The position numbers were made by a program, and so were the translations under genes. Shown piece by piece: positions 1 to 64,000 of a stretch of 64,000 nucleotides of DNA. This stretch comes from a virus, in the IMG/VR virus record IMGVR_UViG_3300026488_000011, positions 121,492 to 185,491 of that record; one strand, given 5' to 3'. A model generated the notes under the pieces. That model saw only the letters and a program-made list of their open reading frames with translations, searched no databases and was not told where the DNA came from. The stretch's first letter is position 1; each line of letters begins with the position of its first letter.

Positions 1-1
1 T

Positions 2-205
2 GAGACACTTACTTCTATTAGTGAAATAGGTCTATGTTCAGGTATAGACATAGACTATAACGGCTATAAGGAATCTGTAAAGACCCAAATAAACTTCTTT
101 ACTGACATGAATTTGGACTTACAATTATTGGATAATCTAAAAGTAAATAACAGAGTAGAATTTTATTTGGAACTGGGGGGAATGGAACCTCTCTATAAAG
201 GATGA
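2..205 (+). CDS. C-terminal end of a gene starting before the window (phiKZ-type virion structural protein, tentative)
   Basis: Frame 2 is open from base 2: ETLTSISEIGLCSGID...LELGGMEPLYKG*. Its TGA overlaps the next start (ATGA 202-205). Not in the ORF track. Confidence 0.6.
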   Translation, partial: ETLTSISEIGLCSGIDIDYNGYKESVKTQINFFTDMNLDLQLLDNLKVNNRVEFYLELGGMEPLYKG

Positions 206-756
206 TTATGTTTAAGTTACTAGGCATCGACCCAGGTACTAATTTCTGCGGTGTATCTATTTTTACTATAGAGAGTCTAGATAAAATAGTCGATGTAAGG
301 ACAGAGTTAATAGATATCTCTAATCCAATCTACACAGATTTATCAAACGACCTGTTTTATAGATTACACCGACTAGAAGAAGCTATTAAGAAATTATGTT
401 TAACAGAATATCCGTTTATGCCTATAGCCTTAGGAATCGAAGCTGGATTTATAAATAGATTTAGACCGGCAGCATATGGCCCTTTAGCTAAATCAAGTTT
501 TATAATAGAACATGCTTTTAAAGACATAACGGGATCTAATCTAATCGTAGAATATCCTCCTAGTATAATTAAGAAGAGAGTGAGTAGACAGGGGTTAGCT
601 ACTAAATCAGATATGTTAACCGCTGTATTAAACAATGATGAACTTTCGCCATGGTTAATAGGAATGGAAACTGAACATGAAATTGATGCGATAGCTATAG
701 GATATTGCTTACTAGAAGATATTAGAGAAAGACCTGAAATATTGTACAAAGTATAA
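202..756 (+). CDS. ruvC: RuvC-like Holliday junction resolvase
   Basis: LGIDPGT catalytic Asp motif, GIEAGF Glu, PSIIKK...ATKSDM, EHEIDAIAIG C-terminal acidic motif. Confidence 0.85.
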   Translation: MIMFKLLGIDPGTNFCGVSIFTIESLDKIVDVRTELIDISNPIYTDLSNDLFYRLHRLEEAIKKLCLTEYPFMPIALGIEAGFINRFRPAAYGPLAKSSFIIEHAFKDITGSNLIVEYPPSIIKKRVSRQGLATKSDMLTAVLNNDELSPWLIGMETEHEIDAIAIGYCLLEDIRERPEILYKV

Positions 757-764
757 AAAAATAA

Positions 765-793
765 AGTTAGTGGAGATTATTTCTCCACTAACT
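765..793. terminator. Hairpin between convergent genes (12-bp stem)
   Basis: AGTTAGTGGAGA-TTATT-TCTCCACTAACT. The stop of the 777..1754 gene is in the loop; A-tract at 754-764. Confidence 0.75.
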
Positions 794-1754
794 CATATTC
801 TATTCTTAAAGGCTTAGATTCCAATATTAACTTTTTCCCATCGTATTCTAATATGTCTTGGGAAGTAAAGAAAGTTTGATCGTTATAGTAACCGGACTCT
901 TCCTTGTTATAGAACAAGTCTATGTAGACGTCTCCGGCTTCTATAGCTCCTACGCTAAGAGTAGTAGGTACTACCTTATAGGATTTTTTGTCTAATTCTT
1001 TACCGTCTTTTAATACCCTTTTAATCGCTAGTATCTTTGTAGGTTTCATAAAGTCTACATTTAGAACACTTATAAGAGTATCGAATGGAATTGATGGATC
1101 TTCAAGGTGTTCTTCTACTATTGCTTTTAGGTGGTCAAATGTAAAATCTTTAGTGGATAAGTAAGATTTCAATAATTCGTCTAGGAAACTCTTGTTCACA
1201 CCTTTTTCTTCGCAATATTCTATAATAGTGTTTTTATCTAGCTTATTGAACGTAACAGAGTATTTTAACCTACCTGGTCTGTTCCTGATCAGCTTAGATA
1301 TTTTATAGGGTTCATTCTCTGTTACTAATACTAATCTTCTTCTACCTAATGTGTTGGATAGTAGTGTTAACATTTTCTCTTGTTCTTCAATACTGAATGT
1401 CTTACCGAATTCATCGAAGAATAACACTGCATTGTCTAATGTCTCTAGAAATGAAATTAGATCAGGACTAAACTCTACATTAGTGATTAGATATACACTC
1501 ATGCCGTGATCTATAGCTCTATTAGCTATAGATTTAGCTATCTCTGTCTTACCTGCTCCTTTTAATCCTAATAACATCACACCGCCTATTAAGTTTTTTC
1601 TTTCCAGACCTTTCCATATTACATCCCTGTACCTTCTAGCATCTCCGTACAGCTTTTCCGGTTCTTTAAATTTATGTGTTAAGGTGGTAACATAATAAGA
1701 TTTGGAAAATGGATCTTGCTTTACCTCATAAACCATAGGTATATTCATCCACAT
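777..1754 (-). CDS. AAA+ family ATPase
   Basis: Walker A GLKGAGKT, Walker B LFFDEFGK, RNRPGR arginine-finger region. Confidence 0.85.
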   Translation of the reverse strand: MWMNIPMVYEVKQDPFSKSYYVTTLTHKFKEPEKLYGDARRYRDVIWKGLERKNLIGGVMLLGLKGAGKTEIAKSIANRAIDHGMSVYLITNVEFSPDLISFLETLDNAVLFFDEFGKTFSIEEQEKMLTLLSNTLGRRRLVLVTENEPYKISKLIRNRPGRLKYSVTFNKLDKNTIIEYCEEKGVNKSFLDELLKSYLSTKDFTFDHLKAIVEEHLEDPSIPFDTLISVLNVDFMKPTKILAIKRVLKDGKELDKKSYKVVPTTLSVGAIEAGDVYIDLFYNKEESGYYNDQTFFTSQDILEYDGKKLILESKPLRIEYELVEK

Positions 1755-1834
1755 GTTTTACTCCTTTATGATTATTACACTTAAATAATATATGGTTTAC
1801 TTTCTCTGAATATAACATTAAGAAAGGAGACGGT

Positions 1835-2320
1835 ATGTTAAGATTTTGGAGTTTTATAAAGACTAAAGAAGGATTACTTTCTATAATAATTTTAACTTTT
1901 GTAGGTGTGCCGTTAGTTCTCTCAATATTTAATGGCATTAAGTCTACCTTTATGGATACTTTTGGTATTAAGACAGATAGCGAAATTAAGGCTGAGCAAA
2001 AAGTGGTGATTGATAAAATAACAGAGGAGAACAGGAACTTAAAGAAAATAAACGAGATTAAAGCTAAGATAGTGAAGATAAACGAAAAGAAAGTGATCGA
2101 CGAAATAAAAGAAGAGAAAAAGATCGATGAGTTTAAAATTAATCTGATTAAAGAAGTAGACAAAGAACCAGACGTTAAGGTTAAAGAACAAGTGAAAGTA
2201 ATAACTAAAAACAAATCTCCGCAAACGGTAATAATAGATAAGAAGAAGTATGAAGAAGAAGGATTGAAAAATATCAATCTTATCTATCAAGCCTATGAAT
2301 TAGTAAAGGATGTAAAATGA
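1835..2320 (+). CDS. Putative inner-membrane spanin (Rz-like)
   Basis: Single N-terminal TM helix plus K/E-rich coiled coil. Stop overlaps the start of the following lipoprotein gene. Confidence 0.65.
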   Translation: MLRFWSFIKTKEGLLSIIILTFVGVPLVLSIFNGIKSTFMDTFGIKTDSEIKAEQKVVIDKITEENRNLKKINEIKAKIVKINEKKVIDEIKEEKKIDEFKINLIKEVDKEPDVKVKEQVKVITKNKSPQTVIIDKKKYEEEGLKNINLIYQAYELVKDVK

Positions 2321-2637
2321 TTAGGTGTACGTTGTTATTCGCTTTGTTAGCATTTTTTATAACCGGATGTAGTAAACAACCAGAATATAAAATTATCTAT
2401 AAAGAAAAGATTGTTAGAGTATATCCTCCCGAGTATTTAACCAAGGATAATATTAAACTACCTCCACCGCCTAGCAAATATCGATACATTACAGGAGATC
2501 CTTTTCAAAGAGAGAGGTTACTGACTAAATATGTGATAGAATTATTAATCACTATTAAAAAGTATAAAGTAAAGCTTAAAAATATTAACGACTGGAACAA
2601 GAAGACAAATAAGATATTATCTACTACTGACAAATAG
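2317..2637 (+). CDS. Putative outer-membrane spanin lipoprotein (Rz1-like)
   Basis: Signal peptide with lipobox ITGC (Cys18), proline-rich segment LPPPPS, ATGA overlap with the upstream TM gene. Confidence 0.7.
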   Translation: MIRCTLLFALLAFFITGCSKQPEYKIIYKEKIVRVYPPEYLTKDNIKLPPPPSKYRYITGDPFQRERLLTKYVIELLITIKKYKVKLKNINDWNKKTNKILSTTDK

Positions 2638-2647
2638 TCAGTAGTAG
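2621..2647. terminator. Bidirectional hairpin containing both convergent stop codons
   Basis: CTACTACTGAC-AAATA-GTCAGTAGTAG followed by TTTTT. Confidence 0.75.
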
Positions 2648-2832
2648 TTTTTTAATTTAGTTTTATTTCCATATTTATCAACAATTATGATGTCATTGGG
2701 ATCGTAATAATTTTTTAATATACTCAATACTATGTCCATCCTATTTTTATATTTGAAAAAATGTTTTTTAACAATAATGTTGTTTGCCTTTATCTCTACA
2801 GTGTATTCAAATTGTGAAAGATTAATACTCAT
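2638..2832 (-). CDS. Small hypothetical protein
   Basis: 64-aa ORF preceded by an AGGAG RBS, in an operon with the upstream spike genes. Confidence 0.6.
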   Translation of the reverse strand: MSINLSQFEYTVEIKANNIIVKKHFFKYKNRMDIVLSILKNYYDPNDIIIVDKYGNKTKLKNYY

Positions 2833-2841
2833 AGGTCTCCT

Positions 2842-3354
2842 TTATAATACTTTAGTTTCGATAGTCTCGCTACAACCCCCGCCGTCTGATTCTTTAACTG
2901 TCCATATAATCTCTCTCACATGTTTAAAAATTATATGGAAGAAATCATAAAAGGGAGGGTAATGTAGTTCTCTATCAATAGCATTTACTAAATCAGTCGC
3001 TATTGGTTCTATTATTTTAATAGCATCATTCTCTACACTGTCTATAGAATCACAGGAAACTGGTTCTCCTGTAGGTTCTATCGTAGTAGACCAATATCTG
3101 GCTATCTCTCTGGCTAATATCCAAGGTACCTCTGATTTAGGCTCTACAGACCTAAGGTCTCCAAAATTTAATGTACCAGCTGGCGTGGTTATATCTATAT
3201 TTGGATTAGTAGGTTCTGCTGATTGAAATTCTTGGTCTAGAATCCTTTCTAACGCTCTAACTGAATCTAGTCCTCCGTCGTAAGGATGTTGAGATAAAAA
3301 GCTATCTAACGCGGTCTTGTAATTCTCAGCTGCTCTGTTTTCATCCATAGCCAT
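2842..3354 (-). CDS. Hypothetical protein downstream of the spike gene (baseplate-associated, tentative)
   Basis: 170-aa ORF starting 1 nt after the spike gene stop; no recognisable motif. Confidence 0.55.
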   Translation of the reverse strand: MAMDENRAAENYKTALDSFLSQHPYDGGLDSVRALERILDQEFQSAEPTNPNIDITTPAGTLNFGDLRSVEPKSEVPWILAREIARYWSTTIEPTGEPVSCDSIDSVENDAIKIIEPIATDLVNAIDRELHYPPFYDFFHIIFKHVREIIWTVKESDGGGCSETIETKVL

Positions 3355-3355
3355 T

Positions 3356-4318
3356 TTACTGTCCTCTGATTGTATTTATTTTATCAATTATTTCCTGGAA
3401 CATAGATATGGATGTGTCGGTCCATCTGGTTTCATAACCTAGATTACCTATATGTTGTGCTGATATTAATTTGTTTAAAAAGTCTACCAGTGTATCCATT
3501 AACTCAACTCCTCCTCCTGTTATAGTAACGCTACCAGCAGTTAATCCATAGTGATTATCGACATTCTTAGTCTCAGTGCTTGTATGTGTGTCTATGGTCT
3601 CGCTAGCTTCAGTTTTGTGGTGTTTAGTATTAATGGATATTAGGTTTGTTGTCTTAACAGTCATTGCGTTGTTGGTTGAGATGTTTAATGTATCAGTAGG
3701 ACTATCTAGTTCTATATAATTTCCTTTACCATCCAATACTTTTAAATTCCCGTCTTTAGTGTTTAAGATAAAATCGTATGATGTATATTCATTCCACTTA
3801 TCACCCGTATGGAACTTTATTATCTTGTCTCTGGTATTTATTTCTAGATAATATGTATCTTCTAAAAGCTCATCAGGATCTAACTTAGGTTTGTCGGAAA
3901 ATACAAATCTTACTACTTCTTCTTTTCTTAAACTTAAATCATTAAACATTGTTGTCCAGAAGAATAAGTCACTGTTACTATATCTCCATAATAACACCTG
4001 CTCGCCCTTTCTTACATCAGGAGGTGTTAATCTATTATACTGTCCAAAAGAAAACCATTTAGCTCTGATTGTTTTACTTCTGTCTATTTGTAATTTTAAA
4101 GTTTTTATGTCATCATTTTCATGGTCTACTATTTTTACATCAGCTTCTATTTCTTCATCATTCATGTCAGGTCCTACCGTAGGTAATTTCTCTACAGGGT
4201 AAATCTCTACTATATCACTATCCCAGTCTTTATCTCTTACTACAAAACCTACTGAATAAAATATTAAGTTAGAAGGATCTACTTTATGTAGATATAGATC
4301 TTTCTCTAAATTATCCAT
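3356..4318 (-). CDS. Baseplate central spike (gp5/VgrG-like OB fold plus beta-strand repeats; phiKZ gp164-like)
   Basis: OB-fold motifs AKWF...PPDVRKGEQVLL, beta-rich repeats, C-terminal HIGNLG; divergent from sbcC as in phiKZ gp164/gp165. Confidence 0.65.
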   Translation of the reverse strand: MDNLEKDLYLHKVDPSNLIFYSVGFVVRDKDWDSDIVEIYPVEKLPTVGPDMNDEEIEADVKIVDHENDDIKTLKLQIDRSKTIRAKWFSFGQYNRLTPPDVRKGEQVLLWRYSNSDLFFWTTMFNDLSLRKEEVVRFVFSDKPKLDPDELLEDTYYLEINTRDKIIKFHTGDKWNEYTSYDFILNTKDGNLKVLDGKGNYIELDSPTDTLNISTNNAMTVKTTNLISINTKHHKTEASETIDTHTSTETKNVDNHYGLTAGSVTITGGGVELMDTLVDFLNKLISAQHIGNLGYETRWTDTSISMFQEIIDKINTIRGQ

Positions 4319-4380
4319 AAGTACTCCTTTATCTCACTTCTTTTTCAATTAAGCTTCTAATATGAATTTAAGGAGGAGTA

Positions 4381-6807
4381 ATGAAGTTAGTAAAGTTACA
4401 CTTGAAAGATTATAATAGATTATCAGTGTCTGGAATAAGAGAGTTGATTTATAAACCAGAGAAAAAAATACAAGTCATACTCGGTACAAATGGATCAGGT
4501 AAGTCGTCCTTACTAAAAGAGATTCTTCCTAACGTGGATGGATTAAAAGAGGACTATGGAGAAAATGGTTTAAAGAAAGTGACGATAGAGCATAGAGATA
4601 ACATCATAAACATTTCCTATAACAGGAAAACTAATAAACACTCATTTGTTAAGAATGGAGAGGAATTAAATCCGTCCGGATTAATGAAAATACAGAAACA
4701 ATTAATAGATGATGAATTTGGTATCACTAAGGAGATAATGGAAATCTTATTATCTACTAATAGTTTTATACAAATGTCAGTAGGTGAGAGAAAAAAATGG
4801 TTTACAAAAATATTATCGCATGTAGATTATGATTACGCGCTTAGTGTCTATAATAGAGCAAAAGATAGGGTAAAAGAATTACAATCCTTTATAAAATTAA
4901 CACGTAGCAAACTTATCAAAGAGGAAAATGTCTTAAAAGAAGCCAGCAATGGTTATGAAGACAGTCTAAAGGAAAGACTTCAAATCCTAAATTCGTATTT
5001 AGAAAAACTGTTAGAAGCTAAAGAGCCTTACAATCAGTTTGATTTAGATTCCCTTTTATCAGAAATAAATCGATTAACACTAGATACAGAGGTTAAGCTT
5101 AACAAGTTGTTAGAAGCAGCTAGTACATATGGATTAGAATTAAGGAACGTAGATATCAAACTTACGTCTTTAAAGACTAAAAAAGATATGCTAGAGAAGA
5201 ATAAAGAAGATCTAACTTCTAAAATGGAAAAAGCAGAATCTCTAAAAATTGATAAAGGTGACAACCTTGAGCAGATTAAGAGCAGGATTAAAGATCTGGA
5301 AGAGAAGAAAAAGGAAATAGAGAACTTAATTCCTGTACGTGTAGATGATTATGGTTATTTGCTTAGAATATTTAACCAAATCTATATGGAGATAGTTGAA
5401 ACAATAAACCTCTTAGAAGACTATAATTCAGTAGACATTAAAGAAGAGAAGGAACTATTAGAGAAATCTAATAAAATAAAGACCGAATTAGAATTATTAG
5501 GAAAAAAGATTAATAAACTAGAAGCCGAAATAAATCATTTAGAGGAACTTTCTAATCGAGGTAGTACTAAATGTCCTAAATGTGGTTATGAATGGATAGA
5601 GGGCTTCTCAGAGGCTAAATTAAAACTATTAAAAGAATCCTTGAATAAACTAAACGTTAAGAAGCAGATGTTAGAAGAAGAGTATGGTAAGATAGAAGAT
5701 CTGCTGACGAAAATTAAAGAGAAGAAAGATCTTCTTATACGGCTTAAGTCTTATCTTAGTCAATTTGATAAGCCCGTATACGACTACCTACTCCATGATG
5801 GGTTAAAAGGACTGAGAGAAAAACTTACGTCTATGACAATACTAGTAGATAAGATACCTCTACTAAAACAGATAGAAGATGAACTACTGGATTTAACGTA
5901 TAAAAAATCCATTTTAGAAAAAATGGACAATGAGAAACTTAATAAAATTTTAGACAGAGTAGAAGAGATAAAAAACGAATACAGCAAGGTTATTAAAGAG
6001 CTGAATACCGTAACTGAAGAAATAGATAGACTAAAGAAATTCTCTGCAGCGTTAGACACAGTAAACAAGCAAGTAGAAACACTGAAAAGTTTACTTAGGG
6101 AATATAGAAAGAATAGTAAAGAGATAGTAAAACAGTATAAAAATGAATTCATAAGCAAAGTTATTTATGAGCTAAAAAAACTGATAAGCGAAGCTGAATC
6201 AGAGTTAATAGAATTTAAGAATGCTAAGAAAAGATTTATGGCTTTGACAGATGAACTTAAAGAATATGAAGAGCGTCTTAAAATAATGAAAGAAGTAACT
6301 GAACTCCTATCACCTACTAAAGGAATAATTGGTAAGTCAGTAGTGAAGATAATAAACACGGTATTAGAAGAAATGAACGATATTATTAACCGTGTATGGA
6401 GTTATGAAATAAGGATACTTCCTTGTAATATAGAAGAGAATGATCTTAATTTCAGATTCCCTGTCTTAATAAACGGAAACAGAGAGATACCTGATGTTAG
6501 TAAAGGTAGTAGCAGTATTAAAGAGATTATAGACTTAGCGTTTAAAATAGTAGCTATGAAGCACTTAAATATGTTGGATTATCCATTAATACTAGATGAG
6601 TTTGGAAGGACTATGGACGAGACACATAGGATCAGAGCATACGAGTTTATAGAGGATATATCTGAAAAGTATTTTTCTCAGATATACCTAGTGGCGCATT
6701 TTGAATCACTATACAGTAGGTTTACTGATGTGGATTTGGTGGTGTTGAATGACGAAAATCTTACAATAGATACGAAAGATGTAAATAAGGTAATTACTTT
6801 AAAATAA
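4381..6807 (+). CDS. sbcC: SbcC/Rad50-like ATPase
   Basis: Walker A GTNGSGKSS, long coiled coils, zinc hook CPKCG, Walker B LILDEFG, H-loop LVAH. Confidence 0.9.
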   Translation: MKLVKLHLKDYNRLSVSGIRELIYKPEKKIQVILGTNGSGKSSLLKEILPNVDGLKEDYGENGLKKVTIEHRDNIINISYNRKTNKHSFVKNGEELNPSGLMKIQKQLIDDEFGITKEIMEILLSTNSFIQMSVGERKKWFTKILSHVDYDYALSVYNRAKDRVKELQSFIKLTRSKLIKEENVLKEASNGYEDSLKERLQILNSYLEKLLEAKEPYNQFDLDSLLSEINRLTLDTEVKLNKLLEAASTYGLELRNVDIKLTSLKTKKDMLEKNKEDLTSKMEKAESLKIDKGDNLEQIKSRIKDLEEKKKEIENLIPVRVDDYGYLLRIFNQIYMEIVETINLLEDYNSVDIKEEKELLEKSNKIKTELELLGKKINKLEAEINHLEELSNRGSTKCPKCGYEWIEGFSEAKLKLLKESLNKLNVKKQMLEEEYGKIEDLLTKIKEKKDLLIRLKSYLSQFDKPVYDYLLHDGLKGLREKLTSMTILVDKIPLLKQIEDELLDLTYKKSILEKMDNEKLNKILDRVEEIKNEYSKVIKELNTVTEEIDRLKKFSAALDTVNKQVETLKSLLREYRKNSKEIVKQYKNEFISKVIYELKKLISEAESELIEFKNAKKRFMALTDELKEYEERLKIMKEVTELLSPTKGIIGKSVVKIINTVLEEMNDIINRVWSYEIRILPCNIEENDLNFRFPVLINGNREIPDVSKGSSSIKEIIDLAFKIVAMKHLNMLDYPLILDEFGRTMDETHRIRAYEFIEDISEKYFSQIYLVAHFESLYSRFTDVDLVVLNDENLTIDTKDVNKVITLK

Positions 6808-6820
6808 GAAAGGAGATGAA

Positions 6821-7351
6821 ATGGCAATCGTATTTGAGGTAAATCCAGAGAAAATAATGAAAGAATACAGCGAACTAAACTCTTTAGATTTTTACAGTAT
6901 GGATTTAAGAAAAATTAAAAAGACTTATAACAGAATATGTGAGTTAGTAAAAGAGACTAAGAACACCATAAAAGCATTTGATATATTATTACATTCTAAG
7001 TATAACGAGAGGGATAGTTCTTTCAGGAGGAAGAAAAGTATTAAGGAAAGAAAGAAACCAAAACAAGCCCTAACAAAATTACTAGCCGTGTTTAGACCAC
7101 GTGCATTTGATATAAATGAAAACACTATAGATGGTTCGTATATCACATATCATAGTCTTAGGATGTTTGATACTGTCTATGTTAGATACAATGGGGAATA
7201 TGTATCAGATGTAAACGAACTAAAAACTAGATATGTGAAAATTCTAGAAGATCTAAGAACATTAGCTAAATATATACAACAAGAACATCTTAATTCTAGT
7301 AGCAAGTGTAAAAGAGTGTTTCTACAAAGATCGTTACCGTTAGAATATTAA
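6821..7351 (+). CDS. Hypothetical protein
   Basis: 176-aa ORF with AGGAG RBS, downstream of sbcC. Confidence 0.65.
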   Translation: MAIVFEVNPEKIMKEYSELNSLDFYSMDLRKIKKTYNRICELVKETKNTIKAFDILLHSKYNERDSSFRRKKSIKERKKPKQALTKLLAVFRPRAFDINENTIDGSYITYHSLRMFDTVYVRYNGEYVSDVNELKTRYVKILEDLRTLAKYIQQEHLNSSSKCKRVFLQRSLPLEY

Positions 7352-7353
7352 CC

Positions 7354-7380
7354 AGACCAGTAGGAGAATCCTACTGGTCT
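7354..7380. terminator. Hairpin between convergent genes
   Basis: AGACCAGTAGGA-GAA-TCCTACTGGTCT; includes the stop of the 7371..7976 gene. Confidence 0.75.
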
Positions 7381-7976
7381 AATTTCTTCACTAATGTCTC
7401 TATTTTAGTTTTCATCTCTTTTACTAATTTTTCTAGATCTTTCACTATCAGTCTACATGGCTTATTGTTAACGATTTTAGCCTTTCTGTTACTTTCAAAT
7501 GTATTATATTCGTCTACTGTGTATAATAAGGTATTACTTGTGTTTAGTAGTAATACCTCTGGTTCAATACCGTAATATGCTTTTACCAGATCGGATATTT
7601 CTTCTAGTAAGAAATTGAAATCTTGATCATCCGGTACTACTCCTAAATCTACCGCGATTGTTTTCTTCCTAAATGCCTTACCTGTTACGTCTGGTATAGA
7701 TTTTAGATAATTGACAGGTATGTACAGATATTGTCCATCAGGACTCAATAATGTTACTATCGGGATATCATTGTTTACCGCATATTCGTAGTCCTCTTGC
7801 GTGAGACCTAATTTCAGATATATGTCATTCAGCACATCTTCGTTACTAGCTACCATCTCCTTTATAGATCTTACACTTAAGACCTTATAGTTAGTATCAG
7901 GGTTTAAATAATCGGCTATAGGTTCTTTTAGTCTAAACTGACCTATACTGCCTATTACTGGGATTAAGTAGTCCAT
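7371..7976 (-). CDS. Conserved phiKZ-type hypothetical (probable virion) protein
   Basis: 201-aa ORF (G.F.L..P, Y.V..VRSI..M, IVTL, Y.Y.P pattern) divergent from RNase H; family call from recall. Confidence 0.55.
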   Translation of the reverse strand: MDYLIPVIGSIGQFRLKEPIADYLNPDTNYKVLSVRSIKEMVASNEDVLNDIYLKLGLTQEDYEYAVNNDIPIVTLLSPDGQYLYIPVNYLKSIPDVTGKAFRKKTIAVDLGVVPDDQDFNFLLEEISDLVKAYYGIEPEVLLLNTSNTLLYTVDEYNTFESNRKAKIVNNKPCRLIVKDLEKLVKEMKTKIETLVKKLDQ

Positions 7977-8079
7977 TCCATATCCTTTTTGTTATAACTT
8001 TTTTTATTCAGAGAAACTGTATATATTATTTATACCTAACAACATTTTCTGAATAAACATCATATTAGAAAGGTAACCC

Positions 8080-9486
8080 ATGAATACTTTAGTAATTTAT
8101 ACAGACGGTGCATGTAAGAGAAATCCAGGACCAGCGGGATATGGTGCTCATATGTTAGTGACTGATAAGAATATTAAACCTAAGCAAATATTATCCAAGT
8201 ACAAATTAACCAACAAAGGATACATAGCTAAAAATCTTTTAAAAGTTAATAAACCTGATGATGTCGAAGAAGTAGGATTAAGACAAGTAGTTGATATATT
8301 TGGTTATACAAATTCTGATACTAACAATAGAGCAGAACTAGATGGCGTTATCCAGTCTTTACTTTATTTCATAAATGTTAAAGCTATAGATGATACATTT
8401 GAAGATATTACTAAGGTAGTAATCAGGACAGACTCTAATTACGTAATAGGTATGATTGCTAAACTAGAAGATCCTGATCTAGGTATTAACGAGATAGTGG
8501 CTAACCAAGACAAGGCTAAGGAGTTAGATAAGATACTTAGAATCCTTAGGGAGAAAAATATTGAGTTGGAAATGCTGAGAGTAGCTGGTCATTCTGGAGA
8601 CTTAGGGAATGATAGAGCTGATTTATTAGCTAACATGGGTGCTTATGCCAATATTCGTGGTCTGGATGAACAGGTCATCATTTCAGATACCGGAAATAAT
8701 TACTGGAAATTAGAATCTGATAGACCTCCTCTGTTAGACAATAAACTATTATTTAGATACAGCAATGAAGTAAATGATAAAGATCTGTACTATTACGGAT
8801 TAAACTACGATGAAGATGATCAAATAGGTAAAAGAAGTGCTGATGTCATTTACCAAGTTTATCATACTCCTGAACCAGTGGATAAAATAAATGAAATTTC
8901 TACTCTTTTCAATAGCCTAACAGAAAAGCTGGTAATACCTTATACAATAAACTTAGATAATTTATATCATAAGCAAATTTCTAAGAATCTTAATTACTAC
9001 AAAGAATACTATTTGTTAACCGAACATAAAACAAAAAGAAAAGTAGTAACTGTAGACGGAATAGAGTTAGCTTCAGAAGTCTACCCTCCTAGTTTATCTA
9101 TGCTGGCTTTAGAAATCTCTGATTACTTAAAGAACATATTAAAAGACTATATCGAGGATACGTTACGTCCGCATATTACTACGTTAGATATTACTAATGA
9201 GTTCTATAATTTAGGAGATAAGACTACTCTTAAAAAAGAAGTTAAAAATAAAGATGTTATAAAAGTAAAGGTAGGAAAAGGACATGCTAAGATAGTAACA
9301 GGTTTAGACACACCTAAGCGTAACAGTATGAAGAAGATAGAAAAGTTAAATCCTAAAGTAGAGTTAATCCTGATCGATAGAAAGCAGGTGATTGAGTTTT
9401 TCACGATTACTAGCTACGATGGTGAGAATGGTAGAGAATATCTTTTAGTGGATAATCATTATGCTAACATAGTATTAAAACATTGA
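8080..9486 (+). CDS. rnhA: RNase H1 with long C-terminal extension (phiKZ gp155-like)
   Basis: IYTDGACKRNPGPAGYG, TNNRAELDG, IRTDSNYV, VAGHSGDLGNDRADLLA. Confidence 0.9.
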   Translation: MNTLVIYTDGACKRNPGPAGYGAHMLVTDKNIKPKQILSKYKLTNKGYIAKNLLKVNKPDDVEEVGLRQVVDIFGYTNSDTNNRAELDGVIQSLLYFINVKAIDDTFEDITKVVIRTDSNYVIGMIAKLEDPDLGINEIVANQDKAKELDKILRILREKNIELEMLRVAGHSGDLGNDRADLLANMGAYANIRGLDEQVIISDTGNNYWKLESDRPPLLDNKLLFRYSNEVNDKDLYYYGLNYDEDDQIGKRSADVIYQVYHTPEPVDKINEISTLFNSLTEKLVIPYTINLDNLYHKQISKNLNYYKEYYLLTEHKTKRKVVTVDGIELASEVYPPSLSMLALEISDYLKNILKDYIEDTLRPHITTLDITNEFYNLGDKTTLKKEVKNKDVIKVKVGKGHAKIVTGLDTPKRNSMKKIEKLNPKVELILIDRKQVIEFFTITSYDGENGREYLLVDNHYANIVLKH

Positions 9487-9510
9487 CAGGGTTTTATTTC
9501 CCTGTCAATG
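9481..9510. terminator. Bidirectional hairpin containing both convergent stop codons
   Basis: CATTGACAGGG-TTTTATTT-CCCTGTCAATG. Confidence 0.75.
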
Positions 9511-10420
9511 TCATAAATTTCTCTACTAGGTTTGATTTAAAGTCGTTTATTTTCTTAGCTATTTTTTCTAACTCTTTAGGTTCTTGATTTATTATCAAAT
9601 TAGATATCATTACCATAATGTCTACTAGATTTGTATATAGGAAGAATAGTAAACCGATTGCTGTAGAATATTCTGCTAAGGCTAAAAGATATTGACTCAA
9701 TAACTGTGCTGTTTCCTTATCGTCTCTTAGCTTAGGCATCAATCCTTTTACTAAATCAGATAACTCTACTACTCCTTCCATGATTCTTTCTAATTCTTCT
9801 AATCTATAGTTTTTACCTAGTGTAAGTGTTTTATTAATTAGTTCGGGTATACTGCTTACATTACTTACTAATTTTCTTAATTCTACTCTGTCTCTTATTA
9901 CCTTGTCTTCTCTTATCTTTTCTATATCTGTTAAGATTCTCTCCACCCTATTTTTTATCTCTTCTAGTTCCTTAGTATTTCCTATGTCAGTAGATTTTAT
10001 TCTGTTGCTTAGTAGAATATTATCTATTCTGTTTTTTACTTCTTCTAAGACGTTTTTGAAATTCTCTATATCGTTTATATGTAAGATAAGGACATTTACT
10101 AGTTCGTTTAAATTAGCTTTTAATCCAGCTATGGTAGGTACTTTTACACTCAACAGTTCAGGTGTGACAGCTCCATTATTAATAGCTTTTAAAACAGCAG
10201 GCTTTAATTTAGCTAGCTTTTTAACATTACTAGTCCTAGTGTTGTATTTTACCATCTCATCCGCTATTACCTTAGTGGTCTGTATATAACGAATTAGTTT
10301 TACAAATTTGTCGTAAAGCAAAGTATCGAGTTCTTTTATTACATCAATTATACCTTCATTACCCTCTACAATATCTAATTCATTTTTACTATGTTTAATA
10401 AATAAATCCAACGTATCCAT
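9494..10420 (-). CDS. Putative internal head (ejection) protein
   Basis: Helical protein with GNE|GIIDVIK at residues 20-29, matching the phiKZ S/A/G-X-E prohead-protease cleavage pattern. Confidence 0.5.
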   Translation of the reverse strand: MDTLDLFIKHSKNELDIVEGNEGIIDVIKELDTLLYDKFVKLIRYIQTTKVIADEMVKYNTRTSNVKKLAKLKPAVLKAINNGAVTPELLSVKVPTIAGLKANLNELVNVLILHINDIENFKNVLEEVKNRIDNILLSNRIKSTDIGNTKELEEIKNRVERILTDIEKIREDKVIRDRVELRKLVSNVSSIPELINKTLTLGKNYRLEELERIMEGVVELSDLVKGLMPKLRDDKETAQLLSQYLLALAEYSTAIGLLFFLYTNLVDIMVMISNLIINQEPKELEKIAKKINDFKSNLVEKFMTLTGK

Positions 10421-10461
10421 TATTTCTCCTTAATTTTATAATTTCACAAAAAAGAAAATAG

Positions 10462-10489
10462 ATGTACCGGTTTTACTTAACCGGTACAT
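10462..10489 (-). terminator. Intrinsic terminator overlapping a stop codon
   Basis: ATGTACCGGTT-TTACTT-AACCGGTACAT; U-rich tract follows on the minus strand (10448-10459). Confidence 0.75.
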
Positions 10490-11135
10490 ATTTAATTAGT
10501 TGTTTATAAGGGATAGGTTCTGTTAGGTAAATTTCTAGTTGAGGCAATGCGTCACCTAACATGTTCTTATCACCTTTTTCTATTTGGAAGTCTACTAGTT
10601 CTTGTACATCCCAGTTTTGTTCCTCTACATATTTCTTAGCTTCATCTACTGTCATGAAGTAAGGAATACCTAGCTTATCATAAATCTCTCTCATATTCTG
10701 TTCGTAAGCTAGGAAAGCATCATCGATGTTCATTTTTCTAAATTGTTTTCTCCATTTATCAGCTACTTTTTCAGTTTCTAAAATTACTTTTTTAAGTCCT
10801 GATAGATGTACATATTTTACCTTATCTTTGTGTTCTTCTAAGTCGGCCATGTAACTACAAGATTGTCCAATATCAAATTTCCTAAATCCTGCATTTACTA
10901 ATTGTTTAATATGTTCGTCTGTTAACAAGAACGGGAAAACATGCACCACATGAATGTGGATACTTGAGTAATAAATCCCTCTGGTCTTAAACATATTGTC
11001 TACTACCTGTTTATACTTAGGGTCTTCTAGTGCAATAACACTTACCGGTCTGATACTAGGATATCCGCATTTACCGAATAGGTATACAGGAAATCCTCCA
11101 CTGGTCGCTGACGCGTATTTGTCTAAGAAATCCAT
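10473..11135 (-). CDS. Hypothetical protein (phiKZ-family-like)
   Basis: 220-aa ORF with GGAG RBS; C-terminal PQLEIY motif. Confidence 0.65.
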   Translation of the reverse strand: MDFLDKYASATSGGFPVYLFGKCGYPSIRPVSVIALEDPKYKQVVDNMFKTRGIYYSSIHIHVVHVFPFLLTDEHIKQLVNAGFRKFDIGQSCSYMADLEEHKDKVKYVHLSGLKKVILETEKVADKWRKQFRKMNIDDAFLAYEQNMREIYDKLGIPYFMTVDEAKKYVEEQNWDVQELVDFQIEKGDKNMLGDALPQLEIYLTEPIPYKQLIKYVPVK

Positions 11136-11187
11136 TTTTCTCTCCTTATTAGTTGTTTACATCACTAGATGGTAAATTTACCACCTT

Positions 11188-11204
11188 CTTATAAATTATA
11201 TATG
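11188..11204 (-). promoter_or_regulatory. Putative phage early promoter element
   Basis: CATATATAATTTATAAG on the minus strand; the ATATWAYTTAW core recurs upstream of five non-structural genes. Confidence 0.4.
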
Positions 11205-11248
11205 AGTATTTTATGTTAACTCTAAAGTGATCTGATAAAGGAGAATAG

Positions 11249-12070
11249 ATGGTAAGAAAGTTATTAGTTATAATGTTGTTATTAATAGGTTTATTGTTCG
11301 ACATAAGTCATGCCGGGACTAAATGTTCTGTTAAAGATTACATACCTGAAAAAGCCAAAGAGTTATTACCTACTATTTATAAAGAAGTAAATAGAATCAT
11401 AGGAGAAGACTTTAAATATCCATATTACTTTCCCGCATTAATAGAACATGAAAGTTGTGTCGTTTTGTGTGGTAAAGGTTACTGGGCTAAAAGATGTTGG
11501 TCTCCTAAATCTAGATTAAAAACAAAAAGAGAAGAAGGAGCAGGTTTCTTTCAACTTACTAGGACATTTACCAGAACAGGTAGAGTAAAATGGGATATAA
11601 TTTCCTACTTAAAGAAACTTTATCCCAAAGAGTTAAGCGAACTTAACTGGAATAATGTATATGATAGACCCGATCTACAAATTAAAGCAGGTTTACTATT
11701 ATGGAAGAGAAACTTTGAAAGATTTAGCAAAAATATTCCGTTGGATACTAGATTAGCATTTTCAGATTCTGTATATAACGGTGGTTTTAGATGGTTTAAT
11801 AAAGAGAGGAGTCTTTGTAAAATGAAGAAGGGATGTGATCCTAATAGATGGTTTGGACATGTAGAAAAGATAAAGAGCAAGAGAGCTATTAGAAAACTAT
11901 ATGGTGATAGAACAGCATGGGATATAAATAGACACCATGTAAGAGATGTGATTAAGGTAAGATTACCTAAGTATGAAAAAGACTACGAAGAAAACTTTAA
12001 GAAAGAAAAAGTAAAAACATTGCAAGAGATTTTGGAAGAATTATTGGAAGAAGACAACTGGGACTATTAA
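11249..12070 (+). CDS. Lytic transglycosylase (SLT-like) with N-terminal signal peptide; candidate endolysin
   Basis: Signal peptide MVRKLLVIMLLLIGLL..SHA, catalytic ALIEHES, GAGFFQLT motif, YNGG motif. Confidence 0.8.
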   Translation: MVRKLLVIMLLLIGLLFDISHAGTKCSVKDYIPEKAKELLPTIYKEVNRIIGEDFKYPYYFPALIEHESCVVLCGKGYWAKRCWSPKSRLKTKREEGAGFFQLTRTFTRTGRVKWDIISYLKKLYPKELSELNWNNVYDRPDLQIKAGLLLWKRNFERFSKNIPLDTRLAFSDSVYNGGFRWFNKERSLCKMKKGCDPNRWFGHVEKIKSKRAIRKLYGDRTAWDINRHHVRDVIKVRLPKYEKDYEENFKKEKVKTLQEILEELLEEDNWDY

Positions 12071-12161
12071 TCTATTGGTTGTCTTTTTCCATGTCATGTC
12101 CAGCTAACCTCGATCTTGAGAATTCTTCTCTTTGAAATTGCTTTAACAAATAATAAAAGTA

Positions 12162-12189
12162 TAGATATGGAGCAACAGCTCCATATCTA
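12162..12189 (-). terminator. Intrinsic terminator
   Basis: TAGATATGGAGC-AACA-GCTCCATATCTA, 4 nt after the stop at 12194. Confidence 0.7.
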
Positions 12190-12193
12190 GATA

Positions 12194-12526
12194 TTAAATC
12201 ATTTTCATTATAGCGGCAGCTATGATGATAGCCCCAGCTAATAAATTAATGCTTCTGGCTAATAGTGCAATACTGGATGCTTTTGGATCTTGTTTAGCTT
12301 TCTCCACTAGATCTCTAGGCTTTCCGTAGACAGGATCTATAAAGTAATCATATAGCACTTCCAATATCCAGTGTCCTGTAGCTGCTACTACTATCATCCC
12401 AGACGCCAATATCAAAGGCGCTCCAAAAGATATATTTTGGAATAATTTTGTATCTGGATCTGTTCCTAAAAAATATATAGGAAATGCAATTACTACTAGT
12501 AAACCTATTAACGTTCTTTTACTCAT
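12194..12526 (-). CDS. Small multi-pass membrane protein, candidate holin
   Basis: Three hydrophobic segments, LVEKAKQDP.ASSIALLA motif, adjacent to the SLT gene. Confidence 0.5.
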   Translation of the reverse strand: MSKRTLIGLLVVIAFPIYFLGTDPDTKLFQNISFGAPLILASGMIVVAATGHWILEVLYDYFIDPVYGKPRDLVEKAKQDPKASSIALLARSINLLAGAIIIAAAIMKMI

Positions 12527-12954
12527 GTTCTATTTCCTTCCTCTAGAGCAATTATTTCTTCACCACATCTCAGAATATCCATTCTCTTCAACTTTCTGTC
12601 CATAATTAATTTAATACCTATTTCTTTTAAAGCATCTTTAATATTGCATATATCTGCTTTTTCATTTACAAAGATCAGTAGGGTATCTTGAGATTCTTTC
12701 TTAAATGCGATTAGATTTGACCATAACTTTAGTTTTTTGTTTTTAAAGTAATTCTCGAACATTTCTCTCACAGTCCTAGGACCTAATCCAGTATCTATAG
12801 TAGTATTTAGCAAATCAGCATATCTAGTACTATCCATTAGTATTCTACAGAACATAATGTCGTTTAGTTTAGTATGTAATCTAACAACAGGTTTGAAGCC
12901 AGCTGGTATCTTCTCCATATTTCCTCCAATTATTTTAATCATAAAATCGAACAA
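12523..12954 (-). CDS. Hypothetical protein
   Basis: ORF between nrdB and the membrane gene; the likely start is the internal Met (MEKIPAG) after GGAGG. Confidence 0.6.
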   Translation of the reverse strand: MFDFMIKIIGGNMEKIPAGFKPVVRLHTKLNDIMFCRILMDSTRYADLLNTTIDTGLGPRTVREMFENYFKNKKLKLWSNLIAFKKESQDTLLIFVNEKADICNIKDALKEIGIKLIMDRKLKRMDILRCGEEIIALEEGNRT

Positions 12955-12965
12955 GTAAAGACGGA

Positions 12966-14006
12966 TTAGAAATCGTTTAGATCTATTCCTCCCTTACTAT
13001 AATTAACCACATTACCTTCAAAGAAGTTTGTTTTTTGTTCGTTAAAGCTACTAAAACTATCAAACCAGGTAATAGGATTTTTGAGACCTACATCCGGGAA
13101 TAACAGTTCTATGCCCATAGCCTGGGCTCTTTTATTTACAAGATATTTTGTAAATCTATCGATAAGTTCCTTACTAGTTCCTAATATTTCATCATTAGTA
13201 ATATACCAACCCCAATCTCTCTCAAGCTCGTATGCTGCGTATAACATATCCTTTATGTTCTTTATAACTTCAGGTGTGAATAAATCAGGATATTCTTTCT
13301 TGATTTCTTTAAATATATTTGCGAATAACGCAGTATGTGTTACTTCATCGCGTTGGATAAATCTGATCATCTGTGAACTACCTATCATCTTACCAGCTCT
13401 TGCTAGTAGGTAGAAAGCACTAAATCCGTTGTAGAAATAAACACCTTCTAAAGCTTGGTTAGCTACAATCATATATATCTTAGCTTCATCATCACCTTCT
13501 AAAGCTTTCTTACCCCATTCCTCATATACGTTACCTATAAATTCATTTTTCTTTCTGAGTTGCTCATCAGCTCTCCACATTTCATAAATACCATCAGTAT
13601 CTAAAGATATACTATCTACCATTACTGCATAACTTTGACTATGCAAAGCTTCTTCGTATGCTTGCCTTACAATACACATATTTACTTCAGGAGCAGTGAT
13701 CCATGGATTTACATTATCAGGTGTGTTATTAGTCTGGATAGAATCCATAAAGATAAGTTGGCTTAATGCCTTATCATACATTCTTTTTTCAGCTGGTGTT
13801 AGTTGCTTATATTGTTTAGCATCCTCTGTTAAATCAACCTCTCTAGGAAACCATGTATTAGCTAACATCACTTCCCATAGGTTGTAGGCCCATGGATAAC
13901 TTAGCTTGTTTAAGTTAATAATCCCCTCTGTACATCCGTTTATAATAGAAGTAGTACTTCCTTTATGCATAGGACAATTATAATTAAATAATTTTTTTGT
14001 GTTCAT
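12966..14006 (-). CDS. nrdB: Ribonucleotide reductase class Ia beta subunit
   Basis: NTWFPREV, D-S-I-Q-T-N-N, EEALHSQSY (iron ligands and radical Tyr), EGVYFYNGF, IQRDEVTH, NFFEGNVVNYS. Confidence 0.95.
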   Translation of the reverse strand: MNTKKLFNYNCPMHKGSTTSIINGCTEGIINLNKLSYPWAYNLWEVMLANTWFPREVDLTEDAKQYKQLTPAEKRMYDKALSQLIFMDSIQTNNTPDNVNPWITAPEVNMCIVRQAYEEALHSQSYAVMVDSISLDTDGIYEMWRADEQLRKKNEFIGNVYEEWGKKALEGDDEAKIYMIVANQALEGVYFYNGFSAFYLLARAGKMIGSSQMIRFIQRDEVTHTALFANIFKEIKKEYPDLFTPEVIKNIKDMLYAAYELERDWGWYITNDEILGTSKELIDRFTKYLVNKRAQAMGIELLFPDVGLKNPITWFDSFSSFNEQKTNFFEGNVVNYSKGGIDLNDF

Positions 14007-14063
14007 GTTCTCTCCTTATTCTAATTTTAGTCATGATAGGATAGAGGGATAAAAAATAAATGC

Positions 14064-14091
14064 ACAGAGAGATATTTGAATATCTCTCTGT
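14064..14091 (-). terminator. Intrinsic terminator between nrdA and nrdB
   Basis: ACAGAGAGATATT-TG-AATATCTCTCTGT, 5 nt after the nrdA stop; U-tract follows. Confidence 0.7.
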
Positions 14092-14096
14092 ATCTC

Positions 14097-16499
14097 TTAT
14101 TGACATCCAGCGCATTCTATACTTCTATCCATTACTTCATCTTGCTCCGGCGATTTACTTCTTAGGTAGTAGAAACTTTTAATACCTAACTTCCATCCAG
14201 TAGTGTAAATATCATTTAGGTATCTACCGCTTGCTTTTTCTGGGTCGATATAAATGTTTAGACTCTGTGCCTGATCTAACCATTTTTGTCTCACCGCTGC
14301 TGCTTTAACTGGTAGGAGTTGGTTTATCTCATACGCTCCTACGTAGTACATATACGTATCGACGCTCAATTCAGGAACCACCACCGGTATTAAACCAGAC
14401 GCATTTTCTTCAAACCACTTTTTCTTATATACTGGTTCAATTGTAGGAGTAGTCCCTGTTAGTATAGAAATGGAACTCGTAGGCGCTATTGCCATTAAAT
14501 ACCCGTTTCTTATACCTCCCTTTACTTTTTCTTTTAAACTATCCCAGTCTCTTCCATATGTTCTATCTGTAAGTTTTTTAGCCTCAGGATGTTGATGGTC
14601 TACAACCGTAATACCTTTACTCCATTCGCTTCCTTCAAACTCTGGATAGCTACCTTTTTCTCTAGCAAGATCTGCAGATGCATTAATTGCTTCATAGGCT
14701 ATATTTTCATAGATTTCATCTATTAGTTCTAAATGTTCTTTACTTCCATACATAATTTGTTTTTTAGCTAACATATGTGCTTCACCCATAGCACCTAGAC
14801 CTATCGCTCTAGTCTTTAGATTTGTATCTCTTGTAGATTTTGTTACGTATAAGTTTAAATCGATAACGTTATCTAACATTCTTACAGCTATAGGTACTAT
14901 CTTAGTGATTTCTTCTTTGTCATTTACCTTACTTAAGTTAAGACTAGCTAAGTTACATACTAGCGTTCTTCTCTCTTTAGTTTTCTCTCTAGTAGTAAAA
15001 GTAATTTTCTTATTAGGTTTAGTAGCTAATTTATCTTGTGTTGTTAATCTTTTAGCTTTCTTAGTAAACGTCCTGTTGCCTGATATTACCTCTACATCTT
15101 CTTCTTGATCTAAGAAGATTGTTTCTCCGTCTTCAAATATTACTTTAATCTTCCACTCAGCAGGAGCTGTTACCTGACTAATCTCTGTGCATAGGTTAGA
15201 ACTATTGATCGTACCTGCATGTGCATTTTGATTTCTTCTATTATGTTCGTCCTTAAAACATATGAACGGATTTCCAGTCTCGTAATATTCTAATAGGATT
15301 TTCTTCCACAGTTCTTTAGCGCTGATTTTTTCTTTTCTAATTGTTGGATCATTTTCATATTTCTCATATAGTTTCTTAAATTCTTCTCCATACGTAAAAT
15401 GTAAATCTCTTACATCTTTAGGATCAAATAGTGTCCAATCTTCGTCGTTTTGCGCTCTCTCCATAAACAAATCTGGAATCCATAGCGCCGGGAATAAGTC
15501 GTGAGCTCTTCTTCTTTCTTCTCCAGAGTTTTTCTTTAAGTCTAAGAAATCTAAAATATCCATATGCCATGGTTCTAGGTAAGGTGCAATTGCTCCGCGC
15601 CTACTACCTAACTGATCTACCGATATAGCAATATCATTTGTAATCTTCATCCATGGTATTAATCCTCCCGATGCTCCTTTAACAGTGTCTATGATAGAAC
15701 CAGTAGATCTAGGTAGAGTCCAGTCCCATCCAATACCGCCTCCGTATTTACTTAGTAATGCCATTTCCTTATATACGTCGAATATATCTTCTATATTATC
15801 TTCAGTCACTCCTGCAAAGCAAGATGATAATTGATGTCTATTCTTTCTAGCATTACTTAGTGTAGGCGTAGCTACCATTACCTTAAAAGTACTGATTACA
15901 TCATAAAACTGCTTAGCCCAATATGTCGGATCTTTTTCTTCACTAGCTAGCCACATTGCTATTGCCATAAACATGTGTTGCGGTAATTCGAAAAGATTAC
16001 CTTTCTCATCTTTAGATAAATATCTATCATAAGCCATCTTAATACCAAGATAAGTAAACTGTAAATCTCTGTCGGGTTTAATATAGTTACTTAATTCATC
16101 CAGATCAAATTTAGATTCGTCTAATAACTTAGGATGTATTACATCATGATCTACACCATATTCTAAATACGTTCGTAAGCTATGACTATAAGGTTTGCCT
16201 TTTATACCGCCTAACAGTTTACCTACCTTATGATACATATCGTTTAGAAATAGTCTAGCCGCTACAAACGACCAATCAGGTCTATCAATATCTATTTTAT
16301 CTACAGCAGTTTTTATTAACGTAGATTGTATTTCTTCTGTAGTCATTTTGTCTCTGAATTGTAATTTAGCATCTAACTCTAGTTCGCTAAAATCTACATT
16401 ATTTAATCCTTCCGTAGCGCTTAAAGTCTGTTTTCTTATCTTTTTAATATCTAAATCTTCTAGTTTACCATCTCTCTTTATAACCTTAATGCCTTTCAC
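14097..16499 (-). CDS. nrdA: Ribonucleotide reductase class Ia alpha subunit with ATP cone
   Basis: VIKRDG ATP cone, ATPTLSNA, LSSCF, SNLCTEI, CNLASLNL, AIAPTSSIS, YYLRS, C-terminal CAGCQ. Start revised from 16544 to the GTG at 16499, which follows an AAGGAG RBS. Confidence 0.95.
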   Translation of the reverse strand: MKGIKVIKRDGKLEDLDIKKIRKQTLSATEGLNNVDFSELELDAKLQFRDKMTTEEIQSTLIKTAVDKIDIDRPDWSFVAARLFLNDMYHKVGKLLGGIKGKPYSHSLRTYLEYGVDHDVIHPKLLDESKFDLDELSNYIKPDRDLQFTYLGIKMAYDRYLSKDEKGNLFELPQHMFMAIAMWLASEEKDPTYWAKQFYDVISTFKVMVATPTLSNARKNRHQLSSCFAGVTEDNIEDIFDVYKEMALLSKYGGGIGWDWTLPRSTGSIIDTVKGASGGLIPWMKITNDIAISVDQLGSRRGAIAPYLEPWHMDILDFLDLKKNSGEERRRAHDLFPALWIPDLFMERAQNDEDWTLFDPKDVRDLHFTYGEEFKKLYEKYENDPTIRKEKISAKELWKKILLEYYETGNPFICFKDEHNRRNQNAHAGTINSSNLCTEISQVTAPAEWKIKVIFEDGETIFLDQEEDVEVISGNRTFTKKAKRLTTQDKLATKPNKKITFTTREKTKERRTLVCNLASLNLSKVNDKEEITKIVPIAVRMLDNVIDLNLYVTKSTRDTNLKTRAIGLGAMGEAHMLAKKQIMYGSKEHLELIDEIYENIAYEAINASADLAREKGSYPEFEGSEWSKGITVVDHQHPEAKKLTDRTYGRDWDSLKEKVKGGIRNGYLMAIAPTSSISILTGTTPTIEPVYKKKWFEENASGLIPVVVPELSVDTYMYYVGAYEINQLLPVKAAAVRQKWLDQAQSLNIYIDPEKASGRYLNDIYTTGWKLGIKSFYYLRSKSPEQDEVMDRSIECAGCQ

Positions 16500-16585
16500 A
16501 TTCGCTCCTTTATTAGTTTTATCTAGTCCTCTCTTTTGAGTCAACAGAAGACAGAATAAAATTTTCTAAGAAAGGATACAGGAAA

Positions 16586-17263
16586 ATGAATAAAGCTCTA
16601 CGTGATTTAATGATATTTGCAGATAAAACTTCTTGTTATAAGGTTAAGGTAATGAAAGAGCTTATGAAACGAATTAATCCACGAGAATACGGGTTTACTG
16701 GAAATGAGATACTGACCACTATTAATGGTGATGAAACAGTTCTAACGTACCAGGATAAGATATTGGATTGCGATAGTTTAATAAAGCTTAACTTGGAAAT
16801 AAAATTCTTTCTGAGAAATGATAAGAAGACAGACATAGAGATTAATCTAACAATGTGTGAAGTAGGAAATCTTATTGAGGCAAAATTATATAAGGACGAC
16901 AGGACTGTGAAATTAGTAGAAGAGTTCCTTGATATAGTATTAGAGAGGTTAGAAGATCATTTTGGTAGAATAGAGACTAAAACTATTAGAGATATTAAAA
17001 AACAGTGTTGTTGTGTGATCATTACACAAGGAATCACTATTTCAGATACATACCATCATGCATTTTTTAGATTCCAGGAAGATGTTTTGAAAGCATTAAA
17101 AGAAGGTAACACAAATGAGGTCGATATTACATTACTACACCTCAAAAAGATAATTTTTGACAGATTACGCATGGATAGCGACGTAATCGGTGGAGAAAAA
17201 CAATTGATACGAAAATTAGCGAAATTAAAGAAAGAAATAACAGAGACAGATAGAGAGAATTAA
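16586..17263 (+). CDS. Hypothetical protein
   Basis: 225-aa ORF, no recognisable motif. Confidence 0.65.
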   Translation: MNKALRDLMIFADKTSCYKVKVMKELMKRINPREYGFTGNEILTTINGDETVLTYQDKILDCDSLIKLNLEIKFFLRNDKKTDIEINLTMCEVGNLIEAKLYKDDRTVKLVEEFLDIVLERLEDHFGRIETKTIRDIKKQCCCVIITQGITISDTYHHAFFRFQEDVLKALKEGNTNEVDITLLHLKKIIFDRLRMDSDVIGGEKQLIRKLAKLKKEITETDREN

Positions 17264-17274
17264 TTCTCTCTATC
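17249..17274. repeat. 26-bp perfect palindrome containing the overlapping stops of two convergent genes
   Basis: GATAGAGAGAATT|AATTCTCTCTATC; both proteins end in DREN*. Confidence 0.9.
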
Positions 17275-17580
17275 CGGGTTTTCATCTTTCCACAATTTTT
17301 TAAAATAATTTACCAAACTTAAAAAATTATTCCAATCGTATTCAGTACACTTCTGTCTATAAGATCTCTTGTAATTATTATGGAAATTCATGTGGCAATT
17401 CGAACACACTGTGACTCCATTATCAATATCAAATCTCTTGTCTTTAAAATAAGTGGCATGATCTTTATGGTGTGCGTGTAGATGTTCCCTAGATCCACAT
17501 ACCTGACATTTACCATCTCTGGCAATTACGGCATCATGCCATTGTTGATACTCTCTACTATTTCTCCAATTTTTCTTCAT
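17260..17580 (-). CDS. Small HNH endonuclease
   Basis: CQVCG...LHAHH...NGVTVCSNCHMNFH. Confidence 0.85.
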   Translation of the reverse strand: MKKNWRNSREYQQWHDAVIARDGKCQVCGSREHLHAHHKDHATYFKDKRFDIDNGVTVCSNCHMNFHNNYKRSYRQKCTEYDWNNFLSLVNYFKKLWKDENPDREN

Positions 17581-17634
17581 TATTTCGTCCTTTAGATTTA
17601 ATCAGGTTAAAGAAAAAAAAAAGAGGAGGAAGAA

Positions 17635-18507
17635 TCAGAGTTGTTTAAGATAATTGATAAGATCGTCTTCTGTTTCAAATACAGCGAAGAATTTACCATT
17701 GTGTATAAAAACCTTACCAGGTACATCTAGATTTTCTAGTGCTCTGTTTCTTCTATCGAAACTATCTGGTTTTACTGGCACGACTTGTGCTTTCCATTTT
17801 TGTTTATTTTCGTCATACCAGTAAACGATGTCTACGTCAGAAAATTCTTGGATAACCGGCAATACATATTGCCAGTTAGGAATAAATCCATTTTCAAATT
17901 TAAGTACTTTCCAACCATCTTTGGTGAGTTCTTCCACTATTTTAACTTCACTCGTTAACCTCCTCTTAGCCTCCTCTAATCTCTCTGCTTTTCTTTTTAA
18001 TCCTTTTAGCATTTTGTAGAGAAACCTTAGTGCTTCGTTAAAAGCGGTATGTTGTTGTTTCCCATATGGATTATCTGTATTAAAGTTAGCAACTATCCAC
18101 GGAAGCTCACCAGGTTGAGCTTTTCTGATACCAATGTCATGCAAGTCAGATATTTCGGTAATTTTGTTTAATTCCCCCATTATAGATTCAGGGATTAGGT
18201 TATTTTCTCTTAACCAGTCATAAACTAATCCACTAGATGCTTTTCTAAATTCTTTAGGATCGAACTGATGGTGATCGAATAGTTTTTTATCTTCATCTAG
18301 TTCTCTACCTACATCTATCACAAACACTACATCATAAAACTTTGTGAAACTTTCTACTAACTCGCTTCCCGTATGATTATTGTGATTGACTCTGATGACG
18401 TCTACATAATCAGCATCTTTCGCATAGAAACATTTTATTAATGCTGTTGCTAGAATTTCATCACAGTGAAATGTTCCCTCGTGTGTAATTATTGCTATTC
18501 TTGCCAT
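17635..18507 (-). CDS. MYG1-family (DHH-like) exonuclease
   Basis: THEGTFHCDE, VIDVG...FDHHQ, ASSGLVY, FIHNGKFFA. Confidence 0.85.
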   Translation of the reverse strand: MARIAIITHEGTFHCDEILATALIKCFYAKDADYVDVIRVNHNNHTGSELVESFTKFYDVVFVIDVGRELDEDKKLFDHHQFDPKEFRKASSGLVYDWLRENNLIPESIMGELNKITEISDLHDIGIRKAQPGELPWIVANFNTDNPYGKQQHTAFNEALRFLYKMLKGLKRKAERLEEAKRRLTSEVKIVEELTKDGWKVLKFENGFIPNWQYVLPVIQEFSDVDIVYWYDENKQKWKAQVVPVKPDSFDRRNRALENLDVPGKVFIHNGKFFAVFETEDDLINYLKQL

Positions 18508-18569
18508 AATTTCTCCTTTATTTAATTTTGTATTTCTACATAAGTTATATATAAATGAAAAAAGGTAGA

Positions 18570-18599
18570 AACTAGGAGACTATCTCTTGTCTCCTAGTT
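18570..18599 (-). terminator. Intrinsic terminator overlapping a stop codon
   Basis: AACTAGGAGAC-TATCTCTT-GTCTCCTAGTT. Confidence 0.7.
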
Positions 18600-18834
18600 C
18601 TTCTAATAACTTTTTATTAAAATTTATAGCATTCACTACATCGTTTAATCTCTCTGTGAGCTCAGTCTTCTTTTCAGGATCTACATTGTTAGAAAAGATA
18701 ATATCACATAACTTTTTCCTCAAATCTTCACCGTCTTTTATTTTCTGCTTTATAGCATCTTCATATATCATTCCTGCGTATTTACTTCCCTTATATCCGT
18801 AAAGATACTCTGACTTCTTAAATTCTTTTTTCAT
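18580..18834 (-). CDS. Small coiled-coil hypothetical protein
   Basis: 84-aa ORF in an operon. Confidence 0.6.
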   Translation of the reverse strand: MKKEFKKSEYLYGYKGSKYAGMIYEDAIKQKIKDGEDLRKKLCDIIFSNNVDPEKKTELTERLNDVVNAINFNKKLLEELGDKR

Positions 18835-18838
18835 AACG

Positions 18839-19126
18839 CTACCTTATTTTAGAGATTATTAAATGGACTATCCATACAGGTACTGATAAGAAACACAAAA
18901 CCAAACATATAAAAAAAGTTATAATCGTACCGATAACTGATAATAATCCACCTACTACTACGAAACATATTACTATTAGACCCGCAATTAGGGAAGCCGT
19001 TAGATCCTTAAGCGTTTGAGGAGGTCTTCCTTCTAGTAATGTATATACTAATAAAGACAATCCTAGGTAAAGCCATAACAAAATATACCAGTATGTAGTT
19101 ATTAAATTAACAACTTGTTCCATCAT
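18839..19126 (-). CDS. Small membrane protein
   Basis: 95 aa, mostly hydrophobic; overlaps the end of the thyX-like gene. Confidence 0.55.
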   Translation of the reverse strand: MMEQVVNLITTYWYILLWLYLGLSLLVYTLLEGRPPQTLKDLTASLIAGLIVICFVVVGGLLSVIGTIITFFICLVLCFLSVPVWIVHLIISKIR

Positions 19127-20258
19127 TTTCCTTTCTTCTGTAATCGTTTATTAGGTTTCTCATCTCTTTAGCTACCAACTTAGTTTCTTTTTGTGTCCAC
19201 GTTTTATATAGATTATCGTAGGCTTCTCTTTCTAGTAAGAAATGTCCCCATTGATATGGATTGTCTAAATATCCACCTATAATGAAGGTTTTGAATTTCA
19301 TGTGTTCTGGCCATCTGTTGTATATTTCTTTCTTATAACCAAGGTCTTTAAAAAGTTGTTTGATTCTCAATGGGCTATATTTGAGCAATTCAGTTACTAA
19401 AGATTTTGTAGTCTCTACGTAAAGCTCATTTAGTAATTTCTTATTTTCTATAACATCAATGTCGTTTCTATCTAAAATTGCTGTAGCGTTTTTATTATAT
19501 TCGTCTAATAGATTCTTTACAGATTCTAGGTCTTTTAATAAATCTGGTTTTCCAGAATATTCTGTGTTTAATCTAGATAGAAAGTCATCAGGTATCCAAT
19601 ACTTATCCTCTGTTACTTTTCTCTCGCTTACTGCTACCTGAGTCAGTGCTCCGTGTGTCCTCATCTGCGCAAACACAAAATACGGTACTTCAGCTTCAAT
19701 TATAAAATATGTGGGTACCGACGGGTTATATGGAATGTCTTCTAATTCAAACTCTGCGTTCAGCAGCGTCCTCAGGTTAGTTAATAATAAGTAAGATCTC
19801 TTACCTAATAATTTTTCTAATAACGATATTTCAGAAGTTAAATCATACATGTAAGACCACTTACCTAAGACATTATTAAAATCATCCGGTTTCATAATGA
19901 TTGTACTTTCCTTTAGTCTTATGAAATAGTCCCCTTTTCTAATGTCTACTCTTAGAATCACGGGACAATATTCTAGACTCCTGCCTGCTACTTTTGGTAA
20001 TTTAGCTTCTTTATCTTTCAGAGATAAGTCTTCTAGTTTGTAATAACTAATGTTTGGAGCAGCTTCTCTGGATAGCATTTCAAATAACTTTTTAGGATTT
20101 TTAGATTTCTCTAATCCTCTAGATATAGTAGCAATATTAGCTACCGTGTTTATTCTATTTTCTTCATTGGCATTGATGTTTTTATACTTACATCCAATTC
20201 TATCCTCTACTGTTTTTACATAGCCTCCCGTTATCCATAAATTAGTTTTCATATCCAT
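19107..20258 (-). CDS. thyX: Divergent flavin-dependent thymidylate synthase (ThyX-like)
   Basis: EVPYFVFAQMRTHGALTQVAVSER keeps the H-x-X7-S-x-R spacing of RHR-X7-S-x-R; WGHFLLER...TQKET resembles ThyX HFxxLR...AQxE. Confidence 0.65.
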   Translation of the reverse strand: MDMKTNLWITGGYVKTVEDRIGCKYKNINANEENRINTVANIATISRGLEKSKNPKKLFEMLSREAAPNISYYKLEDLSLKDKEAKLPKVAGRSLEYCPVILRVDIRKGDYFIRLKESTIIMKPDDFNNVLGKWSYMYDLTSEISLLEKLLGKRSYLLLTNLRTLLNAEFELEDIPYNPSVPTYFIIEAEVPYFVFAQMRTHGALTQVAVSERKVTEDKYWIPDDFLSRLNTEYSGKPDLLKDLESVKNLLDEYNKNATAILDRNDIDVIENKKLLNELYVETTKSLVTELLKYSPLRIKQLFKDLGYKKEIYNRWPEHMKFKTFIIGGYLDNPYQWGHFLLEREAYDNLYKTWTQKETKLVAKEMRNLINDYRRKENDGTSC

Positions 20259-20310
20259 TTTCTCTCCTTCAAATTTGTTCTCTACTGAATAAAGCAGGGA
20301 TAAAAAATTA

Positions 20311-20338
20311 TCAGTACTAGGAATATTCCTAGTACTGA
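20311..20338 (-). terminator. 28-bp perfect palindrome / terminator overlapping a stop codon
   Basis: TCAGTACTAGGAAT|ATTCCTAGTACTGA. Confidence 0.75.
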
Positions 20339-20736
20339 GAAATAATTTCTTTTATTTTTTCCATAGCGGCTTGTAGTCCAGTAGCGATATCTTTTAGTTT
20401 CACATTTCTGAATACGTTGTCTGCATCTTTCCAAGGAATAGTCTGTTCATATATTAGAGTATAGGCATCTTTAACGTTCATTCCGCTAGCTAATGCTTCA
20501 TTAAACTTAGCACTAGCTATAGCTAGTACTGAAGACATATAGTTAATGCTGCCTTCATCAGCTTGGAACTTGTATCCTCCTACTTCTACAATAGCAGTAA
20601 TCTTGTGAAATTCTTTTTTCGCTTTACGACCTTTAAGAGGAATAGGTTCTAGTATGCTTTCAACTTCAGCACCATTATTATCCAGTTTTAGTTTATATCT
20701 AAAACCTTTGATTTCTTTTTTTGTAAAATACCCCAT
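20329..20736 (-). CDS. Tail fibre assembly-type protein (DUF4376-like)
   Basis: FQADEGSINYMSSV...WKDADNVFRNVKL; paralogous to 20809..21162. Confidence 0.65.
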   Translation of the reverse strand: MGYFTKKEIKGFRYKLKLDNNGAEVESILEPIPLKGRKAKKEFHKITAIVEVGGYKFQADEGSINYMSSVLAIASAKFNEALASGMNVKDAYTLIYEQTIPWKDADNVFRNVKLKDIATGLQAAMEKIKEIISQY

Positions 20737-20793
20737 TCATTATCCTTTATGACTATGTTGATTATTTAGCAATAATCATTTAATTTTAAAAAG

Positions 20794-20826
20794 AACATAG
20801 TAGGAAAATTAAACTCCTACTATGTT
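20794..20826 (-). terminator. Hairpin overlapping a stop codon
   Basis: AACATAGTAGGA-AAATTAAAC-TCCTACTATGTT. Confidence 0.65.
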
Positions 20827-21162
20827 GGCTATTTCTCCTAATGCTGCTTCTAGGGCTTTGGCTATTTGAGACACCGTTACTTCTCTGATTACATTATCAG
20901 CACATTTCCACTTTAAGCTATAATTTAAGTATTTATCTGCATTATCAGGATCCATTAGTGCTTTGTATTGTGCTAGTGATACTACGCTTGTCATATAGTT
21001 AATACTTTCAGCGTTAGCATCAAAAGGTATATTATCTACAGTAACAATTAACTTTTCTTTAGCTTCTTTTTTAAGAGCCTTAGGTCCTTCTACTGGATCA
21101 GGTTTCCATTTGTAATTTTTTGTTATTAGTAGACCTCTTCTCTTTATCTTCTTTTCTAACAT
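20809..21162 (-). CDS. Tail fibre assembly-type protein (DUF4376-like)
   Basis: FDANAESINYMTSV...WKCADNVIREVTV. Confidence 0.65.
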   Translation of the reverse strand: MLEKKIKRRGLLITKNYKWKPDPVEGPKALKKEAKEKLIVTVDNIPFDANAESINYMTSVVSLAQYKALMDPDNADKYLNYSLKWKCADNVIREVTVSQIAKALEAALGEIANIVGV

Positions 21163-21171
21163 TCATACTCC

Positions 21172-21957
21172 TTATTTTATATATTTAGAGAAAACCTCTT
21201 TTAACGTCTCAGGTGTGGTGTCTGTTCCTAGATTTCTAGCTTCTTTAACGGCATTAATAGCATCCATAGGGTTTCTAGTAAACAGTCTATTCACACCCAC
21301 TCTGAAAACATCTATGAGTACATAGAACTGTCTTAATTTTTCTTGCCAATTCTCACCCAAATAAATTATGAGGGCTATTAGATCGTCTCTAGACATTCCT
21401 TCTATAGCTGCAGCTGCTTCCATAGTTTCTAACGCTAGTTCATTTCCTTCTTTTGCGGCTTTAGCGGTCTCGTATTTAGCCAGGTATCTCTCTATCTGTT
21501 CTTGCGTTAAATCTTCTTTATCTGCTAATATCTCTCTAGCTCTTCGATGTGTATAATCTGCTAAGTTTTGTACTAATTCTAGAAAATATGGTCTTATAAA
21601 ATTCATGAACTCCGGATTGGATAACTGTGCTTTTTCCAGCTGTCTTTCTACTTCTTCATTAAGGAATAATTCAAGACTAGGTCTTACCATACCTTTCTCT
21701 ACTAATTCTTTATATTCTGGTTTTAGGACTATATTTCCTTCATCATCCTGTTCGTAGTGATCTCCAGGAAATACTGGTTCACCATTCTCGATCCCTATGT
21801 ATTCTACATAGTTTTCCGGGTACTTTTCTTTATACTTCATTATTGCATCTTCTACTCTAAAGTTAGTAGAGGCAAAAGCCTCTCTAGCTGTGTTTAGAAA
21901 TTGATCTATGTTTCTATTTTTAACAAGTTCTTTTAATTCAGTAACAGTTCTTAACAT
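21172..21957 (-). CDS. Putative tail fibre assembly chaperone
   Basis: Directly follows the tail fibre gene; helical C-terminus KYETAKAA...LIALII resembles fibre chaperones. Confidence 0.45.
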   Translation of the reverse strand: MLRTVTELKELVKNRNIDQFLNTAREAFASTNFRVEDAIMKYKEKYPENYVEYIGIENGEPVFPGDHYEQDDEGNIVLKPEYKELVEKGMVRPSLELFLNEEVERQLEKAQLSNPEFMNFIRPYFLELVQNLADYTHRRAREILADKEDLTQEQIERYLAKYETAKAAKEGNELALETMEAAAAIEGMSRDDLIALIIYLGENWQEKLRQFYVLIDVFRVGVNRLFTRNPMDAINAVKEARNLGTDTTPETLKEVFSKYIK

Positions 21958-21958
21958 T

Positions 21959-24900
21959 TTAAACTCCTGATTTATTTTTAAAATATGGTAGCTTTATTCT
22001 TTTAATACCATATATAACTTCATCGTTGTTATTATTGTAATCCTTATAGATGTAACTCCCATCATAACGTAAACGATTAATGTCTGGTGTAATATTTTCG
22101 TTCAATTGTTCTCTAAAGAGGTAAGATTGATACAATGTCTCATACCTAAGATCTATGTACGGCAGAAACTTAACGGCGTGTCTAGGTCTACCATATGAAT
22201 CATCAAATTCATGGTGTTCTAGCCAATAGCCAGGCCATCTATTTATCACCTCTACACTCGTCTGATTTCTTTTAATACTAGCACCGAGCCCATATTTTCC
22301 ACCGTCTAATTTAGCATCAACAAGAATTCTGGCTAACGCGCCGAAATGATGATTGTATACGGTACTAGATGAATAAACAACATCGTTTACTCTCTTAATC
22401 TCACCCTCTTGTAGAACAGTTAATGGATCGGCAGTACGACTATAAATTACTACTATCTGTCCTTTCGCTATTAACTCTCTAATATCATCTATTTCTCTAC
22501 TCACGTTCTTAATATAAACTACTGATGAATATGAATGACTAAACCATATATGTTCGTCGTCATCACTTTTTAGTGCCTCAATTATTCTGCCATCTGGTAA
22601 TCTTAATAATATTTGGTGTATACTGTCATAGCCGTAAACAACATGATAAGGCATTTCAAACACTAATTCATCCGAGCTAGTATAAGTTATTAATTTTCTT
22701 AGACTATATGCCTCCGTGTTAGCTTTTAATTCGTTCTCTGCTAAATAGATTTCTTCGCCATTATCATTTACTCTATACCAACGCGACGCATTACTATAAT
22801 CTTCTTTCTCAGGATCTAAATCGATGGTAATATCATCAACTATACTCATGTAGTATTCATCACCTACTTTAACCAAATCATTGATTTTTATAGTTACAGT
22901 GTTACTAACACCACTGATTGCTTCATAATCATACGTCTCCTTAAAGCTTGTTAAATTACCTAATAATAGAGCAGTAGTAACTCTTTTATTATAGCCAGTA
23001 GCATCTGTATAATTTGGAATAGGGATCCTTACATGGTAAGCATTTTCAGGAGCCGGTTCTTTTAATATTAGTTCACTTACTGTACCCCTTGCCATGTTAG
23101 CGCATTGTAATTTAGTAAAGCCTAGATAGTTTCCATTTATATCGTAAAAATAGACGGGCTTATTAATATTACTTCCAAACACCGGAAACATATCGTTTAT
23201 TCTATCATTTTCAAGTCTGACAGATCTTGTTCCCAGTTTAACTTTTCTACGACTACTATCTAAATCTACTTTTACCTTAATGTAATCAGAAGGTGTTTCA
23301 TATCCATTTATATTACCATCAGCATGTAGTCTTAATGTTTTAGTCATTATTTCTTCTAGAGTCCTATTTCTACCATCACGTCTTAAGTCCACTATATCTA
23401 TTTCACCAGCACCATCTAACGGCATATTATCTGGTCTTAAAATTGTAGATTTTGTTTCACCAGTCCTGTACCAACCTGTCTTATCGTCTAAACCTAAATA
23501 ATTTGTTTCTGATATAGATTCTCCAGTATCAGGTTTATAATAAGCAACATGATCGGAATTAAAGCAATCTGCTAATCTTTTTATCTTATCGAAGTAACCA
23601 GATAATGATAACGCCTTACCGTTTTCTATATAAGACGCAGTACCGTTAGGATTATGAACAGGATGGTATATACCATTGTTTCTTCTCTGTATTAGAAATA
23701 AAGGAACAGCATGCGTGTCATTATGTCTAGATTTAAAACTACCTGGGTAAAATGATGAAAGATAAACCCCTGTTGATGGGAAGAACGAATCACCTGTCCA
23801 TTTTGTAATATCGTTATCTATATGAGATTTTTCGCCTTTTGGCTTAACATGGTAATATTTATCTGCAAATACAGATAACGGTCCATTATACGCACTTCCT
23901 TCTACTAATGCATCTACTTTCTTAAAGAAGTTACTAACGCCTTTGATTACTCTTATTCTGTATCTAACTTGTTTTAATATACCGTTCTCATCTTTGAAGA
24001 TATTATTTTCTGGATCGCTAATGAATTTGTTTTTTTCTTCATTTGTTAAATAGCTCCATCTATAGCCATATCCTATTAACTCTCCAGAATTTTGCCAATT
24101 TCCAAATAACGAATATTCTTCATATCCTTCAAACCAGTTAGGTTGTACTAGCTTACCGTTATCAAGGATATCTTTACCATACCATTGTACATTTCCTAAA
24201 CGATATACTACATCTTTTTTATCTATGTCTTCGGTCCATACTTCGAGGAAGACTAAATCTTTTCTAGCATTACCATACATGCTTCTTATTAATGCAGTAG
24301 GTCCTCTGGATGGGTCACACATATCAGAATTTACTGATAAGTCATCACCATTGTTTACTACCAGAACATCCTCCAATACTGTTAACCTAGGATTAGTGAA
24401 TTTTACATCTCCTAATGGTTTTTCTGAACTTAATGTATGGACTTGGAATTGTATTATTTCCACATAATTAGTAGCTACGAATTCTACTATCAATTTACCA
24501 TTTGGACCTTCTGTAGCTTTTGGTCTAGTATAATACTCTCCGTTCCTACCACTACTACCTAACCAGACGTATGCCTCATAATTATCAGAATCCATAAAAT
24601 CTACATCTATTTCTACTCTGTATTTAACTCCAGGCATAATACTAACTTTTTGATAAAACCCATGATACATATCCGCATCTTTGACTATTATTGATCCATC
24701 GGTTACTTCTAAAGTGGTACCGGTATATGGTATCCAATTTGTACCTAATTCTTCTTCAAAAGCAGGGTCTTTGAATAAGTTAACACCGTCAGCTTTTACC
24801 AGCACTACATCTCCGTGGTTAATATCTGCTTCTATGTTTCTGAGGTCTGATATTATCTTATCCACACTAACCGCATCAGGAAGTTTTATTCCGAATGTGT

Positions 24901-25405
24901 TTCCATTCCAGGTGTCGTCACCTTTTAAATTCTCATAATTACCACCTGTACCATATAACCTAATAATATGTCCGTCAACGTTAAATTTAGGATTATATCT
25001 TCTAGTATTAAAATGTTCTTCGTGTAATGGAAACGCTAATGAGTTTTTTAAATACCTATCAGAAGGATAGCTTTTGGTATGTATAAATGTTTTAGACCCA
25101 TACGCGTCTTCTTTTAGAAAATTAGTGAAGTCACTTTCTTCATCTATCTGACCTGTACCAGCATATATCTTTTTTCTATCTTCTCTGAGATGATCATATT
25201 CTGTTTTCGACATAGCTTTTACTGTAACTTCTGATAGTTCTTCTTTTATCTTAGCTATATTTGGTAAGGTATACTCCATAACGTTACCCAGTTTGTCTTT
25301 AACAAGCCATCTAATATCTTTTTTCTCTCTAGTGTCTAATAAATCTTGTAAAGTTTCTGAGATATTGATTATGTTCTCTGAAATTATTTTCCAAGGCAAT
25401 CCCAT
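21959..25405 (-). CDS. Tail fibre / receptor-binding protein with LPW N-terminal module and a carbohydrate-binding-like domain
   Basis: N-terminus GLPWKIISENIINIS; CBM-like LFKDPAFEEELGTNW; RKDLVFLEVW...LGNVQW and QRRNNGIYHPVHNPNG fibre motifs. Confidence 0.7.
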   Translation of the reverse strand: MGLPWKIISENIINISETLQDLLDTREKKDIRWLVKDKLGNVMEYTLPNIAKIKEELSEVTVKAMSKTEYDHLREDRKKIYAGTGQIDEESDFTNFLKEDAYGSKTFIHTKSYPSDRYLKNSLAFPLHEEHFNTRRYNPKFNVDGHIIRLYGTGGNYENLKGDDTWNGNTFGIKLPDAVSVDKIISDLRNIEADINHGDVVLVKADGVNLFKDPAFEEELGTNWIPYTGTTLEVTDGSIIVKDADMYHGFYQKVSIMPGVKYRVEIDVDFMDSDNYEAYVWLGSSGRNGEYYTRPKATEGPNGKLIVEFVATNYVEIIQFQVHTLSSEKPLGDVKFTNPRLTVLEDVLVVNNGDDLSVNSDMCDPSRGPTALIRSMYGNARKDLVFLEVWTEDIDKKDVVYRLGNVQWYGKDILDNGKLVQPNWFEGYEEYSLFGNWQNSGELIGYGYRWSYLTNEEKNKFISDPENNIFKDENGILKQVRYRIRVIKGVSNFFKKVDALVEGSAYNGPLSVFADKYYHVKPKGEKSHIDNDITKWTGDSFFPSTGVYLSSFYPGSFKSRHNDTHAVPLFLIQRRNNGIYHPVHNPNGTASYIENGKALSLSGYFDKIKRLADCFNSDHVAYYKPDTGESISETNYLGLDDKTGWYRTGETKSTILRPDNMPLDGAGEIDIVDLRRDGRNRTLEEIMTKTLRLHADGNINGYETPSDYIKVKVDLDSSRRKVKLGTRSVRLENDRINDMFPVFGSNINKPVYFYDINGNYLGFTKLQCANMARGTVSELILKEPAPENAYHVRIPIPNYTDATGYNKRVTTALLLGNLTSFKETYDYEAISGVSNTVTIKINDLVKVGDEYYMSIVDDITIDLDPEKEDYSNASRWYRVNDNGEEIYLAENELKANTEAYSLRKLITYTSSDELVFEMPYHVVYGYDSIHQILLRLPDGRIIEALKSDDDEHIWFSHSYSSVVYIKNVSREIDDIRELIAKGQIVVIYSRTADPLTVLQEGEIKRVNDVVYSSSTVYNHHFGALARILVDAKLDGGKYGLGASIKRNQTSVEVINRWPGYWLEHHEFDDSYGRPRHAVKFLPYIDLRYETLYQSYLFREQLNENITPDINRLRYDGSYIYKDYNNNNDEVIYGIKRIKLPYFKNKSGV

Positions 25406-25505
25406 TTTTTCTCCTTTATTATAATTATGTACCTATATACTCCAGTTTTGGTAAAATTAGTAAAATAAGTGGTTTAGGATGTATCATGGAATTTAGTTAT
25501 TAATG

Positions 25506-25539
25506 TCATAGACACGTCGATGGATCGACGTGTCTATGA
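25506..25539 (-). terminator. 16-bp-stem hairpin overlapping a stop codon
   Basis: TCATAGACACGTCGAT-GG-ATCGACGTGTCTATGA. Confidence 0.75.
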
Positions 25540-28419
25540 TTGTTTCCTTGTTACATTGCTTACAAATGGTTCTATAATCTCTACTTCAGGTTCTTCTATA
25601 ACTAGACCTCGTTGTACTGCCCTATATCCAGCAGGGTCAGTAAAATCTTTAAACGTAACTTCAACAGCGTCTACTGTTTCATCAGAGCTCGCTGGGGTTA
25701 CTTTAACAGGTTTATAATCCAAAGGAAGTAAGGATATACTGTCATTCAGTATTTCTATCTTAGTAATAGCGCTGGTGACTGATTTTGATAACTCTAGTAC
25801 CTGTTTACCTTCTGTAAATAAAGCTCTCACTTCTTCTTCAGTAAGTGCTCTATTAAAAATTCTTACTTGGTCCACAGTTCCGTGTGTGAGTCCGTCTGCA
25901 TCATAGGTAGATTTACCTATAAATGATTTATCAGTTATCGAAGGCGTGCTTTCATCCAAAGATCTCGTTGTTATAGGTAACTTCTTGCCATCTAACCAGA
26001 GACCGTATTTTTCACCATCATATGTCAGAACTAGATGGTATATTCTATTAGCCTCTAGAGTTACTTTAAAGTCGGTCTTATCATCTATTATTCCGGTACC
26101 AGAATAATCATCATTTTTCCTATGGTGTATACCTAGATAGTTAGTATCCGCAGCATGTCCAATAAGTAAATGAGCTCCGAAATCTATTACTCTAGACCAA
26201 AAATCATCAAATTTTTCGAACATAAAGAATGTGCTGATTGTAAAAGGATTTGAACCAGCAAAATTTGATGGATCAATAGGTATTTCTATATAACTCTCTC
26301 CGTCAAACTTAGCTGCTAGGCCACTAAAAACACCTACGTCATATTGTTCATTACCATTCCATGTACCGTTATAATTATTGTTAAGATCATCAGCAGTTTC
26401 ATTATCGAATGTATATGTAGCTATATTTGTTCCATCTCCAAGTAAGTCTGCTGTCCTAGCAGTATCTTCTACTTCCACATCTATTACATCCACTACTTCA
26501 TCATCTAGCAATACCTTAATATTATTGCCTGGTTTAGGATTTTCCATTACCGTTACTTTAGTATCATCTACATTTATTACTTCTAATGTTCTTTTATACG
26601 GTAGATATATTTGTTTAGGTAAAGCCGTTAAATTCAAAGATGTTGTGTCTAGAATGTTTCTTTGTTCGTGATATAATCTATATGCTTCGTCTTCCGTTAT
26701 TGGTCTAGTAAATACACGTACCTGATCGACAAGACCACTAAAATAAAATCTATCTCCTTCTTCTTGTCTACCGATATTCGTATTATAATTTGCTACTTCA
26801 TATCCAGCTTCGATACTGTCTATAAGTTTTCCGTTATACCACATTTTTAAATTTGTTCCATCATAGCTCATTATGACGTGATTCCATTTGTTAGGAATAT
26901 TTTCTACGCTTATCCAATTTCTATTTCCTCCTTTAGCGACAGCACAAGCGATGGTATTTTCTCCAAAGGATCTTATTGAAAATCCGGAATCACCTCCATC
27001 GGACTGATCAAATATAGCAGATTCTGAGTTTATTATATCGTCCACAAAATACCATAAACTAATAGTAAAATTATCGCCTAAGAGGTTTCCTAAGTTTTCT
27101 AAGCGTATATAACTATGTGTAAATTTAGCGGCTAAACCATCGAAAACTCCTGCCTCATATTGTTCGTCACCAGTCCATGTACCATTGTGTCTACTACTCA
27201 GGTCGTTAGCAGTTCGGTCATCAAACGTATAAGTAGCTAAACAACTATCGTCCTTAAATAAATCTAGAACGTTCGTAGTATATACTTTGTCCATTATTTT
27301 AGGTTTTATCAAGTCGCCGTCTATATTTACTACAGGTTCGGATTCTAAGTCTTCAAATACTGCTAATCTATTTTTAGTCAGATCTGTGTTTTCTAAATCT
27401 ATTTTCAAATATCTTCTTAATTTGTTTAGTTCTGTATTATTATCATAACCAGTGCCTAATGTCATATATACATCGGTACCTAAAAATGCTTTATTAACAT
27501 TTGAAATAAAGTTAAGACCACTGACATCAAGCTTTTTAGATTGCTCTGCATAGAGTATTTTTACCTCGTCCTCTGTGAGTGGTCTGTTAAAGATACGTAC
27601 TTGATCGATAAGACCTACTAGTTTATCATTATTACCAGTCCAGCCTATGTAGATATTGTAGTCCTCAGTACCTTCTTGTCCTAAATCACTACTACCTATT
27701 CTGACTCCATTTATATATAGTGTTTGTCTTCCGTCTTCGTATATACCACATATATGTGTCCAATCAGTAATAATATCATTAATTCCAGTATATTTTACAC
27801 AGTAATAATCAGCGCCCCCAGATGATACTAGTTCTAGTCTGTTTTCTGATTTATACCAGAATAAAGACAACGAACTTCTATTATCGGCATTACGATATCC
27901 GAAAAATTCTACATGGTCGTTATTGACACTAGGATCTGCTTTTATCCATAATGAAAACGATTTATTGTTTACAAGCTCATAAGTTTTATAACCAGTATCA
28001 ATATAGCTTTCACCATCGAATTTAGCAGCTTGTCCATATTTACCTGCATCATATTGTTCATTACCATTCCATACACCATTATAATTACCGCTTAAGTCAT
28101 TTGCGTTGCCATCAAACGGATAAGTAATTATACAACTCTTATCTTTAAATACGTCTAAGATAGAGGGTGTATTGAGTTTAACAGTCTTATCATTTACATT
28201 TTCTAATAGACGTCCTTCGCTATTGCTTACTAAGAATAGTTTATTAGGTAACTCTAAATCTTTATCAAAATACACAGCATCTTTAGTTGTAGTCAGTAAT
28301 GGTATCTCTTTTGGTCTAATGTTTACTTTATTGTCTCTTAAACTTATCCAATCAGACTGATCTAATTCCTGTGTTACAGGCTTTTCAATCCACTGAGAGA
28401 ATTTTTTTAAACTTCTCAT
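25534..28419 (-). CDS. Virion receptor-binding protein with three LamG/concanavalin-A-like domains
   Basis: Three repeats of TY.FD..A.DL....NG.W.G.EQY..G.F.G.AAKF ... DQVRIFNR.LT..EV..L. Confidence 0.8.
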   Translation of the reverse strand: MRSLKKFSQWIEKPVTQELDQSDWISLRDNKVNIRPKEIPLLTTTKDAVYFDKDLELPNKLFLVSNSEGRLLENVNDKTVKLNTPSILDVFKDKSCIITYPFDGNANDLSGNYNGVWNGNEQYDAGKYGQAAKFDGESYIDTGYKTYELVNNKSFSLWIKADPSVNNDHVEFFGYRNADNRSSLSLFWYKSENRLELVSSGGADYYCVKYTGINDIITDWTHICGIYEDGRQTLYINGVRIGSSDLGQEGTEDYNIYIGWTGNNDKLVGLIDQVRIFNRPLTEDEVKILYAEQSKKLDVSGLNFISNVNKAFLGTDVYMTLGTGYDNNTELNKLRRYLKIDLENTDLTKNRLAVFEDLESEPVVNIDGDLIKPKIMDKVYTTNVLDLFKDDSCLATYTFDDRTANDLSSRHNGTWTGDEQYEAGVFDGLAAKFTHSYIRLENLGNLLGDNFTISLWYFVDDIINSESAIFDQSDGGDSGFSIRSFGENTIACAVAKGGNRNWISVENIPNKWNHVIMSYDGTNLKMWYNGKLIDSIEAGYEVANYNTNIGRQEEGDRFYFSGLVDQVRVFTRPITEDEAYRLYHEQRNILDTTSLNLTALPKQIYLPYKRTLEVINVDDTKVTVMENPKPGNNIKVLLDDEVVDVIDVEVEDTARTADLLGDGTNIATYTFDNETADDLNNNYNGTWNGNEQYDVGVFSGLAAKFDGESYIEIPIDPSNFAGSNPFTISTFFMFEKFDDFWSRVIDFGAHLLIGHAADTNYLGIHHRKNDDYSGTGIIDDKTDFKVTLEANRIYHLVLTYDGEKYGLWLDGKKLPITTRSLDESTPSITDKSFIGKSTYDADGLTHGTVDQVRIFNRALTEEEVRALFTEGKQVLELSKSVTSAITKIEILNDSISLLPLDYKPVKVTPASSDETVDAVEVTFKDFTDPAGYRAVQRGLVIEEPEVEIIEPFVSNVTRKQS

Positions 28420-28433
28420 ATATCACTCCTTTA

Positions 28434-29285
28434 TTATGCTATACCGTCAGTTTCCGCAGTATTGTCCGGAATGTTTGAATCTATTATTTGCTGGTCAGCT
28501 TCTTCATTAACGTTTACTATCGTTATGTTTAACACAGCAGGACTACTGGATAATTTACCAGGCGCGCTAGCGGTTACAGTAATTCTATCCGTACTATCTG
28601 CTTCTACTATAGGTGCATTATATATAAAGTAATCACTCCCTGGATTATAATTTATCTTACCGCTCAGTACGTTGATCTCATATATATTATCACTGTCGAA
28701 GTTAGCGATAGTATATTTCTCACTAGTATTTTCTACCGCCGTTGCGGGTCCGCTTATAACTGGTGTTTCTGTAATATACTCTCTAATTGCTCCGTCTACT
28801 AATTCCCACTTAGCAATAGAGCCACCTTCATCGTCTTCAATTACTTTGGTAACTACATAGAGTTTTCTTTCTGAGTAATCTATATATAACGTACCTACCT
28901 CAGCTGTCAATTTTTCATCGGGTGGAGTAGATCCAGCTAAAACAGAAAGATCATTGCTCTTATCAGTACTAGGTAAGATATCTAACCAATTACTACCATC
29001 GAAATAGACCAATCTTTTCTTTCCTAAATCTAAATAATAATCCCCTGGTGCGATTGGAGCAGAGTCAGGTCTAGTTTCAGGAGGAGTATCGTAAGCACCT
29101 AAGTATCGTCTATTAAATATATTCACTATCTTACTTAAATTAGGTATTTCTTTTTCTGTAACGTTACCTAATTGGTCTCTTGTTATCCATAGTATGTCTT
29201 TATCATGTACGGGATCTAGGAAATCATTTAGTACCTTACTAATATTGATTATATTTTCGGATATTGTCCTCCATGGTAATGCCAT
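28434..29285 (-). CDS. LPW-module fibre adaptor protein
   Basis: MALPWRTISENIINISKVLND...; GDYYLD..K...YFDG..W; C-terminal Ig-like TETPVISGP segment. Confidence 0.7.
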   Translation of the reverse strand: MALPWRTISENIINISKVLNDFLDPVHDKDILWITRDQLGNVTEKEIPNLSKIVNIFNRRYLGAYDTPPETRPDSAPIAPGDYYLDLGKKRLVYFDGSNWLDILPSTDKSNDLSVLAGSTPPDEKLTAEVGTLYIDYSERKLYVVTKVIEDDEGGSIAKWELVDGAIREYITETPVISGPATAVENTSEKYTIANFDSDNIYEINVLSGKINYNPGSDYFIYNAPIVEADSTDRITVTASAPGKLSSSPAVLNITIVNVNEEADQQIIDSNIPDNTAETDGIA

Positions 29286-29286
29286 T

Positions 29287-29616
29287 TTATTCTCCTTTAC
29301 TCTGTTTATGAACTGTTCCTGAAGTAAGTATTCTTATTTCCTGTTTTCTTGCCTCTAGTACCTTATCAATTAACTTTAACATAAAATCTGCTAAACCTAT
29401 GTTTCTTAATGTTCTCTCTAAGAACCAAAATACCACTACTACTGATGTTAGGAAAAACATATATTCCATATCTTTATCAGTAAACTCGTTTCTGTGGAAA
29501 ATCATGTATATGAAAGTAGTTAACAATCCTATCGTAATAATAGGTCTCATAAAACCTTTTATTACTAAGAACCATTTAGGTTCATGTATTTCAGTATGGA
29601 ACGTCTGTTGTGTCAT
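29287..29616 (-). CDS. Holin-like membrane protein (3TM/GTA-holin-like)
   Basis: MRPIIT...two TM segments...VVVFWFLERTLR. Confidence 0.5.
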   Translation of the reverse strand: MTQQTFHTEIHEPKWFLVIKGFMRPIITIGLLTTFIYMIFHRNEFTDKDMEYMFFLTSVVVVFWFLERTLRNIGLADFMLKLIDKVLEARKQEIRILTSGTVHKQSKGE

Positions 29617-30118
29617 TGTTACTTCCTTTATTTGTAATAATTCTTTCTTTTACACTTTCGCCGTAGTAATCTATAATTAATTTATACAAACGGTTAGGCG
29701 AAATAGATGAAGGTTCTAAATACCACATTGGTTTAAAACCATCTATCTTCAAGGCATTCGCTACTGTCTCAGAGCAAAACCATCTATCTGATCTATCTTG
29801 TGTAGGTAGAATGAAACCTAATATTCCAAACCAATCATAAGGCTGGCCTTTGATGGATTCGTAAAACTCTATGATTCTATCTAAGTTTTCTACCGGTACC
29901 TTTAAGTAATCCCAGTGGTCTTCATTGTACTTATGTGGTTTACATCTGACATGTCCATCTCTAGGCGATGAACTACACTGCATTAGTACATTATCTATAT
30001 TTAGTAGAATTTCCACATGACTATACTTTCCTTTAGTATACCATGCAATTAATTTATCTATCAGGGTAGCATCTTTACGATCAGCTTTATAAAAAGCTAT
30101 TGTGACATATTTTTTCAT
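29591..30118 (-). CDS. Permuted papain-like (NlpC/P60, YaeF/YiiX-type) hydrolase
   Basis: His before Cys: KYSHVEI...G.PYDWFG...RWFCSETVA. Confidence 0.8.
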   Translation of the reverse strand: MKKYVTIAFYKADRKDATLIDKLIAWYTKGKYSHVEILLNIDNVLMQCSSSPRDGHVRCKPHKYNEDHWDYLKVPVENLDRIIEFYESIKGQPYDWFGILGFILPTQDRSDRWFCSETVANALKIDGFKPMWYLEPSSISPNRLYKLIIDYYGESVKERIITNKGSNNDTTDVPY

Positions 30119-30171
30119 TATTTATCCTTTACCATTAGGTAATTAATAATCACTGAAATGTTAAATAAAGT

Positions 30172-30201
30172 AGACTATCAGGGATTAATCCCTGATAGTC
30201 T
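30172..30201 (-). terminator. 30-bp perfect palindrome / terminator centred on a stop codon
   Basis: AGACTATCAGGGATT|AATCCCTGATAGTCT. Confidence 0.75.
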
Positions 30202-30880
30202 TTAATCTAAACGCCATTGCATTTCTAACAATAGGATATCCCCTATTCTGTATATATTTTCCGGTATACGCATCTAGCAGCTCATCGAAAAACTTGTAGT
30301 AAATATGTCTACCGGAAGTAAGGAATTTATCTAATTCTACTAAATCTGTTAATCTAGGTCCATAGTAAAACGTTAAATATTTTTTACCGAAAGAGATTTT
30401 TATCCATAAGAAATGTTTCTTACTACCGTCTTTTAATACAGCAGTGTACCATTCTTTTTCTATTCTACCTGACTTATACTTTTCTACTTTAAGATCTATT
30501 ATATCTTCTGTTTTTAATCCGGTATTCAGTTCATAATTATGTATAGGGTTTCTCATTATGTTCCAAACAAAGAAGTCTATAAACGTGCCTCTGTACTTCT
30601 TTTTTAACAGATGAGGTTTGGACTTCAATACTAATGGATCGAAGAATATACCGTCTTCATCATTACCGTATATAGGTTTCAAGAAACTTGTGTTAATACT
30701 ATATAGAGTTTGAAACTTATTCCAAATGCTATTATCTCTGTATCTGAATAAGTAAATGAACGGACTAAGTATATAACCCATTAGTATAAGAATTAGTCTA
30801 ATAGGCAATTCAAAAATTAGTTTAATATAAAAAATATACTTACTCACTGGTACCTCCTTCGCTAGTACTGGTTGTCTCAC
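30185..30880 (-). CDS. Membrane-anchored phage protein often found near tail fibre genes
   Basis: N-terminal TM segment, GNDEDG and W..RNP..N motifs. Confidence 0.5.
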   Translation of the reverse strand: MRQPVLAKEVPVSKYIFYIKLIFELPIRLILILMGYILSPFIYLFRYRDNSIWNKFQTLYSINTSFLKPIYGNDEDGIFFDPLVLKSKPHLLKKKYRGTFIDFFVWNIMRNPIHNYELNTGLKTEDIIDLKVEKYKSGRIEKEWYTAVLKDGSKKHFLWIKISFGKKYLTFYYGPRLTDLVELDKFLTSGRHIYYKFFDELLDAYTGKYIQNRGYPIVRNAMAFRLKTIRD

Positions 30881-31454
30881 TACTGTCGTCTGTTGTATAT
30901 CCTAATGTTTGCTTTATCTGCTCTTTAAAATCGTCAAGACCATCTAGAATAAGTTGTCTTAAATTAACTGCTTCTAAATCTTCCATAGTTTCTGCTGCTT
31001 CTATAAGCTGTTCTGCTTCCCATTGTTTACCAAACGCATATCTTACATATAAAGCTAGTTCAGTGATTAGTGTGTCAGCTTCGTTTATGTCCATTACTAC
31101 CATGTTTTTATCGTAATCTCTAAAAATAGTGTTAGGACTACCTATTTTCTGATCTGTTCTAATACCCCCATCATAGAGCATCACATCTAATGGTGTGGAT
31201 TGTAATTTAATCCCTTTAATACTCTCGTATCCTTCTCCTAGTATTTCATCTAGTTCTTCTTGTATTTCATTTTTCTTATCTTCTTTATCTTGTGTTAAGT
31301 CTGCTATAATAGTATTGGTTTCAGGATCCCATTTCAGAACACTGGCAGTAGGTATTACTCCTGAGTACGCTATGTAGCCAGGAGGAGTTAAATCGCCCTC
31401 CTGCGCAGGTAATATTTCTACTACAAGATCTCCGCTTACTTTAATAAAAACCAT
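30840..31454 (-). CDS. Tail fibre assembly-type protein (DUF4376-like)
   Basis: FRDYDKNMVVM...WEAEQLIEAAETMEDLEAV; follows the RCC1 fibre gene. Confidence 0.6.
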   Translation of the reverse strand: MVFIKVSGDLVVEILPAQEGDLTPPGYIAYSGVIPTASVLKWDPETNTIIADLTQDKEDKKNEIQEELDEILGEGYESIKGIKLQSTPLDVMLYDGGIRTDQKIGSPNTIFRDYDKNMVVMDINEADTLITELALYVRYAFGKQWEAEQLIEAAETMEDLEAVNLRQLILDGLDDFKEQIKQTLGYTTDDSSETTSTSEGGTSE

Positions 31455-31466
31455 GATTTCTCCTTA

Positions 31467-33287
31467 TTAATAAATATTAGGTAGTTTTATCTTATTAGGA
31501 TAAACAACAGGTACTTTACGATACGGCGATAGTATGTAATCGTCGTTTCCTCCCCAAACATATACTTCGTTGTTATTAGTAACTAAAAAACATGCAAAAC
31601 TATATATGCCAGCAGGTACTTTAGCAAAGAACTTAATCTCATCGCCTCTAACCGGTACAGGTATCTTAACATATTGTAGCATATTGGTATTAACACCTAT
31701 ACCTAATTGGTAACGACCGTTATATCCAGTGCCATATATTCCATCCTTCTTGACGATAAAACTCTGATTAATATGGCATTCCTTAGGATGGTGTTCTTGA
31801 TTGTCTAATATCTTTATTACATCTGTAGCTACAGCTACCGGAGTAAGTTTCTTACCTTTTGATCCGTAACCTACCTGACCGTACCCGGAGTAACCCCATG
31901 AATATAGCACACCATCATCTCTCAGTGCTTTAACACATGAATAACCAGCTAATGCTATGTCTATAAAACGACCTGTCAAATCTAATGGTTCTACAGGTGT
32001 GTGTTGATCTGTGGTATTATTAGTTCCGCAGAAACCTTCTCCATTATAACCAGCTGATAGAATCTTAATTTCTCCTGTATTAGGATTTTCTATTAACATC
32101 GCTACACCGTTTACGGAGTTACCTATCTTATTGTTAAATGCTACTATCTTTTTAACAACAAATCCATCTCTTATCCAGTAGTCTGTTACATCTACGAATG
32201 TAGTAACCAATCCTTTAGTACCGTTACCGAACTGACCATTACCATTAAATCCTGTCATTAGGATTCTACCATCTTTTCTCAAGGCTATAGTAAAACCATA
32301 TCTAGTTCCAATGTTATAAATTTTCTCTACTTCAGTACCTAAATATTCTATTTTTGTAAAACTAGCTCTATCTCTGGTATCGCTTAATCCTAAGGCTCCA
32401 TTATCATTAAAACCTGCTCCATAGATATAACCATCTGATTTCTTAATAAATAGTCTATTATAATCAGGTTCATAGTTCCAGTTAGTAGGATCGTCGAAAA
32501 CATCTACTACATTTGTCGCTACTAATGTAGGAAATCTGATTACATTAGAATGCCCTGCACCGCATTGTCCTCTGGTATTTTTACCCCATGCATATAAGTT
32601 TCCATTCTCTAGTAATACATAGCTATTAGTATAATTATGGTATCCTATCTTTTTGATAGGTACATCTCTTTCAGGTATTAGTAATTGTTGTAGTGCTTTT
32701 ACGCTGATGTCAGCTACTTGATTAGCTGCTCCTCTACCAGAAGTAGGATTCAAAAATCCTGAATTACCGCCAGCTGCTACATATGCCTTACCATTTACTT
32801 TAAAGGTAATACCGTGTATACCGCCTTTTACGTCTTCTATAATATGTTCAGTACCTGTAATTAACCTCTGTAACTCTTTCGGATCAATGTTTTGTAATGC
32901 CTCTATTACAGGATTACCGTCTATTATTTCTTCCTTGGTAAAAACGTTGTCTCCGTTTAATCTATGTAACCTTAATTCTCCAGATTCAAATATTCCTAAA
33001 TAATAGAATCTAGGATCGAGCTCTACTTGATCTACCACATTTATTAGTTCACCATTTAGTAAGATCCTGTAGTCTTTTTTATTTGTCTTAGGTTTTAGTA
33101 AAATATAACTACCATCTTCTTTACTTACCTCTGACAATGTTCTTAGTTCGATTATTGTAGTATCGTCGCTAGTATCGAGTATGGCTTTACCTAATGCTAT
33201 TTCGGTGCTGTCTATAAATCTATCGCCAAACTTTAAAGATTTTTTGTCATCTACAAAGATAGTATTGTTATTAATTCCTAAACTCAT
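31467..33287 (-). CDS. RCC1/BLIP-II-like beta-propeller receptor-binding protein
   Basis: Repeats GNLYAWGKNTRGQCG, GYIYGAGFNDNGALG, GRILMTGFNGNGQFG, SAGYNGEGFCG, LYSWGYSGYGQVG, YGTGYNGRYQLG. Confidence 0.8.
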   Translation of the reverse strand: MSLGINNNTIFVDDKKSLKFGDRFIDSTEIALGKAILDTSDDTTIIELRTLSEVSKEDGSYILLKPKTNKKDYRILLNGELINVVDQVELDPRFYYLGIFESGELRLHRLNGDNVFTKEEIIDGNPVIEALQNIDPKELQRLITGTEHIIEDVKGGIHGITFKVNGKAYVAAGGNSGFLNPTSGRGAANQVADISVKALQQLLIPERDVPIKKIGYHNYTNSYVLLENGNLYAWGKNTRGQCGAGHSNVIRFPTLVATNVVDVFDDPTNWNYEPDYNRLFIKKSDGYIYGAGFNDNGALGLSDTRDRASFTKIEYLGTEVEKIYNIGTRYGFTIALRKDGRILMTGFNGNGQFGNGTKGLVTTFVDVTDYWIRDGFVVKKIVAFNNKIGNSVNGVAMLIENPNTGEIKILSAGYNGEGFCGTNNTTDQHTPVEPLDLTGRFIDIALAGYSCVKALRDDGVLYSWGYSGYGQVGYGSKGKKLTPVAVATDVIKILDNQEHHPKECHINQSFIVKKDGIYGTGYNGRYQLGIGVNTNMLQYVKIPVPVRGDEIKFFAKVPAGIYSFACFLVTNNNEVYVWGGNDDYILSPYRKVPVVYPNKIKLPNIY

Positions 33288-33298
33288 ATTTACTCCTT

Positions 33299-33994
33299 TT
33301 AGATTATTTTAAGATATGCATTATCTGCTACAAATAGACTATCAAACCTAATGGGACCTACTAAGGTTCTATTATATCCCTCTTCTACTCTAATGGTAGA
33401 AAGGTATGCAGGATTAACTACACCAGCGTTGTTTTCATCTATAGCCATTCCTCCCTCTATCCTTATACCATTTTTGAAAATTACAGTATCCTCAAATGTT
33501 TTAATACCTCTAATATCATCGTCTTTATCTATTGTAACAAATTCTTCTCTTCTAATAGAAAAATCGAAGTCGGTAGGGACTATCTGACCTAATATATAAG
33601 GTAGGTCTAACCAGTGGGTAATACCGTCTCCTAACTTAAACCTAATTTGCTCATCGTCCAACTCAATACCTAACTGATTATTACCTAATACAGGATTAGT
33701 AGTTTCCCAAACTTCTCTGGTGTATTTCATTACTTCTAAAGTTAAGGGACTAGGAGATATGATGTATATCTTATTATCACTATTTTCTACGTCTATAGGT
33801 ACCGTATTATCCGTCACAGGTTCTAAGTTTCCTGTTTTTAAGTCATTTTCTAAGTTAGTAGAAACGAAATTTCTTACTACTATATAAAGATCATCTTTTT
33901 CGGAATCAGTAATTATAGTGTCTTTTCTATATGGTGTATTTGGTGCATATACCGGTATACTACTAGTACTACCGGAGTATATGATTTGTGCCAT
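33299..33994 (-). CDS. Fibre adaptor with major-tropism-determinant N-terminal-like domain
   Basis: WETTNPVLGNNQLGIELDD...FKLGDGITHWLDLPY; IRGIKTF fibre motif. Confidence 0.65.
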   Translation of the reverse strand: MAQIIYSGSTSSIPVYAPNTPYRKDTIITDSEKDDLYIVVRNFVSTNLENDLKTGNLEPVTDNTVPIDVENSDNKIYIISPSPLTLEVMKYTREVWETTNPVLGNNQLGIELDDEQIRFKLGDGITHWLDLPYILGQIVPTDFDFSIRREEFVTIDKDDDIRGIKTFEDTVIFKNGIRIEGGMAIDENNAGVVNPAYLSTIRVEEGYNRTLVGPIRFDSLFVADNAYLKII

Positions 33995-34032
33995 GTCTAC
34001 TCCTTACTATCACTTGTTCAAAAGAACTTATA

Positions 34033-34064
34033 GATTAATAGGAGACTATTGTCTCCTATTAATC
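34033..34064 (-). terminator. 14-bp-stem hairpin overlapping a stop codon
   Basis: GATTAATAGGAGAC-TATT-GTCTCCTATTAATC. Confidence 0.7.
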
Positions 34065-37000
34065 AGATTCTTTAAATAGATTACCGTAAGCGCTTAATAC
34101 ACTAATGTTAGGTTTGTCAATCAGGAAACCTCTCTGTAGTTTTCTAAATCCGTTAACGGACACTACATCGTTAAATTTTACGACTTTTGTAACTGTATTT
34201 ACATCATAATCTGTTAATTCAATATTGTTAGAATCTACTACTTTTATTTTCTTACTAAGTCTTAAAGACTCTGGAACCTGTGAAAGATCATAAGTTAATC
34301 TAATTTTCTTGTATTCTTCTTTAAATAGCTTTTGAATCTCTGAAGGAGATAACGATCTGTTAAAGATTCTTAGCTGGTCTATAGATCCGTTCAAATATGA
34401 ACTTAATGTATCTCCGTAACGATGAACACCTAATAGTCCAGTCATGCCATCGTTAAATATTAAGTCACCTGTATAAGCAACTGTGTATGATTTAACACCA
34501 TTAATCCACAAAGTAATTGTTTTAGCAGTTACATCATGAGTAATTGTTAGCAACTTAGGACTGTTAAAGATGTCTTTAGGAAAATAATATATCTTTTGCT
34601 CATTATCTTCCGTTCCTTTTACGGTAAATTCAAAATATATACTATCGCTACTTCCTACGAGTACGCCTCCCTTGCAATCAGCGCTGCTTCCATCAGTGTC
34701 TAAATTTCTGATATTTAAAAACGTACCAGATCCATCAGATTGGAACCATCCAGAAACGGTGTATGACTTTTGTGTAAACACGTCGTCCAGATTACCTATG
34801 TTGATATAAGTATTTCCATCGAAATAGGCAGCATCGTCGTACTTACCAAGAGTGTAAAGTTCATTTCCGTTCCAAGTAGGATTATAATTGCCTAACTTGT
34901 CCTCTATGTTACCATCCATAGGCATGAATAATACAGCAGAATTATCTCCAAATGGATCAGGGTTATTTACTGTGCTGTCTAGTACTAACTCACCATTACC
35001 AATGCTAGTACCGGCATCTGTAATAATGTTAAAATCTTTATTTGCTATATCCACGATTTCTGGTTCTAAGATTTCTGCTTCGCTATCTGTCTTTGTTAAA
35101 ATGTTTTTAGGCCTATGCATAGGTAGTAAAACCCCTAGTCCTTCTACTGCAATCTCGCTAGGTACTATTATTCTTTTAATTTGTTCCTTGTAGAGACTGT
35201 ATACCTCGTCACTATTTAATACTCTACCAGTAATTCTAATTTGATCAATTTTATCTCCTGCAGATAAGAAATTATTATAGACCGTACTACCGTTATTATC
35301 ATCAATATCAGCGCCGAATACAATTGGTGTATTTATTATACTTCCAGGAATTTCAAAGAGATCCTCTGCTACTAGTTTTCCGTTAATACAAATGTTTCCA
35401 TTGTTGGTAACTACAATGTGATGCCATTTACCAGTAGTGAAATAATCATCCAGACTGGTTATAAATTTAGGATTTTCAGTACCAGCAACTACTGCGTATG
35501 TTGTTCCTACATTCCCGTTATGTGTACTCACTGCTACATTCTTCCATAATTGGAGTGTGTTTGAATTATCTTTACTAATAGTGAATATGGTTGTGTTATC
35601 GTTATTATCAGTAGTATTTTCTAGAGGATCGGTAGCTGGATAATACCAAAAACTTAATGAGAATTCATCTGGTAATGTATCAATATTTGTCTTTAGATAG
35701 CTGCTTCCATCGTATAGCAGTGCCTTGCCTCCGAATACTCCGTCGTCATATTGCTCAGTACCTATTACTTCTGCTGTATGATTTCCTGTAAGATCTTCTG
35801 TAGTAGACTTATCAAATGTAAATACTGCTACAACTTCACTATCTTCATTTTCAAATACATTAGCTTTACTAAGTGTACCTTCTAGGGTAATATCATCTTT
35901 AGTTAGTACCTTAGAACCTTTAGTAGTTAATAATATGTCTTCCTCGTCAACATTTGTAATAGGCAGGGCATTACTCTTAATAACGTTATCAGAACCTAAC
36001 TTCATTTCTACTGGTACAGTCTCAAACGTACTAAATACTTCTTCATCAGTATGGAATGCAAGTTTATCATTGCCTTTAAACGTTATTAATTTTGGTTCTT
36101 CTTCTAAGTTTAGATTTGAAATATCGTACACGTTACACTTCAATGCTTCATTGTACACTATAGAAGCTTCATTATCGTTTAGCACTTTCTTAAACAATCT
36201 TACTTGGTCTATGTAGCCCGTTACTGATATATTATATTTCGCGTCATATCTAGTTAAGATACCTAATTCAATAAGGTAATTGGATTCTTCGTTGCCTCCA
36301 CTATACAACCAGTCTTTGTTACTAGCACTTACAGTGTCCCCGAATACTAATTCGCCATTTATATAAATATTTAGATACCCAGTTGATTTATTGTATCCTG
36401 AAGTAACATGGTACCACTTATCAGGATCAATCTTAAACCCGGTTTTTGTCCATGTCCAGTTATCTTCACCTGCTGCGTATACTAGTTCACCATCACTGTC
36501 GATACCTAATTCATAAAGACGATAACCAGCATTAAGCAATGTGATATCGTATGTAGTGTCTCCGACTGTTGGATAATCGCCATTCCAGTTAAACCAGAAA
36601 CTCACTGTTAATTCATCATCGAGATAATCTGCTAACTTAGTAGATACACCGAATCTATGGTCTGGGTTAACTTTCAAGGCGTACCCGTATTTACCATTAG
36701 TAAACAGCGGGGTCACGTCGGCAGGATCTGGCGTGTCAGTATTATTATACGTGTTACCATCGGTTACTCTACCTGGGATATACTTAAATTCATTATCTAT
36801 GTTACCTTCGAATCTAAATAGTCCTATAGCCGAACGATCGCCTAATATATCTAGATACGTGACTCCTGCGCCATTTATAGTATTATAATCAATAAACGAA
36901 GCCTCTGTTTCCTCCATAGTATTGTCGTTTTTTATTAATAGCAAGTTTTTATTTTTACTTAACTTCATCATTATTTCGTCTATAACGCTTTCATCAGTCA

Positions 37001-37211
37001 CCGGCCTACATATATCACGAACTGCATTATAAGGCAAAACTACCTTGTCTTTTCCATATGGAAATAGTCTAAAACCTTTAGTAGTTAAGCTATTATCTTT
37101 AACACTAGTCCAGTTCTTATCTGTCGCGTCTTGCTCTACATATGTTTCCGCGTAAAACGCCTCTTTTGTTTTATCATAGATCCTGTTTTCAGGTGTAAAT
37201 AAAATATTCAT
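34059..37211 (-). CDS. Second receptor-binding protein with three LamG domains
   Basis: Three repeats ending IDQVRLFKKVL / IDQIRITGRVL / IDQLRIFNRSL; C-terminus GFRKLQRG parallels GYRAVQRG of 25534..28419. Confidence 0.8.
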   Translation of the reverse strand: MNILFTPENRIYDKTKEAFYAETYVEQDATDKNWTSVKDNSLTTKGFRLFPYGKDKVVLPYNAVRDICRPVTDESVIDEIMMKLSKNKNLLLIKNDNTMEETEASFIDYNTINGAGVTYLDILGDRSAIGLFRFEGNIDNEFKYIPGRVTDGNTYNNTDTPDPADVTPLFTNGKYGYALKVNPDHRFGVSTKLADYLDDELTVSFWFNWNGDYPTVGDTTYDITLLNAGYRLYELGIDSDGELVYAAGEDNWTWTKTGFKIDPDKWYHVTSGYNKSTGYLNIYINGELVFGDTVSASNKDWLYSGGNEESNYLIELGILTRYDAKYNISVTGYIDQVRLFKKVLNDNEASIVYNEALKCNVYDISNLNLEEEPKLITFKGNDKLAFHTDEEVFSTFETVPVEMKLGSDNVIKSNALPITNVDEEDILLTTKGSKVLTKDDITLEGTLSKANVFENEDSEVVAVFTFDKSTTEDLTGNHTAEVIGTEQYDDGVFGGKALLYDGSSYLKTNIDTLPDEFSLSFWYYPATDPLENTTDNNDNTTIFTISKDNSNTLQLWKNVAVSTHNGNVGTTYAVVAGTENPKFITSLDDYFTTGKWHHIVVTNNGNICINGKLVAEDLFEIPGSIINTPIVFGADIDDNNGSTVYNNFLSAGDKIDQIRITGRVLNSDEVYSLYKEQIKRIIVPSEIAVEGLGVLLPMHRPKNILTKTDSEAEILEPEIVDIANKDFNIITDAGTSIGNGELVLDSTVNNPDPFGDNSAVLFMPMDGNIEDKLGNYNPTWNGNELYTLGKYDDAAYFDGNTYINIGNLDDVFTQKSYTVSGWFQSDGSGTFLNIRNLDTDGSSADCKGGVLVGSSDSIYFEFTVKGTEDNEQKIYYFPKDIFNSPKLLTITHDVTAKTITLWINGVKSYTVAYTGDLIFNDGMTGLLGVHRYGDTLSSYLNGSIDQLRIFNRSLSPSEIQKLFKEEYKKIRLTYDLSQVPESLRLSKKIKVVDSNNIELTDYDVNTVTKVVKFNDVVSVNGFRKLQRGFLIDKPNISVLSAYGNLFKESD

Positions 37212-37222
37212 GTTCTCTCCTT

Positions 37223-37948
37223 TTATCTCATTCCGTCTGTATTATCAGAGGTAGTTAAATATTCAAAGTTTACTGAATTATCTCCATCCATATACACAAT
37301 AGGATCATCGTTATTTATTATCTGGTCACTTACTTCAGGAACTAATTCAGCCTTTAAGTAAAATATCACAGGATCACTAATTAAGTAACCCGGCTTAGCT
37401 GCTGCTAATTTAATTTCTATTGTAGTAGATTCTGATATATTCTCCAAATTGATTAGTAGTTTATTATTATTTAAGACAGCTTCACCTGCACTAGTAAAGA
37501 CATAATATATAGATTTAGGATCATAATTTAGAATATTATATTCCGCTACTGTTCCAACGTAGACTTTACTAGGTCCACTGACCTTAGGTGTTTCAGTTAT
37601 ATACTTATCTAAGTTTATTTGTGCTGCTACTTCTGGTAATGTATCTAGCCAACCGCTTCCATCAAAAAACTTGAGTTTTTTATCGTTAATGTCTAAGTAA
37701 TAATCTCCTGGTTGTAATGGAGCTCCATCTGGTCTACTCGAAGGTGTTCCTTCATATGCTCCAATATATCTTTTACCAAATACATTAATCAGTTTACTAA
37801 TATTAGGTATCTTCTTTTCAATAACATTGCCTAATTGGTCTCTTACCACCCACATGATATCTTTATCATTTACTGGGTCTAGGAGATCATTCAGTACTTT
37901 GCTGATGTTTATCACATTCTCGGATATCGTTCTCCATGGTAATGCCAT
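37223..37948 (-). CDS. LPW-module fibre adaptor protein
   Basis: MALPWRTISENVINISKVLND..., close paralog of 28434..29285. Confidence 0.7.
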   Translation of the reverse strand: MALPWRTISENVINISKVLNDLLDPVNDKDIMWVVRDQLGNVIEKKIPNISKLINVFGKRYIGAYEGTPSSRPDGAPLQPGDYYLDINDKKLKFFDGSGWLDTLPEVAAQINLDKYITETPKVSGPSKVYVGTVAEYNILNYDPKSIYYVFTSAGEAVLNNNKLLINLENISESTTIEIKLAAAKPGYLISDPVIFYLKAELVPEVSDQIINNDDPIVYMDGDNSVNFEYLTTSDNTDGMR

Positions 37949-37958
37949 TTTATTCTCC

Positions 37959-38459
37959 TTAAATTGTTTTAGCTGTACTGTATATAATAGTAGCTACAGT
38001 GTTAGTTAATAATTCATTAGCCACATCATGTACCTCTTCTAAACTATCATTTAGCTCTAATACGTAATTTTCAGATAGTACTGGTTCTAACTCATTGGCA
38101 GTAGTTTTATCAGCTACGTATGGTAAACTATTTAATCTAAACTGTACAGGATTACCATCTGCATCTTCGAAATTAAGTGTAACCATTACATTATATTCTA
38201 CACCTACTCTGAAAAGTGATTTATCGACGTATAGTACAGTTAAGTTGTCTGTATCGTTAGGTCTATCTATTACAGGATTATTATTTTCATCTTCTACATA
38301 CCAACTAGTAGAAGTATGAGTGTATCCGTCTTTTACATCCAGGTTTAATATTTTATATTTGAATTTTCCTTCAGGAATACCTGGATCAGTAGTGTTAACC
38401 TCTATATAAGGTATGCCATTTACTGGTATTAACATATTATCTCCTTTATTAGAATTCAA
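37959..38459 (-). CDS. Virion protein with one H-x-x-T-x-W beta-sandwich (FN3-like) module
   Basis: YTHTSTSWYVED...DNLT.L.V...L...G.EY; shared with 42305..43093 and 62897..63820. Confidence 0.5.
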   Translation of the reverse strand: MNSNKGDNMLIPVNGIPYIEVNTTDPGIPEGKFKYKILNLDVKDGYTHTSTSWYVEDENNNPVIDRPNDTDNLTVLYVDKSLFRVGVEYNVMVTLNFEDADGNPVQFRLNSLPYVADKTTANELEPVLSENYVLELNDSLEEVHDVANELLTNTVATIIYSTAKTI

Positions 38460-38477
38460 GTTAAGACGACAGGAGCA

Positions 38478-39035
38478 CTAGCTCTCTGCCGTCTTTATAA
38501 CTAATGTTTTATTATCAAAATCTATACTAGCGTTAATGGCTTTTTCTAAATCAGTCAATGCATTAATCTGTTCTTCAATAGTCCATTTAGTTTTATATAC
38601 TTCCTGACCTGCTAAAATGATTTCTTTTTTAATAGCTTTTAAATCAGCTTTAGTTACAGTAACGAATGTGTTATCGGCTAATCTGAATTCCACTGTATCG
38701 GTATCATCTTCTAAAATAGATAAGAGTCCGTCAATATTTGTAAGGGCTTTATAACCCGCATCTATATCTTTATCTATAGTAGTAGAATGAATTGTCGATT
38801 TTTGTAATCTATTCTCTGTAATAGTTTTAAGTTTATTTAATAATTTGTTTTTAAAGTACTCTAATCTTTCTTCGTTTGTAAAGGCAGGTTCAGGTATATT
38901 ACCTGCCTCGATCCATTTTTGAATTAGTCTGTAAATCTCATTGTTAGTGTCCAGCGGTACAAACATGCTGTTGTACATATAACCAGTCAAGTCTCCTGTT
39001 TCTATGTTCCTGATTTCTTTAATCCTACCAATCAT
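38478..39035 (-). CDS. Tail fibre assembly-type protein (DUF4376-like)
   Basis: VPLDTNNEIY..IQKWIEAGNIPEPA; FRLADNTFVTVT. Confidence 0.7.
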   Translation of the reverse strand: MIGRIKEIRNIETGDLTGYMYNSMFVPLDTNNEIYRLIQKWIEAGNIPEPAFTNEERLEYFKNKLLNKLKTITENRLQKSTIHSTTIDKDIDAGYKALTNIDGLLSILEDDTDTVEFRLADNTFVTVTKADLKAIKKEIILAGQEVYKTKWTIEEQINALTDLEKAINASIDFDNKTLVIKTAES

Positions 39036-39046
39036 TCTTTATCCTT

Positions 39047-40150
39047 CTAAAAATGTGTTGTTACTGTATTCACATCTGTCTCATTATAGATTTCCGAGTC
39101 GATATAAACAATAGTGTAACCCATAGCATCATTTGTTGCAAAGTTGCCTTCAGAATCTCTAGGGATATACGCTTTATTACCTATCAAGACGCATTGACGT
39201 GTATCTATGAAGTTAATCTCATTCATAGAGACTACATATACATCAACATCCGCAAAAGCTTGCGTGTCATTAGTCCAATACGCCATTTTTCCTCTAGCGC
39301 CTGTTTCAGGAGATTTAAAGCCTATTATTGGATGATTTCTTTTTACCTGTTTGAAATAAACTATACCGAATGTATCGTCATCAAAATCAGCTTTTAATAC
39401 CGCTGTGGATATTTTCTCGAAATATCTCATGCATCTATTTAGTTCTACATCAAAAGGTATGGCTTCTGGTGCAGATGCTTCAGTACCTGGTTCTAACTGA
39501 ACATATTTAAAACTAACCTTTAACCCACTGCTAGGCGTTAAGGCGCTATCGCACCATTTATCAGTATTATCCCAGTTTTCTGCTTTGCCGCCTATGAATT
39601 TGCTTCTTGCCTCAGAAATAATGAAGTTTACTCTTCCTCCTTCGTCTATAGCCGATACTCCATCCTCATACTGTTTATCAACGCGCGGTATCTTTAATAC
39701 TATCTTATTATCTGTATTTGCTTTTAGATAAAATTCCTTATAGTATATGTATTCGCCGTCTACTTCCGTGCCTTTAGTAGTTAAACTTACGAAGACAGAA
39801 ATCTTTATATCTCTATTTGGATTAATTAATGCTGATAGAACAGAATCCTCTGTACTATACGGTAAAAACCATCTTTCTATTCTTTGCATTAAATTTATGT
39901 AATCAGTATCGGCAGTGTAGTCATCGTTTAACGTAATTGTTAGACCTGACTCATTAGTCACTAGTGCTGCTTTATCCGATCCATTTTTGCTATCGTATAC
40001 TATCCATCTATCAGCGGTTACTACTTTATTTTGCTGGAATTGCAGTCCTCTCTGCCAAACATTAAATCTACCGTTTATTATTCTATTCTTAAATCCCGTA
40101 AAAGACGGGATTAAGTTAGGGACTTGAGAGTTTTGAAGTGCTTTGCTCAT
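39047..40150 (-). CDS. Tail fibre protein with carbohydrate-binding-like domain
   Basis: KNRIINGRFNVWQRG...ADRW...VQLEPG....P...ELNRCMRYFEK. Confidence 0.75.
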   Translation of the reverse strand: MSKALQNSQVPNLIPSFTGFKNRIINGRFNVWQRGLQFQQNKVVTADRWIVYDSKNGSDKAALVTNESGLTITLNDDYTADTDYINLMQRIERWFLPYSTEDSVLSALINPNRDIKISVFVSLTTKGTEVDGEYIYYKEFYLKANTDNKIVLKIPRVDKQYEDGVSAIDEGGRVNFIISEARSKFIGGKAENWDNTDKWCDSALTPSSGLKVSFKYVQLEPGTEASAPEAIPFDVELNRCMRYFEKISTAVLKADFDDDTFGIVYFKQVKRNHPIIGFKSPETGARGKMAYWTNDTQAFADVDVYVVSMNEINFIDTRQCVLIGNKAYIPRDSEGNFATNDAMGYTIVYIDSEIYNETDVNTVTTHF

Positions 40151-40160
40151 TATCTTCTCC

Positions 40161-40604
40161 TTACTTTATCTTCTCTAATATATTAATTAAATCACTAACA
40201 GATTCAGCATTATTAACTTCTGATATTAATAACTCTGAATTATTCAAAGCTTCTAAAACTAATTCAGTGGTATTTAAAGCTAGATTGCTGTCAGAATAAC
40301 CATTTTCGCTCATAGTCAATAAGTTAGTAAATATATTTTTCTCTGTCTCTGTTAGGATGTTTAAGTCAGGATTCAAATCGTTTATCAATTTAGCCAACAG
40401 GGAAATCAATTTACTATTTACAGCACTTAATTTAGTGTTCCCGCCTATATTGTTTTTTATGTAATCACCTGTTCTCCAGTTTATAGTATTTAATACTAAG
40501 ATTTTGGCTCTATCTAGATCTTCTCCTAGTAGTTTTAAAGCTCGATCCTCAGTTATATTATTATAAATCGCGTTTTTATCTACCCATAAATATCTAATCA
40601 TCAT
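40161..40604 (-). CDS. Hypothetical fibre-associated protein
   Basis: 147 aa, inside the RBP cassette. Confidence 0.55.
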   Translation of the reverse strand: MMIRYLWVDKNAIYNNITEDRALKLLGEDLDRAKILVLNTINWRTGDYIKNNIGGNTKLSAVNSKLISLLAKLINDLNPDLNILTETEKNIFTNLLTMSENGYSDSNLALNTTELVLEALNNSELLISEVNNAESVSDLINILEKIK

Positions 40605-40612
40605 GCGTCCTT

Positions 40613-41383
40613 TTACCAGTCTAATTTAGCATCATTACTATTATCTATATCTATTAGAGCATTCTGATATGCTCCGTTAGAGTCTGTCTTCACACCATAA
40701 ACTTTGTATATAGTATCAGTATCAAAACCATTGCTATATCCTGATAGTCTGGCAGTAGAAAAATTGATATCAACTAAGGCTAACGTGTCTATTGCCTTAA
40801 TACCGCAATTGTTAAACACTACGTCGCCAGACGAATCATCTCTTATAGAAACTACGCAATGTGATCCTGATTCTATTCTACAGTTTTGAAACATGACTCC
40901 GGTTGCACCAAAAACATCTATAAGAGAGAAATGATTACTCTTACTATAATTAGTGTCGCCTTGCTCTCCGTAAAGAAATACATTGTAAAAATATGTAAAT
41001 ATATTGTTAGCACCAGGTGATAACGAGTACGCTAAACGGTGACCATCTGCTACCTTTGAAGCAATCTCTATCCTAGGCTGTTCACTCGCCGATAAAGCCG
41101 TGTCAGATAGAGCGGTTATGTGTAAAATAGGCGTCCTTATGATAGGATTCCAATCACCTTCTGTAGCTGTATCGACCCTGTATGTCTTACCAGGAAGAAG
41201 ATATATTACGCCATGCACGCAATGACTGTCGTTAAGAAAGTCTAGAGCATGAGGTATTGTATCTATTGGTCTATTTTCAGTACCGTCGCCGTCAGGACTA
41301 CCGTTGTCCGGATCCACTATCACTGTTTTGAATCTAGTATCAACTGTTTGAGTTGTTAAAATATCAGAAAATTTTCTATACAT
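40613..41383 (-). CDS. Tailspike-like beta-helix fragment
   Basis: VDPDNGSPDGDGTENRPIDTIPHAL...IYLLPG.TY pectin-lyase-like start; F.NC.I repeats. Confidence 0.55.
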   Translation of the reverse strand: MYRKFSDILTTQTVDTRFKTVIVDPDNGSPDGDGTENRPIDTIPHALDFLNDSHCVHGVIYLLPGKTYRVDTATEGDWNPIIRTPILHITALSDTALSASEQPRIEIASKVADGHRLAYSLSPGANNIFTYFYNVFLYGEQGDTNYSKSNHFSLIDVFGATGVMFQNCRIESGSHCVVSIRDDSSGDVVFNNCGIKAIDTLALVDINFSTARLSGYSNGFDTDTIYKVYGVKTDSNGAYQNALIDIDNSNDAKLDW

Positions 41384-41393
41384 ACATCACTCC

Positions 41394-42278
41394 TTATTGA
41401 CTAATTAGCCATTTATCTATATCTGCAAAATAAACTAATTCAAATTTACCGTATTTGATATCCAAAACAATACCATCACTGTCATTTATTTGTTTACCAT
41501 TGCCCTCTAGATGCACATTATTTACATCAAAATTCCCTGCATAATCATGGACACACAATCTTGCTCCGTCAGCAGGATTTGATGGTAGTTTTAAGTTAAC
41601 TTCACCATCAGTAGTATCTACTAGTAAATACATACCGTTCTCTAGTACAATACTATTAGCATTGTCTGGATTTACTGTAGTTGTTTTATTAACTACCAAT
41701 CTATCTATTGTATCTTTGTCATATGTGTCAGCTACACTAAAGCTACCTAGAGCCATTACATAGATTTCATCATTTTCAGCAGGAGCTTCTTTAAACTTAA
41801 TAGTAGTGAAATCATCTGCAGTAACATCGTTAGTTACATTTACCCCGTTTAAGTAAACTTGAATATTTCCTACATTATAGCCTCCATCTACAGTAAAGAC
41901 AGTAGTTTGTCCATCCCCTACAAACGTTTGAGACTTACTAATAGCATCTACATATCCTACAGCAATTTCCCAACCGTTACTAGTATACACATACATCTTA
42001 TTATCTGTAGTATTGAAATACAGGTCTCCTAATTGTAGAGCGGTACCATCTGGCTTAGTAACTGGATCTTTGTCATATGCTCCTAAATACTTTTTACCAT
42101 ATATTTCAAATAACTTAGCTACATTGGGTACGTTAACTTCTATAATATTACCTTCCTCATCCTTTACTACCCAAGAGACATCTTTAGGTGTCTCCATATC
42201 CAATAGGTCATTGAGGACCTCAGAAACATTTATCACGTTTTCAGTTATTACTTCCCATGGAAGAATAGGTGCTGCCAT
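41394..42278 (-). CDS. LPW-module fibre protein
   Basis: ILPWEVITENVINVSEVLNDLLD; GDLYFNTTDNKMYVY; FVGDGQTTVFTV; VDTTDGEVNLKLP fibre domain. Confidence 0.7.
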   Translation of the reverse strand: MAAPILPWEVITENVINVSEVLNDLLDMETPKDVSWVVKDEEGNIIEVNVPNVAKLFEIYGKKYLGAYDKDPVTKPDGTALQLGDLYFNTTDNKMYVYTSNGWEIAVGYVDAISKSQTFVGDGQTTVFTVDGGYNVGNIQVYLNGVNVTNDVTADDFTTIKFKEAPAENDEIYVMALGSFSVADTYDKDTIDRLVVNKTTTVNPDNANSIVLENGMYLLVDTTDGEVNLKLPSNPADGARLCVHDYAGNFDVNNVHLEGNGKQINDSDGIVLDIKYGKFELVYFADIDKWLISQ

Positions 42279-42304
42279 AAATTCTCCTTATAAATTATTA
42301 TCTA

Positions 42305-43093
42305 TTAATTGTTTTCAGTATCATCATTCTCTTCAGTATCATAGCAAAGGCTACTACCAATCGTACATGCAACTAATTTACTTAAAGTCTCGTTTAGTTG
42401 TTCTTCTAAGTATCTTACTCTGTCTAATAATTCAGCATTTTGTTGTAATAAAGTATCATCAGTTGTACCGCTAACAACTGAAGATGGTGAAAGTTTAGGA
42501 TCCGTAATTATTAACAATTTACCATAGTTACTTACAGAGTTAGTATCAGATATATGTCTTACTTTTAAGTAATAAGCTTTACCAGGTTTTAATATATCTG
42601 CTGGTAATCTGATTCCGGTAAGATTATGTTTATCTCTTAATCTTTCCCAAATAACGGTACCTTCACTGTCTTCAATAATCCAATCAGTAGCTAAATGATT
42701 ACCTACACCCATGAAAAGTGTAAAGTCGCTAGTCTTAATCTTGAACCCGCCTAATGGTGTGTTTACATTACTAATATCGTCTAACCATACTTTAGGCGTG
42801 ATAATTATTGTGTTATTAAAACTAAATCCATCACCGTTTTTAGTAACCACTGAAGGTCTGCTCCAATCTGTTTCTCGACCATCGCTAAAATGTAATTTAT
42901 GTCTTACATAGTAGACATCATCCTTAGTAAGAGGTAAATCTACTCTAAGACTGAGTAGATTCTCTTTATCCTCTTGATCATCTATTAATAATTCGCTAAA
43001 ATCCGGCTTTTCAGATATCTGCCAGCTAGTAGCAGTATGTTCTAAGTTATTTTGGGTAATTACCGGTGTAATATATATCGTAAATCCTGCCAT
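42305..43093 (-). CDS. Virion protein with tandem H-x-x-T-x-W (FN3-like) modules
   Basis: HTATSWQI and HLATDWII modules; paralog of 62897..63820. Confidence 0.6.
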   Translation of the reverse strand: MAGFTIYITPVITQNNLEHTATSWQISEKPDFSELLIDDQEDKENLLSLRVDLPLTKDDVYYVRHKLHFSDGRETDWSRPSVVTKNGDGFSFNNTIIITPKVWLDDISNVNTPLGGFKIKTSDFTLFMGVGNHLATDWIIEDSEGTVIWERLRDKHNLTGIRLPADILKPGKAYYLKVRHISDTNSVSNYGKLLIITDPKLSPSSVVSGTTDDTLLQQNAELLDRVRYLEEQLNETLSKLVACTIGSSLCYDTEENDDTENN

Positions 43094-43181
43094 TTCTTAT
43101 TCCTTATTGTAAATTCCTAAAATCATTCATAGAAACTTTTACCCCGGGCTAATAGATGAAATAAACAATAAAGGAGAAATA

Positions 43182-44222
43182 ATGAAGCCAGTGATATTTA
43201 CCGATATATTTGAACAAAACAGATTATTAATAAGTCTACCTAACACTACAGTAATTTATGTAAGAGATTGGACTAATGTAAAGATGATAAGTAGTCTTGA
43301 TGACAATGATAATGGTATTAGAAGATTAGGTTATTTTGGAGCTAAGTTTAATCCTAAGACTATTGAGGAGATAATATTGTTTAAAGAAATATCAGGATCT
43401 TATTTAGATATTCTTCCTGATTACGTGGAAATGTTAAGGAGACTGAAGAAACATTTTAATATTCCAAAAACGTATGTAGCGCATGACATACATCATTACC
43501 TTAACTCGATGGATGAGAAAAAGAAATACATTATTAAAATAAAAAACCAAGCTAGGGGTGTAGGAAAGCACTTTGTAACTAAAGATGAATTTAGACAAAT
43601 GCTATTTGAAACAGCATATATGGATAGCGAACAACATAGAGATCATGAGGCATTTATAAAAAAGTATAAAGTGGATACAGGTCTGACTAGATCAGAAACA
43701 GAAAAAAGAGTATTATATAAAGCTATAAAAGCATTAAGCGGAGAATGTCTAGTAATGCAAGAAGAAACGATGTTTACTCATGAGTTTAGAATTTTAATGT
43801 TCAAAAACGTAATGAAAAATAATAAGCCCTTACTAATAGTGGAAAAAAGAAAAGGATATAGACCCGGTTCTGAAGAAGAAAGAAAACACGAAGTAATAGA
43901 TTTTGATAGATTTATACTAGAGGAATTTAAGTCAGAAACATTATTAACAGACATATATGAAAAGTTAATAGAATTTAACAAAGATATGCCTCATTGTGCT
44001 GTATCACTGGATTTATGGATAAACGGAGACGAAATAACGAAAGATCACATTTATAACCCTAAGTGCTGGGGAATGTTTGAATACTCAAATGAGTTTGGCA
44101 TAGATTATCCTAGTAACATCTTATCTCAAATTACTGACCTATATAGCCTAGGTATGCTCAATTACTTAAACCTAGGTGACTGTGAAGACAGAAAATTATT
44201 AGAAGGAAAAATATATGGCTGA
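43182..44222 (+). CDS. Divergent ATP-grasp (RimK-like) ligase
   Basis: In order: IPKTY, YIIKIKNQARGVGKHFV, LVMQEE, EFRIL, SLDLW, MFEYSNEFG. Confidence 0.55.
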   Translation: MKPVIFTDIFEQNRLLISLPNTTVIYVRDWTNVKMISSLDDNDNGIRRLGYFGAKFNPKTIEEIILFKEISGSYLDILPDYVEMLRRLKKHFNIPKTYVAHDIHHYLNSMDEKKKYIIKIKNQARGVGKHFVTKDEFRQMLFETAYMDSEQHRDHEAFIKKYKVDTGLTRSETEKRVLYKAIKALSGECLVMQEETMFTHEFRILMFKNVMKNNKPLLIVEKRKGYRPGSEEERKHEVIDFDRFILEEFKSETLLTDIYEKLIEFNKDMPHCAVSLDLWINGDEITKDHIYNPKCWGMFEYSNEFGIDYPSNILSQITDLYSLGMLNYLNLGDCEDRKLLEGKIYG

Positions 44223-45879
44223 GTTAAACTTACCTATAGAAGAAGGAGATATTGTAGAACCTCGCTTCATAACACACCTCTCTAAGAAAGAAGTAGGTGA
44301 AGACGTGCATATCGTAAGAGAACTTATTACTAAAAAAGACGGAAGAAAGATAGACAACATTAGGATAATTAAAAACTATAGGAGACCATTTTGGGTAACT
44401 AAACCAATATACAGAGACCATGATGAAAAGAAAGAATCCGAAGAATTAGCTAAAGTGGATATGTTTCTATCTACTGAGTCTGATTTAGCTAAAAACATAG
44501 CTCCTAGATTAGGAGATAGATATCAGGGAATTACTGACTTAGGTAGACTGAAAGATTCTCCTTATCTATATGGTATAGACGTAGACAGCAGGACATTTCT
44601 TAAATACAGTTATATAAAGAAATATGGAGGACATGTTACTCCGTACAGAGTGGGTACATTCGATATTGAGGTAAATGTAAAAACTAATGAAATTATTGTA
44701 GCTACTTTCGCTACACCGAAAAAAGTATCTACTTATCTATTAAAAAGTTTTATTAAAGGGATTCCTAATCCTGTAGAGAGGATAAAAGATACATATGACA
44801 AACATATTCCAGAACACAGTCTAGGTAATCCTGAATTAGATATAAGAATTTTCGATAACGAAGTAGACTTACTCAAAGCCATCTTTAAAACAGCAAACGA
44901 AGCTGATGTAGATTTTATGGCTATTTGGAACCTAGATTACGATATCCCTACTATTGTAGAGAGGTTAGAACATTTTGGAGTAAAACCAGAAGATGTATTC
45001 CATTATGAAAAGATTCCTGAGAAATATAAATTCTTTAAATATAAACAAGGTAAGAAACAGAAAGTAACAGAATCCGGTAAAGTCATTCCTATTAACCCAG
45101 AAGAACAATGGCATACCGTTAAGACTACATCCAATTTCTACATAATAGATGCTATGTCAGCTCATAGATATGTGAGGGTAGGAGGCAAGAATGTACCAGG
45201 AGGATACAGTTTAGACAATATTCTAAAATACGAAGGAGTAGCTAAGAAACTAAAATTCGATACAGACGAAGGCGTGAAAGGTATCGAGTGGCATATACAC
45301 ATGGTAGAAAATAAACCCATAGAGTATGTAGTCTACAACATCTGGGACGCTATGTCTATGCTAGAGTTAGATAAGAAAACAAAAGATTTGGAACTAGCTG
45401 TGCCTATCTTATGCGATATCAGTCATTTTGATGTATTTAACTCAGGTCCTAAAAAGTTAGTAGATGGATTAGAATTCTTTTATTTAACTAGAAAACGTGA
45501 TAAAAGAGTGCTAGGTGTAAGACCTAACAAAGTGGACAGTGATAAATTACTAGGTCTAGGAGACTGGATAGTCACAATGCCTGGTTATAGAATTAGAGAG
45601 AACGGGTTGAAAGTATTAGAAGAAGCAGAACATATACATACAAATATACGTAGTTTCGTATACGATAGTGATGCTGTATCTTCATATCCGTCAGCGACTA
45701 AAGCTGCTAATGTATCCAAGGATACTACACACAGAGAAATAATAGCAATAGAAGGTATTGAAATACCTGAACTAAAGAAACAGAATATCAATATGTTATA
45801 TGGAAAAACAAATGCAGTAGAATGGTGTAGCACGATGTTAAACTTCCCTAGCCTATACGAATTAGAAGTAGCAGTATAA
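44215..45879 (+). CDS. Family-B DNA polymerase, exonuclease plus motif-A half (phiKZ gp82-like split polymerase)
   Basis: ExoI TFDIEV, ExoII WNLDYDIP, ExoIII YNIWDA, motif A DSDAVSSYPS near the C-terminus; no motif B or C. Confidence 0.85.
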   Translation: MAELNLPIEEGDIVEPRFITHLSKKEVGEDVHIVRELITKKDGRKIDNIRIIKNYRRPFWVTKPIYRDHDEKKESEELAKVDMFLSTESDLAKNIAPRLGDRYQGITDLGRLKDSPYLYGIDVDSRTFLKYSYIKKYGGHVTPYRVGTFDIEVNVKTNEIIVATFATPKKVSTYLLKSFIKGIPNPVERIKDTYDKHIPEHSLGNPELDIRIFDNEVDLLKAIFKTANEADVDFMAIWNLDYDIPTIVERLEHFGVKPEDVFHYEKIPEKYKFFKYKQGKKQKVTESGKVIPINPEEQWHTVKTTSNFYIIDAMSAHRYVRVGGKNVPGGYSLDNILKYEGVAKKLKFDTDEGVKGIEWHIHMVENKPIEYVVYNIWDAMSMLELDKKTKDLELAVPILCDISHFDVFNSGPKKLVDGLEFFYLTRKRDKRVLGVRPNKVDSDKLLGLGDWIVTMPGYRIRENGLKVLEEAEHIHTNIRSFVYDSDAVSSYPSATKAANVSKDTTHREIIAIEGIEIPELKKQNINMLYGKTNAVEWCSTMLNFPSLYELEVAV

Positions 45880-45890
45880 AGCCACATACC

Positions 45891-45920
45891 ACCATACAGG
45901 GCTATCTTGCCCTGTATGGT
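45891..45920. terminator. Hairpin between convergent genes
   Basis: ACCATACAGGGC-TATCTT-GCCCTGTATGGT; contains the stop at 45902. Confidence 0.75.
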
Positions 45921-46210
45921 TTTGGTATCATGTTGGCGTCTATAATTTCACTTAGGTCATCGAAGACACTAATCAGTTCCTCTTTAATATTATTGTCAAT
46001 AATAGATGGGTCTAATGTATCCAGTCTTAATGATAAATCACTAAGATACGTCCAAATAGACTCATCTATTATCACAGTATGCGTGTTATTCTTTATCTTA
46101 GTATATCTAAGTTTGATGTTTAATAACAATTCAGTTAGTTCTTGTTGTATGGTTTCAGTAATCTTACCAGGATCAAGGAATTCGTAATCAAAGTCCAAGT
46201 ATTCCATCAC
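45902..46210 (-). CDS. Hypothetical acidic protein
   Basis: 102-aa ORF with GGAG RBS. Confidence 0.6.
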   Translation of the reverse strand: MMEYLDFDYEFLDPGKITETIQQELTELLLNIKLRYTKIKNNTHTVIIDESIWTYLSDLSLRLDTLDPSIIDNNIKEELISVFDDLSEIIDANMIPKPYRAR

Positions 46211-46267
46211 ATTCTCCTCTTTTACCGTGCTACACGTGTATTAATCACATAATAATAAAAATATACG

Positions 46268-46295
46268 GTAATAGCTCGTTTAAACGAGCTATTAC
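46268..46295 (-). terminator. 28-bp perfect palindrome / terminator overlapping a stop codon
   Basis: GTAATAGCTCGTTT|AAACGAGCTATTAC. Confidence 0.75.
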
Positions 46296-47062
46296 TTCAG
46301 TAATTTTACCAGGCTATAGTAATCTTCATCTTTAGCTAAATTATAAACAGACACACCTACATCTTTTAATTTCTTAGGGAACCAGTACCAGAAAGCCGTA
46401 TCCTTAGATTTACTAAAATCTATTTTCTTACCGTCGTAGTACGGGTCATAAACGATTGCCATCTCTAAAGCATCATCGTTCTTAGGTCCTAGTAATACAG
46501 TCATCAATGCGCTGTTAATGAACTTAACGGCTGTAGGTAGTTTGTCAAACTTAGGATAATAATAAGATGCTGTTTTGATATTATCATCGGTAGGAAACAG
46601 CTTCTTATACTTACCGGATTTACAAAACTTATCCCAAGGCTTGACTACCTCCACTTTATCCTCATCTATTGCTTTAGGCAGTATATCTAAAATAGGATTT
46701 ACGGTATTACATAAGAACCTTACTCTGTAATTAGCCATATCTAACAATTTTAGAATATTCCAAAACTTTTTCTTTTCCTCATCAGTAATTTCAAAGTTTT
46801 TATCAGGAAACACGATTGTGACAACTTTTCCTACTTTTAATTTATCAAGATCTAGAGGTTCAGCAGGTACTGGTTCTTTTTTGAACAAATCAATTTCGTT
46901 TAATCTCTTCTTCTTTTTCCAGTTGTTATTATCTTTAGATCTCCAGCTGTTTTTGCTAGGTGTATTATCCGACTTCTTTTCAAAAGTAGTCTCTGTGTAA
47001 TCTTTCTCAAATGTTCCTTCTTTTTCTTCCTCGAAAGAAAAATCAAAATCATCCATTTTCAC
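46292..47062 (-). CDS. Degenerate DprA/SLOG-like protein (tentative)
   Basis: EVVKPWDKF...ASYYYPKFDKL....KF.....LLGPKNDD..EMAIVY resembles the phage DprA-like pattern EIYLPW...HP.W..L...LG.DL..P..FVICW. Confidence 0.4.
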   Translation of the reverse strand: MKMDDFDFSFEEEKEGTFEKDYTETTFEKKSDNTPSKNSWRSKDNNNWKKKKRLNEIDLFKKEPVPAEPLDLDKLKVGKVVTIVFPDKNFEITDEEKKKFWNILKLLDMANYRVRFLCNTVNPILDILPKAIDEDKVEVVKPWDKFCKSGKYKKLFPTDDNIKTASYYYPKFDKLPTAVKFINSALMTVLLGPKNDDALEMAIVYDPYYDGKKIDFSKSKDTAFWYWFPKKLKDVGVSVYNLAKDEDYYSLVKLLK

Positions 47063-47102
47063 TCCTTAAATTTTATCTCATAGTAGGGTAAATAGTAAAT
47101 TA

Positions 47103-47129
47103 AGATCAGCTAGAATCACTAGCTGATCT
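47103..47129 (-). terminator. Hairpin overlapping a stop codon
   Basis: AGATCAGCTAG-AATCA-CTAGCTGATCT. Confidence 0.7.
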
Positions 47130-48402
47130 CATCATAGATATCGAACTCTGTTAGTTCTACAGAACCCGACTTATGCATCTTCTTAAGGGATTCATTTAGA
47201 ATAGCCCCGGATGTCTCAGTTACTAATAACGCAATAGCATTCTCTTTACCTTTTAATTTAGAAGAAGTACAGTAAACGCAATAATGATGTTCTAAGTTGC
47301 AATACATAGGTGTTCTCAATTTTATTGTTTTACCTATCAGGTTCTTTACATTTTCCTCAGTTATTTCTACTGTTTTTCCATTATTGTCGAAGTAATATCT
47401 ATATAAGTAGTTCTTATAATTGTCTTCAGTTATGAGTGTAGGGATATAAAATTTAGTTCCACAATCTTTATCTAATATTTTTATATCGTTAGTAGCTCTT
47501 AAGGATACCTTTGCAGCTACTCCTCCTTTTTGTGTCTCAGCTCCCCTACTGTACGATGCTAATCTACTATCGTTAAACAATAACGCTAGTTTCTCTGGAT
47601 CTTTAGGATATCCTTCGTATAGAGATGTTTCTAACAGTTTAGCTTTATTACTAGGCGTAAACTCCATAGCTGTACCATACATTATAAACATTTTCTTTCT
47701 AGCACCTACTACTTTACCAGAGATAAGTTTACCATACGCAGGATCTCCCTCTAACCACTCCCTGTCGTATTCTAATAATTTCTTTTCAAGCTCTGCTACC
47801 ACTTTCTTATCTTCTAGAGCATGTGGTCCATACTTCTTCTTTAGCTCTTCGATTAACTGCTTTTTATACTCTTCAATTCCTTCGGGAGGCAGAGACGATT
47901 TCTCGGTAATTGACACCGAAAATACTCTATTAAAATTCATTATGTATAATCCTGTATCCATATACTTTTTATACTCGGATACCGTAATCTTCTTATCTGC
48001 TTCAGGATCATCGTCGTTTACTAAGTTTTTCTCTATAATAGATTCGATGTCTGAGAACTTCATCTCTTTATTCATATACGGTATCTTATTTCCAAAGCAT
48101 TCCGCTAGAAGTAGATAATTCATTATTAGTCTACCTATAGTGGTTTCAATATCTTCAGTAAGATTAGTTATCAAGCCTTTAGGAGCCTTAATTTTTTGCT
48201 TAGGAGTTAGGAAAGGTTTATTACTCTCTATGGGTATCTCAACCTCTTTATCGTTTACCTTTAAAAATAATTTGCCTTTTTCTTTTCTAATATAATTGTC
48301 CTCATGCCCGTCTACTACAATTGTAAACATATCTGTAATCCAGGTAAGGTCGTTAGGCAGACCATTATCAAATGCATATTTTAAATAATCAATTAGTTTC
48401 AT
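47119..48402 (-). CDS. Virion RNA polymerase beta-prime middle subunit (phiKZ gp80-like)
   Basis: TTIGRLIMN, SYSRGAETQKGG, DKDCGT, LRTPMYC...CVYC zinc site, ILNESLKKMH. Confidence 0.8.
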   Translation of the reverse strand: MKLIDYLKYAFDNGLPNDLTWITDMFTIVVDGHEDNYIRKEKGKLFLKVNDKEVEIPIESNKPFLTPKQKIKAPKGLITNLTEDIETTIGRLIMNYLLLAECFGNKIPYMNKEMKFSDIESIIEKNLVNDDDPEADKKITVSEYKKYMDTGLYIMNFNRVFSVSITEKSSLPPEGIEEYKKQLIEELKKKYGPHALEDKKVVAELEKKLLEYDREWLEGDPAYGKLISGKVVGARKKMFIMYGTAMEFTPSNKAKLLETSLYEGYPKDPEKLALLFNDSRLASYSRGAETQKGGVAAKVSLRATNDIKILDKDCGTKFYIPTLITEDNYKNYLYRYYFDNNGKTVEITEENVKNLIGKTIKLRTPMYCNLEHHYCVYCTSSKLKGKENAIALLVTETSGAILNESLKKMHKSGSVELTEFDIYDEIS

Positions 48403-49408
48403 CTTCTTCTCCGTAAACTATTTTTTCCAATCTGTCGAATAATTTCCTAAACTCTTCATTTTCTAAAATATCTGATCTAATCTTGTTGTTAATATCTTGT
48501 AACAATTGTTTAAGTTTATAAAATTCCAGACCAGAGATTATAGAAGATACTTGTTCTGGTAAATCTTCATAATCTTTGTTAATAATAGCTAATATGTAAA
48601 GGTCTACTAAAACGTCCTTTATAAGACTAATGATAGGGTTATCATTTGTAACACTATCTTCGTTTTCTAACTCAGATATCAAATATTTGAATTTCTTTAA
48701 TAAACCGCTTCTTAAGCTGTCATAGTTGTTCTTCATACCTACAATATAGTAAGGATCATTTATTATAAGTTCTAGAGTCTCTGGTAAAGTTTTTAAACCT
48801 AGTTTAATAAACCTATCCACTATCTTGCTTACTACGTCTGATGTCTTAGATGCTTCTGTAATACCGTCCATCGTAATATCAGATTTTGTAAGTATGGCTG
48901 TTACAGCATTTCTTATTTTCTCGATAAGTGCGTCCGGTACATCTTCTACATACTCCATGAGGTCAGTAGTATTAATATTAGGGTTAAAATAAAATAGTAT
49001 CAAGTATAACTTATCCAGGTTACTGTTATCGATACAATCATTCAGAATACCTTCTATATATAAAGCATCACCTATGTCCATGTTTAATAAACCATCAGAA
49101 GCTATTAGTATATCTACTATAAATCTTACTGGTATCATTGGTAACTTTTCGTTATCCAATATAATACCCCTTCTCTTTAATAATTGTAATGCATATTTCT
49201 TAGCTATATTAATCACAGCATCATGTCTCTGAATAGGATCGATGTTTACCTCATCCACGTCTGTCCAGTTTTCTAATTCTTCTATATAATCTTTAACGCC
49301 GTTAACGTCTAATTGCGTATAGATATAACTTATAGACTGTGCTAAATCGTCACTACCATATTTCTTAACAAGCTTATATATCTCATTGTCTAAAGGTATA
49401 AATTCCAT
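48389..49408 (-). CDS. Hypothetical helical protein
   Basis: 339-aa ORF overlapping the RNAP subunit start. Confidence 0.65.
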   Translation of the reverse strand: MEFIPLDNEIYKLVKKYGSDDLAQSISYIYTQLDVNGVKDYIEELENWTDVDEVNIDPIQRHDAVINIAKKYALQLLKRRGIILDNEKLPMIPVRFIVDILIASDGLLNMDIGDALYIEGILNDCIDNSNLDKLYLILFYFNPNINTTDLMEYVEDVPDALIEKIRNAVTAILTKSDITMDGITEASKTSDVVSKIVDRFIKLGLKTLPETLELIINDPYYIVGMKNNYDSLRSGLLKKFKYLISELENEDSVTNDNPIISLIKDVLVDLYILAIINKDYEDLPEQVSSIISGLEFYKLKQLLQDINNKIRSDILENEEFRKLFDRLEKIVYGEEDETN

Positions 49409-49507
49409 AACATCTCCTTAATATTTTTTATCATCCGTGTGTATCATATGATGTAGGGCCTACTAGGCTTTCTATAATAAAACTAAAAACAAGATTAAGG
49501 AGCACAC

Positions 49508-49951
49508 ATGAGTAAAAAGAAAAAAATAAAAGTAGAAGATAATGAGAGATTAAAATGGGAAGATCTAGCAGATACTAGCCTAGCACTTAGACAGTCGTTA
49601 GGAGAAATCAACGCCAGTATTATGAAGTTATCAGAAAACCTAAAAGACGTGATTGACAGTAATCCTGATGTACAGCAAGTTTACAATGGAGTAGTTAAAT
49701 CTCTAGAAGATTTAGTTAATAAATGGGTCGAATTAAAAAAACTACACTCTACTGAAAAAGATGGGAAATACTATTACTGGATGGGTGAGTTAGATATAAA
49801 TAACGATAAAATGGTAGACCACTACATGAACTTATCATTAGCCTATGGAGGACTGACTAATGAGGTAGTTACACTAGCTAACACATCAATAGCAGCCCTA
49901 GCAGCTGAGATAGAAAAACATATGGATACAGGAGAAAAAGATGGAGAATGA
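49508..49951 (+). CDS. Coiled-coil hypothetical protein
   Basis: 147-aa ORF with AGGAG RBS, overlapping the next gene. Confidence 0.65.
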   Translation: MSKKKKIKVEDNERLKWEDLADTSLALRQSLGEINASIMKLSENLKDVIDSNPDVQQVYNGVVKSLEDLVNKWVELKKLHSTEKDGKYYYWMGELDINNDKMVDHYMNLSLAYGGLTNEVVTLANTSIAALAAEIEKHMDTGEKDGE

Positions 49952-51365
49952 TAAAAAGTTTTACGAGAATATTAAGGAGCTAGATCTAGAGAAAATTAGG
50001 AAGAAAGAAATAAAAATCATTCTTCCTGTTTCTAAATATTCAGACCTAGATAAATTCGTAAAAGAGTTATTAGAGAATGAAAACATTTTAGAAGACTTAA
50101 GTACTGACGATAAAGTAACAGTAGAATTGGTATTAGAGTCTATGGATAAAACAAATCCTGATGATATAGGAGCAAGAGATAGCATAGAAGATCTTAATGT
50201 CGAACCTGTCGTTAATGATAAAAAACTAGTCTTAAAAAATGTATCTACTAAACAAACGAGCAATAGTACTCTAGCTAAGCTTAAACTAGCAGAAGCATTA
50301 GGTATAGGAATGTTATCTCATGTACCGCTATGGCATAGCGGCTTCTGGGTAACATTAAAACCTCTTACTAAACAAGAGAAAATAAACTTGATGTTAAAAC
50401 TGTCTGAAGAATTTGGTAGAATAGGTAGACAAACCAACGGACTAGTCTTTAGTAATCACTCAGTTGTTTTTAACAAGATAATTATAAATAAAGTAAAAGA
50501 ACAAATCATTGACACTAGTCTATCCTTACCAGAGGGTGAAGATATCATGGATTATGTCAAACTACAAGATCTTTATCCTCTAATCTTAGGTTTACTTAAA
50601 ACAATGTATCCTAAAGGGGTGAATTATATCCTACAGTGTAAAAATAGTGCAGTGTTAGAAAACGACGTTCCTAAGTGCACATACAAAGCTGAGATAAATT
50701 TAGATCTAAGTAAGACCCTATGGGTGGATATGAATAAACTATCTACCGAGCATAAATCTCAAATGACTAAAAGAGCTAGTAAATCAGTCTCGATTGATGA
50801 GGTTAAGAAATATCAAGAAACATTAGATGGTAATGGAGAACTACCTATTAATATTAACTTAGAAGATACATCTGTAAGTATTGTTGTAGAAACTCCTAGT
50901 GTAAACAAATACTTAATGCATGGAGAATATTTTATTACCCTGCTACATGAAAAGGTTAATGAAATAATCAGGAGTAGTAAAGCATTTGAAGACGAGAAGG
51001 AAGCAGAGATTCTTATTCTAAATACGATGTACCTATCTACATACATTCACTATGTGAAACGAATAGTAGTAAACGGAAAAATTATGGATGACGTAGGAGA
51101 TCTACATAAGTCCCTAGAAATGTTATCTAACCAGCCTAAGATTAGAAAGAATATCAAATCTAAGATTACTGATTACATAGACAATAGTTTAGTAAGTATT
51201 GTAGGGATACCTGACTTTATGTGTCCTATTTGTGGATCTACACAAAAATCAGAAGAAGACAAGAGTAATTTCAAATCCTTTATACCATTAAACATGTTAG
51301 ACTATTTTTTTACCCATCTCGGGTACCAATATCAGATGTTATTGAAGGAATTGACAGAGAGCTAG
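49941..51365 (+). CDS. Putative baseplate-hub/tail assembly chaperone (T4 gp26/gp51-like) ending at a slippery site
   Basis: VPLWHSGFWVTLKP, C-terminal CPICG zinc ribbon, then ...LDYFF encoded over T TTT TTT. Confidence 0.55.
   Translation: MENDKKFYENIKELDLEKIRKKEIKIILPVSKYSDLDKFVKELLENENILEDLSTDDKVTVELVLESMDKTNPDDIGARDSIEDLNVEPVVNDKKLVLKNVSTKQTSNSTLAKLKLAEALGIGMLSHVPLWHSGFWVTLKPLTKQEKINLMLKLSEEFGRIGRQTNGLVFSNHSVVFNKIIINKVKEQIIDTSLSLPEGEDIMDYVKLQDLYPLILGLLKTMYPKGVNYILQCKNSAVLENDVPKCTYKAEINLDLSKTLWVDMNKLSTEHKSQMTKRASKSVSIDEVKKYQETLDGNGELPININLEDTSVSIVVETPSVNKYLMHGEYFITLLHEKVNEIIRSSKAFEDEKEAEILILNTMYLSTYIHYVKRIVVNGKIMDDVGDLHKSLEMLSNQPKIRKNIKSKITDYIDNSLVSIVGIPDFMCPICGSTQKSEEDKSNFKSFIPLNMLDYFFTHLGYQYQMLLKELTES
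51305..51311 (+). promoter_or_regulatory. Predicted programmed -1 ribosomal frameshift site
   Basis: Heptamer T TTT TTT in register with the 49941 frame; the -1 frame is open from 51269 to 51856. Confidence 0.65.
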
Positions 51366-51856
51366 TCGATTACATCCTAGAGAAGTACGAATCGGACTAT
51401 CACGTAACAGATAAATACATAGATCTGATTCGTCTTCCGTTGGTATCCGAGAAAGACAAAATAGGTCTAATAAATTTAGTATTACAGACAGTAAAAAAAT
51501 TTAGTCCTAAGACTATACTCAACTTTCCTGAATCCGATGTAATTAAGAATATCGCCTATGACAATATGATGAAATTACCGCAGCATATAGATAAACCTAG
51601 CTTAGCGACTGTAGAGTATAAAAAAGAAGAAGATCCGTTTCTAACTACGGATTATAATCAAACTGTATTAGAATACTTAGAGTTAGAAATCTATAAAAAT
51701 ACAGGATTGAGTCTAAATGAGTATATGAGACTAACGGAATACGAAATAGGCGTATTGAAGGACATGTTAGCTGTTAGAAACAGTAAGTTAAAACTTGAGA
51801 CAGAAGATTCTAAACGCGATTCGGGAAACTGGATAGACGAGACATTTGATCTATGA
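51311..51856 (+). CDS. -1 frame extension (GT-like C-terminal domain); annotated as 51440..51856 in the ORF track
   Basis: YPSRVPISDVIEGIDRELVDYILEK...GLSLNEYMRLTEYEIGVL. The TTG at 51440 has no SD-like sequence upstream. Confidence 0.6.
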   Translation, partial: YPSRVPISDVIEGIDRELVDYILEKYESDYHVTDKYIDLIRLPLVSEKDKIGLINLVLQTVKKFSPKTILNFPESDVIKNIAYDNMMKLPQHIDKPSLATVEYKKEEDPFLTTDYNQTVLEYLELEIYKNTGLSLNEYMRLTEYEIGVLKDMLAVRNSKLKLETEDSKRDSGNWIDETFDL

Positions 51857-51881
51857 GTATAGCGGGACTCCTGCTATACTC
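51855..51881 (+). terminator. Hairpin starting in a stop codon
   Basis: GAGTATAGCGGG-ACT-CCTGCTATACTC followed by TTT. Confidence 0.65.
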
Positions 51882-51909
51882 TTTAATGTATATTTAATAA
51901 GGAGATATC

Positions 51910-52599
51910 GTGGAAGTAAAGTTACCATTTAAGATATATGTAGATGTTGATTCTTTACTGGATACTAGGTTTGCTTTACTTAGTTTTCTAGATAGCGAAT
52001 TAGCTGGTAAAGCGTTATTGAAAGATTATTACCACAGTAGGTTAGTAGATAGTTTTGGGTTAATAGATTTTTATAGGTTTAAAGAATTTTATCGTTTTAG
52101 AAATAAGAAGTTGTTACCATTATCGGTAAAGACAAAGATTACAGATATCATAATACAAGAAATAAGTTATGTGACTCTAAACCCACATATTCGTGAAGTA
52201 GTGAAGATACCGACTCTAACTATTAATACGTTTCCTTATAGATTAACAGAATCTGAAAAAGAGAACTTAGTTAAAGCTATTAGTTCCACGCTACCTAACT
52301 TAGAATACAAAATAGAAGTAACTTATTTTAATCCGTATAAAGACTTAACTGATTTTGACGATTATTATTCTATTATTATGTATGATGGAATAGAGTGGTT
52401 AGAGAATCACATAGTGGTCAGTAACATGAAAGAAAAAAATAAACCTGATACCAGATTATACATACCAGCGTTATTAAGATCGTTTGTGCCTGATGATGAA
52501 AAGCTAATAAAACAAACCTTCGAAGACTTAAAAAATTATATGTCGTATTTCATAGATCTTAAACCTATAAACGTGGATTATTTTTGCTTACCAAAATAA
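51910..52599 (+). CDS. Conserved phiKZ-type hypothetical protein (HAD-like start)
   Basis: GTG start after AAGGAG; IYVDVDSLLDTR, LTINTFPY, IIMYD...WL. Confidence 0.6.
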   Translation: MEVKLPFKIYVDVDSLLDTRFALLSFLDSELAGKALLKDYYHSRLVDSFGLIDFYRFKEFYRFRNKKLLPLSVKTKITDIIIQEISYVTLNPHIREVVKIPTLTINTFPYRLTESEKENLVKAISSTLPNLEYKIEVTYFNPYKDLTDFDDYYSIIMYDGIEWLENHIVVSNMKEKNKPDTRLYIPALLRSFVPDDEKLIKQTFEDLKNYMSYFIDLKPINVDYFCLPK

Positions 52600-52606
52600 A
52601 AAAAGA

Positions 52607-52634
52607 ATACAGACCTAAATGTCTAGGTCTGTAT
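52607..52634. terminator. Hairpin between convergent genes
   Basis: ATACAGACCTA-AATGTC-TAGGTCTGTAT; contains the stop at 52615. Confidence 0.75.
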
Positions 52635-54288
52635 CTAAAACTTCTTTTTCTAAGATGTTATCGTCTTGGAATTTTCCTTCTAACATTGTTTCTAATAACG
52701 TCAATCTTTCTTTCATTTCATCATCTAGTAGAATTTTACCGGATTCTATGTCGACTTTTACAAACGGATTAATTCTAAATCTCGGTGAAGGCGACTTTTT
52801 CGTAAGATATAGAATGTTTCCAATGTAAAGATCCTCGGCATGCAAGTTTCTACTAAACGCAGGGAATGAAGCATTCTTATCTCTCTCTACTCCTCTACCT
52901 CTATTCTGGTCTTCTAGTATAGACGTAATCTTAAACGCATAGTTATCTCCAGAATAATCTACCGGCATTAATGCTATATTAGTACTGCCACCTTTAATAC
53001 TGCTAAAAAACTTTTTAGGAGTGAATTGTTTGTTGAAGACGTTTTCCACGTCTCTAGTAGTTATTCTTTCTCCTTTCTTGTTATACTCCTTTATAATTCC
53101 ATAGAGAGATTTGTTTATACTGGAGATTGTTTCAAACATTAGGTAATATAGTACGTCGATATACTTATTGTCTATCTGCGTAGATCTCTTTTCATAATTA
53201 AGAATTAACTTATCATAGTTCTTAATTATGTAGAAAATCAAATCATAAAAGTCATCAACATAGACGCCATTTTCTCTTAATTTTGACTCTATGATAGGAT
53301 CGATGTAGCTGTCGATCAAAGATAGATATTCCTCCATACTGGATAATATTTTTTCCTGTCTATAGTTGTTTCTGAAAATAGTCTTACCTAATAACATCAT
53401 CCAGAATTCTTTTTCAGGCATTTTACTTCTACCGCTTAAAATATCCGGTAAGAAATTACTGAACTGATTTAGTAGGTCAAATGTAGTAATTAAACTACCT
53501 ACAATGGTATCTACAACAGGACTTACTTTGTCTTTAGGTACTAGGATCTTAATATCATGTGGTGTGTAGTTATCATCATTTAGGATTCTAGGTTTCTTTC
53601 CTACTGTTTCATAGACCGTATAATCTTTTTTCATATCTTCAGGCACTATACCTTTTATAATTTTAGGTTTAAATCCTAGATATTTTTCAAATGCTCCATA
53701 AAAGCCATGCTTTACAAATAGATATAATGCCATAGGTACTTTCTGATTCGTACCTTCCACTATTTTGTAAGCATGAGCTGTTATTATGGATACAGGAGTC
53801 TTGAGTCCATCTTTTATAACGTTCTTCTCTATCCTTTTAAAGATTAATTTGTCTTTAAGTAATCTTAAGAATACTTCTTTAGTAGTAGGAGATATTACGT
53901 AGTCGGTCAATACAGGCACAATGCTGTATACCGCATCAGAAAGACTAATGATGGCACCTCTCTCCGTATACGGTAGATAAAGTACTCTATTAATGTCTTC
54001 TCCCCTGAAGTTAAAGCTGAATACCACCTTATAGAGAGTAGATTTAGACGTATCAAGAGTAGTCTTACCACTCCCTTTAAACTGCTCGTTGTAAGACTCA
54101 TATGGAGAAAGCATTCTCCAACCATTATAACTAAGACCTATTTCTGGTGGTAAGGTAGCTACTCCTGATTTTATAATGCTGTCTAGATAGTATGGTATTT
54201 TTTCCACCAATGGTCTTACTAGGCCATCCATTGCTTTGTGGTTGATAGGCTTTCTGACTTTATCTACGGTCTTTTTATTTAAAGACAT
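52615..54288 (-). CDS. Non-virion RNA polymerase beta N-terminal subunit (phiKZ gp123-like)
   Basis: LYLPY..., YSIVPVLTD.VIS, FLRLLKDKLIF, KYIDVLYYLM; three genes downstream of the MCP as in phiKZ gp120-gp123. Confidence 0.75.
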   Translation of the reverse strand: MSLNKKTVDKVRKPINHKAMDGLVRPLVEKIPYYLDSIIKSGVATLPPEIGLSYNGWRMLSPYESYNEQFKGSGKTTLDTSKSTLYKVVFSFNFRGEDINRVLYLPYTERGAIISLSDAVYSIVPVLTDYVISPTTKEVFLRLLKDKLIFKRIEKNVIKDGLKTPVSIITAHAYKIVEGTNQKVPMALYLFVKHGFYGAFEKYLGFKPKIIKGIVPEDMKKDYTVYETVGKKPRILNDDNYTPHDIKILVPKDKVSPVVDTIVGSLITTFDLLNQFSNFLPDILSGRSKMPEKEFWMMLLGKTIFRNNYRQEKILSSMEEYLSLIDSYIDPIIESKLRENGVYVDDFYDLIFYIIKNYDKLILNYEKRSTQIDNKYIDVLYYLMFETISSINKSLYGIIKEYNKKGERITTRDVENVFNKQFTPKKFFSSIKGGSTNIALMPVDYSGDNYAFKITSILEDQNRGRGVERDKNASFPAFSRNLHAEDLYIGNILYLTKKSPSPRFRINPFVKVDIESGKILLDDEMKERLTLLETMLEGKFQDDNILEKEVLDTDLDI

Positions 54289-54362
54289 TGCTCCTCCTTT
54301 TGTTTATTAAAATTTAATCGTTTGTATATGACTTGGACATATTAATAATGTCCAGTTAAAAA

Positions 54363-55529
54363 TTAGAAGATACCCTTTAATGTCTTAAAGACATCTAGGA
54401 TATCTCTAAACTCAGCTTTTTCAAGCTGACGTAGACTAAGCTCATGTCTAGCCAGACTATCCATTAGCTTTATGAACAGAGTCTCATTCTTCACAAGCAA
54501 CTCTCTTATGCTTACTAGAGACTCTACTCTAGTAGTTAACAGATTAAGATTATCTAAACACTCTGCCTTCAGAGTGTTTAGAATTGTTTCTTCTGTTAGT
54601 GAACTAATGGCGTCTTTATATACATGTTTAAATAGGTCTTCTTTTTCATCATCCACATACACATGTTTCTCTTTGGAAAGATATCCGTTTGTATAAGTCT
54701 TTATAGTAATAAAGTCTTTACTAGTATCTGTCTTCTTAGACACTAAGGGGATGACTTCTCCTAGGATGTTGACAAATCTTTTATGTGTAATATCGTTAGA
54801 TTCTAATCCTATTTCTATCACCACTTTACCGTTAGCGTCTAGTAGTAGTTTTCCTCCCTCTGTCTGTATATCGTCCAGTAAGAATTCGGATAGCGCTTCT
54901 ATGTTATTACTGAAATACATATTGAGTTTTCTATACTCCAGTACATTTGCTTCTCTAAGTAATTTCTCGTCTATGAAATCGACTAGTCTAATATCTATAT
55001 AACCAGATCTAAAGTGAGATTGCTTGTCTAGTATTTCTGATATCTCTTTTCTCACGTCCTCTGGTAAGTGTAGTGATTTATATTTGTAAACAAACTGTAA
55101 AGCTTCTAAATCAGCTTTATTATCTATATAGATGGTATAATATCTGATTATTACAATGCCTTTCGCATCAGGCTTTCCTTCTATTATCTTAGTAAGATAA
55201 GAGTTATATTCTACTGGCAGTATTATACCATCTCTACTATAGAATGCTTTTAGTCCATAGACATTAGTATACACATGCATTCTATGGTGTGGTCTTTTAT
55301 AATAAAAGTTCATGTTAGGTTTATCCATTGGACTGGATAACTTTAATCGACTAAATCTCCCTGAGTCTACATGACTTATATATGGAAAATAATCGTCATA
55401 GTCTTTTTCCGGGTCTACCCCGGTCAATACTTTATCATCAATTACCATCTCTTCTCCTTTATCCACTAGACGCACTATCCGAATTCCGGCTCTAATGTAG
55501 TAGTACTGTCTAAATGATATATAGATCAT
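54363..55529 (-). CDS. Hypothetical protein (phiKZ gp122 position)
   Basis: Long ORF; the true start is probably the internal MVIDDK after GGAG. Confidence 0.6.
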   Translation of the reverse strand: MIYISFRQYYYIRAGIRIVRLVDKGEEMVIDDKVLTGVDPEKDYDDYFPYISHVDSGRFSRLKLSSPMDKPNMNFYYKRPHHRMHVYTNVYGLKAFYSRDGIILPVEYNSYLTKIIEGKPDAKGIVIIRYYTIYIDNKADLEALQFVYKYKSLHLPEDVRKEISEILDKQSHFRSGYIDIRLVDFIDEKLLREANVLEYRKLNMYFSNNIEALSEFLLDDIQTEGGKLLLDANGKVVIEIGLESNDITHKRFVNILGEVIPLVSKKTDTSKDFITIKTYTNGYLSKEKHVYVDDEKEDLFKHVYKDAISSLTEETILNTLKAECLDNLNLLTTRVESLVSIRELLVKNETLFIKLMDSLARHELSLRQLEKAEFRDILDVFKTLKGIF

Positions 55530-55594
55530 TTAGATTCTATGTTCGTTCTTTATCAGTAGTCTACCTTAATGATATATAGAGGAAACGAGATAGA

Positions 55595-55622
55595 CACTAG
55601 AGGTCTAAATAGACCTCTAGTG
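55595..55622 (-). terminator. 13-bp-stem hairpin 2 nt after a stop codon
   Basis: CACTAGAGGTCTA-AA-TAGACCTCTAGTG. Confidence 0.7.
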
Positions 55623-55624
55623 AA

Positions 55625-56347
55625 TTAATTTGTGCCTTGATAAAATCTGATAATATTGTGTTTAGCTTTTTCTGGTAAACCATCTACTGCTTTTTCTAGA
55701 CTGATTGTTTTACCAATTTGTTTTCTATTTCCAGGATGAGCTAATGTAGAAATTAGTTCTACTAGTCTCTCATAGTTCTTTTTGGATTTTACACCCCATC
55801 TCCATTCATAATCGTATCTGGATAGATTAATAGGAGAGAATGCTCCGTTCTTGCCTAGTAAAAATACCTTATTTAGTACTTTAAACAATAATTGGAATTT
55901 AGATATGTCATCAGTGTTAGCTATATTAATAATAGCTAAATATAGATCATAATTTTTACCTGCACCATACTTAGCATCCATTACCCTTTTAGGATCCATT
56001 TCTTTCTTGTAAGTAGCCAGTCTGGTCGCTAATGATCTAGTTAAAGGGGATTTTTTAAGATTCTCTAATAACTCGTCTAAATCTTTGCTACTTCTCAATA
56101 CTTCTTCTACGTATTGCGGAGTGTTCACATCCAGTTGTGTAACGTCAACTTTCTTTTTAGTTTGTTTAGGTTTTACAACTTTAGTTTCTTCAGTATTTAC
56201 AACTTTAGTTTCTTCGGCAGGTGCTTCCTCTTCTACTTTTGGAGGAAGTTCTTCAATTTCTTCTGGTTTTGTGATATTCTCTTCTACCTGCTTTACTTCC
56301 TCTTCTACTTTTTTTGTTCTTCTAGTCCTAGTAGTTCTTTTGGCCAT
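55625..56347 (-). CDS. Conserved protein downstream of the MCP (phiKZ gp121 position), low-complexity N-terminus
   Basis: K/E/P-rich N-terminus with a 20-bp direct repeat (56172-56191, 56196-56215; EETKVV twice); GAFSP.NL.R...W domain. Confidence 0.65.
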   Translation of the reverse strand: MAKRTTRTRRTKKVEEEVKQVEENITKPEEIEELPPKVEEEAPAEETKVVNTEETKVVKPKQTKKKVDVTQLDVNTPQYVEEVLRSSKDLDELLENLKKSPLTRSLATRLATYKKEMDPKRVMDAKYGAGKNYDLYLAIINIANTDDISKFQLLFKVLNKVFLLGKNGAFSPINLSRYDYEWRWGVKSKKNYERLVELISTLAHPGNRKQIGKTISLEKAVDGLPEKAKHNIIRFYQGTN

Positions 56348-56404
56348 ATAAACTCCTTAATATTATTGTATAATGTTTCAAAGTAAACAAAGATAAAAAT
56401 AATG

Positions 56405-56430
56405 CAGTAGGAGGCCAAGCCTCGCTACTG
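56405..56430 (-). terminator. Terminator after the major capsid gene
   Basis: CAGTAG-GAGGC-CAA-GCCTC-G-CTACTG, 19 nt after the stop, U-rich tract follows. Confidence 0.65.
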
Positions 56431-56449
56431 ATTATATGTTTTGTTACTA

Positions 56450-58561
56450 TTAAACAGTTTTCATTTGTACTGGAACTTTTCCAAGCACTGCATCGATATT
56501 TGTGATGTTGAATACACCTATTACTGGTAGGTTAGGTACATGTCTATATCTTGGCATAGTTGTAAGTTCAGTTCTTGTTGCACCGTTTACAGTTTTAAGA
56601 ACGTTAATTACTAACTCTGGGCTCCAGAAGCATTGACCGAAGTTTAATGGATTTGGTTCTTTATTTCTTGCATCGTCAAATACACCGAATGAGAATACTA
56701 CTTTACCTCTGATTAGTGGGTTAGCAGATGTTCTAATTTCATAGTTGAATTGTGCATCGTTTGCAATTCCACCATCTTCTAGTAAGAATTGACCAATTAC
56801 TGGATCTGTACCAATAATAATTGTAGGTTTAAGATCTGGTCTAAGTGTGCTTAATGCAATTCCATAGTTAGATTCTAGGAATGCTCTAGTAGCTGCATTT
56901 TTGATTTTTAATACAAGAGCTTTTCTAATGTCTTCATCTCTAGTATTGCTGTTAATAGAATCTACTAGTTGAGTTAAGTCTAATGTTTGTTCATCGAACC
57001 ATTTATTAACTAGTTTATCAGAAACACCAGTCATTTTCACGTCGATTGTTTTAGCTGTTCTTAGGTAATCGATAAGACCAGTTAATACTTTAAATCCGCT
57101 CATGTTCATTTTCGCTCTAGTAGCGTTGATTTGTGTATTTAAATATGTTGCGTCACCATCGTCACCATTTATTACTACTGGCAATTGTACAGTAATACCA
57201 GTTCTATAAGGTACTGTAAATACTTCTGTGTAAACATCAGCTGTTACCAATAGACCTCTCATTCTTGCGTTTGTGTTTGTTAGGTAAGCTTCTACTTCAA
57301 AACCTTCCGCTTTAAGAGTTTTGAACACATCTTCAAATTGTCCGTAAACTTCAGTTGTAGGATCTACAATGTTTCCTGCTGCATCAATAACTTGTACTAA
57401 TCTGAATTCGTTTACGTATACTGAAATGTCTCCGTATTGAGTGTTTCCACTACCGCTCATTACTAGTTTAAGTTTAGCTGTATAACCTTCTGGTAATCCA
57501 CCTAAGATTTGTGAATCAGCACCAGTAGCTGTTTTAGTCTCACCAGCGATCATTGCAAGATCTTCACTACTAAATGTAAGGATTAAATCTTTGCTATGGT
57601 CTCTTGTGCTGTATGTAAAGAATGCTGGTAATTGACTTAGATCATGTTTGAAGTATTCTGTAACTTCATTACCTTCACTATCTTTACCAGTTAGGCTGCT
57701 GTAAAGTGCAGTGATTTTCACATTAGCATCAAGTGCATCAGTTTCATCCATAGTTCCTCTAGCTAACATGCTATCAGTTTGAGAAATACCTAATAGGTTT
57801 ACTTCTTGACCAACTTTAAGAGGTGCTGTAGTTACGCTCTCACCATTATAGTTAACTACTGTTCTAAGTGCATCTACAAATTTGTCTGCTGATTGAGTTC
57901 TATAAACAGGAACTAATCTGTTTTTATCCACATCAATTTTCTCAGGATCATTTACAATTTTAACCAATGGTGTTTTATCAAACATAGTTTTGTTTACTGC
58001 ACCATCAATACTTCTTGTAACCTCTTTGATTACGCTGTCAATAACTGCTGTTACAGTAGCACCTGCTGATTTAGGGTCTACAGGAATGATTGGGAAGAAT
58101 AGTTCTACTACAGGGTCTTGTTGCATTACCATTGTGTTATATAGTACTGTGAAGAATACTGATGGTTTTACATTCTGACCATCGAATGCTTCAAAACCTG
58201 CACTAATATCATCTCCATCGAAAATTGTAGCATCAATTACTACAGCTTCGTTACCTACTTCTGGTAGGCTTCTGTTCTTAACGATTGTTTTAATTACTTC
58301 AGGTGTAGCTGTTGCGTATAGAGCTGCTTTTTTAGCTGCTTCTGCTACGTGTTCAGGAATTTTACCACCTTCAAGTTCGATTGTTTCAAAAGCTGCTTCA
58401 ATAGCGCTTTCTACAGTCGATGCTGATTCTCTAGCTGCTTCTGCAGTAACTGCATCAACGCCTTCAAATCCAGTTAAAGCTAATGCTGCATTTTTATTAG
58501 CTGATCCAGCCACAGCATCAAGTTCTCTCTTTAATACTTCTCCAAGTTTTCTAATGTTCAT
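56450..58561 (-). CDS. Major capsid protein (phiKZ gp120-like)
   Basis: 703 aa; Ala/Glu-rich propeptide with GFE|AFD, Q...VELFFP.I, N.R.RG, LNFG...W.PE.V, PRY.H..NLPV; synteny with DnaB and the RNAP subunit. Confidence 0.85.
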   Translation of the reverse strand: MNIRKLGEVLKRELDAVAGSANKNAALALTGFEGVDAVTAEAARESASTVESAIEAAFETIELEGGKIPEHVAEAAKKAALYATATPEVIKTIVKNRSLPEVGNEAVVIDATIFDGDDISAGFEAFDGQNVKPSVFFTVLYNTMVMQQDPVVELFFPIIPVDPKSAGATVTAVIDSVIKEVTRSIDGAVNKTMFDKTPLVKIVNDPEKIDVDKNRLVPVYRTQSADKFVDALRTVVNYNGESVTTAPLKVGQEVNLLGISQTDSMLARGTMDETDALDANVKITALYSSLTGKDSEGNEVTEYFKHDLSQLPAFFTYSTRDHSKDLILTFSSEDLAMIAGETKTATGADSQILGGLPEGYTAKLKLVMSGSGNTQYGDISVYVNEFRLVQVIDAAGNIVDPTTEVYGQFEDVFKTLKAEGFEVEAYLTNTNARMRGLLVTADVYTEVFTVPYRTGITVQLPVVINGDDGDATYLNTQINATRAKMNMSGFKVLTGLIDYLRTAKTIDVKMTGVSDKLVNKWFDEQTLDLTQLVDSINSNTRDEDIRKALVLKIKNAATRAFLESNYGIALSTLRPDLKPTIIIGTDPVIGQFLLEDGGIANDAQFNYEIRTSANPLIRGKVVFSFGVFDDARNKEPNPLNFGQCFWSPELVINVLKTVNGATRTELTTMPRYRHVPNLPVIGVFNITNIDAVLGKVPVQMKTV

Positions 58562-58619
58562 TTGTTCTCCTTATATAGATTTGGATATCATAAAATAGCT
58601 ACAATAGCATACATGTATA

Positions 58620-59195
58620 CTACCTATTCATAGCGAGATAGGCATTGAATTGTCTTAACAGTAAGTATCTGTATAGTTCATTATCTCTTACGGTCGGTAA
58701 GAGCCTGTTCAGTATTTGTTCTAGTAACTCACCGTAAATAGTATCTGGAATATCTCCATTACTAGATAATAATGTCATAGTATATTTATCGACTACTACG
58801 TATTTGCTATTCATGTGTTCTATCACTTCCACATCTAATGGAAGTACTTCTCGTAACGCTTCAGTTAAAGAAGGTAAAACTACCTGAAAATCATCCACAT
58901 TCCCCAGGAAGTTATTCATGAATTTTCTGTCTAAAATTAAGCCACTCAAGTCTCTTCTTAAATAAAAGAGCGAATTAAACGTAGCAATCAATCCTAATTC
59001 TGTCGGAGTTAACATAGATAGAGCTCTCGCTAAACTTCCGCTGTCGATAACACTATAGGTACTATCTTTATGCAAAATATAATTAGCGTGTTTAGAAAAC
59101 AGATCTAAAACTTCTGTATTATTTTTTAAATCTTCCGGTATGAAAAGTATCGGAATAGGTGATTTCTTAACACCATGTTGTACTGTGTATTTCAT
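58620..59195 (-). CDS. Conserved protein between DnaB and the MCP (phiKZ gp119 position)
   Basis: PILFIPED motif; synteny. Confidence 0.6.
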   Translation of the reverse strand: MKYTVQHGVKKSPIPILFIPEDLKNNTEVLDLFSKHANYILHKDSTYSVIDSGSLARALSMLTPTELGLIATFNSLFYLRRDLSGLILDRKFMNNFLGNVDDFQVVLPSLTEALREVLPLDVEVIEHMNSKYVVVDKYTMTLLSSNGDIPDTIYGELLEQILNRLLPTVRDNELYRYLLLRQFNAYLAMNR

Positions 59196-59262
59196 TTCTT
59201 ATCCTTCATACTTTTATAGATAGGCATGTTTTGAATCATTTAAAGCTAAGCAAAGGAGAATC

Positions 59263-60738
59263 ATGAACGCAATAGAAGCATTAGTAAAGACCATACTACT
59301 TTTAGCTACAGAGAAAAAACTATACAATGGACTAAAATCTGAGTATATTGGACGTGAAATAATTAAACACATTATGTTAAATAAAGGTAAGTATTTTAAC
59401 GGCGACGCAGAATTATTGAACAATCTGTTAAATATCTTAAATAATATTCTAGAGGAAGGAATAGAAGATCCGAGTAGTTTAGCAAGCAGTTTAGCTACAG
59501 CGTTAATAGATAGACCGACTCTTTCTACGTTAGTATTACAGGAGATAAGTAACAAGGTAGATGCCACTGCCTATAGAGTAAAAAAGAATGAGTTAATAAA
59601 CTTTCTAGCTATGTTACAAGTTAAAGACATCCTGGACGGTACCAGAAGGAAATTAAAAGGCAACGTGAACGTCAAAAAACTAGTAAGTGAATTAGTAGAG
59701 AAGATACATGAAATAGTAGACTTTGAAGAGATACAGGACGATAGCATAATATCTGAAGTAGATTTTGATAACGACGATAAGCTCCATAAAGCAGTAGAAG
59801 ACTCAGCAGCATTATTAGAATCAAATACGGTATTCAGCACGGGATGGAGCTGTATAAATGAAATGTTACAAGGAGGATTACGTAAAGGAGAATTTGTATT
59901 AATCTCGGCATTACCGCATAATTATAAGTCTGGATTTACGAAATCATTATTCTTGCAAATAGCTAGATTAAATAAACCTCAACTAGAAGACAAAGATAAA
60001 AAACCACTGATGATATTTTTCAGTTTTGAAGAAGATATGAATGTAGTACTCATGTTCTTCTATAGTTATTTTAAATTTCTAAAAGAAGGTGTAGCAGTAG
60101 ACCCATCAAAGGACAAAATAGACAGGGACGAAATGAAAAACGTGCTTAAGAAATATATGAAAGAAGAATCAAATTTTGATTTAAAAATATTGCGAATGGA
60201 CCCGTCTAAAACAACATACATGAAAATGGTAGACATAATAGATAAGTACAATAAGAATGGTTACGAAGTTCAAGCAGTATTTGCAGATTACTTATCCCAA
60301 ATAAGTACAGAAGGCTGTGTGCAAAAAGGACCTGCAGGTACAGAGTATAAAGATTTGTTTAAGAGAATGAGAAACGAAATGACAAAAAGAAAAATACTAT
60401 TTGTAACACCACACCAGATTTCTACAGAGGCTAAAAGATTAATTAAGAATGGTATTCCTGCTATTGAGTTTGTTAAACATTTACCTGGTAAAGGTTATTA
60501 CGCACATAGTAGTCAATTAGATCAAGAAGTAGATTTAGAGATATTTCTACATAAGGCTACTGTAAATAGAAAACCAGTGTTAACGGTACAAAGAGGTAAA
60601 CATAGGATACCTACTATAGTAGACGAAGACAAATTATTCACCATGTTACAATTCCCTAAGAAAGCACCAATACCAGAAGACTGCGAGCATTTTAAACCTT
60701 GTCAGAACACTAATCTAGATGAAGACTTCGGATTTTAA
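59263..60738 (+). CDS. dnaB: DnaB-like replicative helicase (phiKZ gp118-like)
   Basis: TGWSCINEMLQGGLRKGE, variant Walker A ALPHNYKS, ADYL, FVTPHQIS, QEVDLEI...VQRGKHR. Confidence 0.85.
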   Translation: MNAIEALVKTILLLATEKKLYNGLKSEYIGREIIKHIMLNKGKYFNGDAELLNNLLNILNNILEEGIEDPSSLASSLATALIDRPTLSTLVLQEISNKVDATAYRVKKNELINFLAMLQVKDILDGTRRKLKGNVNVKKLVSELVEKIHEIVDFEEIQDDSIISEVDFDNDDKLHKAVEDSAALLESNTVFSTGWSCINEMLQGGLRKGEFVLISALPHNYKSGFTKSLFLQIARLNKPQLEDKDKKPLMIFFSFEEDMNVVLMFFYSYFKFLKEGVAVDPSKDKIDRDEMKNVLKKYMKEESNFDLKILRMDPSKTTYMKMVDIIDKYNKNGYEVQAVFADYLSQISTEGCVQKGPAGTEYKDLFKRMRNEMTKRKILFVTPHQISTEAKRLIKNGIPAIEFVKHLPGKGYYAHSSQLDQEVDLEIFLHKATVNRKPVLTVQRGKHRIPTIVDEDKLFTMLQFPKKAPIPEDCEHFKPCQNTNLDEDFGF

Positions 60739-60750
60739 TAAAAAAGAAAA

Positions 60751-60778
60751 GAGAGTTAGGCAATTTCACCTAACTCTC
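60751..60778. terminator. Hairpin between convergent genes
   Basis: GAGAGTTAGG-CAATTTCA-CCTAACTCTC; contains the stop at 60756. Confidence 0.7.
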
Positions 60779-61262
60779 TCAATAACTTTCTCTTTCTTCT
60801 TCTATAAATTGTGTATAATCTCAACATTAGTTCCATGAACTCAATGTTGAGACATATTTCAGGATCGCCTCCGTCTGTTGACGATCCTAAGAGAGACGCT
60901 AGTAGTCTCACATCTCTTTCATAGACGAAATTGTCTATGTTTACTACCCATTGAAGTTTTTCTAGCAGAGTTTCTTTTAGATGGGTATTGAGATTTTCTA
61001 TAATTTTGTATATAACGACGAAATCGCGCTCACTGTCTAAAATTATTTCTTCGAACCATTGCAGGGGTACGAAGAAAAACACGTTATCAGCATGGTTTGT
61101 AACTACTGCCTCAAACACTTCATTGGGCAGTAGTTCCTTGAAAAAGGGTAATCTATTGTCGTGGTAACCTGGCTTACCTTTGCCAGGCCCAAGCATAAAC
61201 GTAGTGAACCCGTTTTCTCTTTTAAGAACGGTTATGTTCTTTAAATTTCTAAAATTACTCAT
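60756..61262 (-). CDS. Hypothetical protein
   Basis: 168-aa ORF with AGGAG RBS and an upstream ATATAACTTAT motif. Confidence 0.6.
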   Translation of the reverse strand: MSNFRNLKNITVLKRENGFTTFMLGPGKGKPGYHDNRLPFFKELLPNEVFEAVVTNHADNVFFFVPLQWFEEIILDSERDFVVIYKIIENLNTHLKETLLEKLQWVVNIDNFVYERDVRLLASLLGSSTDGGDPEICLNIEFMELMLRLYTIYRRRKRKLLRELGEIA

Positions 61263-61326
61263 TTCTACTCCTTTTTTGGTTTTGCTTTGTCTTATAAGTT
61301 ATATGTTAGTAAGAAATAATGGAAGT

Positions 61327-61355
61327 CATTCATCAGGAATAGATCCTGATGAATG
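61327..61355 (-). terminator. Hairpin immediately after a stop codon
   Basis: CATTCATCAGGA-ATAGA-TCCTGATGAATG. Confidence 0.7.
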
Positions 61356-62093
61356 TTAAAAGTTGAGTATGATGTTTTCAGTAGTTTTAGGTAAATTACA
61401 TTTTATACAATCTATCACGCATTTACCATCTTCACAATTTCCTTCAAAACCAGATACTAGTTTTTCCGCAGATGCTGGATCAAGATCTACAGTAAGATCA
61501 ATGTCTTCCACGCCAGCAGCATTCCACTGTGAAGCATTCGCTATGCCGCCTTCATAGACATAATCCCACGTAGAGATAAGAATAAATGTCCTGATTATTA
61601 TATTACCTACACGTCTTTGGTTTACTAAAGATCTTATAGAGAAATATACATTTTCATCAGGATTTTCTAACGCCTCCTGTAGGATTTCTTTATGAGGTCC
61701 TTCTGGCTTTACCCAGCCATAGATTCTATATACAGGATATTTAAAACCAGGTTCTACTTTACCTAGATTTTTAATCTCAATAGCTTTGATATGTGCTATT
61801 TTGTTTTCAGGTCTTAGTTTAATTACTTCCCTAGATAGTTCAGCTCTGTCTTTAATATTAGAGACATCAGGATGTCCGTTCTCGGCTATCAAGATTCCAT
61901 TCTCTATTCTTCTATGTACTAGCGTACCGGGTCCTAAAACTTTCACAGGATCAGGTACTTCATAGTAGATTCCAGATCTGTTAAATGTATTAAACTCTCC
62001 TAGCACTACTTTATAGTATCCGTTCTCATCTTTTATAATAGGCTGTTTAATCCCTTTTTTATCTTTTTTACTTTCCAGCTTTAAGACTGTCAT
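61356..62093 (-). CDS. Prohead protease (phiKZ gp175-like)
   Basis: DENGYY.V.LG.FN, ENGHP (His), FSIRS (Ser), TWDYVYEGG (Asp); C-terminal GVE/GFE self-cleavage motifs. Confidence 0.85.
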   Translation of the reverse strand: MTVLKLESKKDKKGIKQPIIKDENGYYKVVLGEFNTFNRSGIYYEVPDPVKVLGPGTLVHRRIENGILIAENGHPDVSNIKDRAELSREVIKLRPENKIAHIKAIEIKNLGKVEPGFKYPVYRIYGWVKPEGPHKEILQEALENPDENVYFSIRSLVNQRRVGNIIIRTFILISTWDYVYEGGIANASQWNAAGVEDIDLTVDLDPASAEKLVSGFEGNCEDGKCVIDCIKCNLPKTTENIILNF

Positions 62094-62141
62094 AACTTCT
62101 CCTTAATTTCACCAATTCTATAATCAACAAAAGAAAACACA

Positions 62142-62164
62142 TGAGAGAGTACTTTACTCTCTCA
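62142..62164 (-). terminator. Hairpin with a stop codon at the loop edge
   Basis: TGAGAGAGTA-CTT-TACTCTCTCA. Confidence 0.7.
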
Positions 62165-62888
62165 CTACGTGTTCTAAGTCTGAAATTTCTTTTTCTGGAT
62201 CTAATATAGCAGATACTATACCTAGCTCCATATATGCTCCAGCTACTTTAGATAGCGTAGAGTTAAAAGAATAGAAAATATTCTCTAGTCCTACCCAAGC
62301 CAGTGATTCCGGAATTTCTTTCCCCGCTTCATTTACATAGTTTCTGTATTGTATTTTTTTATTATCCTTATACCTAGCAATAATAGAAGTGAGTAATTCA
62401 AACGTCATTCTGTTATTTGCTGCTTTTGTACCGGTATATTTTTTCATCTTAGCAAACACATCTACTGGATCTCTATAATTCAAATACCAAGGCATTTTTC
62501 CTTTAATAAGTAATGTGTCAAATATATCAAACATAAAATCTACTTCTTTCACCACTCTAGCATCTGAGATAAGATCAGTATTTGCTTCAAACTCTAACAT
62601 CACATATTCAGTGTCATCTATTAAGACTTTTTCTATCTCCATAGGCATCATTTGTAATCTACCTGGTATTTTTAATACTGTATATTTTTCTGTATCAGGA
62701 TCCACTATTGCTATAATGCCTAGGACATATGATTCTACGCCTAAGTCTGTCAATCCTTTGTCAACAAACTTTTGAGGAAATAGGACTATTAAATCTTTCT
62801 TGGTAACTACCTTGTTATCAGATTGTTTTAGTATAGTCTTAAAATATTCAGGATCACGTTTAAATCCTGAGATGTCTATGCTAATCAT
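62154..62888 (-). CDS. Conserved phiKZ-type virion structural protein upstream of the protease
   Basis: KRDP......L, FP..F....L, G.MPWY..Y, SKVAGAY...G motifs; family call from recall. Confidence 0.6.
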   Translation of the reverse strand: MISIDISGFKRDPEYFKTILKQSDNKVVTKKDLIVLFPQKFVDKGLTDLGVESYVLGIIAIVDPDTEKYTVLKIPGRLQMMPMEIEKVLIDDTEYVMLEFEANTDLISDARVVKEVDFMFDIFDTLLIKGKMPWYLNYRDPVDVFAKMKKYTGTKAANNRMTFELLTSIIARYKDNKKIQYRNYVNEAGKEIPESLAWVGLENIFYSFNSTLSKVAGAYMELGIVSAILDPEKEISDLEHVVRE

Positions 62889-62896
62889 ACTGACTC

Positions 62897-63820
62897 CTAG
62901 CTTTCAGCTGTGTTTTCTATATCGTTATATGTAGTTTGCTGCACTGTTACTGGATAATATTTAGGGCCTAATTTAGTTCCATCATCAAGTTCAGCAATAA
63001 GTTCTAATATATAAGTCCTTAGCGGGTTTGTAAAGTTTTTGTTATCTATTATAAACGTAGTCGTATCTGTGCTATCATTAGCCAATAAACTAATAGTATT
63101 TAACCCAGCTGCATAAAATCTCCATTCTAGTGTCTTAAGATTCTCAATAGGCGATAGTTTCACTACTAAATCCTCATCTCCCGGTATATCTGTTAGATTA
63201 GATAATACTTCAATCTCTGGAATCTTAGGCACTGTAAACGTAAGTATTCCTAGAGGCGATACATCATTACTGCTAGCTACATGAGATACTTTTATAAAGT
63301 AAGTTTCTCCTTCTTTTAAAATTGGATAACTCACAAATATATCTGTAAGATTCTCACCATCATTTAACGAACTCCATACTACGTTATTATTGCTATCTTC
63401 AATAATCCAATTAGTGACAATATGTTTTACATTGGTAGATGCGTTTAATGGTGTAGTACTGATCGTAAATAGACCTCCTGGAACATTATTAGGATCAAAA
63501 TTTAATTTTATCTCAGGTGTAGCTAATAGAGTAGGTAAATCCAGAGTAACTTTTATAGGATCCAAATCCTCAAACTTCACTATGTCTACATTAGACCATT
63601 CTGATAGACCTTTATTAAATACAACCCTGGCTCTAGCATAGTAACTCTTACTATAATCCAAATCACTATCGTCGAATATCTTAACTAACTTGTTTTTAGT
63701 GTCTCCCAGCGATTCCTTTACAATGTTTTTAAAGTCGGGATCTTCTGCTACCTGCCAGTCTGTTGCGTCATGAGTCCAACCAGGACTTAGTACAGGTGGG
63801 GTTATAAATAATGCTAACAT
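62897..63820 (-). CDS. Virion protein with tandem H-x-x-T-x-W (FN3-like) modules
   Basis: HDATDWQVAEDPDF...YYARAR...SEWS; HIVTNWII...GETYFIKVSH. Confidence 0.65.
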   Translation of the reverse strand: MLALFITPPVLSPGWTHDATDWQVAEDPDFKNIVKESLGDTKNKLVKIFDDSDLDYSKSYYARARVVFNKGLSEWSNVDIVKFEDLDPIKVTLDLPTLLATPEIKLNFDPNNVPGGLFTISTTPLNASTNVKHIVTNWIIEDSNNNVVWSSLNDGENLTDIFVSYPILKEGETYFIKVSHVASSNDVSPLGILTFTVPKIPEIEVLSNLTDIPGDEDLVVKLSPIENLKTLEWRFYAAGLNTISLLANDSTDTTTFIIDNKNFTNPLRTYILELIAELDDGTKLGPKYYPVTVQQTTYNDIENTAES

Positions 63821-63884
63821 ATTTTCTCCTTATTATACTGTATTATTCATGGGAAGTTCAAAAGAGAGTAAAGAAAAAAAAAAG

Positions 63885-63908
63885 ATCAGGAGACTCAATC
63901 CTCCTGAT
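63885..63908 (-). terminator. Intrinsic terminator with a stop codon in the loop
   Basis: ATCAGGAG-ACTCAATC-CTCCTGAT, followed by a long U-run on the minus strand. Confidence 0.75.
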
Positions 63909-63999
63909 AAAAGATTATATAGTCTAAATTATCGGGATCTCCATCTAATCCCATATCTTTCCACATCCTTAGTAATGTTTCCTTATCAATGTCGTCTAC
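63895..63999 (-). CDS. C-terminal end of a gene starting beyond the window
   Basis: Open frame VDDIDKETLLRMWKDMGLDGDPDNLDYIIFYQED*. Confidence 0.5.
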   Translation of the reverse strand, partial: VDDIDKETLLRMWKDMGLDGDPDNLDYIIFYQED

Positions 64000-64000
64000 A

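Follow-up and report, generated by a model that had tools for sequence, protein, structure and literature searches.

The locus described here is likely to be the counterpart of phiKZ gp77 and gp76.4 in a phiKZ-like jumbo phage, forming a single recoded gene. Very probably, as judged from sequence comparison, this one locus gives rise to two products of 474 and 638 residues by a -1 slip on a short run of T's near the end of the upstream frame. It lies in a window of 64,000 nt, i.e. the whole stretch of DNA that was analysed (positions 121,492-185,491 of the IMG/VR metagenomic contig IMGVR_UViG_3300026488_000011), from a phage with a GC content of 33%; all features discussed below are on the + strand.

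Two reading frames and a conserved run of T's

The 0-frame gene (49941..51365) encodes the short product of 474 aa, assigned to the phiKZ gp77 family by its translation and its match to phrog_4585 (E 1.6e-66). Matches to this protein were found in 217 phage records, of which the named ones are all jumbo phages; no Pfam match was obtained for it at E <= 0.1, and an NCBIfam search gave nothing relevant. The protein is modelled by AlphaFold with a pLDDT of 90.3 and a pTM of 0.90, has conserved cysteines at positions 233, 246, 428 and 431, and ends as ...CPICG...NMLDYFFTHLGYQYQMLLKELTES, with a C-terminal helix formed by residues 452-473.

Directly upstream, where phiKZ has gp78, is a small gene of 147 aa (49508..49951, from the ORF list). 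It ends within the beginning of the gene at 49941, and the two probably belong to the same operon. Small genes are found in this gp78-like position in phiKZ, RAY and LucasX as well; the 147-aa protein has no significant similarity to phiKZ gp78 in BLASTP. At the other end of the locus, a terminator-like hairpin (51855..51881; 12 pairs followed by a T-rich tail) begins at the -1-frame stop codon and marks the end of the transcription unit, and in phiKZ the stop of gp76.4 is likewise followed directly by a hairpin and a T-run. The surrounding genes encode a virion RNA polymerase subunit (47119-48402), a polymerase (52615-54288) and the major head protein (56450-58561). Neither a tape-measure nor a tube gene adjoins the 474-aa ORF, in agreement with the first-pass annotation, which had remarked on the lack of a tape-measure gene downstream.

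The candidate slippery heptamer T_TTT_TTT (51305..51311) covers Phe456-Phe457 and is in X_XXY_YYZ register, since the codons read TAT (51303) TTT TTT ACC. The -1 frame is open from 51269 to 51856, and a slip at the heptamer would append an extension of 181 codons plus TGA (51311..51856; supported by alignment, HMM and AlphaFold), giving 457 + 181 = 638 aa with the junction ...DYFF-YPSRVPISDVIEGID. Behind the site is an overlap zone (51312..51365) in which both frames are coding: the 0 frame specifies a tail of 17 residues (THLG...TES) that completes the last helix, and the -1 frame the start of the extension (YPSR...). The limits of the ORF and of the open frame, the register of the heptamer and the length of the summed product had all been proposed earlier from the sequence, and were confirmed in it.

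By itself, the T7 run is unremarkable in the window, where 26 such runs were observed versus 46.8 expected from shuffles, and the run alone carries no meaning here; the case rests on comparison. The open -1 frame, unlike the run, is remarkable. Inside the genes of the window phage, stops make up 13.8% of the -1-frame codons, and open stretches in this frame measure 4 codons in the median and at most 58. At this stop rate, the probability of the 43 stop-free codons that precede the TTG at 51440 is about 2e-3, and that of all 181 codons about 2e-12.

A megablast search of phage records with the locus gave no match, and a single protein as query retrieved no related loci; an alignment as query was successful. 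The resulting collection comprises 72 distinct homologous loci with a GC content of 25-59% (76 before removal of duplicates), namely phiKZ gp77/gp76.4, Erwinia phage RAY gp267/gp266, a Bacillus phage and 69 IMG/VR contigs. In all 72, the same codon pair carries a run of 5-8 T's, which is followed by 150-192 open codons in the -1 frame (median 164), as compared with 8-37 codons in the 0 frame (median 14) and a median of 10 in the +1 frame. With duplicates included, 59 of the 76 loci have a complete heptamer in register (T_TTT_TTT in 42, T_TTT_TTC in 16 and T_TTT_TTA in one), the remainder having N_TTT_TTT or T_TTT_A.. on the same codons. Twelve loci have a hexamer or shorter site (N_TTT_TTT, T_TTT_A.. 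or G_TTT_TTC) and would therefore need single-tRNA slippage. The arrangement was kept in every related phage examined, and within the family the site and both frames are conserved at the nucleotide as well as the protein level. The proposal of a programmed -1 shift at the Phe-Phe codons, joining the 474-aa ORF to a frame that has no start of its own, is thus strongly supported by the homologues, which retain T-run and open frame throughout.

The same comparison bears on the possibility of an assembly or sequencing error in the homopolymer, or of a decaying gene. Errors are common in homopolymers and the window comes from a metagenomic contig, but the identical frame change recurs in 72 independent loci, including the isolates phiKZ, RAY, LucasX and AgentSmith, with both frames open and conserved, and not one in-frame fused version was found among the best 150 of the 1865 extension relatives. 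We regard the chance of such an artefact or decay as negligible. A 686-aa protein of phiEaH2 was considered as a natural in-frame fusion and rejected; it has a longer N-terminus, the site T_TTT_TTC and a separate -1 frame.

The extension and the start of the downstream frame

Relatives of the extension form 1865 representative clusters in a library of 1.84 billion proteins. The best 150 of these were all called as ORFs of 106-186 aa, the starts of which scatter over positions 1-52 of the profile, so that the extension has no fixed start. Four motifs stand out in the alignment (HV..FG, AY..YGI..H, PL..V...ED and GLS..EF..LP), and a family HMM from which the window and its two nearest relatives had been left out recovered the window extension with an E-value of 8e-16, compared with values of at least 0.02 for shuffled sequences. 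On these sequence grounds the extension qualifies as a genuine conserved domain, with the window copy as a member of the family. AlphaFold predicts an all-helical fold with a long helix at the end (pLDDT 76 overall, >90 at residues 120-180). Pairwise methods detected little: a tblastn search with the extension gave no match, because it diverges too fast for pairwise search, and BLASTP of the window extension against that of phiKZ yielded an E-value of only 0.15. The extension had been suggested to resemble the C-terminal domains of GT-type proteins, but this did not hold up, as none of 70 extensions matched a Pfam family at E <= 0.01 and no fold match was obtained.

Public records annotate two genes at these loci. 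If these were two ordinary genes, the downstream ORF would have its own start, in the window the TTG at 51440..51442 chosen by the ORF finder, and the T-run would merely encode a conserved Phe-Phe. The HMM match within the window is compatible with this arrangement, since it covers residues 54-170 of the extension and hence follows the TTG, which makes the domain-boundary argument weaker in the window than in most relatives. Furthermore, the Phe-Phe is conserved in the T4 gp26 family, where no downstream frame exists. Several observations nevertheless render two separate genes very improbable. The TTG was correctly reported to lack a Shine-Dalgarno sequence, whereas AGGAG precedes the starts at 49508, 49941 and 51910. 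The 43 codons ahead of it are not only stop-free but conserved as protein, the first 44 residues of the extension, which precede any start codon, being 45% identical to those of the nearest relative, L008. In 50 of the 72 loci the -1 frame contains neither ATG nor GTG nor TTG ahead of the first motif conserved in the extension, and in 70 there is no start with a Shine-Dalgarno-like sequence in that interval; the scattered start calls also speak against a genuine initiation site. At the nucleotide level, all 72 loci have TTT as the first Phe codon, as compared with a TTT share of 40% (510/1268) elsewhere in the same genes, and in 60/72 this codon is preceded by a T although the residue concerned varies over ten amino acids, which points to selection for T at this wobble position. 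A Phe-Phe motif needs no T-run by itself, since T4 gene 26 uses TTC TTT. The TTG at 51440 is thus, by sequence criteria, probably not a real start.

Mode of the proposed slippage

The five-pair hairpin UACCC-AUCUC-GGGUA (51311..51325), noted in the first-pass annotation, is present in the minimum-energy fold. A role in the shift was not supported: the hairpin begins at the last base of the heptamer and would therefore be covered by the ribosome when the slip takes place, and its pairing is disrupted in L008. It is probably incidental. In the window, the 80-nt region has a folding z of -1.3. No conserved downstream structure was detected in the homologues, where the mean z is -0.5, as compared with -0.2 in a control region, and only 17% of the loci have a 4-pair hairpin at +4 to +15; an upstream Shine-Dalgarno-like element was not obvious either. 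A stimulatory element is not obligatory for programmed -1 frameshift sites.

The lack of a conserved stimulatory RNA structure would also suit transcriptional slippage, in which the polymerase, probably the phage's own multisubunit enzyme, adds a U and one extra Phe appears at the junction. The site is a homopolymer, reaching 8 T's at most, and the gene adjoins polymerase subunit genes. Efficient slippage by bacterial polymerases, however, needs about 8-9 or more bases, and the runs observed here are never longer than 8, with only 5 or 6 T's in 24 of the 76 loci. In addition, the prevalence of T before the first TTT and the fact that the run always covers an in-frame TTT suit re-pairing of a tRNA, a point that is not decisive because coding in two frames also fixes the register. 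Taken together, we consider transcriptional slippage unlikely, and infer a ribosomal shift, as well as the ratio of the products and their function.

The best explanation overall, in which we have good confidence, is a recoded gp77 gene with a ribosomal -1 shift that yields a putative assembly factor in two forms. Most ribosomes would read 49941-51365 and produce the 474-residue protein; a fraction would slip back by one base with tRNA-Phe on U_UUU_UUU at 51305-51311, continue with UAC CCA... to 51856 and produce the 638-residue protein. In the long form, the last 17 residues that complete the final helix would give way to a flexible linker, followed by some 130 residues that form a conserved helical domain. 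The pair may act as a non-virion assembly factor with its two forms at a fixed ratio and the extension as an extra binding module, a role proposed because the body most resembles the hub assembly chaperones of T4 gp26/gp51 type. No account of a gp77 frameshift was found in the searchable literature and public records, in agreement with the earlier statement that none had been described for phiKZ-like phages; neither did junction-peptide, reporter or ribosome-profiling data for the shifted product turn up in the searchable literature.

Putative function and comparison with known recoded genes

Predicted structures link the 474-aa body weakly to baseplate-hub assembly chaperones of the T4 gp26/gp51 type. 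T4 gp26 (208 aa) and gp51 (249 aa), both members of Pfam family PF12322 (T4_baseplate), are hub assembly chaperones. A Foldseek search of BFVD with the body gave matches to gp26/gp51-like proteins with E-values of 1e-6 to 1e-3 and target-normalised TM scores of 0.43-0.58; about 15 of the proteins matched are named as an assembly protein, chaperone or subunit of the baseplate hub (E 2.7e-5 to 1e-3). For both models, body and extension, PDB searches with Foldseek and VIA-align gave only helix-hairpin or coiled-coil matches with Z up to 6.3, and no solved structure of the gp26/gp51 family was among the results. Sequence profiles gave less: PF12322 matched two of 70 gp77 family members (best E-value 5.2e-5), as compared with 215 and 178 bits for T4 gp26 and gp51, and its curated cut-off was not reached by the window protein. 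Alignment of the gp77 and gp26 family alignments by hhalign was not significant (probability 3.5%), and an HMM made from T4-proper gp26 sequences found no gp77 proteins.

The likeness of the CxxC...FF ending to T4 gp26, noticed at the outset, is borne out by these fold matches, by the gp26 family consensus, which ends ...CxxCG...EFFKL, and by the hhalign pairing of the IP..CP.CG motif with residues 181-195 of T4 gp26. Both families have two Cys pairs, the second a C-terminal CxxC, and then a Phe-Phe near the end (C233, C246, C428, C431, F456 and F457 in the gp77 family; C82, C84, C187, C190, F204 and F205 in the gp26 family). On the other hand, the window protein is twice as long as the T4 proteins, with an extra N-terminal region, and the extension has no counterpart in T4 gp51. 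T4 gene 26 has neither a slippery run nor a -1 extension, and the T4 genes are located among the hub genes 25, 27, 28 and 29, whereas the window gene is found elsewhere. T4 has two paralogous proteins, gp26 and gp51, where the gp77 locus has one gene with two forms. A shift from T4 gene 26 into gene 25, which is in its -1 frame, was considered and rejected, as there is no run at its TTC TTT.

According to a review of the T4 tail, gp26 and gp51 are both chaperones and gp51 is absent from the particle; in the phiKZ record, gp79-81 are labelled structural and gp77 is not. A phiKZ transposon-screen table, seen by us without its column headers, apparently has no insertions for PHIKZ077 and PHIKZ076.4 in one file and thousands of reads for the flanking small genes. 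The gp77 homologue of Churi is listed among the proteins detected early in infection, and a purely late role in assembly therefore fits poorly. The proteins named 'gp77' in the Goslar structure paper and the PCH45 transposon paper are products of unrelated genes.

A conserved -1 frameshift in the tail assembly chaperones of long-tailed phages (lambda G/GT, P2 E/E+E') was reportedly described by Xu, Hendrix and Duda in 2004. As in the proposed gp77 shift, slipping by -1 takes place shortly before an upstream morphogenesis ORF ends and leads to a short and a rarer long product, the latter with an added C-terminal domain, and the arrangement is kept while sequences drift. The slippery site of P2, T_TTT_TTG, is close to the T_TTT_TTT/C found here. 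In contrast, the gp77 body has 474 aa versus about 100-150 for G-type proteins, and lambda G/GT lies between the tail tube and tape-measure genes, gp77 beside genes for RNA polymerase, polymerase and major head protein. In phiKZ the likely tape measure is orf181 according to a Tn-seq preprint, about a hundred gene numbers away from gp77. Searches of Pfam and PDB detected no sequence or fold relationship of gp77 or its extension with lambda G/GT, although very distant kinship is possible. The G/GT-like character first ascribed to the locus was thus not substantiated as kinship, and the comparison would hold only as an analogy, with the same logic in an unrelated gene. Another parallel is tau/gamma of Escherichia coli dnaX, an essential gene in which a homopolymer-type heptamer likewise gives two proteins in a set proportion. 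The dnaX shift leads to a shorter product, and a Shine-Dalgarno-like element upstream and a hairpin downstream drive it; the gp77 shift would lengthen the product, and no conserved stimulator was found.

Although few giant phages have been studied as much as phiKZ and its relatives, their records show two genes at the locus, a long one and a short 'hypothetical protein' with inconsistent starts. The annotation of phiKZ gp76.4 covers only 80 codons, and that of RAY gp266 begins within gp267.

Tentatively, and as a possibility we hold at somewhat less than even, all nucleus-forming jumbo phages and some relatives with Gram-positive hosts may rely on unannotated recoding in an essential core gene. 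This gene would encode a gp26/gp51-like hub assembly factor with a fixed short-to-long ratio, set by a bare U-run without RNA stimulator, and the helical domain of the long form would recruit a partner, for example the giant tape-measure-like protein or the hub. If true, the G/GT principle would have been reinvented independently in a different protein family.

Recognition of the locus as one recoded gene would correct the annotation of a core gene across hundreds of phage records (217 matched), and would add a second conserved class of frameshift in phage morphogenesis genes beside G/GT. The approximately 70 divergent U-run sites without obvious stimulators, with GC contents of 25-59%, would provide a natural set for the study of frameshift levels at bare heptamers. 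Finally, it points to a testable assembly factor with two isoforms in a tail of which the hub assembly is poorly understood.

Reading frames at the gp77-like locus

The gene of the phiKZ gp77 family in the window (49941-51365, + strand), which lies on a 185-kb IMG/VR contig carrying terminal repeats, translates into 474 residues ending in ...CPICG...NMLDYFFTHLGYQYQMLLKELTES. As seen in the first-pass annotation, its codons TAT TTT TTT ACC from 51303 place seven T's (51305-51311) in X_XXY_YYZ register as T_TTT_TTT, and the -1 frame stays free of stops from 51269 up to a TGA at 51854-51856. Slippage by one base towards the 5' end at the two Phe codons would join residues 1-457 to 181 more (YPSRVPISDV...), giving a product of 638 aa. 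The gene-finder start in the -1 frame, TTG 51440, indeed lacks a Shine-Dalgarno sequence, while the starts at 49508, 49941 and 51910 are all preceded by AGGAG. The upstream 147-aa gene and the gp77-like gene share 11 bases (49941-49951, ATGGAGAATGA), from the ATG of the latter to the stop codon of the former, which suggests translational coupling within an operon. Exactly at the -1-frame stop begins a strong terminator-like hairpin (51855-51881) of 12 pairs (6 G-C), followed by a T-rich tail; the 53 bases that lead to the GTG of the next gene at 51910 include the AGGAG of that gene.

The T-run by itself is no evidence beyond chance, as the window contains 26 runs of seven T's versus 46.8 expected, and at least 26 were found in 99 of 100 shuffles; this AT-rich genome seems to avoid homopolymer runs. 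The open -1 frame, in contrast, exceeds chance. Stops make up 13.8% of -1-frame codons inside genes of this 33% GC genome, and stop-free stretches there have a median of 4 codons, with none longer than 58 (13,263 codons). At this stop rate, the 43 stop-free codons between the slip site and TTG 51440 have a probability of about 2e-3, and all 181 of about 2e-12. Moreover, the 44 residues preceding any start codon show 45% identity to the nearest relative (pairwise E 3e-13), the same level as the remaining extension, which argues that this stretch is translated.

Conservation of the predicted slip site and the extension

The window protein belongs to phrog_4585, and tblastn matched it in 217 phage records; every named one is a jumbo phage, with hosts including Pseudomonas, Erwinia, Salmonella, Ralstonia, Vibrio, Xanthomonas, Bacillus and others. 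The slip site was inspected in AgentSmith, RAY, LucasX, phiKZ and 75 IMG/VR loci that an alignment-based search retrieved, leaving 72 distinct loci (25-59% GC) after removal of duplicates. This comparison, proposed in the first-pass annotation, had a positive outcome, with T-run and open -1 frame both kept in all 72 loci. A run of 5-8 T's falls on the same codon pair throughout (72/72); among 76 loci including duplicates the heptamer is T_TTT_TTT in 42, T_TTT_TTC in 16 and T_TTT_TTA in one, the other sites being N_TTT_TTT, T_TTT_A.. or G_TTT_TTC. The first Phe codon is always TTT (72/72), compared to 510 of 1268 Phe codons (40%) elsewhere in the same genes, and it is preceded by T in 60 of 72 loci, at a residue that varies over ten amino acids. 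Past the slip site, the 0 frame stops after 8-37 codons (median 14) and the +1 frame after a median of 10, while the -1 frame stays open for 150-192 (median 164). One sub-lineage (IMG/VR loci L049, L059 and L061) has a 0-frame tail of 37 codons, rather than the usual 14 or so, and hence a much longer overlap between the reading frames.

The 70 extension sequences that align share the motifs HV..FG, AY..YGI..H, PL..V...ED and GLS..EF..LP, and their profile matched 1865 representative clusters in a library of 1.84 billion proteins. The best 150 of these are all called as ORFs of 106-186 aa, in which the match begins variably at profile positions 1 to 52: gene callers choose whichever start codon comes first, and no start is fixed. 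None of these 150 clusters is an in-frame fusion of body and extension, so that the split layout itself is conserved, rather than a simple fusion. Judged from these sequence comparisons, the extension is a genuine conserved domain. With the window and its two nearest relatives left out of the HMM, the window extension still scores E 8e-16, versus at least 0.02 for shuffles.

Upstream of the first conserved motif in the -1 frame, 50 of 72 loci have no ATG, GTG or TTG, and 70 of 72 have no start codon with an SD-like sequence. As the HMM-matched part of the window extension (residues 54-170) lies downstream of TTG 51440, the case against an independent start in this genome is carried by the lack of an SD, by the 44 conserved residues without a stop and by this family-wide pattern. 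The public records examined annotate the locus as two genes, and full-text searches on phiKZ, jumbo phages, Chimalliviridae, tail assembly chaperones and gp77/gp076.4 gave no description of such a frameshift. In phiKZ (NC_004629; 2943-3440 of locus L007, minus strand), gp77 is followed by gp76.4, whose annotation covers only 80 codons from an internal ATG. Starting at T_TTT_TTT in gp77, the -1 frame runs on for 165 codons without a stop, and the conserved HILHPNFG and AY..DY motifs lie upstream of the annotated ATG. In Erwinia phage RAY, the annotated start of gp266 is an ATG within gp267, 136 nt ahead of the gp267 stop.

Mode of the predicted slippage

A survey of downstream folding and hairpins in gp77-family loci found no conserved stimulator. 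Folding of the 60 bases beyond the site is only slightly stronger than in a control region (mean z -0.5 versus -0.2; z below -2 in 14% versus 3% of regions), and 17% of loci have a 4-pair hairpin at +4 to +15. The small stem noted earlier does exist in the window. Its first base is the last of the heptamer, so that it would be inside the ribosome during slipping, and it is broken in the nearest relative. Stuttering of the phage's own polymerases on the T-run could also yield the long form, but ribosomal slippage is favoured, because no T-run exceeds 8 bases and a third of loci have just 5-6. The predicted junction peptide would contain two Phe after ribosomal and three after transcriptional slippage.

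Relation to known assembly chaperones

The predicted arrangement resembles G/GT in that a short form and a rarer extended form would arise through -1 slippage towards the 3' end of a morphogenesis gene, and the slip site resembles the T_TTT_TTG of P2. Kinship with G/GT is not supported: body and extension gave no family match in Pfam and no informative fold match in the PDB, the gp77 body is larger by a factor of three to four, and its gene neighbours in the window encode RNA polymerase, polymerase and major head protein. Only the logic is in common.

The suggested likeness of the CxxC...FF ending to T4 gp26 is supported. Two Cys pairs and an FF adjoining the C-terminus are common to both families; T4 gene 26 encodes FF as TTC TTT, so the motif by itself does not require a T-run. 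PF12322 matches T4 gp26 and gp51 at full length (215 and 178 bits), making them paralogues; it matches 2 of 70 gp77-family members and not the window protein, and hhalign of the two family alignments was not significant apart from an IP..CP.CG motif. The wider link to gp26/gp51 is thus weakly supported. In T4 (NC_000866; 1503-2929 of locus L086), genes 26 and 51 are divergently transcribed neighbours; gene 25 lies in the -1 frame relative to gene 26 and shares one base with it at its start, where there is no slippery run. According to a review of the T4 tail, both gp26 and gp51 are chaperones of hub assembly, gp51 being absent from the particle.

In the confident AlphaFold model of the 474-aa body (pLDDT 90.3, pTM 0.90), the last helix (452-473) begins at the slip site, and the long form would lose most of this helix; according to modelling, it would gain instead an all-helical domain, with a 37-residue helix at its end, attached through a poorly ordered linker. 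Neither model matched solved structures. Among predicted viral structures the gp77 family ranks first for the body, followed by about 15 proteins with lengths of 217-312 aa that carry the names baseplate hub assembly protein, chaperone or subunit (E 2.7e-5 to 1e-3, target-normalised TM 0.43-0.58). In the supplementary table of a phiKZ transposon screen (columns read without headers), PHIKZ077 and PHIKZ076.4 appear insertion-free in one file and with few insertions in another, while small adjoining genes appear to carry thousands of reads. The Churi gp77 homologue was reported as one of the proteins found at an early stage of infection, which counts against a purely late role. Our best guess, rather than a finding, is that the gp77 pair may represent a hub or baseplate assembly factor made in two forms.
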